Part shown: positions 1 through 32,000 of the stretch, piece by piece | Layout: the number at the start of each line of letters is the position of its first letter | Numbering within the stretch: position 1 is the first letter of the stretch | Assembly: GCF_001465295.1 (NCBI RefSeq) | Contig: NZ_CP011034.1 | Span: 690,001 to 722,000, forward strand | DNA: 32,000 bases | Direction: 5' to 3' | Source of the DNA: Pseudoalteromonas translucida KMM 520 | Lineage (GTDB): Bacteria; Pseudomonadota; Gammaproteobacteria; Enterobacterales; Alteromonadaceae | The notes under the pieces: generated by a model | What the model was told of the DNA's origin: nothing | The model's input: the letters and a program-made list of their open reading frames with translations, nothing else | The model's database searches: none | Program-made: the position numbers and the translations under genes

Positions 1-727
1 TAGGCTCAAACAAGGACTCTTTGTTATCTACATCAACAATGGCAAAGCCAAGTTTATTGCCAAGCATGCTAATAGGAAAACGCAGCTCAATATTGTAGCC
101 AGCCGCTGTACTGCTAAAATAGCCCTGAATTTTTGTAAAGGGTGCTTTGCTATCTGCATTAAAAGCGTTTACCCAGCCATCTTGCCGCGGGGCAATAATG
201 TAGCGGTTAAACTGCCCATCAGGTGTTTTTAAGCCAATTTTTAAATGGTCGTTATTAGTAATACTTAAACTGTTTTTTGGCCGATAAACGAGTTGGTTAT
301 CTGTTACTTTAAACAGTGCATAAAGGTAATTATCAAACTTTCCTACCATGTGCTCAAACGACAGATCGCTGGCTTGATGCTTGTTGTCGGTTTTTTGTAA
401 GTAGCGTTTGTCGTATTGCCAAAATAATGCCTGATAGCTCTCCCAATCTGTGAGCTTACCATCGAGTTGAATAGGATTTTTAAGGTTGTACGCGTATAGA
501 TCGCGGCCCTTTACAACCTGATCTAAAAAACTAGTTTGCTGATCAAATAATGCAGGGCGTTCATGCAGGGCTGTGGCTAGCGCACGGGTAGTGCCTACTA
601 AGGTTTTTTCTTGACCTTGGCGTAAAAACTTTTCCATTTCCCACACATATTCGTAGCCCAACCAGGGCAATAAAAATAAAAAGCAAGAAAGTAAAATAAA
701 CTTACTACGTAGGCCAAATCGCAACAT
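1..727 (-). CDS. Sensor histidine kinase, N-terminal sensor part only (3' end runs off the window); candidate dedicated-sortase-system kinase (PdsS-like)
   Basis: Not in the ORF track because it is edge-truncated. I translated the minus strand by hand from the ATG at 727-725. It reads MLRFGLRSKFILLSCFLFLLPWLGYEYVWEMEKFLRQGQEKTLVGTTRALATALHERPALFDQQ...GNKLGFAIVDVDNKESLFEP and stays open to base 1 (about 242 codons). It has an N-terminal TM helix. Its ATG overlaps the TAA of the upstream response regulator (TAATG), implying an RR-HK operon. Confidence 0.75.
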   Translation of the reverse strand, partial: MLRFGLRSKFILLSCFLFLLPWLGYEYVWEMEKFLRQGQEKTLVGTTRALATALHERPALFDQQTSFLDQVVKGRDLYAYNLKNPIQLDGKLTDWESYQALFWQYDKRYLQKTDNKHQASDLSFEHMVGKFDNYLYALFKVTDNQLVYRPKNSLSITNNDHLKIGLKTPDGQFNRYIIAPRQDGWVNAFNADSKAPFTKIQGYFSSTAAGYNIELRFPISMLGNKLGFAIVDVDNKESLFEP

Positions 728-1416
728 TAAATTTGCTCCCACCTATAGCCCATGCCATACACTGTGTCTATGCAGTCAAAGTTACTATCGAGTGCTATAA
801 ACTTTTTACGAATACGTTTTACGTGTGAAGTTATGGTGCTGTCGTCTACATAAATTTTTGCATCACTCATTAATTCATTACGGCTTTTAACGTGTCCGGG
901 GCGCTGTGCGAGGGAGTGCAACATCCAAAATTCGGTTACTGTTAAATCAACTAATAGTTGTTGCCAAAACACCTGCATACGCTGCGTGTCGAGCGTTAAT
1001 GGCCCGCGAGTTATAAGTGCATTTTCGTCGGCAGGTTGTTTAAGTGCTTCCATACGACGAAATAGCGCACCAATACGCGCCGCTAAATGAGCCAAACTAA
1101 TATCTTTTGTGAGGTAGTCGTCGGCGCCCATGCGTAGGCCACACACTGTGTCTATTTCGCTATCGCGAGCGGTTAAAAAAATAATAGGCAGCGTTTTAGA
1201 CAGTGAGCGCAAAGTTTGGCACAGTAAAAAACCACCATCTATTTCATTACCTAAGCCAATATCAACAATGGCTAAATCGGGCAGTACATTTTTAAACGCC
1301 GCTTCTGCGCTACTACGGTTTGCATACCCCGTTACCTGATAACCTTGTGCGCTGAGCATTTCAGTGTAGTTTTCGCGAATGGCGGGTTCATCTTCAATGA
1401 TGGCTATTTTTTTCAT
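727..1416 (-). CDS. OmpR/PhoB-family response regulator (receiver + winged-helix); candidate dedicated-sortase-system regulator (PdsR-like)
   Basis: ORF 727..1443 begins at a TTG. The ATG at 1416 (MKKIAIIEDEPAIRENY...) is preceded by AGAGGA. Receiver motifs are present (IEDE, LAIVDIGLG, FLTA). The C-terminus is an OmpR-type winged helix (LTVTEFWMLHSL...VYGMGYRW). Confidence 0.9.
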   Translation of the reverse strand: MKKIAIIEDEPAIRENYTEMLSAQGYQVTGYANRSSAEAAFKNVLPDLAIVDIGLGNEIDGGFLLCQTLRSLSKTLPIIFLTARDSEIDTVCGLRMGADDYLTKDISLAHLAARIGALFRRMEALKQPADENALITRGPLTLDTQRMQVFWQQLLVDLTVTEFWMLHSLAQRPGHVKSRNELMSDAKIYVDDSTITSHVKRIRKKFIALDSNFDCIDTVYGMGYRWEQI

Positions 1417-1478
1417 TTCTGGGTTTATCCTCTTTATTACCAACGCACTATAACGAAGTTTTTAAGCTAAGTACGCTT

Positions 1479-1548
1479 AAAAAGGCAATTGCCTTTTTTT
1501 TGCCACAATTGCTCAGTGGTTTGCCATTTTTGATCCCCTTTGTTGCCA
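1479..1548. promoter_or_regulatory. Candidate operator array in the divergent pdsR / pdsO promoter region: 20-bp perfect palindrome plus phased TTGCCA repeats
   Basis: AAAAAGGCAA|TTGCCTTTTT (1479-1498) is a perfect palindrome. TTGCC(T/A) occurs at 1489, 1500, 1521 and 1543, giving spacings of 11, 21 and 22 bp, which keeps the sites on one helical face. Nothing ends here that would need a terminator. Confidence 0.4.
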
Positions 1549-1618
1549 CTTGAGCTTGTTTTAATACACCCATCAAAACAAAACATCACAAATTAAAAAG
1601 TAAGTTTAAGGATCAATC

Positions 1619-2353
1619 ATGAAGAAGACATTAATAGCGCTAACCCTAGCGGGCGTTTTTTGCGGCCCCGCATTGGCATCAACCTCTAATAATACGGCTA
1701 CAAAAGAAGCGCACACCGAAACCGCAATAGGCTTAGGAGCGGGCGCTATTATAGGTGGTGTAGTAGGCGGCCCAATTGGTGCTTTTGTGGGAGCATTTGC
1801 TGGTGGTTTAATAGGCGATGCAAAAGTTGCTGATAACAAAATTGCCGAGCAACAGCGTGCAATAACTGTAATGACAGAAAAAACCAACGACTACCAACAC
1901 CTACTTAGCCATAACAGCCAGTTAGAGCAACAAATCGAAGTGCTTGCTAATCAAAATGAGCAGTTAACACAATCGCAAATTAATAATTTACTTGCCATGA
2001 CAGTACAGTTTAAAACTGGCTCACGTGTTATTGCGCCACATTTTGCATTGCAGTTAGATCAACTCGTCACGCTTTTAAAAAACCAGCCACAGTTAGCGCT
2101 CGATTTAAGTGGGTTTGCCGATCAACGCGGTGATGAACAAGCCAATCTTTTACTTTCAAAGGCACGTGTAAATGCGGTGCAAAGCTATTTAATAAAACAG
2201 GGCGTAAGCCACACGCGCTTAAGCACGCAAGCATTTGGTGAGCAGCAAACACTCGCTAAAACTAACACAGTAGAAGACAACACGTTTGATCGGCGGGTAA
2301 CCCTTACTACTCGTTTAATAAACTCTGTAAATAGCCAAACAGCAAGTAATTAA
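1619..2353 (+). CDS. OmpA-family protein with N-terminal glycine zipper and coiled coil (PdsO-like, sortase-system OmpA protein)
   Basis: Signal peptide MKKTLIALTLAGVFCGPALA|S. Glycine zipper GLGAGAIIGGVVGGPIGAFVGAFAGGLIG. Q/L-rich coiled coil. C-terminal OmpA-like peptidoglycan-binding domain (LSGFADQRGDEQANLLLSKARVNAVQSYL...RRV). RBS AAGGA lies 7 nt upstream of the ATG. Confidence 0.9.
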   Translation: MKKTLIALTLAGVFCGPALASTSNNTATKEAHTETAIGLGAGAIIGGVVGGPIGAFVGAFAGGLIGDAKVADNKIAEQQRAITVMTEKTNDYQHLLSHNSQLEQQIEVLANQNEQLTQSQINNLLAMTVQFKTGSRVIAPHFALQLDQLVTLLKNQPQLALDLSGFADQRGDEQANLLLSKARVNAVQSYLIKQGVSHTRLSTQAFGEQQTLAKTNTVEDNTFDRRVTLTTRLINSVNSQTASN

Positions 2354-2379
2354 ATTTAAGCCTTCGATGGAGTGATTTT

Positions 2380-4374
2380 ATGTATTTTTTGAGTAAACCA
2401 AGCAAAGTGCTTACCCTTAAATGGGTAAGCCTTTTTACACTGGGTATACTGGTGATGTTAACGAGCTTTAAAAGCCACGCACAATCTCCCAAGTTAGAAC
2501 TTTTTGATAGCAGCGGCGCGCAAGCAGGCCCTGCAATAATATTAAAAAGTGATGCAAATATGACATTAACCGGACTTATTAATCATGTTGTAGTTAAGCA
2601 AACTTATCAAAACCAAAACCCGTTTGCTGTTAATGCGCGTTATGTGTTTCCGCTGCCCGATGAAAGCGCAGTACATGCTATGACCATGCGTATTGGCGAG
2701 CGAGTAATTAAGGGCCAAATTGATAAAAAAGTGGCGGCCGAAAAAAAATATGCAGAAGCCAAACAGGCAGGCAAGCAAGCAGCACTAGTACGCCAGCAAC
2801 GCGCAAATATGTTTATTACAAACGTAGCTAATATAGCCCCTGGGGAGCAGGTTGTTATTGAGCTGGAATATCAAGAAATAATTGATTACAGCAGCGGCAC
2901 TTTTACAGTGCGCTTTCCGGGCACAATCACACCGCGTTATCATGTAACCCAAGGTGAAATTGACATAAATAAAGAAAGCCAAAAACCAACTAACTCGCTA
3001 CCACATGGTTGGCTAAGCCCAGTTTATAGCACGCAAAAAAATGACGAACAGCTAAGCAGCCAGTTTAATTTAAACTTAGATATAGACGTAGGTTTAGAGC
3101 TGGTAGATATAAATTCTAAATTTCATAATGTAAATATTCAAAACACTGCATTTGGGCAATACACAATAGAGTTAAATGAGCAAAATGCGCTAAACCGCGA
3201 CTTTGTACTGGAGTTTAAACCACTGCAAAAAGAGCAAGCTCAAGCTGCATTTTTTACCGAGCAGTTTGAAAATGGTGAACGCTACGGGCTCGCTATGCTA
3301 ATGCCGCCTGCAGATAACTTTATAGCAACGCAGCGATTAGCCCGCGAAACGGTATTTGTAGTCGATACTTCGGGCTCTATGCATGGGCAGTCTATGGAGC
3401 AAGCTAAAAACGCACTGTTTTATGCGCTATCGCTGTTAGACAGTAACGACAGTTTTAATATTGTAGGGTTTGATAATGTAGTAACCCCAATGAGCGATAA
3501 ACCTTTAGTTGCAAGTGGCTTTAATTTACGCCGTGCAGAGCGTTTTATATATGGATTACAAGCCGACGGCGGCACAGAAATACAAGGCGCACTTGATTCC
3601 GTGTTAGATGGGTCGCAGTTTGATGGTTTTGTACGCCAAGTAATATTTTTAACCGATGGTAGCGTAAGCAACGAAGATGCACTGTTTAAAAGTATTCAAG
3701 CCAAATTAGGCGATAGCCGCTTATTTACAGTTGGTATTGGCAGTGCCCCCAATAGCTTTTTTATGCGCCGTGCGGCAGATGTAGGTAAGGGCTCGTTTAC
3801 TTTTATAGGCAGCACTAGCGAGGTGCAACCTAAAATGCAGCAGTTATTTGATAAGCTCGCACACCCTGCAATTACTAATTTAGCGCTAAGCGATGAAAAG
3901 GGCAATAGCTTAGACTTTTGGCCGTCACCACTGCCAGACCTCTATTTTAATGAGCCAATAATGGTAGCTATAAAGCTCAATAATGCCAGTAATGTAATAT
4001 TAAACGGGCAAACTGCACAAGGGCCTATTAGTATTAACCTAAACACACAAGCAGGCTCAAATGCGAAAGGAATTGCTAAGCTGTGGGCTCGTCAAAAAAT
4101 TAAGTCGTTGCTGCTCTATAACTCACAAAATGCAGTTAAAGACGAAGTGCAACAATTGGCGCTTACTCATCAATTACTCAGCCCATTTACGGCTTTTATA
4201 GCAATAGAGCAAACACAAATCAATCCAATAGCAGAACAAACAGCTAATGCCACTAATGCAATACCTCAAGGTATGGCCATGCGTTTGCCGCAAACCGACG
4301 GGCAAAGCAAAGTACATATAATATTAGGAATTTTATTGTTAAGTGGGTTTGTGCTAGTAAGGCGTTTTAAATGA
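2380..4374 (+). CDS. Sortase target protein: signal peptide, VIT domain, von Willebrand factor A domain, C-terminal LPXTG-type sorting signal (LPQTD-G + TM + RRFK)
   Basis: VIT-like N-terminal region (VNARYVFPLPDESAVHAMTMRIGERVIKGQI). vWA MIDAS motif VVDTSGSM, followed by DGGTEI and LTDGS. The C-terminus LPQTDGQSKVHIILGILLLSGFVLVRRFK is a classical tripartite sorting signal. GGAG RBS upstream. Confidence 0.92.
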   Translation: MYFLSKPSKVLTLKWVSLFTLGILVMLTSFKSHAQSPKLELFDSSGAQAGPAIILKSDANMTLTGLINHVVVKQTYQNQNPFAVNARYVFPLPDESAVHAMTMRIGERVIKGQIDKKVAAEKKYAEAKQAGKQAALVRQQRANMFITNVANIAPGEQVVIELEYQEIIDYSSGTFTVRFPGTITPRYHVTQGEIDINKESQKPTNSLPHGWLSPVYSTQKNDEQLSSQFNLNLDIDVGLELVDINSKFHNVNIQNTAFGQYTIELNEQNALNRDFVLEFKPLQKEQAQAAFFTEQFENGERYGLAMLMPPADNFIATQRLARETVFVVDTSGSMHGQSMEQAKNALFYALSLLDSNDSFNIVGFDNVVTPMSDKPLVASGFNLRRAERFIYGLQADGGTEIQGALDSVLDGSQFDGFVRQVIFLTDGSVSNEDALFKSIQAKLGDSRLFTVGIGSAPNSFFMRRAADVGKGSFTFIGSTSEVQPKMQQLFDKLAHPAITNLALSDEKGNSLDFWPSPLPDLYFNEPIMVAIKLNNASNVILNGQTAQGPISINLNTQAGSNAKGIAKLWARQKIKSLLLYNSQNAVKDEVQQLALTHQLLSPFTAFIAIEQTQINPIAEQTANATNAIPQGMAMRLPQTDGQSKVHIILGILLLSGFVLVRRFK

Positions 4375-4994
4375 AAAAGTGGCTAAGCGCGGGGCTATTA
4401 ATACTTGGTTTGGGGTTTTTTGGGCATGGCGCTTACATGCAAGGCAAAGCATGGCTGGCGCAATTACTAATTGAACAGGCCTGGCAACAGGCCCTTAAAA
4501 CGCCTGAGGCAAAAGTTAAGCCATGGTTTTACGCCGATAGTTATGTAACCGCACAATTAAATTGGCCGGCGCATAATGAAAAGCTCACTGTATTAGCAGG
4601 TGCTAGCGGGCGTAATTTAGCTTTTGCGCCCAGCCACTTTTTACCCGCAGCAGAGCTTGGCAGTAAACAAGCTGGGGCACTCATTGCAGGGCATAACGAC
4701 ACTCACTTTGCTTTTATACAGCACGTTAAAGTGGGAGAGCAGTTTACCCTGCAATTACAAAATGGCACCTTACAGCATTATAAAGTCACCGGCAGCGAGG
4801 TCATTCATGAGTCAGAAAACACATTTTTACACACTGCACAATTGTATTTATTAACGTGCTACCCTTTTGACGCGTTAGCATCGGGAACCGAATTTAGGCT
4901 ATTGGTTTCGGCTGAAATGATATCGGAGATTGTCAGGTCGGTGGAAATATCCTCGCCCGACTCGGCGCTGGGGATATCAACCACTAATTCTTGA
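4371..4994 (+). CDS. Sortase (Gram-negative / marine proteobacterial type), membrane anchored
   Basis: N-terminal TM anchor (WLSAGLLILGLGFFGHGAY). Catalytic-triad context is present: AGHNDTHF (His), LYLLTCYPF (TLxTC-like Cys) and EFRLLV (Arg). The start overlaps the target gene stop (ATGA), implying translational coupling. Confidence 0.9.
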   Translation: MKKWLSAGLLILGLGFFGHGAYMQGKAWLAQLLIEQAWQQALKTPEAKVKPWFYADSYVTAQLNWPAHNEKLTVLAGASGRNLAFAPSHFLPAAELGSKQAGALIAGHNDTHFAFIQHVKVGEQFTLQLQNGTLQHYKVTGSEVIHESENTFLHTAQLYLLTCYPFDALASGTEFRLLVSAEMISEIVRSVEISSPDSALGISTTNS

Positions 4995-5890
4995 TGACGT
5001 TGGCTGATCATTACGCCAACAAATACCACAAATATACTCAGCCACTGCCACAAGTTAAGCACTTCATTTAAAATGATGGCCGAAAGAATCAGCGTAAATA
5101 TAGGAATTAAATTTGAATAAGCCGCTGCGGTTAATACCGAGACCTTACTAATAGCGTAGTTATACATACCATAACCGCCTAAAGTAACAAACGAGCCTAA
5201 ATATAAAATGCTTAATAAAGCGGTTATATTGTGCTGATTTTCACTTGGTAGGTCGATAAAAAGCAAAAACGGTGCAAAAAACAAACTGCCACTAATACCT
5301 TGCAGCGCTATAAGCGTTAACGGTGAATAACGACTCGCTAAGTGTTTAATACAAACGGTATAAAACGCCGCGCATACCATGGCCATAAGTTCTAAAAAAT
5401 TACCTAATAATGGGTTAGGTGCTTGCTCGGAGTTTGGTGAAAGCACAGTGAGTAAAATGCTGCCACCAATACAAAAAGTAAAGCCAATAATAATAGATTT
5501 ACTGATGTATTCTTTAAGCATAAAAAAAGCCAGTACAGCAATAATAATAGGCAAGCACGACACAATTACCCCCGCCTGCGATGCCGAGGTATATTCCATT
5601 GCGTGGCCTTCAAATAAAAAGTACAAGCACGGCTCAGCCAGCGACATAGCAATTAAATACTTCCAGTCACCAACTCTGTATTCAAAGCGTATTACATAGC
5701 GCCATAAGCACAGCGATAAAAATACTGTGGTTAGCATGCGTAAAAATATCACCAAAGCGGGGTCGTAAATAGCAATGGCATATTTAAGTGCAATAAAGGA
5801 ACTACCCCATAAAAAGGTGGCAATAATTAAACATAAACTGGCAGGCATAGCAGGTAATTTACACAATTGAATAAAATCAGATCCTAGCAT
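4859..5890 (-). CDS. EamA/DMT-superfamily transporter (10-TM)
   Basis: Two EamA-like halves with hydrophobic helices throughout (FLWGSSFIALKYA..., ALQGISGSLFF...), followed by an acidic low-complexity C-terminal tail. The start is ambiguous (M1 at 5890 or M15 at 5848) and neither has a clear SD. Confidence 0.85.
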   Translation of the reverse strand: MLGSDFIQLCKLPAMPASLCLIIATFLWGSSFIALKYAIAIYDPALVIFLRMLTTVFLSLCLWRYVIRFEYRVGDWKYLIAMSLAEPCLYFLFEGHAMEYTSASQAGVIVSCLPIIIAVLAFFMLKEYISKSIIIGFTFCIGGSILLTVLSPNSEQAPNPLLGNFLELMAMVCAAFYTVCIKHLASRYSPLTLIALQGISGSLFFAPFLLFIDLPSENQHNITALLSILYLGSFVTLGGYGMYNYAISKVSVLTAAAYSNLIPIFTLILSAIILNEVLNLWQWLSIFVVFVGVMISQRHQELVVDIPSAESGEDISTDLTISDIISAETNSLNSVPDANASKG

Positions 5891-5966
5891 GAATATATTT
5901 TACTTGTTGAAAAATACCCAGCTGGTATAAATAAATTCATCTTTAATTATTCAGTAGTAAAAATAA

Positions 5967-7070
5967 ATGCAAAGGGATCAGGTAATCGTTGTAAAGCTAG
6001 GTACAAGCGTACTGACTGGCGGCACCGATAAGCTAGATAAAGCGCATATGGTTGAGCTAGTGCGCCAATGTTGTGAGCTTAAAAAGCAAGGGCATCACGT
6101 TATTTTAGTTTCGAGCGGAGCCGTGGCGGCCGGACGAGAGCAATTACTAAAACCCTGTGGCCGCAGCGTAATAGATAAGCAAATGCTAGCAGCGGTTGGT
6201 CAAGGCCAGCTCATTCATATTTGGCAAAGCTTGTTTGCTTTGTATGGTGTAAACGTAGGGCAAATGCTGTTAACCCGCGCCGATGTTAACGACCGAGAGC
6301 GCTATTTAAATGCCCGCGATACGCTAAATGCATTATTAAGCTACGATGTAGTGCCCATCATTAACGAAAATGATGCGGTTGCTACTAGTGAAATAAAAGT
6401 TGGCGATAACGATAACTTATCAGCGCTGGTGGCTATTTTAGCTAATGCCAATAAGCTGTTATTGCTTACCGATCAAGAAGGGTTATTTACCAGCGATCCG
6501 CGCACTAATGCCGATGCCACATTAATTGGTGAAGTGACCCACATTAACGACGAATTGCGCCAGCTTGCTGGTGGTAGTGGCACAAATTTAGGCACCGGCG
6601 GTATGGCAACTAAACTGCAAGCAGCCGACATTGCAAGGCGTGCTGGGGTTGAGGTTATAATTGCCAAAGGTGCGGATAAAAATGTCATTTTAAAATGTAT
6701 GAGCGAGCAACTGCCCGGCACACGTTTTTTAAAGCTCACTGCGCCAAAAGAAGGGCGTAAAAAGTGGTTACTCGCTGGGCCTAAAAGTAGCGGACAAATT
6801 GTTATAGATGCCGGTGCAATAACCGCGCTGCAAACTAAAGGTGCAAGCTTACTTGCTAAAGGCGTGACTAATGCGCTGGGAACATTTGAGCGCGGCGATC
6901 TAATAAGTGTAATAAATAGCGACAAGCAACTCATTGCTCGCGGGTTAACCCGCTTTAGCAGCAGCGAAGTTAATAAAATTAAAGGCGCGCACTCTAAGCA
7001 AATAGGTGAATTACTTGATTACGATGGCGGGGCTGAAGTACTGCATCGCGATGACTTAATTTTACTATAA
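5967..7070 (+). CDS. proB: Glutamate 5-kinase with C-terminal PUA domain
   Basis: [28 protein letters not shown] and GDNDNLSA motifs. PUA-like C-terminus (IVIDAGA...GDLISV). Confidence 0.95.
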
Positions 7071-7150
7071 TAAAAAGCAGTATAGCTGAATAAACAAGCT
7101 CACTTTATAACAGCTAAATAATTAACCTGACCCAAGGCTGAGCTTACAAA

Positions 7151-7187
7151 GCTCAAATATACTGACAGAGTATATTTGAGCTTTTTT
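7151..7187 (+). terminator. Rho-independent terminator after proB
   Basis: 12-bp perfect stem GCTCAAATATAC (7151-7162) / GTATATTTGAGC (7170-7181), 7-nt loop, then TTTTTT. Confidence 0.8.
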
Positions 7188-7246
7188 GCTGCTATTTTTG
7201 TGTTAAAATCTGGCACCTTAAATTTGTTGTAAATAGAGTGCAGTTA

Positions 7247-7606
7247 ATGAAATTAGTTCGTTGGTTATTAGGAAGTATAATTTTATTCTTTAATTTTGTA
7301 TTTACGCCACGTAGTAAAAAACGTGCTCCAGAAGTGCAACAGCAGCTTGATCAGCAAACCGCACAATTTAAGCTTTATCAATTTAAAGCATGCCCGTTTT
7401 GTGTAAAAGTGCGCCGTGCTATTAAGCGCGAAGGCCTTAAAATAGAAACGCGTGATGCAAAAAGCAATGAGCAATATCGTCAAGAACTGTTAGAACAAGG
7501 CGGAAAAGTTAAAGTGCCTTGTCTGCGCATCGAGCAAAATGGCCAAGTAACTTGGCTATACGAATCAAACGATATTATTGCTTATATAAACAAAGTAGCA
7601 GCATAA
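7247..7606 (+). CDS. Glutaredoxin-family protein with N-terminal hydrophobic segment
   Basis: CPFC active site ([13 protein letters not shown]) and the VPCL motif typical of the thioredoxin fold. The ORF track starts at GTG 7238; the ATG at 7247 ([15 protein letters not shown]) is preferred. A candidate extended -10 (TGtTAAAAT) lies at 7201-7209. Confidence 0.85.
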
Positions 7607-7644
7607 ATAACTTTACCATCTCACTTATTAAAAGAGACATTACC

Positions 7645-9129
7645 ATGACAATTCGCACCCGTGTTGCCCCGTCGCCAACTGGCGACCCGCATCTTGGCAC
7701 CGCTTATATCGCCTTATTTAATTACTGTTTTGCTAAACAGCAAGGTGGGGAATTTGTACTTCGCATTGAAGATACCGACCAAGTACGTAGCACTGCCGAG
7801 TCAGAGCAAGCAATTATGGATAGTTTGCGTTGGTTAGGGCTCGAGTGGGATCATGGCCCAGATGTGGGCGGTGAGTTTGGCCCGTACCGCCAGTCTGAGC
7901 GTAGCGATTTATACAAAAAATATGCACACCAACTCGTTGACGACGGCAAAGCATTTTACTGTTTTGCAACAAGCGAAGAGCTGGATAAAATGCGCGAAGA
8001 GCAAATGGCAGAAGGTCTGCGCCCTAAATACGACGGCCGTGGCTTAAACCACACAGACGACGAAATTAAAGCAAACCTAGCAGCGGGTAAACCTTACGTT
8101 ATACGTATGAAAATCCCTAGCGAAGGTACTTTTAAATTTAACGACTACCTACGCGACGAAATTGAGATCCCGTGGGAAAACGTCGACATGCAAGTGTTAT
8201 TAAAAGCTGATGGCTTCCCAACTTACTTTTTAGCGAACGTAGTTGACGACCACCACATGCAAATTAGCCATATTTTCCGTGGCGAAGAATGGATTAACTC
8301 AGCGCCTAAGCTATTAAAACTTTACGAAGATTTTGGTTGGGAAGCACCAGTACTTGGGCATTTACCGCTACTGCGTAACCCAGATAAGTCAAAACTGTCT
8401 AAGCGTAAAAACCCAACCTCTATTAATTACTATAAAGAAATGGGTTACCTGCCAGAAGCTGTGCTTAACTATTTAGGCCGTATGGGTTGGTCAATGCCAG
8501 ATGAGCGTGAAAAATTCACTCTTAACGAAATGATTGAAAACTTCGACATGAAGCGTGTATCGCTTGGTGGCCCAGTATTTGATATTGATAAACTAAGCTG
8601 GTTAAACGGTACATGGATCCGTGAAAATTTAACAGATGAAGAGCTAGTACAGCGCTTTGTTGATTGGAAGTTTAACGGCGAAATGTTGGCTAAAATATTA
8701 CCAGAAGCTAAAACGCGTATTAATACGCTTTCTGATATGGTTGAATTAGCAGGGCACTTTGTAGGCGGTATACCAACTTACGATCCGGCGCTATTAACAG
8801 CGGGTAAAGCCGACGAAAACGTTATTCGCCAAGCACTGCAATTTTTTGTATGGCAGTTAGAAGGCCTACGTAGCTTTGATAAGCCAGCTATTTTTGCCAT
8901 TGCAAAAGAAGTAGCAACGTTCCATGAGCTTAAAATTAAAGACTTTTTAGAGCCGATTTTTGTGGCAATTACGGGTAAAACGTCATCTACCTCTGTGCTT
9001 GATGCTATGGAAATATTAGGCTCTGATCTATCGCGTGCTCGTTTACGCGTAGCATTGGCGCATTTAGGTATTTCTAAAAAGCAGGCTAAAAATATCGAAC
9101 GTGCCTACCGCGAATACCCAAGTGCATAA
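7645..9129 (+). CDS. gltX: Glutamate--tRNA ligase
   Basis: [21 protein letters not shown] (HIGH-region equivalent), [18 protein letters not shown] (KMSKS). The ORF-track start at 7519 would overlap the glutaredoxin gene. The ATG at 7645 matches the canonical GltX N-terminus. Confidence 0.95.
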
Positions 9130-9171
9130 TTGCAGATAATAATTAACTAACTATTTTAGTTAAAACAATAT

Positions 9172-9203
9172 AAAAGCCGAGCTTAGTAATAAGCTCGGCT
9201 TTT
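9172..9203 (+). terminator. Rho-independent (bidirectional-looking) terminator after gltX
   Basis: Stem AGCCGAGCTT (9175-9184) / AAGCTCGGCT (9191-9200), 6-nt loop, flanked by an A-run upstream and TTTTAT downstream. Confidence 0.8.
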
Positions 9204-9312
9204 ATATTTCAGGTTGTTTAGTTATATGTCAGTGCGCTTTGGTATCGTAAAGCCAACCATATGCGGCTCTACTCAGTGATACAATAACTTATTAAAGAGT
9301 ATTGGAGGCGTT

Positions 9313-9612
9313 ATGATCGCTATTGTTAAAAACAAAGCCATTTTTAGTAGTCGTGTATTTTCTATAAATTTAGTTACTTACCCTACAAATCACAGCGTTA
9401 TGAACCACATTGATCCGGTGCAGCAAGGGCGCTATTACAAACTCAACTTTGTATTAGTGAAACCTAAAAGCGGTGGGGTGTTTAAATGCGCAAAATGTAT
9501 TATTAACTGGTTTAATAGAGTGTATTTATTTAGACCCGATAAGTACGAGCACAGCGTATCTAAAATCGAGTCTGGTAAGCGCGTATTGCTTAGCTTTGCG
9601 CTTAATATATAA
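9313..9612 (+). CDS. Hypothetical small protein (99 aa), no recognisable family
   Basis: GGAGG lies 4 nt upstream of the ATG. The sequence is AT-rich and K/N/F-rich, with a single CxxC (CAKC). Coding status rests only on the ORF plus the strong SD. Confidence 0.5.
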   Translation: MIAIVKNKAIFSSRVFSINLVTYPTNHSVMNHIDPVQQGRYYKLNFVLVKPKSGGVFKCAKCIINWFNRVYLFRPDKYEHSVSKIESGKRVLLSFALNI

Positions 9613-9620
9613 AGTTATTA

Positions 9621-10013
9621 TCAGTAGTCGTAGGCCTGTCCGGTGCATAAAACAGATAGGTCGCAGTACGATACAGAGGTTTCGCTACAAGAATTAATAG
9701 TAAAAGCATTTGCGCCTCTGCGCATGGCATCAGCTTTAAGTAAATCAATAGCATTTGATTTAGAGCGGTTATAGCTTACATTATTGTTACCCATACCATC
9801 GCCATCACAGCTTTCACCTGCTATTCGGCCTAAAAGTGTAGCGCCACTTTCGTGTGCTTCTTGGTCGCTGTAAAACTGCTGTAAATCTCTTTTATTAACG
9901 TAAGTGCCAATTTCTTGAGATAAAACGTCGTTGTCTATATCTGTATGAAAAGTCATGTTTGAGCAACCACTTAAAGTAGCCAGTACGGTTATTATTGCCA
10001 TAAAACGTAGCAT
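9621..10013 (-). CDS. RcsF-like outer-membrane lipoprotein
   Basis: Lipobox LATLSG|C (Cys17). C-terminal domain Cys residues at 69, 109, 117 and 123, compared with 74, 109, 118 and 124 in E. coli RcsF. The motif context is similar (G.SC..., RRGANA..., C.G.A). RBS AAAGGA upstream. Confidence 0.6.
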   Translation of the reverse strand: MLRFMAIITVLATLSGCSNMTFHTDIDNDVLSQEIGTYVNKRDLQQFYSDQEAHESGATLLGRIAGESCDGDGMGNNNVSYNRSKSNAIDLLKADAMRRGANAFTINSCSETSVSYCDLSVLCTGQAYDY

Positions 10014-10126
10014 ATTTATTAGTCCTTTAATTTATTGTTTGAAGTAGTAAATTACTAACAAAATCGAATGTGGGCAATGTTTACTACTGAGTAAATTGTT
10101 AGTGTTTGTAAATGGTTTTATATGCA

Positions 10127-10996
10127 CTAGGTTTTACTAAGCATAGGATAAGTAAATAAAAAGAAATGACAAACATTGACTAACCAATGGCATAAAATAG
10201 CCCACTCTAAACGCTGCGTTTTATAAAAAATATAGCCATACCCTAAGCCTGCAATAAATGAAACCAATACATAGTTAACTCCCCCTGCAAAATGTGCCAA
10301 AGCAAAAATACCTGCAGTAATTACAGGGGCAAGTATTGCCAAGCGGGTAGGCGTAATAATTTGGCTAAGTTTGGTTTGTAATAAGCCTCTAAATAAAGCT
10401 TCTTCAGCAACACAGGTAAATAAAAGGTTTATAGCAATAAAGGCCAACCAGAAGTCAGGAATCTTAGGGTTAAAACTTACCAGCCCAAGCATTAAAGCAA
10501 AAGTAAGAGCGGCTAAAATAGTAGCAATAATTATTAAAATAGGGTGTTTAAAATTTAGTGAAATTGTCTTTTTAGATTCTGCTTTTAAAGGCTTTTTATT
10601 TGAATAAAAGTAAGTACAAAGAAAAAGGCCAACCATAGCTTTATCAAAATTAGCATAAAGGGTAAAAGCAATTGCATCGCTGGTAATATGCTCGTTTATA
10701 GCAATAGGAAGGTTGTTAAAACCAGGTACCCAATGAAGCGCTAATGCCAATGAGGAAACTATAAAAACAGTGCTAAAAATAGCGCGTATTATTGTTTGCT
10801 TTGTATGAAGCGCAAAGTGATATAAAGCAACGTAAAGCCCAGTATTGAGCAGTCCATATAAATTTATATACCCCTCAAAATACGCACATATAACACTTAA
10901 AGCCATTAAGTAGTACCAAAGTGGTTGCCGTATTATTGATACTTTACAGTACGGAAAAATACATATAATCGATAATGCTAATAAATAAAAAGTCAT
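10127..10996 (-). CDS. CPBP-family intramembrane glutamic endopeptidase (CAAX protease / Abi family)
   Basis: Polytopic membrane protein carrying the CPBP motifs EEALFRGLL, FALAHF and HWLVN. Confidence 0.85.
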   Translation of the reverse strand: MTFYLLALSIICIFPYCKVSIIRQPLWYYLMALSVICAYFEGYINLYGLLNTGLYVALYHFALHTKQTIIRAIFSTVFIVSSLALALHWVPGFNNLPIAINEHITSDAIAFTLYANFDKAMVGLFLCTYFYSNKKPLKAESKKTISLNFKHPILIIIATILAALTFALMLGLVSFNPKIPDFWLAFIAINLLFTCVAEEALFRGLLQTKLSQIITPTRLAILAPVITAGIFALAHFAGGVNYVLVSFIAGLGYGYIFYKTQRLEWAILCHWLVNVCHFFLFTYPMLSKT

Positions 10997-11109
10997 TATT
11001 TTTTTATTACTCTGTTTTATTTAGTTACTAATCTAACAGATTCGACCTCTCATTTTATTTTTTCTGTTAGTATAGCTAGGTTATAAGCCGTTTAAGTAGT
11101 GAACACCCT

Positions 11110-11811
11110 ATGTTAAGTCCTTTTTATCAGCAACATGCTGATTATGTTTCGATCTCTCGTGAGCAAGGCTGTCGTTTCGCCAAGTGTATTGCTGATGATT
11201 ACAACCCACTTCACGATAAAGATGCGAAGAAATTTTGTGCTCCAGGAGACTTACTTTTTTCATTAGTATTAGACCGTTACGGTATTAGTGAACGTATGGA
11301 GTTTACTTTTGCGGGTATGGTTGACGAAAATACCAAACTTAGCTTTCCAGCAGAGGCCGATGAGTTTGATGTAACAAACGGCGATAAAGTAATTTTAAAG
11401 GTAAAACGCGAAGGTAAAACTAGCAAATGCCCAGCACTTACTAATAGCTTAATTAAAAATTATGTTGAGTTTTCAGGCGCGGCGTTTCCGCACGTGATTA
11501 TTCCGCTCATGGGTAAGCAAGAGGTAATGATTAACCCTGCACGCCCAATGATCATTTACGAGTCGATGATTATAAATCTTGATACTGTTGAAATTAGTGC
11601 ACCGACACTTGAATTTGCAGAGCCTAGTTTTGAATACGCAGGTAAACGCGGCAAAATTACTTTGCGTTTTAATTTGCTAGAAAACGGCAAAAAAGTGGGC
11701 TTTGGTGAAAAGCACATGGTGGTATCGGGTATTCGTGAGTACTGCCAAGCTACGGTTGACGATTTAATTGCTTTTTACAACGAGCGCAAAGCAAATTTAA
11801 AACCAGCTTAA
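11110..11811 (+). CDS. Conserved hypothetical protein with hot-dog/MaoC-like D-x-N-P-L-H motif (possibly DUF3581-type)
   Basis: 233-aa ORF containing ADDYNPLHD near the N-terminus. Family assignment is from memory only. Confidence 0.7.
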   Translation: MLSPFYQQHADYVSISREQGCRFAKCIADDYNPLHDKDAKKFCAPGDLLFSLVLDRYGISERMEFTFAGMVDENTKLSFPAEADEFDVTNGDKVILKVKREGKTSKCPALTNSLIKNYVEFSGAAFPHVIIPLMGKQEVMINPARPMIIYESMIINLDTVEISAPTLEFAEPSFEYAGKRGKITLRFNLLENGKKVGFGEKHMVVSGIREYCQATVDDLIAFYNERKANLKPA

Positions 11812-11827
11812 AAACGAGACGAATTTT

Positions 11828-11853
11828 AAAAGGCGCTATTTAGCGCCTTTTTT
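11828..11853 (+). terminator. Rho-independent terminator
   Basis: AAAAGGCGCT (11828-11837) / AGCGCCTTTT (11842-11851) with a 4-nt loop and a T-run. Confidence 0.8.
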
Positions 11854-11968
11854 ATTGGCACAAATAAAAGCAGATAAATACGATTAAATAGTTTTCTCAA
11901 GCACTCTAATTTACGGCATGAGTGAATGTGAGTACAATAGCGCTCTTTGTCACTTTAAAGCTAAGCCT

Positions 11969-13216
11969 ATGTCTGCCACTACATTCTCATCACTTAATCT
12001 CGACCCGTTATTATTAACTGCGATTGAGCAAAATAACTACACTCAACCTACCGCAATTCAGATTAAAACCATCCCGCCTATTTTAGCGGGCAGTGATGTA
12101 ATGGGCAGTGCACAAACTGGCACAGGTAAAACCGCAGCGTTTGTACTACCACTACTACACAAGCTTTTAAACACCCCTAAAAAAGATGAGCTAGGTGTTG
12201 CTCGCGTGGTAATTTTAACGCCAACTCGCGAGCTTGCTCAGCAAGTATTTGCCAGCTTTGAAAAATACGCCCAAGGCACCAATATTAAAGGTGCATTAGC
12301 GTATGGCGGCGCAAGCATAGGCCCACAAATAAAAGCCCTAAAAGATGCACAAGTAATAGTAGCCACCCCGGGGCGCTTACTCGATCATATTGTTAAAGGC
12401 AGCGTAGTGCTTTCAAGTGTTGACTCACTGGTATTTGATGAAGCCGATCGTATGCTTGATATGGGCTTTATTGACGAAATTAAACGTATATTGCGCCATA
12501 TTCCAGGCGATCGCCAAACTTTGTTATTTTCGGCGACTTTTGACGACAGCGTATTTGCGCTTAGTAAAAAGCTACTTAAAAACCCAGAATTAGTTGAAGT
12601 TGATAAACGCAATTCAGCAGCAGTTGAGGTTGAGCAAGTAATTTACTCGGTAGACGAGGATCGCAAGCGCGAGCTGGTATCGCACATGATTGGCATGAAA
12701 AATTGGCGCCAAGTGCTTATTTTTACCCGCACCAAACAAATGGCCGACCAACTGGCTAAAGAAATGTGTAAAGACGGTTTAAAAACCGAGTCTATCCATG
12801 GTGATAAATCACAAGGCGCACGCGACCGCGCACTACAAAACTTTAAAGAAGGCATTACCCGTGTATTAGTTGCCACCGATGTAGCCGCACGTGGTTTAGA
12901 TATTCCAACACTTAGGTTTGTAATTAACTTTGAACTGCCATACATAGCCGAAGATTATGTACATCGCATTGGCCGTACAGGTCGCGCTGGTGAGCAAGGG
13001 CTTGCAATGTCGTTAGTAAGTATTGACGAGCAATGGTTACTTGAAGAAATAGAAGTGCTGCTAGATACCCGCTTAACGCCACAGTGGCTAGCAGGCTACG
13101 AGCCAGATCCTAACAAAAAGCCAAAAGATAACCGCAAAAACACCAATAAATCGCGAAAAGACCGTGATAAAAAACGCATTACTGGGCAAAGAGAGCCAAG
13201 TAGAAGACGTAAATAA
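11969..13216 (+). CDS. rhlE: DEAD-box ATP-dependent RNA helicase, RhlE-like, with basic C-terminal tail
   Basis: F...L Q-motif region, AQTGTGKT, PTRELA, DEAD, SAT, HRIGRTGRAG, and a K/R-rich tail. The ATG at 11969 (MSATTFSSLNL) is preferred over the ORF-track start at 11918. Confidence 0.88.
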   Translation: MSATTFSSLNLDPLLLTAIEQNNYTQPTAIQIKTIPPILAGSDVMGSAQTGTGKTAAFVLPLLHKLLNTPKKDELGVARVVILTPTRELAQQVFASFEKYAQGTNIKGALAYGGASIGPQIKALKDAQVIVATPGRLLDHIVKGSVVLSSVDSLVFDEADRMLDMGFIDEIKRILRHIPGDRQTLLFSATFDDSVFALSKKLLKNPELVEVDKRNSAAVEVEQVIYSVDEDRKRELVSHMIGMKNWRQVLIFTRTKQMADQLAKEMCKDGLKTESIHGDKSQGARDRALQNFKEGITRVLVATDVAARGLDIPTLRFVINFELPYIAEDYVHRIGRTGRAGEQGLAMSLVSIDEQWLLEEIEVLLDTRLTPQWLAGYEPDPNKKPKDNRKNTNKSRKDRDKKRITGQREPSRRRK

Positions 13217-13262
13217 CAGTTTTCAGTTTTTAGCTATCAGCTGTCAGTAAAAAAGAGCTCAA

Positions 13263-13290
13263 CACGGCGTTAAATTTAGCGCCGTGGTTT
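13263..13290 (+). terminator. Probable terminator after the helicase gene
   Basis: Stem CACGGCG (13263-13269) / CGCCGTG (13280-13286), followed by a weak T tract (GTTT). Confidence 0.5.
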
Positions 13291-13451
13291 GCTGCATATT
13301 CTTAACTCACTACCTCTACCAGTTAGTTCTTTTTAGCACACAGCTTAATAGTTAAGTCATTGTATTGTTTACATGGAATTAATAAAGTGTAATTATTTTA
13401 CCGAGAATGAAATCAGATGATTAAAACGTAAAATATAAAAAGGAAGTAAAT

Positions 13452-13778
13452 ATGGATTATCTTAATTGGTTGAAAAAGGAATATTCTGGGTCAGTTAATG
13501 TATCAGACGAAACTATTAATGACTATATAAACTCAGCAAAAATGGACTCTCAGCTATTTAGAGAGTTTATCAAAGTCTTAGGATTTTTAATTTTTGTGGT
13601 TCCATTCAATTTGTATCTATCTATTTCAGAGGTGGTCACTTTTAATAGTATTTACTATTGGCTTATTGTGATCTTTTCGAGTTTTATTGGAGTTCTTGTT
13701 GCATTATATTGCGAGCAAACCTTAATTAAAAAACAGCTGAAAAAAACAATCAATGCTAAACATTTAAATAAAATATAA
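13452..13778 (+). CDS. Hypothetical small membrane protein (108 aa, two predicted TM helices)
   Basis: RBS AAAGGAAG lies upstream of the ATG. There are two hydrophobic stretches (VLGFLIFVVPFNLYL and YYWLIVIFSSFIGVLVALY). The gene sits in a visibly AT-rich stretch. Confidence 0.55.
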   Translation: MDYLNWLKKEYSGSVNVSDETINDYINSAKMDSQLFREFIKVLGFLIFVVPFNLYLSISEVVTFNSIYYWLIVIFSSFIGVLVALYCEQTLIKKQLKKTINAKHLNKI

Positions 13779-13807
13779 TTAAAAAATTTACTGAGTAACT
13801 ACGTTAC

Positions 13808-13837
13808 AAAAATAAAAAGGCAAGCCATAGGGCTTGC
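13808..13837 (-). terminator. Rho-independent terminator, oriented for the minus-strand MTHFR-like gene
   Basis: Stem GGCAAGCC (13819-13826) / GGCTTGCC (13830-13837), 3-nt loop. The T-run follows the hairpin only on the minus strand (plus-strand AATAAAAA at 13811-13818). Confidence 0.7.
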
Positions 13838-13887
13838 CAAAGAGTGTAAATACTAACTTGCTTATTCTGTGTAATTTATCATGATTG

Positions 13888-13929
13888 CTCGAACCTCGAA
13901 CCTCGAACCTCGAACCTCGAACCTCGAAC
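13888..13929. repeat. Heptanucleotide microsatellite (CTCGAAC)x6
   Basis: Six perfect tandem copies, read directly from the sequence. The next unit degenerates (CCCGCAA). The repeat lies between the stop codon at 13937 and the terminator at 13837, so it falls in the 3' UTR of the minus-strand gene. Confidence 0.97.
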
Positions 13930-13936
13930 CCCGCAA

Positions 13937-14902
13937 TTAAGCTATCAGTTTCTCCGCAAGGTTCAATTCCATGATAGCTTTTAATAAGCGGTATAAGTTA
14001 ATTGATGCGTCAATTTCTTCTTTACGGTTAGTTAAGCTTTCTATATTTAAGCCCAGCGGCACATTTAGGTGCGCACAGCTTTTAAGTATTAAGTCGAGAT
14101 TTTCGCGACAAATGCGTACCGATTCGCTTAAGGTATTCTCTGCATCAAGCATGCGCCATTTTGTAGCTTCTGGCACTGAGATACCCAACCATTGCATAAA
14201 CTCTAAGGTTTTTTCGCCGCCGCACGGAGTAAAAGTTAAAATAAGGCGCTTAGGCTCAAGCCCTTGTGCTTTACAACTACGTGCATAGCTAGTAATTAAC
14301 TCGATTGTTGCTTGTGCGTCGTAAACCGCTTGCGAAATAAAGAACTTACAGCCTTGGGCGGTTTTTTCTATTAGGCGTTCGTGTTCATTACGTTTATTAG
14401 AATGGCGCTCGGCAATAGTAACGCCGCCTAAAAAGAAGTCATCAGATTGCTCTGCCAGCGTTTTATACGCATCGGGTAAGCTTAGCTTTATATCGCCTAT
14501 CGATGATGGGCTACCTACTAAAACAATATTTTTTAAATCGTAGTCGTTTTTAGTTTCACTTAGCCAATCTTTAAACTCGCTCGCACTGCGTTGCGCCACA
14601 CTTTTATAGGTAATTACATCAAGGTGCGATAAGCCACGTAATAGGTTGCTATATTCACGTGGATCGACAGTTTGTCTAAATGGAAACGGACGCGCTTGAT
14701 TAGTGCGGCTGCTTTCGTCTTGAATGTCGTAAATTATTACGCCGTCGTATTCAATTTCGTGTAGGCGACCTAATAGCTTTTCTGCAATGGTTTTTAATTG
14801 CGCTTTATCGGTACCAATTTTTGGCGGCGTTGTACCAATAAGGTATACGCCTTGATTGCTATCTTCTATTTTCTCTTGAAGTGATAAAGCCATAATCCTC
14901 AT
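13937..14902 (-). CDS. Methylenetetrahydrofolate reductase-like protein (divergent MetF family)
   Basis: Pattern-level similarity to MetF. TTPPKIG compares with FFPPRT, and FFISQAVYD...ELITSY compares with AITQFFFD...YLRF. The TIM-barrel-like alternation is also present. The start is M1 (14902) or M4 (14893). Assignment is moderate. Confidence 0.6.
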   Translation of the reverse strand: MRIMALSLQEKIEDSNQGVYLIGTTPPKIGTDKAQLKTIAEKLLGRLHEIEYDGVIIYDIQDESSRTNQARPFPFRQTVDPREYSNLLRGLSHLDVITYKSVAQRSASEFKDWLSETKNDYDLKNIVLVGSPSSIGDIKLSLPDAYKTLAEQSDDFFLGGVTIAERHSNKRNEHERLIEKTAQGCKFFISQAVYDAQATIELITSYARSCKAQGLEPKRLILTFTPCGGEKTLEFMQWLGISVPEATKWRMLDAENTLSESVRICRENLDLILKSCAHLNVPLGLNIESLTNRKEEIDASINLYRLLKAIMELNLAEKLIA

Positions 14903-14945
14903 TCCAGCTTAGTTTGTTACGATGGAATCAATATAGCAGCCATTT

Positions 14946-14961
14946 AGACGGCTAGATAGCT
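14946..14961. promoter_or_regulatory. Two tandem MetJ-box-like octamers upstream of the MTHFR-like gene
   Basis: AGACGGCT AGATAGCT compared with the met-box consensus AGACGTCT gives 7/8 and 5/8 matches. The pair lies 44-59 nt upstream of the start codon. Confidence 0.35.
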
Positions 14962-15163
14962 TTATTTAATGAAAGTTTTTCAATCATAGTGAGGTTTATT
15001 CATACAAGGTCCTTACAAATTAGTAAATTTGATACAGTTGTTTACATAATAACAACGCTTTAGGCTCTTATTATTGGCGGCTTTGCGGCATAATCAGATG
15101 GTAATTTTATTAAACTAGCTCAACGTTTAGCGATTAAAATTGATTGCTATAAAAGGAAAAACA

Positions 15164-18043
15164 ATGAAATTTAAATTTTTAGCAACCAGTTTAGCGGTAT
15201 CGCTGGCACTGTCGGGTTGCGCTATTGAACAAAATCAAACGAGCCAAGCAGTAACACAACAACAAACAAGCACTGCGGGCGAGGGCGTTTTTTCACAAGA
15301 CTACCTACTAGAAGAGCTTGAAAATGGCTTGCGCGTTATGGTGGTTAAAACCGATTACCCAGATGTAGTCTCGTTGCAAATTCCTGTATCGGTAGGATCA
15401 CGTAATGAAACGCAAGCAGGTAAAACGGGCTTTGCGCATTTTTTTGAGCACATGATGTTTAAAGGCTCTGAAAAATTTCCTGAGGCTGTGTATTCAAGTA
15501 TTTTAAAAAACTCTGGTGTTGATAACCGCGCGTACACCACCAACGATTACACTAACTATCATTTAAACTTTTCAAAGCAGCATCTTGATAAAGTACTTGA
15601 GCTTGAAGCTGATATTTTTCAAAATTTAACCTACACCGAAGAGCAATTTAGAACCGAAGCGCAAACGGTAAAAGGCGAGTACTTAAAAAATAATGCCAGC
15701 CCAGTGCGTAAGTTACTTAGCGCAGTGCGCGAAGAGGCCTTTGAGCAACACACTTATAAACACACCACTATGGGCTTTTTTAAAGACATAGAAGCCATGC
15801 CTGATCAAATGGCTTATGGTAAAGAATTTTTTGCCAAATTTTATAAGCCCGAATATGTATCGCTTGTAATTGTGGGTGATGTAGACCCAAAAGCCACTAT
15901 GGCTATGGTTAAAAAGCACTGGGGTGCGTGGAAAAAGGGTGACTATGTTGCCGACATTAAAGCAGAGCCAACACAGCAAGCGCCAAAATATAGTCATCAA
16001 CAAAACCCAGGTTTACCAGGGCATTGGTTATTAGTGTCGTATAAAGGTACTGCGTGGGAGCCGGCTAAAAAAGACAGAGCTGCGCTTGATTTACTCTCGC
16101 AGCTTTATTTTTCAAACAACTCAGATTTATACCAAGAGCTAGTGGTAGATAAACAAATTGCCAGCCAAATGTTTAGCTATAACCCAGAAACCAAAGATCC
16201 GGGTTTACTGCATGTATTTGTAAAAGTAGAAAAAGCAGACGATTTAGCCAAAGTACGCGATGCAATCAATCGTACCTACGCTCAAGCGCGTACTGAGTTA
16301 GTAGATAGCCAAAAACTCAGTGACTTAAAATCTAACCTTAAATACAGCTTTATAAATGGTTTAGATTCGTCGCAAGCAATTGCTGCAACCCTTGCAAGCT
16401 ACATGCATTTTGAGCGTGACCCTAGGGTAATAAACCAACTATATAAAACCTCAGATGAAATAACAGCTGAAGATATTAAAGCAATTGCCAACAAGTATTT
16501 TGTTGATAGTGCACGCACTACCGTGACTATGTCGGCACTTGATAAAGCGCCAAACTTTGAGCAAGAGGTTGATTTAAACGCACTGGTTGCAAAACTGGAG
16601 CAAGCACCTCAGGCTGCTGCATTTAAAGTGCTAGATAAAACTAACAGCTCGCCATTAATTGACGTTAACTTTTTATTCAATACCGGGGCTGCTGCCGATC
16701 CGCAAGGTAAAAAAGGCCTTGGCGCATTAACTGCGGCTATGCTGGCGCAAGGTGGCTCACAATCAACAAGCTATAAAGATATTAAACAAGCACTTTATCC
16801 GTTGGCAGGTAGCTTTGGTTATCAAATAGATAAAGAGATGCTGTCGTTTCAAGGGCGTATTCATAAAGATAACGCCGCTAAGTGGTATGCATTAGTGAGC
16901 GATCAGTTACTCAACCCTGGTTTTAGGGACGATGACTTTAAACGCCTTAAAAAAGAAATGATCGACGGCATTAAGTCAGGCTTAAAAGCATCTAACGATG
17001 AAGAACTAGGTAAAGAAGTGCTATACAGCGCGCTTTATAAAGGCCACCCTTATGAAAGCTACAACTATGGTGATATTTCAGATTTAGAAGCGCTTACGCT
17101 TGATGATGTTAAAACGTTTTATAACACTGAACTTACGCAATCTAAGCTAACGCTTGGCTTAATTGGTGCAGTACCAGAAAAACTAAAAGCCACTATGCTA
17201 GCTGATTTAGCAGGCCTGCCTAAAGGCGAGCAAAGCCGCTTAAGTATTCCAGATGCGCCTGAGCTTAAAGGTCATCATGCTACTATTGTTGAAAAGAGTG
17301 CGCAGTCGACAGCGGTATCGTTTGGTTTTCCAATTGATACAATAAGAAGTAGTGAGGATTGGACTGCACTGTGGTTAGTACGTTCTTACTTTGGTGAGCA
17401 TCGTAGTTCTAACAGCTTTTTATATGAACGCATTCGTGAAACCCGTGGCATGAACTACGGCGATTACGCGTACATAGAGTACTTTCCGCGCGGTATGTTT
17501 CAAACCAAGCCTGATGCAAACCTAGGGCGCTCTGAGCAAATTTTTCAAGTGTGGTTACGTCCGCTTCGCTCTAATAACGATGCGCATTTTGCCACTCGTA
17601 CCGCCTTGTTTGAGCTTGATAAGCTAATTAAAAATGGCATGAGTGAAGATGACTTTGAAGCCACACGTAACTTTTTAATTAACTTTGTGCCGCAAATGGT
17701 GGCAAGTCAAAACCGCCAACTAGGTTATGCGCTTGATAGCGAGTTTTACAATACCGACAGCTTTGTAAGTTACGTTACTAACAAACTTAAAACGCTAACA
17801 GTAGAGGATGTAAATCGCGTTATTAAAGATAATCTGCAAACCGATAATATCCATTATGTGTTTATTACCGGTGACGGCGCTGATATGCAAAAGCGTTTAG
17901 CGCCTGAGCAAACATCGCCAATGGTTTATAATACCGATAAACCAGCCGAGCTTGTTGCAGAAGATAAAGTGATTGCCGATTACAAGTTAGCTATTCCGGC
18001 AAAAAATATTGCAGTGATGAAAGTCGATAAAGTATTTCAATGA
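15164..18043 (+). CDS. Zinc metallopeptidase, M16 (pitrilysin/insulinase) family, tandem double-unit lipoprotein
   Basis: Lipobox SLALSG|C. HxxEH zinc motif HFFEHMMFKG. The second half repeats the M16 fold without HxxEH. The ORF-track start is TTG 15140; the ATG at 15164 has the RBS AAGGAAAA. Confidence 0.9.
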   Translation: MKFKFLATSLAVSLALSGCAIEQNQTSQAVTQQQTSTAGEGVFSQDYLLEELENGLRVMVVKTDYPDVVSLQIPVSVGSRNETQAGKTGFAHFFEHMMFKGSEKFPEAVYSSILKNSGVDNRAYTTNDYTNYHLNFSKQHLDKVLELEADIFQNLTYTEEQFRTEAQTVKGEYLKNNASPVRKLLSAVREEAFEQHTYKHTTMGFFKDIEAMPDQMAYGKEFFAKFYKPEYVSLVIVGDVDPKATMAMVKKHWGAWKKGDYVADIKAEPTQQAPKYSHQQNPGLPGHWLLVSYKGTAWEPAKKDRAALDLLSQLYFSNNSDLYQELVVDKQIASQMFSYNPETKDPGLLHVFVKVEKADDLAKVRDAINRTYAQARTELVDSQKLSDLKSNLKYSFINGLDSSQAIAATLASYMHFERDPRVINQLYKTSDEITAEDIKAIANKYFVDSARTTVTMSALDKAPNFEQEVDLNALVAKLEQAPQAAAFKVLDKTNSSPLIDVNFLFNTGAAADPQGKKGLGALTAAMLAQGGSQSTSYKDIKQALYPLAGSFGYQIDKEMLSFQGRIHKDNAAKWYALVSDQLLNPGFRDDDFKRLKKEMIDGIKSGLKASNDEELGKEVLYSALYKGHPYESYNYGDISDLEALTLDDVKTFYNTELTQSKLTLGLIGAVPEKLKATMLADLAGLPKGEQSRLSIPDAPELKGHHATIVEKSAQSTAVSFGFPIDTIRSSEDWTALWLVRSYFGEHRSSNSFLYERIRETRGMNYGDYAYIEYFPRGMFQTKPDANLGRSEQIFQVWLRPLRSNNDAHFATRTALFELDKLIKNGMSEDDFEATRNFLINFVPQMVASQNRQLGYALDSEFYNTDSFVSYVTNKLKTLTVEDVNRVIKDNLQTDNIHYVFITGDGADMQKRLAPEQTSPMVYNTDKPAELVAEDKVIADYKLAIPAKNIAVMKVDKVFQ

Positions 18044-18074
18044 AGGTTTAAATAGTTATAAATTAAGATAATTT

Positions 18075-18105
18075 AAATGCCCCATACATTGGGGCATTTT
18101 TATAT
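18075..18105 (+). terminator. Rho-independent terminator after the M16 peptidase gene
   Basis: Stem AAATGCCCCA (18075-18084) / TGGGGCATTT (18090-18099), 5-nt loop, T-rich tail. Confidence 0.85.
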
Positions 18106-18159
18106 TTTGAATAATTTTTTAGTAATATGTATTTTTTGATAAGGTTAAAAGGAATTAGT

Positions 18160-18939
18160 ATGTGTAAATTTTTAAATAAACCTCTTAATGTCTATCTTTT
18201 TATAGTAACTTTTTTTCTAATAATTGGTTTGCCATATATTATTAAATTTGGTTTTGGTTTTTGGGATACACAATCCGAATGGGGGGTAATGGCGACATAC
18301 TTCGGTGGAATGTTAAGCCCTGTTCTCGCGTTTTTTACAGTTATAATTTTGATTCAAACAAATGGAAAAAACCAAAGAGCACATAGGAGTGTTCTTCGTC
18401 AAAATGCAAGGCATCATCAACAGGTTGTTTCACAAGTAGAGCAGCAATTATTTAATAGCCTTTTTGCTCAATTAGCTAGCGATCTAGAGAAAAGTGTAGA
18501 GAAAAAACTAGAAAGTGATTCAAGTTACTTTACTAAGATTACAGATGAATTATGTGACATAGAACCTAGTGAAATAGAATTTAATATTGATGAGTTCTAT
18601 TCGGAGCAAGCAAGTAAAATAATTAAGAGCGAGAAGTATCAAGGTGTATTTGAAAAAGAGAGTGAATTATTTGCCCTTTTATTTGAGGAAGTGATAGAGC
18701 TTGCAAAAAAAAGCAGGCACTCTCAAGAAATTACAGAAAAGTATTTTTATCGCTTACGAGGATATCTAACTAAAGAGCAATCTTTTTGGATAAATGTTTA
18801 TGCTGAACAATGTTGTGAAAATTATAAAAGCCTTAAAAAGTATCAATGGGAGGATATGAGATATTTCCCTTCATTTGAAGAACCAGAAAAGTTAAAAGAT
18901 AAAATAAATTCCATTAGAGATGGAATATCTAATAACTAG
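18160..18939 (+). CDS. Hypothetical two-TM membrane protein; motifs resemble the putative phage abortive-infection (putAbiC-type) family
   Basis: The ATG at 18160 is preceded by AAAGGAAT. There are two N-terminal TM helices, the second being WGVMATYFGGMLSPVLAFFTVIILIQT. This is followed by QQLFNSLFAQL and an acidic helical domain. The gene is visibly more AT-rich than its neighbours. Family assignment is from remembered motifs only. Confidence 0.45.
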   Translation: MCKFLNKPLNVYLFIVTFFLIIGLPYIIKFGFGFWDTQSEWGVMATYFGGMLSPVLAFFTVIILIQTNGKNQRAHRSVLRQNARHHQQVVSQVEQQLFNSLFAQLASDLEKSVEKKLESDSSYFTKITDELCDIEPSEIEFNIDEFYSEQASKIIKSEKYQGVFEKESELFALLFEEVIELAKKSRHSQEITEKYFYRLRGYLTKEQSFWINVYAEQCCENYKSLKKYQWEDMRYFPSFEEPEKLKDKINSIRDGISNN

Positions 18940-19024
18940 ATAAAATAACTAAGGGATTAACACCTTAGTGACTAAATCCGTTAAACTTATCAAAAGGCTC
19001 TTTTTGATCAACAAAGGCAGTAAT

Positions 19025-19843
19025 ATGCGACATGAAATTTGGCAACAGCTTCGCAGCGAAGCAAATGAAGTAGTAAAACGCGAACCTCTTTTAGCGAGCC
19101 ATGTTTATTCGTGTATTTTGAACCATGAATGTTTAGGGGCGGCGCTGAGTTTTATTGTTGCTAATAAATTGGCAGATGCGGTGGTGTCGGCATTTACTAT
19201 TCGTGAGCTATTTGATCAGTCGTTTGTAAGGTGTGAGCGTATGCTAACGCACGTTGCTCACGATATTAAAGCGGTAAAAGATCGTGACCCTGCAGCCGAA
19301 ACTTACCTTACGGTAATATTAAATTTAAAAGGTTTTCATGCTATTCAGGCGCATCGTTTAGCTAATTGTTTATGGACGCAAAACCGTAAAGAGTTGGCGC
19401 GCTTTATTCAAAGCCGTAGCTCAGAGGTGTTTGGCGTTGATATTCATCCTGCTTGTAAAGTGGGTAAAGGAATAATGTTTGACCATGCAACCGGTATTGT
19501 TATTGGTGAAACGGCGGTAATTGAAGATAACGTATCAATATTGCAGTCGGTTACTTTAGGTGGCACGGGCAATGAACAAGGTGATCGTCATCCTAAAATC
19601 AGAGCCGGGGTACTTATTGGTGCTGGCGCTAAAATATTGGGCAATATTGAAGTGGGTGCGGGCGCACGTATTGGCGCAGGCTCTGTTGTGCTAAGTAATG
19701 TACCGCCACACACGACAGCGGTAGGTGTACCGGCAAAAATTATTGGTCGCCCAGATTGCGAATGCCCTGCAAAAAGTATGAACCAAAACTTTTTAGCTAA
19801 ACCTGAGCCTGAAAATGAATCGCATACTAGCTCTATGCTATAA
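19025..19843 (+). CDS. cysE: Serine O-acetyltransferase
   Basis: Near-colinear with E. coli CysE: DPA...LNLKGFHAIQAHR, DIHPA.K.G.GIM.DHATGIV.GETAVIE.NVSILQSVTLGGTG, DRHPKI, and hexapeptide repeats. The ATG at 19025 gives about 272 aa; the ORF-track start is GTG 18968. Confidence 0.95.
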   Translation: MRHEIWQQLRSEANEVVKREPLLASHVYSCILNHECLGAALSFIVANKLADAVVSAFTIRELFDQSFVRCERMLTHVAHDIKAVKDRDPAAETYLTVILNLKGFHAIQAHRLANCLWTQNRKELARFIQSRSSEVFGVDIHPACKVGKGIMFDHATGIVIGETAVIEDNVSILQSVTLGGTGNEQGDRHPKIRAGVLIGAGAKILGNIEVGAGARIGAGSVVLSNVPPHTTAVGVPAKIIGRPDCECPAKSMNQNFLAKPEPENESHTSSML

Positions 19844-19861
19844 AGTAATGGGCAATTTAAA

Positions 19862-20509
19862 ATGCTAAACAAAAGTAACTTATTTGGCCTGTGCTGTTTT
19901 ATTTTAGGCGTAGGATTAACCAGTGGTTACTTTTTGTTTTTACATTCTATGCCTATTCAAGCGCAACAAAGCCAGCCGTTCTCTTATAAAAGCATTGTTA
20001 TAAAACACGCTAGCAACGAGTCACTCAATAGTACTGACGAGCATGTTAACTCTGCCGATGGTAACTTACAGGCTGAGAGTATTGCGCCATATACGCATAA
20101 AATTGCTACACTTACCAGTGAGCTTGAACTTAAAACCAAACAACTTAAGCGTGTTGAACAAGCGTTAAAATTAGCACAATTAGATCAGCTTGATTTTGCT
20201 AAGCAGTTAGAAGAGAAGTTTATAGCTGAGGATGAAAATAGCCAGTGGAGCTACGAAGTAGAAACCGCGCTAACCGATTTTTTAATTACCAGCGATTTAA
20301 GTAATACCGCGCAACTAACTAGTTTAGAGTGCAAACAAACACTATGTAAATTTAGCCTAATTGCCGACAAAAATAATCAGCAAGGGCATGTGCAGTGGCG
20401 CGAGCTTAACGATAAGTTAGCGTTAATGCCATGGTGGCAGCAATTTAAGCTCACTGCGTCAAATTCAACCGATGAACGGATAGATTTTATAGTGAGCACT
20501 AAAGAGTAA
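19862..20509 (+). CDS. Hypothetical membrane-anchored or secreted protein with coiled coil
   Basis: N-terminal hydrophobic segment LFGLCCFILGVGLTSGYFLFL, coiled coil (ELELKTKQLKRVEQALKLAQLDQL) and a C-terminal CxxxC (CKQTLC). No family recognised. Confidence 0.6.
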   Translation: MLNKSNLFGLCCFILGVGLTSGYFLFLHSMPIQAQQSQPFSYKSIVIKHASNESLNSTDEHVNSADGNLQAESIAPYTHKIATLTSELELKTKQLKRVEQALKLAQLDQLDFAKQLEEKFIAEDENSQWSYEVETALTDFLITSDLSNTAQLTSLECKQTLCKFSLIADKNNQQGHVQWRELNDKLALMPWWQQFKLTASNSTDERIDFIVSTKE

Positions 20510-20516
20510 AACGCTG

Positions 20517-21851
20517 CTAGCTAAGCACTTGCGAGTGTAGCGTGCCGTCAACCAGTTCAGTAATTAAAGTATCTCCGACTTTTACATCCGCTACCGATTT
20601 AACCACCTTTTGCTTCTCTGTTTTTGTAATACTATAGCCTCGCGCTAATACATTAAGTGGGCTTACTGAATCTAAGCGACTTGCCTGCAGTGCTAAGCTG
20701 TTGTTAGCTTGCTGTAATTGCTGCTGTATTGCTTGGTTAAGCCGAGCTTGTAATTGCGCTAGTTGGTGACTTGCTTGAGTGAGCTTTTTGTCGGGTGATT
20801 GGCGCATTAATCTAGGCGTTAAATTATTAAGGGTACGCTCTTGTTGATATAAACGATTACGCATAGCTTGTTGTAGCGCAATGCTTAGCTCGTCCAAACG
20901 CTGCGCTTTTTGATTTAACTGATTACGCGGATGGCATAAATTTAACCTGTGCTGTAGTTGTAATGCTTGAGCGCGTTTTTCGCTCATATCGTGTTTAAAC
21001 GCATTAGCAAGACGATTAACTAGCTGAGTTACTTTATTATGTAGCTCTTGCGTATTAGGACTTACCAGCTCTGCCGCCGCAGAAGGCGTAGCTGCACGTA
21101 CGTCGGCTACATAGTCGCTAATAGTAGTGTCGATTTCGTGGCCAACCGCGCTCACAATAGGCAGTTGGCTATTAAATATAGCGCGCGCCAGTTGCTCATG
21201 GTTAAAACACCATAAATCTTCTAAAGAGCCGCCACCACGTCCTAAAATAAGCACGTCTACTTCACTGCGAATATTAGCCAGCTCTATTTGTTTAATTAAC
21301 TGCAGGTGCGCGTCTTTACCTTGCACCATAGCAGGGTAAATAATAACTTCTAGCTGCGGTGCGCGGCGTTTTAGTACGGTTAAAATATCTTTTATGGCCG
21401 CGCCAGTCGCAGAGGTTATTACCCCTATACGGTTAATATTTTGTGGTAGAGGTTTTTTATAAACCGAGCTAAATAGTCCCTCAGCGGCTAAGCGCATTTT
21501 TAGGGCGTCAAATTCTTGCTTAAGTTGCCCTTCGCCAGCAGGTTCCATATGCTCAACAATAAGTTGATAGTCGCCACGTGGTTCATAAAGTGAAACGCGC
21601 GCTTTTACCGTTACCTGTGCACCGTTAATGGGTCGGTAGCTTTGGTTACGATTATTGCCGCGCCACATGGCTGCTTTTATTTGTGCTTTATCGTCTTTTA
21701 ACGAAAAATACCAATGCCCAGATGCCGGAGTAATAAAGTTCGAAATTTCGCCAGTTAATACCAGCGAGGCAAAGCCTTGCTCGAGTAGGGCGCGTATTTC
21801 TCTATTAAGGCGTGACACGGTGTATACCGTTTGCAAAGGCTTCGAAAACAT
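20517..21851 (-). CDS. xseA: Exodeoxyribonuclease VII large subunit
   Basis: OB-fold N-terminus (VSRLNREIRALLEQGF..., GEISNF..PASGHWYFSLKD), catalytic core (GRGGGSLEDLW.FN) and a long Q-rich helical C-terminus. Divergent from guaB, as in E. coli. Confidence 0.95.
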   Translation of the reverse strand: MFSKPLQTVYTVSRLNREIRALLEQGFASLVLTGEISNFITPASGHWYFSLKDDKAQIKAAMWRGNNRNQSYRPINGAQVTVKARVSLYEPRGDYQLIVEHMEPAGEGQLKQEFDALKMRLAAEGLFSSVYKKPLPQNINRIGVITSATGAAIKDILTVLKRRAPQLEVIIYPAMVQGKDAHLQLIKQIELANIRSEVDVLILGRGGGSLEDLWCFNHEQLARAIFNSQLPIVSAVGHEIDTTISDYVADVRAATPSAAAELVSPNTQELHNKVTQLVNRLANAFKHDMSEKRAQALQLQHRLNLCHPRNQLNQKAQRLDELSIALQQAMRNRLYQQERTLNNLTPRLMRQSPDKKLTQASHQLAQLQARLNQAIQQQLQQANNSLALQASRLDSVSPLNVLARGYSITKTEKQKVVKSVADVKVGDTLITELVDGTLHSQVLS

Positions 21852-21910
21852 AAAAAACTACCAAAAACTATTTATAGTGCAAGTTTATCATAAATATTTA
21901 TAAAATATGA

Positions 21911-21939
21911 TTTACTAGTGCCTGCAACGCTGTTAAAAT
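21911..21939 (+). promoter_or_regulatory. Candidate sigma70 promoter of guaB
   Basis: -35 TTTACT (21911-21916), 17-bp spacer, extended -10 TGtTAAAAT (21931-21939). An A/T-rich UP-like region lies upstream and a GC-rich discriminator (TTGGCCGC) downstream. Confidence 0.5.
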
Positions 21940-21987
21940 TTGGCCGCAATTCCTTATCTTAGATCCACCATGTGAGAAGTTGCCAAA

Positions 21988-23457
21988 ATGCTTAGAATCG
22001 CTAAAGAAGCTCTTACCTTTGATGACGTACTTTTAGTACCTGGTCATTCTACTGTTTTGCCACATACGGCAAATATTTCAACTCGCTTAACGCGTGGAAT
22101 CAAACTTAACTTGCCGCTTGTTTCAGCATCTATGGATACTGTTACCGAAGCTCGTTTAGCTATTGCCCTTGCGCAAGAAGGTGGTCTTGGTTTTATCCAT
22201 AAAAACATGACTATTGCAGAACAAGCGAAAAACGTTCGTAAAGTTAAAACCTATGAAGCGGGTATTGTTACTTATCCTATTACAGTAACTGCCGATTTAA
22301 CCATTGCAGATGCACTTGAACTGTCGCAAGAAAAAGGTTTTTCGGGCTTTCCGGTAACCGATAGCGATAATAACCTTGTTGGTATTGTAACAGGGCGTGA
22401 TATGCGCTTTGAAACTAAGCTTGAACAGCCTGTTTCTACTGTTATGACTAAAAAAGACAAGCTAGTTACTGTGAACGAAGGTGCTGCGCGCGAAGAAATT
22501 TTAGGCTTAATGCACGAACACCGCATTGAAAAAATTCTTGTGGTTGATGATGCGTTTAAGCTAAAAGGCATGATCACCGTAAAAGATTACCAAAAAGCAC
22601 AAGAAAAACCAGATGCCTGTAAAGACGATCAAGGTCGTTTACGTGTAGGTGCTGCTGTAAGTGTTGGCGCAGGTACTGATGAGCGTATTGCTGCATTAGT
22701 AGAAGCGGGTATTGACGTATTACTTATCGATACTTCGCACGGCCATTCTCAAGGTGTTATTGACCGCGTTGCAAAAACCCGCAAAGAATACCCAGATTTA
22801 CAAATTATTGCTGGTAACGTAGCAACAGCAGAAGGCGCGGTTGCGCTTGCAGACGCTGGAGCCGATGCGGTTAAAGTAGGAATAGGCCCAGGTTCTATTT
22901 GTACTACGCGTATTGTTACAGGTTGTGGTGTGCCACAAATTACGGCTATTTCAGATGCTGTTGATGGCTTAAAAGGCCGCGACATTCCGGTAATTGCAGA
23001 TGGCGGTATTCGCTTTTCTGGCGATATTGTAAAAGCACTTGTTGCTGGTGCATCGTGTGTAATGGTGGGTTCTTTACTTGCTGGTACTGAAGAAGCACCT
23101 GGCGAAGTAGAGCTTTACCAAGGCCGTTACTACAAATCATACCGTGGTATGGGCTCGTTAGGCGCGATGGATCAAAAAGAAGGTTCATCAGATCGTTACT
23201 TCCAAAAATCAAACGAAGCCGACAAGTTAGTACCAGAAGGTATTGAAGGTCGCGTAGCGTACAAAGGTCCTATTGCAACGATTATCCATCAGCAAGTGGG
23301 CGGCCTGCGCAGCGCAATGGGCTTAACCGGTTGTGCCACTATTGAAGAGCTAAACACCAAACCACAGTTTGTACGTGTTACTTCAGCAGGCATGGGTGAG
23401 TCGCATGTACATGACGTGCAAATCACTAAAGAAGCACCTAACTACCGTTTAGGCTAA
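21988..23457 (+). CDS. guaB: IMP dehydrogenase
   Basis: [11 protein letters not shown], tandem CBS domains, catalytic loop [21 protein letters not shown]. 489 aa. Confidence 0.97.
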
Positions 23458-23481
23458 TCAGCCGTAATTACATCAATTTAT

Positions 23482-23505
23482 GGGCTAGTTTTACTAGCCC
23501 TTTTT
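23482..23505 (+). terminator. Intrinsic terminator-like hairpin between guaB and guaA
   Basis: Stem GGGCTAGT (23482-23489) / ACTAGCCC (23493-23500), 3-nt loop, then TTTTT. Confidence 0.6.
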
Positions 23506-23563
23506 AAATAGCTACTCACTAGACTAGTAGCATTATTTAGCATCTGACTTTACGAGATACTCC

Positions 23564-25141
23564 ATGAGCAAAGACATTCACGATTCACGAATTCTCATTT
23601 TAGACTTTGGTTCACAATACACTCAATTAATTGCCCGTCGTGTGCGCGAAATTGGTGTTTACTGTGAACTGTGGGCATGGGATGTGACCGAAGAGCAAAT
23701 TCGCGAGTTCAACCCACAAGGTATTATTCTCTCTGGTGGCCCAGAGTCGACAACACTTGAAAACAGCCCACGCGCTCCTGAATATGTATTTAATGCTGGC
23801 GTACCAGTGCTTGGTATTTGCTACGGCATGCAAACTATGGCGGCTCAGCTTGGTGGCAGTGTACACAGCTCTGACAAAAAAGAGTTTGGTTACGCCCAAG
23901 TAGAAAAAGTGGGTAATTGTGCGTTGTTTGATGCGATAGAAGATCATATTACCGACGGCGGCAATGGCGTACTAGATGTATGGATGAGCCATGGCGATAA
24001 AGTAATGGATATTCCACAAAGCTTTAAAACCACAGCTAAAACATCTACGTGTCCGCATGCGGCAATGTCGAACGAAGAAAAGCGTTTTTACGGCGTACAG
24101 TTTCACCCAGAAGTAACTCACACACATCAAGGGCAGCGTTTATTAGAGCGTTTTGCTATTGATATTTGTGGTTGTGAAAAATTGTGGACTGCAGCAAAAA
24201 TTATCGATAATGCCATTGAGCGCATTAAAGAAACAGTTGGCGATGACGAAGTTATTTTAGGCCTTTCGGGTGGTGTTGATTCATCGGTTGTGGCTATGCT
24301 TATTCACCGTGCAATTGGCGAAAGGCTAACTTGTGTATTTGTTGATAACGGCTTACTTCGTTTAAACGAAGGCCAGCAAGTTATGGACATGTTTGGCAAT
24401 AAATTTGGCCTAAACATTGTTAAAGTTGAAGCCGAAGAGCAGTTTTTAAATGACCTTGCTGGTAAGTCAGACCCAGAAGATAAGCGTAAAGCCATTGGCC
24501 ATACGTTTATTAATGTATTTGATGAGCAAGCTAAAAAGCTTAAAAATGCAAAATGGTTAGCGCAAGGTACAATTTACCCAGACGTGATTGAATCTGCGGC
24601 ATCTGCCACCGGTAAAGCACACGTAATTAAATCGCACCACAATGTGGGCGGATTACCAGCTGACATGAAAATGGGCCTAGTTGAGCCGCTACGCGAGTTA
24701 TTTAAAGATGAAGTACGTAAGATTGGTTTAGAGCTAGGTTTACCGTACGACATGCTTTACCGTCATCCTTTCCCTGGACCAGGTTTAGGTGTGCGTGTAC
24801 TTGGCGAAATTAAAAAAGAATACTGTGATTTACTACGTCGTGCCGATGCTATTTTCATCGAAGAGCTTCACAAAGCAGAGCTTTATCATAAAGTAAGCCA
24901 AGCGTTTACTGTATTTTTACCGGTAAAATCGGTAGGGGTTATGGGCGATGCACGTAAATACGATTGGGTTGTATCACTGCGCTGCGTGGAAACAATCGAC
25001 TTTATGACCGCGCGCTGGTCACATTTACCGTATGAATTTTTAGGTGTGGTTTCAAACCGTATCATTAATGAAATTGATGGTATTTCGCGTGTTGTTTATG
25101 ATATTTCGGGCAAACCACCTGCAACTATCGAGTGGGAATAA
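23564..25141 (+). CDS. guaA: GMP synthase (glutamine-hydrolysing)
   Basis: GATase domain (GICYGMQ, HPE), ATP-PPase motif SGGVDSSV, C-terminal dimerisation domain ending in ATIEWE. 525 aa. Confidence 0.97.
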
Positions 25142-25185
25142 TTAATTTTAATTTTAGTTTTAATTAACTAACGTTAAGTGATTAA

Positions 25186-25220
25186 AAAACGGTGGATTAG
25201 CATGCTAATCCACCGTTTTG
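25186..25220 (+). terminator. Rho-independent terminator after guaA
   Basis: Long perfect inverted repeat ACGGTGGATTAGC / GCTAATCCACCGT centred on CATG, then TTTTGTTT. Confidence 0.9.
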
Positions 25221-25261
25221 TTTATTTAAAAAGCAGTTAAACCAAAAGAGTGATTTTTCTC

Positions 25262-25289
25262 TTTACCTTTTGCGAAACTTCTCTATAAT
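25262..25289 (+). promoter_or_regulatory. Candidate sigma70 promoter of tRNA-Trp
   Basis: -35 TTTACC (25262-25267), 16-bp spacer, perfect -10 TATAAT (25284-25289). The tRNA 5' end lies 14 nt downstream of the -10. Confidence 0.5.
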
Positions 25290-25302
25290 TCGTCGTCATT
25301 GC

Positions 25303-25379
25303 AGGGGCGTAGTTCCAATTGGTAGAACAGCGGTCTCCAAAACCGACGGTTGGGAGTTCGAATCTCTCCGCCCCTGCCA
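25303..25379 (+). tRNA. trpT: tRNA-Trp (anticodon CCA), 3' CCA encoded
   Basis: AGGGGCGTAGTTCCAATTGGTAGAACAGCGGTCTCCAAAACCGACGGTTGGGAGTTCGAATCTCTCCGCCCCTGCCA is nearly identical in stems to E. coli tRNA-Trp. The anticodon loop is CT-CCA-AA. Confidence 0.95.
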
Positions 25380-25444
25380 TTTCTTCTTTACATCGAATTT
25401 ATTACTTCTTATATTACCTTACTTACTAATTTCATCGAGTCGTT

Positions 25445-25825
25445 ATGCATTCACGTTACGCAGCTGTTTTTGGTATAGAAAACCTCGAATTAAATCAGCA
25501 CTACAGTCTATATAATCAAAGTGTAAAAAATAGCAGTTTAAGGTCGAGTGAGCCAACAGATAGTAGTTCATCTGATAATCAGTCATTAAATAATCAGCCA
25601 ACTGATGTTGCAGTAATAAATAAAGAATTTGAGCCAATTACGCTCAGCAGTCAGTTACTTGCCGATATTAAACGTGCTGCAGTACCTATTGCTATTAATA
25701 GCGTGGTACAAAGCGCAGCACTGCAATTACACGACGATCAATTAGGCTTAACTACCCCCAAGCTCAAAACTGCCGATAAGCGCGCTTTGTGGGCCTTAAT
25801 GAGTAACCATCTTGATAAACTTTAA
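25445..25825 (+). CDS. holD: DNA polymerase III psi subunit-like protein
   Basis: Sits immediately upstream of, and overlapping, rimI, as in E. coli holD-rimI. The C-terminal ..KRALWALM.. resembles the HolD ..RAALWQQI.. motif. Contains an S/N/Q-rich low-complexity insert. Similarity is weak, so the call relies heavily on synteny. Confidence 0.55.
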   Translation: MHSRYAAVFGIENLELNQHYSLYNQSVKNSSLRSSEPTDSSSSDNQSLNNQPTDVAVINKEFEPITLSSQLLADIKRAAVPIAINSVVQSAALQLHDDQLGLTTPKLKTADKRALWALMSNHLDKL

Positions 25826-26276
25826 ATCAGTAGACGCAACCGCTATACCGCAATTAATGGCTATAGAAACCGCATGCCACAGTCATCCGTGGACGTTAAA
25901 TACCATGAGTTCATGTATTGGTGGGCGCTATTTTAATTTAGCAGCGTTTAACGGCGATACCATGGTAGGTTTTTATATTGGCGAAAAGGCCGGGCCCGAC
26001 TTTACCTTGATGGATATTTGCGTTGCACCCAGCGAGCAAGGAAAAGGCATTGCAAAACAGCTACTGAGCCAGTTTATTGATTATGGTGAGCAGCAAAATG
26101 CTGAAAATTTATTTTTAGAAGTACGCGAATCAAATACCCCCGCAATAAAACTGTACGAAAATGCAGGCTTTATAGAAATGTCAGTGCGTAAAAATTATTA
26201 CCCAAGCGACAATCCTGCTAAAAACGGATTTGAAGACGCTATTTTAATGGGCATGGCACTGGGCTTAAACTTTTAA
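25812..26276 (+). CDS. rimI: Ribosomal-protein-alanine N-acetyltransferase (GNAT)
   Basis: Colinear with E. coli RimI: HPW, ...MDICVAPSEQGKGIAKQLL, LFLEVRESNTPAIKLYENAGF, RKNYYP, EDAILM. The TTG start at 25812 overlaps the holD end by 14 nt. Confidence 0.9.
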   Translation: MINFKSVDATAIPQLMAIETACHSHPWTLNTMSSCIGGRYFNLAAFNGDTMVGFYIGEKAGPDFTLMDICVAPSEQGKGIAKQLLSQFIDYGEQQNAENLFLEVRESNTPAIKLYENAGFIEMSVRKNYYPSDNPAKNGFEDAILMGMALGLNF

Positions 26277-26314
26277 TAATATTTTATAGTGAATACGTAG
26301 AGTGAGCCGATAAT

Positions 26315-28981
26315 TTATACCGGCTTACTTTGCTCACTAATAGCCTGCTCAATAACGTTAATTAAGTTAGCTGTTAATTCGTTTAACGCGGCTTTGCTAT
26401 CGGTTTTTAAATGCTCTTCTAAACGCGCCGCACAGTGATAAATATCATCAAAGTTAAAACACCCAGCACTGCCTTTTATATTATGTGCTAATGCGCGCAA
26501 TGCGACTAAGTTACCCGAAAATTGTAAGCTTTTTATTTCAGCTAAATAAGTTGGCAGGTTAGCGACGTAATTTGCATTTATTTGTTGAAATTTTTCACTT
26601 TTGAGTATGTCGTCCCATTTATTTTGATTGTCTTTTTCAAGATGCAGGTAACTTACTAGTACGCTTTCTAGCGCATCTTTATCTATAGGTTTAGCCAGAG
26701 CCTTGTCGCATCCTGCGGCAATATATGTATCTACGTCATGGTTCATTACATTTGCAGTGAGTGCGATTATAGGGCCGTCGTATGCAGCATGGCGTAAAAT
26801 TTTAGTCGCTTCTAGGCCACCCATTACCGGCATTTGCATATCCATAATAATTAACTGGTAGTCGTTTACTAGCGCCATTTCTACCGCTTCAGCGCCATTG
26901 TTTGCTATGTCGGGCTCTAACCCCCAAGTTTGCAACAGCAGCTTTATTAATAATTGATTATCAGGGTTATCTTCGGCTACTAAAATATGTGCATCAAAAC
27001 TATTACTGGCGAAGGAGAGCTGTGGATCTTTTTCTGGAATGAGTTGATCGGGTTGCTCTAAAAACAGGTTATCGGCTAATGGCGTTTGTAAATTGCAGGC
27101 TATGGTTATAGTAAAGCAGCTACCTACATCTAATTCACTTTTAACGGTTATATCACCACCAAGACGTTGGGCTAAATTTTTTGAAATACATAGCCCAAGC
27201 CCGGTACCGCCAAAGCGACGGGTTGTGGTGGCGTCTGCTTGCTCAAAAGGAGTAAATAAGCGCTTAATTTGATTTTCTGCCATCCCAATTCCGCTATCTT
27301 GTATTACAAACATCAGCTCTTGGCTTGGTAGGTAATGAGCCGTTATAGACACATGGCCTTGCTCGGTAAACTTAACTGCATTGCTGGCAATGTTGATCAG
27401 TATTTGTTTTAAGCGGGTTTCGTCGCTGTTTATAGTGTGTGGTAACGGGAGTTGATAATTAATACTGAGCTTTAGCTTTTTTTGTTGTGCCAGCGGTTCA
27501 ATAATTGACTCAATGTCGTGCATTAAGCGCACTACATTTAGTGGAGCTTGCTCTACACCAATTTTTTCGGCTTCAATTTTAGACAAGTCTAAAATGTTAT
27601 TTATTAACTCTAATAAATGTTTTGAGTTGCGTAAAATGGTGCTTAAATGCTGTTTATTGTTGGTGATTTTATCGTTATGTAAAAGCTGTTCGGTAAAGCC
27701 CATTATTGCGGTGAGTGGGGTTCGAATTTCGTGGCTCATATTAGCCAAAAAGCGGCTTTTAAGTTGATTCGCTTGCTCTGCTTGGCCAATCGCAAGTTCT
27801 AACTGGCTGTTCATGGTTTCTAGCGCTTTGGTACGGCTTTCTACTTTGTCTTCGAGGTGATGTTTATATTCTTCTAACTGCTCTTGATAATGCCTAATTT
27901 GATTAATCATGTGATTAAAGTCGTTAAACAATATGCCTACTTCATCATCGGTGTGCGCGGGTAGTGAAACACCTAAATCGCCATCACCTACACGGTGGCT
28001 AGCTGCACCTAATAGCTCAATAGGGTTAAGTAATAAATTACGCACTACAATAAAAATAAGTATTGGTAGCGTAATAACCGAAATAATAACAATTAAACCG
28101 GTAATTAAGCTAATAGCCTTACCCGACTGATACAAAACGGCTTTAGGAATAGTCGATACATAATAACCACCGCTCATTTGTACCGCAAAAATCATCCGCT
28201 CTATTTTATCTATACTCGAAAGTTCTATGGTTGATAAAGAGCCAATGTCAGCTAAGTTATGTACTTGGCTGAGCTCAAATTCACTAATGTATTGGCCACG
28301 AATATTATAGTCGGAACTAAATAATATTTTACCCTCATTACTAACGAGTAAGTTGAGAGTGTTGTTGTAGGGGGCTTCTAAAATACTGGTATTAAGAATA
28401 GAGGGGTCAATATGCAGCACGATAAAACCAAGTTGTTGCGGGCGCTTAAGGTAGTAGTCAATGCTATAAATACGCTGAATAAAATACAAGCTGGTGGTGC
28501 CATCTGCTTTTTGCATCATAAACTGCTGTTGGCTTAAATTACTTTGCTGTATTTTTTCAAAAAAAGGATACGATTTTGGCGCTATGCTTAAATTACTTGA
28601 GTAGTAGGCATCGCTTTTGCCGTTTACCGACATTAAGTTAATGCTAATTATATCGGGATAGGCCTCGCTATAACTGGCAAACACATCCATTAACGCACCG
28701 AGGCGATAGGTGTAGCCACCATCGGCATGTAAATCGTTCGCTAAAAAATCGTTCAATACGGGTGAGGTAGATAGCAGCTTGGCCGTGGATTGAAATGAAT
28801 CAATATAGTTAAATACTTTTTGTTGTTGTTGTTCAACAAACCGGCTCATAATTAAATCAGCTTGTTTTTGTGTTGAGTTGGTTACATTAGTTAGCGTAAA
28901 ACCACCTAAAAATAACAGCGGAAGTATAACTAACGGCGTTATATACCATAATAACCTAATGCTTAACTTACTGGTTTTCAT
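26315..28981 (-). CDS. Hybrid sensor histidine kinase / response regulator (TM - large periplasmic Cache-like domain - TM - HAMP - HisKA - HATPase - REC - HPt)
   Basis: H-box MSHEIRTPLTAIMGF. N/G boxes (NIASNAVKFT, DSGIGM, GGTGLGL). Receiver domain (ILVAEDNPDNQ, IIMDMQMPVMGG, ALTA, KP). HPt domain (LAHNIKGSAGCF). The ORF extends to 29089, but the ATG at 28981 (MKTSKLSIRLLWYITPLVILPLL) starts at the first TM helix. Confidence 0.9.
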   Translation of the reverse strand: MKTSKLSIRLLWYITPLVILPLLFLGGFTLTNVTNSTQKQADLIMSRFVEQQQQKVFNYIDSFQSTAKLLSTSPVLNDFLANDLHADGGYTYRLGALMDVFASYSEAYPDIISINLMSVNGKSDAYYSSNLSIAPKSYPFFEKIQQSNLSQQQFMMQKADGTTSLYFIQRIYSIDYYLKRPQQLGFIVLHIDPSILNTSILEAPYNNTLNLLVSNEGKILFSSDYNIRGQYISEFELSQVHNLADIGSLSTIELSSIDKIERMIFAVQMSGGYYVSTIPKAVLYQSGKAISLITGLIVIISVITLPILIFIVVRNLLLNPIELLGAASHRVGDGDLGVSLPAHTDDEVGILFNDFNHMINQIRHYQEQLEEYKHHLEDKVESRTKALETMNSQLELAIGQAEQANQLKSRFLANMSHEIRTPLTAIMGFTEQLLHNDKITNNKQHLSTILRNSKHLLELINNILDLSKIEAEKIGVEQAPLNVVRLMHDIESIIEPLAQQKKLKLSINYQLPLPHTINSDETRLKQILINIASNAVKFTEQGHVSITAHYLPSQELMFVIQDSGIGMAENQIKRLFTPFEQADATTTRRFGGTGLGLCISKNLAQRLGGDITVKSELDVGSCFTITIACNLQTPLADNLFLEQPDQLIPEKDPQLSFASNSFDAHILVAEDNPDNQLLIKLLLQTWGLEPDIANNGAEAVEMALVNDYQLIIMDMQMPVMGGLEATKILRHAAYDGPIIALTANVMNHDVDTYIAAGCDKALAKPIDKDALESVLVSYLHLEKDNQNKWDDILKSEKFQQINANYVANLPTYLAEIKSLQFSGNLVALRALAHNIKGSAGCFNFDDIYHCAARLEEHLKTDSKAALNELTANLINVIEQAISEQSKPV

Positions 28982-29347
28982 TACCAAACAACACATCCTC
29001 CATGTAATGTTAGTAATAATATGTTTTACAGCTATATTACTCAAGCTTAGCGTTTGTTTATTGTGCTGGTAATATTTATAACTAAGCACAATTTAGGAGA
29101 ATAATTGGGTAAATACGCGCTCTGGGAGAGTTAATAAAAAAAGAATCAGTTAATAACTAAGCATTGATTGTTTATAGAGTGAAGATCAGCGAAAATAGTC
29201 TTCAATTACGATTAACATAACGGATCGCGTGTGAGGAGCCAAATTGGGCTCTTCCTAGGGTGTGTTGAGCTTTCGGGGTTGAGCAATATTAGCTCTGAAA
29301 CGTCAGCATACATAAATGTCCGTATTCAAACTAAAAGAACTTTTTTA

Positions 29348-30937
29348 ATGGCAGAGCAAAATCTCCTCAGTGAAATTAATAAACGACGTACCTTCGCGAT
29401 TATTTCGCACCCAGATGCGGGTAAAACCACCATCACCGAAAAAGTACTCTTATTCGGACAAGCTATCCAAAAAGCCGGTACAGTAAAAGGCCGTGGCTCT
29501 AACCAGCATGCTAAATCTGACTGGATGGAAATGGAAAAAGAGCGTGGAATTTCTGTTACTACCTCAGTAATGCAGTTTCCGTATAAAAATGCTTTGGTTA
29601 ACCTACTCGACACACCAGGACATGAAGATTTCTCGGAAGATACGTACCGTACCCTAACAGCAGTCGATTCGTGTTTAATGGTTATTGATGCGGCAAAAGG
29701 TGTAGAAGACCGTACGCGTAAATTAATGGAAGTAACACGCCTGCGTACTACGCCAATTGTTACTTTTATGAATAAATGTGACCGTGATATACGCGACCCA
29801 ATGGAGCTGCTTGACGAAGTTGAAACCGAGCTTAAAATAGCGTGTGCGCCTATTACTTGGCCGATTGGTAGTGGTAAAGGCTTTAAAGGTGTTTATCATA
29901 TTCATAACGATGAAGCGGTTTTATATAAAACTGGCCAAGGTCATAAAATTCAAGACGTGCGCACTATTAAAGGGATAGATAACCCTGAACTGGTTGATGC
30001 TATTGGTGACGATCTTGCTGCGCAATTACGCGATGAGTTAGAGCTGGTTATAGGTGCATCAAATGAATTTGATTTAGAGCTGTTTTTAGCCGGCGAACTA
30101 TCGCCAGTTTATTTTGGTACAGCACTAGGTAACTTTGGTGTAGACCACGTACTTGACGGTTTAACTAAATGGGCACCAACGCCATTACCACGTGAAACAG
30201 AAGACCGCCAAGTAGTTGCCACTGAAGAGAACTTTACTGGCTTTGTATTTAAGATTCAGGCCAATATGGACCCGAAACACCGCGACCGAATTGCCTTTAT
30301 GCGCATAGTGTCAGGTAAATACAGCCAAGGCATGAAAATGAATCATGTGCGCATTGGCAAGCAAGTAAGTATTTCTGATGCGGTTACGTTTATGGCTGGC
30401 GATCGTGAGCGTGCAGGTGATGCATACGCTGGCGACATTATTGGTTTACATAACCACGGTACGATTCAAATAGGTGATACTTTCACCCAAGGTGAAAAGC
30501 TTAAATTTAGCGGTATTCCTAACTTTGCACCGGAATTATTCCGCCGCATTCGTTTACGTGATCCGCTCAAACAAAAGCAGTTATTAAAAGGCTTAGTACA
30601 ACTCTCAGAAGAGGGTGCTGTACAGGTATTTAGACCGCTAATAAACAATGATTTAATTGTAGGCGCAGTAGGTGTACTTCAGTTTGATGTGGTTGTAGCG
30701 CGTTTAAAAGCTGAATATAACGTAGATGCAATTTACGAAGGTGTTAACGTAAATACAGCCCGCTGGGTAAGTAGCGACGACGTTAAAAAGTTTGAAGACT
30801 TTAAGCGTAAATGTGAAAGCAACCTAGCCTTGGATGGCGGCGATAATTTAACTTACATAGCGCCAAGCCGTGTAAACCTTAATTTATCAGTAGAGCGCTA
30901 CCCAGAAGTCACCTTTAGCCATACACGCGAAAACTAA
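29348..30937 (+). CDS. prfC: Peptide chain release factor 3
   Basis: [16 protein letters not shown] (G1), DTPGHEDF (G3), NKCD (G4). About 529 aa from the ATG at 29348. The ORF-track GTG at 29231 adds a non-homologous 39-aa extension. Confidence 0.95.
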
Positions 30938-30993
30938 AGCCAGCTTAGTGAAATTTTAAAAGCCTGCTTTGGCGGGCTTATTAAGGTAAAAAT

Positions 30994-32000
30994 ATGAACA
31001 TTCGTACTATTTTAGTAGAAAAAGCCATTGCCGCTATGACAGCTGTAGGCTTACCAGCAGATACTAACCCAGCAGTTACACAAAGCACTCGTCCACAATT
31101 TGGTGACTACCAAATTAATGCTGCCATGGGCGCGGCTAAAAAAATGAAAAGCAACCCACGTGAGCTTGCACAAAAAATTATTGATAACTTAGATGTAAGC
31201 GACATTGCCGAAAAAACTGAAATTGCCGGCCCAGGGTTTATTAATATTCATTTAAAGCCTGAATTTTTAGCACAAAGCGTTAAAGCGGCGAACAGTGATG
31301 CAAAATTAGCGGTTAATGAACACGCTAACCCACAAAAAGTGGTTGTTGATTACTCATCGCCAAACCTTGCTAAAGAAATGCACGTAGGCCATTTACGCTC
31401 AACCATTATTGGTGATGCGATTGTGCGTGCGCTTGAATTTAGAGGCGACAGCGTTGTGCGTCAAAATCACATGGGTGATTGGGGTACACAATTTGGTATG
31501 TTGATTGCGCATTTAGAAGATCAAATTAGCCAAGGCGTAGATTTAGATACAGTAGCACTTGCCGATTTAGAAACCTTTTACCGCGATGCTAAAAAACGTT
31601 TTGACGATGAAGAAGGCTTTGCCGACAAAGCGCGTAATTATGTAGTTAAATTACAAGGCGGCGACGCGCATTGTGAAAAGCTATGGAAGCTATTTATTGC
31701 CACTTCAGTTAAGCATTCTGAAGAAGTATACAAACGCTTAAATGTAACGCTTACACAAGCTGATATTATGGCTGAAAGCGCATACAACGCTGAGCTAAAT
31801 GACATTATTAGTTTATTAAAAGATAAAAATATTGCCGTAGAGTCGCAAGGCGCACAAGTTGTATTTTTAGATGAACTAGCCAATAAAGATGGTGAACCAT
31901 CGGCGTTTATCGTACAAAAATCTGGCGGTGGCTTTTTATACGCAACTACAGATTTAGCCGCGTGTGATTACCGCTCAAATAAGTTAGGTGCCGATCGTAT
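30994..32000 (+). CDS. argS: Arginine--tRNA ligase, N-terminal part (runs off the window)
   Basis: Not in the ORF track because it is edge-truncated. I translated it by hand from the ATG at 30994: [45 protein letters not shown]...[12 protein letters not shown]...[22 protein letters not shown]...[13 protein letters not shown]. It is colinear with E. coli ArgS and open to base 32000. Confidence 0.93.

Follow-up and report, generated by a model that had tools for sequence, protein, structure and literature searches.

The closest described relatives of the locus analyzed here are SO2192–SO2196 of Shewanella oneidensis and the pds locus of Shewanella algae. In S. oneidensis, the two-component system PghK/PghR (SO2192/SO2193) is activated by peptidoglycan-targeting antibiotics or by loss of PBP1a, and its activation raises expression of SO2194–96, encoding PdsO, the target, and the sortase, more than 17-fold (Yin et al. 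2023, bioRxiv 10.1101/2023.05.05.539549). Residues R177/Y178 of PghK are essential and D52 of PghR is needed; no PghR binding motif is given in the preprint (10.1101/2023.05.05.539549). Deletion of SO2194–96 left the ampicillin resistance of S. oneidensis unchanged, so no phenotype links the sortase to wall protection (10.1101/2023.05.05.539549). In S. algae carrying pdsS G547W, a mutation selected under β-lactam therapy, pdsO, target, and sortase were induced 126- to 799-fold (Huang and Liu 2024, PMC11580497). Homologues of the target that share its VIT–vWA architecture bear GlyGly-CTERM, PEP-CTERM, or LPXTG tails interchangeably (Haft 2011, PMC3237569).

A preliminary description of the present locus had regarded the inducing signal, the acceptor, and the biological role as not established. 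The first point is out of date, peptidoglycan damage having been reported as the signal in Shewanella (10.1101/2023.05.05.539549; PMC11580497); the other two still hold in the literature searched, and a search for experiments on any class GN sortase, or on its acceptor, found none.

A dedicated sortase locus in Pseudoalteromonas translucida

At the start of the window, the whole 32-kb stretch of DNA analyzed, lies the P. translucida version of a five-gene "dedicated sortase" system already catalogued in marine Gram-negative bacteria. It is a typical member of that system, with the following genes.

1..727, minus strand: 5′ third of pdsS/pghK, sensor histidine kinase (ATG at 727..725), cut by the window edge
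727..1416, minus strand: pdsR/pghR, OmpR-family response regulator, 229 aa (TIGR03787, 424 bits; cut-off, 336)
1619..2353, plus strand: pdsO (TIGR03789, 291 bits; cut-off, 152)
2380..4374, plus strand: sortase target, 664 aa (TIGR03788, 822 bits; cut-off, 552)
4371..4994, plus strand: class GN sortase, 207 aa (TIGR03784, 225 bits; cut-off, 158; Pfam Sortase)

All five genes proposed earlier are real, with regulator and kinase on the minus strand and pdsO, target, and sortase on the plus strand. The family assignment, TIGRFAM numbers included, was right: in profile searches four of the five proteins exceeded their curated NCBIfam cut-offs (TIGR03787, TIGR03789, TIGR03788, and TIGR03784), the kinase did likewise in a near-identical relative, and no protein tested failed its family model. 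Both proposed gene couplings were seen as well, the TAA stop of the regulator (729..727) overlapping the kinase ATG (727..725) in a TAATG, and the sortase start overlapping the TGA of the target in an ATGA at 4371. The locus had also been called complete, which does not hold inside the window: the kinase runs past the window start. Because the window edge cuts its gene, only the N-terminal 242 of about 711 PdsS residues lie inside; this fragment scored 343 bits against TIGR03785 over model positions 1–233 of 703, the cut-off of 612 bits being that for full-length proteins. The kinase of the relative L201 (711 aa), which is 99% identical over the 242 residues, scored 1124 bits against the same model, and the L201 target is 98% identical to that of P. 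translucida.

The five families, their order, and their orientation are the same as in S. oneidensis SO2192–SO2196 and the S. algae pds locus, with kinase and regulator likewise divergent from pdsO–target–sortase. PdsR consists of Pfam Response_reg and Trans_reg_C domains, and its phospho-acceptor Asp52 is the conserved counterpart of the D52 needed in PghR. The PdsS fragment contains one transmembrane segment (residues 10–28) and part of a CBM9-like periplasmic sensor, for which the Pfam CBM9_1 match is weak (E 0.0074, under the gathering score); its Arg175–Tyr176 pair is conserved and corresponds to R177/Y178, which are essential in the PghK of S. oneidensis. By extrapolation, the Pseudoalteromonas locus would be regulated as in Shewanella. 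Relative to the dedicated sortase family, Pseudoalteromonas differs by an LPQTDG motif, by a hairpin and T-run inside the target gene, and by a sortase gene whose 3′ end overlaps a convergent transporter gene.

In PdsO, a type I signal peptide is succeeded by a glycine zipper (residues about 36–66), a coiled-coil–like region rich in Gln and Glu, and an OmpA-like domain of the peptidoglycan-binding kind (residues 131–221; Pfam OmpA, 59 bits), with a DRRV motif at 224. Its score against Gly-zipper_YMGG (26.9 bits) is slightly under the cut-off of 28.9. We rejected PdsO as a lipoprotein because its signal peptide is of type I and orthologues do not conserve its one Cys.

The target–sortase pair is the invariant core of the system

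In a survey of 80 loci, wherever upstream DNA was available, the gene directly preceding the sortase was that of the target. A two-component system adjoined 47 of the 65 loci with sufficient upstream DNA; none was present within 8 kb in the other 18. A PdsO reaching or nearing its cut-off was encoded in only 13 of the 80. The five-gene layout of P. translucida thus does not define the system but is one of its variants, target plus sortase being the sole invariant part. This invariant core, a new result of the present analysis, has kept its catalytic triad and its one-to-one pairing in at least 595 species-representative genomes and 914 sequence clusters.

A conserved repeat array lies in the divergent promoter

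The start of PdsR is most likely ATG 1416 rather than TTG 1443, and the intergenic region therefore spans 1417–1618. Three elements were identified in it.

1447..1452, minus strand: putative –10-like hexamer TATAGT for the pdsR–pdsS transcript, from conservation
1484..1555, plus strand: direct-repeat array in 11-bp phase, candidate PdsR/PghR sites, from repeat search and conservation
1560..1565, plus strand: –10-like hexamer TTTAAT for the pdsO–target–sortase transcript, with the final 11-bp repeat unit 5 bp upstream of it

The array comprises TGCC at 1490, TGCCACAAT at 1501, and TGCCA at 1522 and again at 1544, with a palindrome, GGCAATTGCC, at 1484–1493. An 85-bp promoter block is almost unchanged in nine Pseudoalteromonas species, in which the flanks diverge, and the same GCCACAATT-TGCCACATT array recurs at loci of Woeseiaceae, beta-proteobacteria, and others. 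Of 46 divergent promoters, 44 contained the repeat motif, its density there being 5.3 per kb as opposed to 0.027 per kb in the remainder of the loci (about 195-fold), and 95 of 120 exact matches in metagenomes were at pds loci. Several of the 18 loci with no nearby two-component system still have a repeat box upstream of the target. The tandem pattern matches once in the window, but 26 of 100 shuffled sequences gave such a chance match as well; it is conservation and not the window count that supports the array. This repeat array in the divergent promoter is new in the present analysis, and its deeply conserved TGCCACAATT-like direct repeats, 11 bp in period, are the likely PdsR site.

The minus-strand hexamer (ACTATA on the plus strand) is invariant in the nine Pseudoalteromonas promoters and also occurs beside the regulator start in beta-proteobacterial loci. 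For the opposite transcript, a T..AAT element that follows the main box at a distance of about 60 nt is conserved across 45 non-identical promoters and invariant in Pseudoalteromonas. No –35 consensus was present ahead of TTTAAT (1560..1565), and we infer that the pdsO–target–sortase promoter is activator-dependent. The arrangement resembles the pho box of PhoB, where direct repeats recur in tandem every 11 bp, adjoin the –10 region, and take the place of the –35 element. The pds array, with its putative PdsR binding, differs from the pho box in repeat sequence (TGCCACAATT), in its extent of up to six helical turns, and in serving two divergent transcripts.

The target is a VIT–vWA protein with a sorting signal

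Two further features lie within the target gene.

2409..2438, plus strand: hairpin resembling a terminator (stem of 8 bp, loop of 6 nt) with a T-run after it, within target codons 10–20
4285..4371, plus strand: sorting signal read from the sequence, LPQT-DG (residues 636–641), hydrophobic helix (642–661), and RRFK tail

In nine other Pseudoalteromonas loci, compensatory changes preserve the hairpin or different stems replace it at this position; beyond Pseudoalteromonas it is not general. The hairpin is possibly an attenuator between pdsO and the target–sortase pair.

The 664-residue protein was correctly described as a VIT plus vWA protein with a tripartite C-terminal signal: a hydrophobic signal-peptide segment (residues 9–30) precedes Pfam VIT (58–164) and VWA_3 (324–473) domains, and LPQTD, a hydrophobic stretch, and RRFK follow. 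It is the sole ORF in the 32-kb window to carry a sortase-type C-terminal signal. Cleavage is predicted between Thr639 and Asp640. The LPQTDG motif is common to eight Pseudoalteromonas loci, the family majority being [FLY]P[AQKR]TAT (xPxTAT). The MIDAS is intact (D329, S331, S333, T399, and D426), these residues being invariant in 65–66 of 66 homologues.

Relatives with solved structures are the VIT–vWA part of PARP4 (E 1.5e-25), ITIH4, and ITIH1, to which the target body is homologous over residues 64–615, MIDAS included. Inter-α-trypsin inhibitor (ITI) heavy chains are cut near the C-terminus, and the new C-terminal residue is covalently joined to chondroitin sulfate or hyaluronan, stabilizing the matrix. 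That link is an ester made by other chemistry, without a sortase, and its resemblance to the target is an analogy only.

The class GN sortase is related to class D sortases

The sortase has an N-terminal membrane helix running into a conserved juxtamembrane helix (residues 2–43), followed by a β-barrel. Each of 61 diverse homologues retains His108, Cys163, and Arg176, confirming the His/Cys/Arg motifs assigned before; the literal TLxTC did not hold, the actual sequence being L-L-T-C163-Y-P-F. A Foldseek search with the AlphaFold2 model (pLDDT 93.9) retrieved Gram-positive sortases, of classes C, E, A, and D, that share about 20% identity with it. By sequence, the sole PDB match was 2LN7 (class D; E 4.6e-6), and the nearest class was likewise class D (NF058671, 54 bits). 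Bacillus class D enzymes (B. anthracis SrtD/SrtC, PDB 2LN7; NF058671, "LPxTATN-specific") are therefore the nearest sequence relatives with a solved structure. The likeness comprises the His-Cys-Arg triad, the TCYPF motif, the β-barrel fold, and the resemblance of the family-majority xPxTAT to LPxTA(T). Class D sortases transfer their substrates to meso-diaminopimelate, an amine that is present in Gram-negative walls too. Scores against class D models were nevertheless 51–54 bits, far under the cut-offs of 140–165, at about 20% identity, and a conserved juxtamembrane helix (K26, A27, A30, Q31, L33, and W38) and a PW.YAD motif are found only in class GN, which, unlike Bacillus class D, works in a diderm envelope.

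Discussion

The locus may encode a PdsS/PdsR-controlled class GN sortase that responds to wall damage and links its target to peptidoglycan, a reading to which we give about an even chance. Counting for wall linkage are class D as the nearest class by sequence and the resemblance of xPxTAT to LPxTA. Counting against it are the Pseudoalteromonas LPQTDG, which departs from the family majority, and the GlyGly-CTERM/PEP-CTERM routes of VIT–vWA homologues, which lead to lipid-type anchoring or export and not to wall linkage.

It is unlikely that the target is instead moved to a lipid or another non-peptidoglycan amine, such as the phosphatidylethanolamine head group, to become membrane-anchored and possibly surface-routed as in rhombosortase/exosortase-type systems. 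Sortases accept many primary amines in vitro, and the linker from the folded body to LPQT is only about 25 residues long, both of which would suit such an acceptor. The interchangeable tails of VIT–vWA homologues also suggest a shared destination independent of wall chemistry (PMC3237569). Conversely, a comparison of neighboring genes found no conserved outer-membrane translocation or lipid-handling gene next to the target–sortase pair, the closest sortase relatives anchor to the wall, and wall damage induces the operon in Shewanella.

Joining of the target to a protein (PdsO, an outer-membrane protein, or itself) via lysine, as in pilus assembly, appears improbable: pdsO lies directly upstream in the same operon in P. 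translucida and class C ranks with the closest structural matches of the sortase, but most loci keep the pair without PdsO, the single substrate gene has no pilin-like partner, and no invariant lysine of the pilin-nucleophile type was found in 66 targets (best column 80% Lys). Sortases slowly hydrolyze their substrates when a nucleophile is absent, and no acceptor was identified in the literature searched, yet a sortase acting mainly as a maturation protease, cutting the membrane anchor with water as the nucleophile and freeing the VIT–vWA protein into the periplasm, is equally doubtful in view of the full transpeptidase triad and dedicated pairing kept across the genomes above, and because a signal peptide alone already yields a soluble periplasmic protein, so that the anchor would be pointless.

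For the peptidoglycan-linking reading, we propose that the CBM9-like periplasmic domain of PdsS would sense cell-wall damage and that PdsR, phosphorylated at Asp52, would bind the repeat array as PhoB binds pho boxes, activating both divergent transcripts. Sec would export the target, whose C-terminal helix would keep it in the inner membrane, and the sortase would cut after Thr639 to form a thioacyl intermediate. PdsO, with its glycine zipper and OmpA-like wall-binding domain, would be a co-induced, lineage-restricted accessory and probably not the general acceptor, because it is present in so few loci. The sortase would then pass the target to an amine, most likely the meso-diaminopimelate side chain (lipid II or uncrosslinked peptidoglycan), by comparison with classes D and E, and the product may be a wall-bound, metal-dependent periplasmic binding protein.

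The pds locus is a typical class GN dedicated sortase system

The five genes at the start of the window were found in the layout given by the preliminary description, the kinase in part, and their identity as a class GN dedicated sortase system is nearly certain.

Genes of the pds locus and their convergent neighbor, with NCBIfam scores and cut-offs
ATG in TAATG 725-729, running past the window start, minus strand: sensor kinase pdsS, 242 residues present; TIGR03785, 343 bits over model positions 1-233 of 703 (full-length cut-off 612)
ATG 1416 (most likely start), minus strand: pdsR, OmpR-family regulator, 229 aa, its TAA overlapping the kinase ATG; TIGR03787, 424.2 bits (cut-off 335.7)
1619-2353, plus strand: pdsO, 26 nt 5′ of the target gene; TIGR03789, 291.2 bits (cut-off 152.2)
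2380-4374, plus strand: target, 664 aa, its TGA overlapping the sortase ATG (ATGA 4371-4374); TIGR03788 (VIT + vWA), 822.5 bits (cut-off 551.65)
4371-4994, plus strand: sortase, 207 aa; TIGR03784 (class GN sortase), 225.3 bits (cut-off 158.25), whole model 1-174 covered
4859-5890, minus strand: EamA/DMT transporter gene, convergent to the sortase gene

The regulator, PdsO, target, and sortase scored above the NCBIfam cut-offs, as did the kinase in a near-identical relative (L201), where it comprises 711 aa, reaches 1124 bits against TIGR03785, and is 99% identical to the 242 residues in the window; the L201 target is 98% identical to the window target. The window target itself shares 100% identity with a protein of Pseudoalteromonas translucida KMM 520. 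The family accessions given in the preliminary description were correct in every case, and the proposed TAATG coupling of regulator and kinase and ATGA overlap of target and sortase were both seen. Searches against Pfam bore out the expected domains, with Response_reg and Trans_reg_C in the regulator, VIT and VWA_3 in the target, Sortase in the sortase, and OmpA in PdsO, where the Gly-zipper score was near threshold. Three details required revision: the window does not contain the whole locus, as the kinase continues beyond the window start; ATG 1416 is a more likely regulator start than the one read earlier; and, while the His, Cys, and Arg assignments of the sortase stood, its Cys motif is LLTC163YPF, not TLxTC. 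The novelty of the system had also been overstated, as it is already catalogued; the locus is a typical member and no new kind of system. The remaining window genes are housekeeping genes (proB, gltX, rhlE, cysE, xseA, guaB, guaA, rimI, and prfC).

The target–sortase pair is the conserved core

Relatives were collected by scanning one genome per species with a 14-sequence sortase alignment as seed, which returned at least 595, and the best 80 of these were used for locus analysis. These 80 loci came from gamma- and beta-proteobacteria, Woeseiaceae, Myxococcota, and Nitrospira, and from metagenome bins labeled Acidobacteriota, Verrucomicrobia, Flavobacteriaceae, and Deinococcota, labels that are not fully reliable. 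Because of these wider taxa, "proteobacterial" is too narrow a name. Among the best 80, upstream DNA was available for 77 loci, and in every one of these the target gene lay immediately 5′ of the sortase gene. Divergent kinase and regulator genes were located upstream in 47 loci and were missing within 8 kb in 18 loci with enough flank. In Pseudoalteromonas, and otherwise in just three loci, PdsO was encoded between regulator and target. Clustering of all neighboring ORFs revealed no additional universally conserved partner gene. Since the two-component system and PdsO vary while the target–sortase adjacency holds, these two genes constitute the core, and the patchy distribution of PdsO means that it cannot be the general acceptor.

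Other OmpA-like neighbors of the pair were Pal- or YiaD-type; in Woeseiaceae, the OmpA-like genes lying 5-7 kb downstream, considered as PdsO candidates, proved to be of the YiaD family. A lipoprotein nature of PdsO was likewise ruled out, as its Cys is not conserved.

One metagenome contig (Ga0233432_10006559, L149:2712-4877) carried a pds-type kinase, a regulator, and an intact operator, followed by a convergent transporter-like gene with no target or sortase, an arrangement indicating that the two-component system can persist without the sortase pair. In L201, beyond the extent of the window, a gene for an MltC-type lytic transglycosylase (L201:3126-4244) lies about 2 kb past the kinase gene. 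Its surroundings showed no operator repeat, and its nearness to the kinase may be coincidence.

Sortase and target carry invariant functional residues

The sortase family comprises 914 clusters (50% identity, E ≤ 1e-10). His-108, Cys-163, and Arg-176 were invariant in 61 diverse homologues, as were Lys-26, Leu-33, Trp-52, Asp-56, Leu-160, and Pro-165, and the triad aligned with that of 2LN7. The AlphaFold2 model (pLDDT 93.9) showed a helix at residues 2-43 followed by the sortase beta-barrel. When searched with Foldseek, this model matched sortases from Gram-positive bacteria only (classes C, E, A, and D; identity about 20%), and the PDB set searched contained no class GN structure. By sequence, class D sortases are the nearest kin (2LN7, E 4.6e-6; NF058671, 54.4 bits), yet the window sortase is not a class D member, its scores being too low (51.3 bits versus 165 for NF033746; 54.4 versus 140 for NF058671).

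In the juxtamembrane helix (window 4371-4500), Lys-26, Ala-27, Ala-30, Gln-31, Leu-33, Ala-37, and Trp-38 are predicted to lie on one face. They are class-specific and invariant or nearly so, and they may form a docking surface for the membrane anchor of the substrate. At its 3′ end, the sortase gene shares 136 nt (4859-4994) with the 3′ end of the convergent transporter gene; 11 further loci of Pseudoalteromonas had overlaps of 76-124 nt, and the C-terminal tails of both proteins were recognisably conserved.

The target was the only ORF in the 32-kb window with a sortase-type C-terminal signal, which consists of LPQTD (636-640), a hydrophobic stretch (642-661), and an RRFK tail. The sorting motif was [FLY]P[AQKR]TAT in the majority of loci, LPQTDG in Pseudoalteromonas, LPQTGG in Bowmanella, and YPQGGT in Kangiella. 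Residues 64-615 aligned with the VIT-vWA module of PARP4 and with ITIH4 and ITIH1. Across 66 targets, the MIDAS residues Asp-329, Ser-331, Ser-333, Thr-399, and Asp-426 were invariant, and the best-conserved lysine column reached at most 80%. Self-polymerisation of the target was ruled out, as it has no conserved lysine.

Within the signal-peptide coding region of the target gene (codons 10-20, window 2409-2438), we noted an 8-bp perfect hairpin followed by a T-run. A hairpin and T-run occupied the same spot in other Pseudoalteromonas, with compensatory or wholly different stems and a changed peptide; outside this genus the in-gene hairpin was not general. A possible effect is attenuation that lowers expression of the target and sortase compared with pdsO.

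A conserved repeat array in the divergent promoter region

The 202-bp region between pdsR and pdsO contains TGCC(A) repeats at 1490, 1501, 1522, and 1544 (spacings of 11, 21, and 22 bp) and the palindrome GGCAATTGCC. An 85-bp block spanning the repeats was nearly invariant in nine Pseudoalteromonas species with diverging flanks, and the sortases of these species are just 66-74% identical. The array GCCACAATT-TGCCACATT, with TTGCCAT 22 bp on and T..AAT about 60 nt downstream, recurred in distant taxa. On the target strand, YGCCAYAWT was found in 44 of 46 divergent promoters, a density of 5.3 per kb compared with 0.027 per kb for the remainder of these loci, and it also lay upstream of the target in several loci without an adjacent two-component system. 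Exact metagenome matches to the operator 18-mer adjoined a pds regulator or target in 95 of 120 cases, and the other 25 look like chance or simple 11-mer arrays.

From these sequence comparisons, we infer that the array, built of TGCCACAATT repeats in an 11-bp phase, is a candidate PdsR/PghR operator. In a scan for further regulon members, the tandem pattern occurred only at this site in the window, and 22 kb of a near-identical genome likewise gave a single match. Because a single window match is not statistically unusual (at least one arose in 26 of 100 shuffles, so the count alone proves little), the case for the operator rests on cross-species conservation. Like a pho box, the candidate operator would stand in for the −35 element of the pdsO promoter. 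Two promoter elements are proposed, on the basis of conservation only:

1560-1565, plus strand: −10-like TTTAAT of the predicted pdsO promoter
1452-1447, minus strand: TATAGT, predicted pdsR element

The divergent region received no promoter call from a generic sigma-70 scan, which overall flagged more promoter-like sites in shuffled sequence than in the real one. No PghR binding motif is given in the preprint of Yin et al. (bioRxiv 10.1101/2023.05.05.539549). Two metagenome contigs (L185:8889 onward and L190:4 onward) also carried the 11-mer TTGCCACAATT, the proposed operator repeat unit, in long tandem arrays, with no pds gene adjoining.

Wall-damage signaling and the candidate acceptor

The inducing signal, which the preliminary description had regarded as not established, is now reported, from Shewanella alone, to be peptidoglycan damage. 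In S. oneidensis, SO2192/SO2193 (PghK/PghR) is activated by beta-lactams, vancomycin, D-cycloserine, and loss of PBP1a; activation requires His508, Asp52, and Arg177/Tyr178/Ile289, the last three in a CBM9-like periplasmic domain, and induces blaA, relV, and SO2194-96 (pdsO, target, and sortase) more than 17-fold (bioRxiv 10.1101/2023.05.05.539549). In S. algae, pdsS G547W is a recurrent allele under beta-lactam therapy, with expression of the sortase, target, and pdsO raised 126-, 388-, and 799-fold, respectively (Huang and Liu 2024, PMC11580497). The window regulator keeps Asp52 and the window kinase keeps Arg175-Tyr176, residues paired with those of PghKR by near-identical numbering, not by alignment with the S. 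oneidensis sequences. The kinase fragment also gave a weak CBM9_1 match under the Pfam threshold (residues 103-237, E 0.0074) and found no sequence match in the PDB. Neither blaA nor relV was found within the 32-kb window.

Deletion of SO2194-96 left ampicillin resistance unchanged (bioRxiv 10.1101/2023.05.05.539549), and the role of the sortase is still not established by the Shewanella authors' own statement, as the preliminary description had held. The literature searched contained no experimental paper on a class GN enzyme or its acceptor. In the pathway that we propose, PdsS would sense wall damage, and phosphorylated PdsR would bind the repeat array and induce pdsO, target, and sortase. 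Sec would export the target, which the inner membrane would retain until the sortase cut after Thr639 and moved it onto an amine.

Since the family can do without PdsO, universal envelope amines are the place to look for the acceptor. Going by class D and E sortases, the likeliest of these would be meso-diaminopimelate of lipid II or peptidoglycan, an assignment that we favor tentatively and with slightly less than even confidence. Transfer to a lipid amine is the main rival: homologous VIT-vWA cargo carries interchangeable C-terminal signals, and VIT-vWA homologues elsewhere end in GlyGly-CTERM or PEP-CTERM tails (PMC3237569). We give less weight to transfer to a protein lysine and to simple release of the target.

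Building on the diaminopimelate assignment, the sortase could conceivably serve as a damage-induced device for wall repair or reinforcement, a reading that we consider rather doubtful. The ITIH-like VIT-vWA target would be grafted covalently onto diaminopimelate side chains that are free in nascent or broken peptidoglycan, and its invariant MIDAS would bridge or cap wall material or an outer-membrane partner.

Other features of the window

Two further observations concern genes outside the pds locus:

10130-10996, minus strand: CPBP/Rce1-like intramembrane protease (Pfam PF02517)
18127-18939: ORF flanked by cysE and a pitrilysin-like peptidase gene; its product is a predicted membrane protein of 270 aa

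The protease gave sub-threshold matches to the myxosortase-type Mrt families, C-terminal sorting proteases of another class. The ORF had no match in Pfam or NCBIfam. Window positions 18001-19000 have 29.7% G+C and a GC skew of 0.22, compared with about 41% G+C elsewhere.

Implications

For about twenty years, the sortases of Gram-negative bacteria have lacked an explanation and counted as a curiosity, and this locus, from a marine genus that can be cultivated, is a typical, clean, and complete example. The window is no better than Shewanella for testing the acceptor question; the conserved operator, the split between core and accessory genes, and the invariant MIDAS are useful refinements. The absolute conservation of the target's metal-binding site is one of them, and the candidate PdsR operator offers a handle on a wall-damage pathway that, in Shewanella, governs beta-lactamase expression as well. 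If the wall-repair reading were true, the system would be a bacterial equivalent of the process that attaches heavy chains of inter-alpha-inhibitor to hyaluronan and would provide diderms with a covalent protein-to-wall route distinct from L,D-transpeptidase-mediated attachment.
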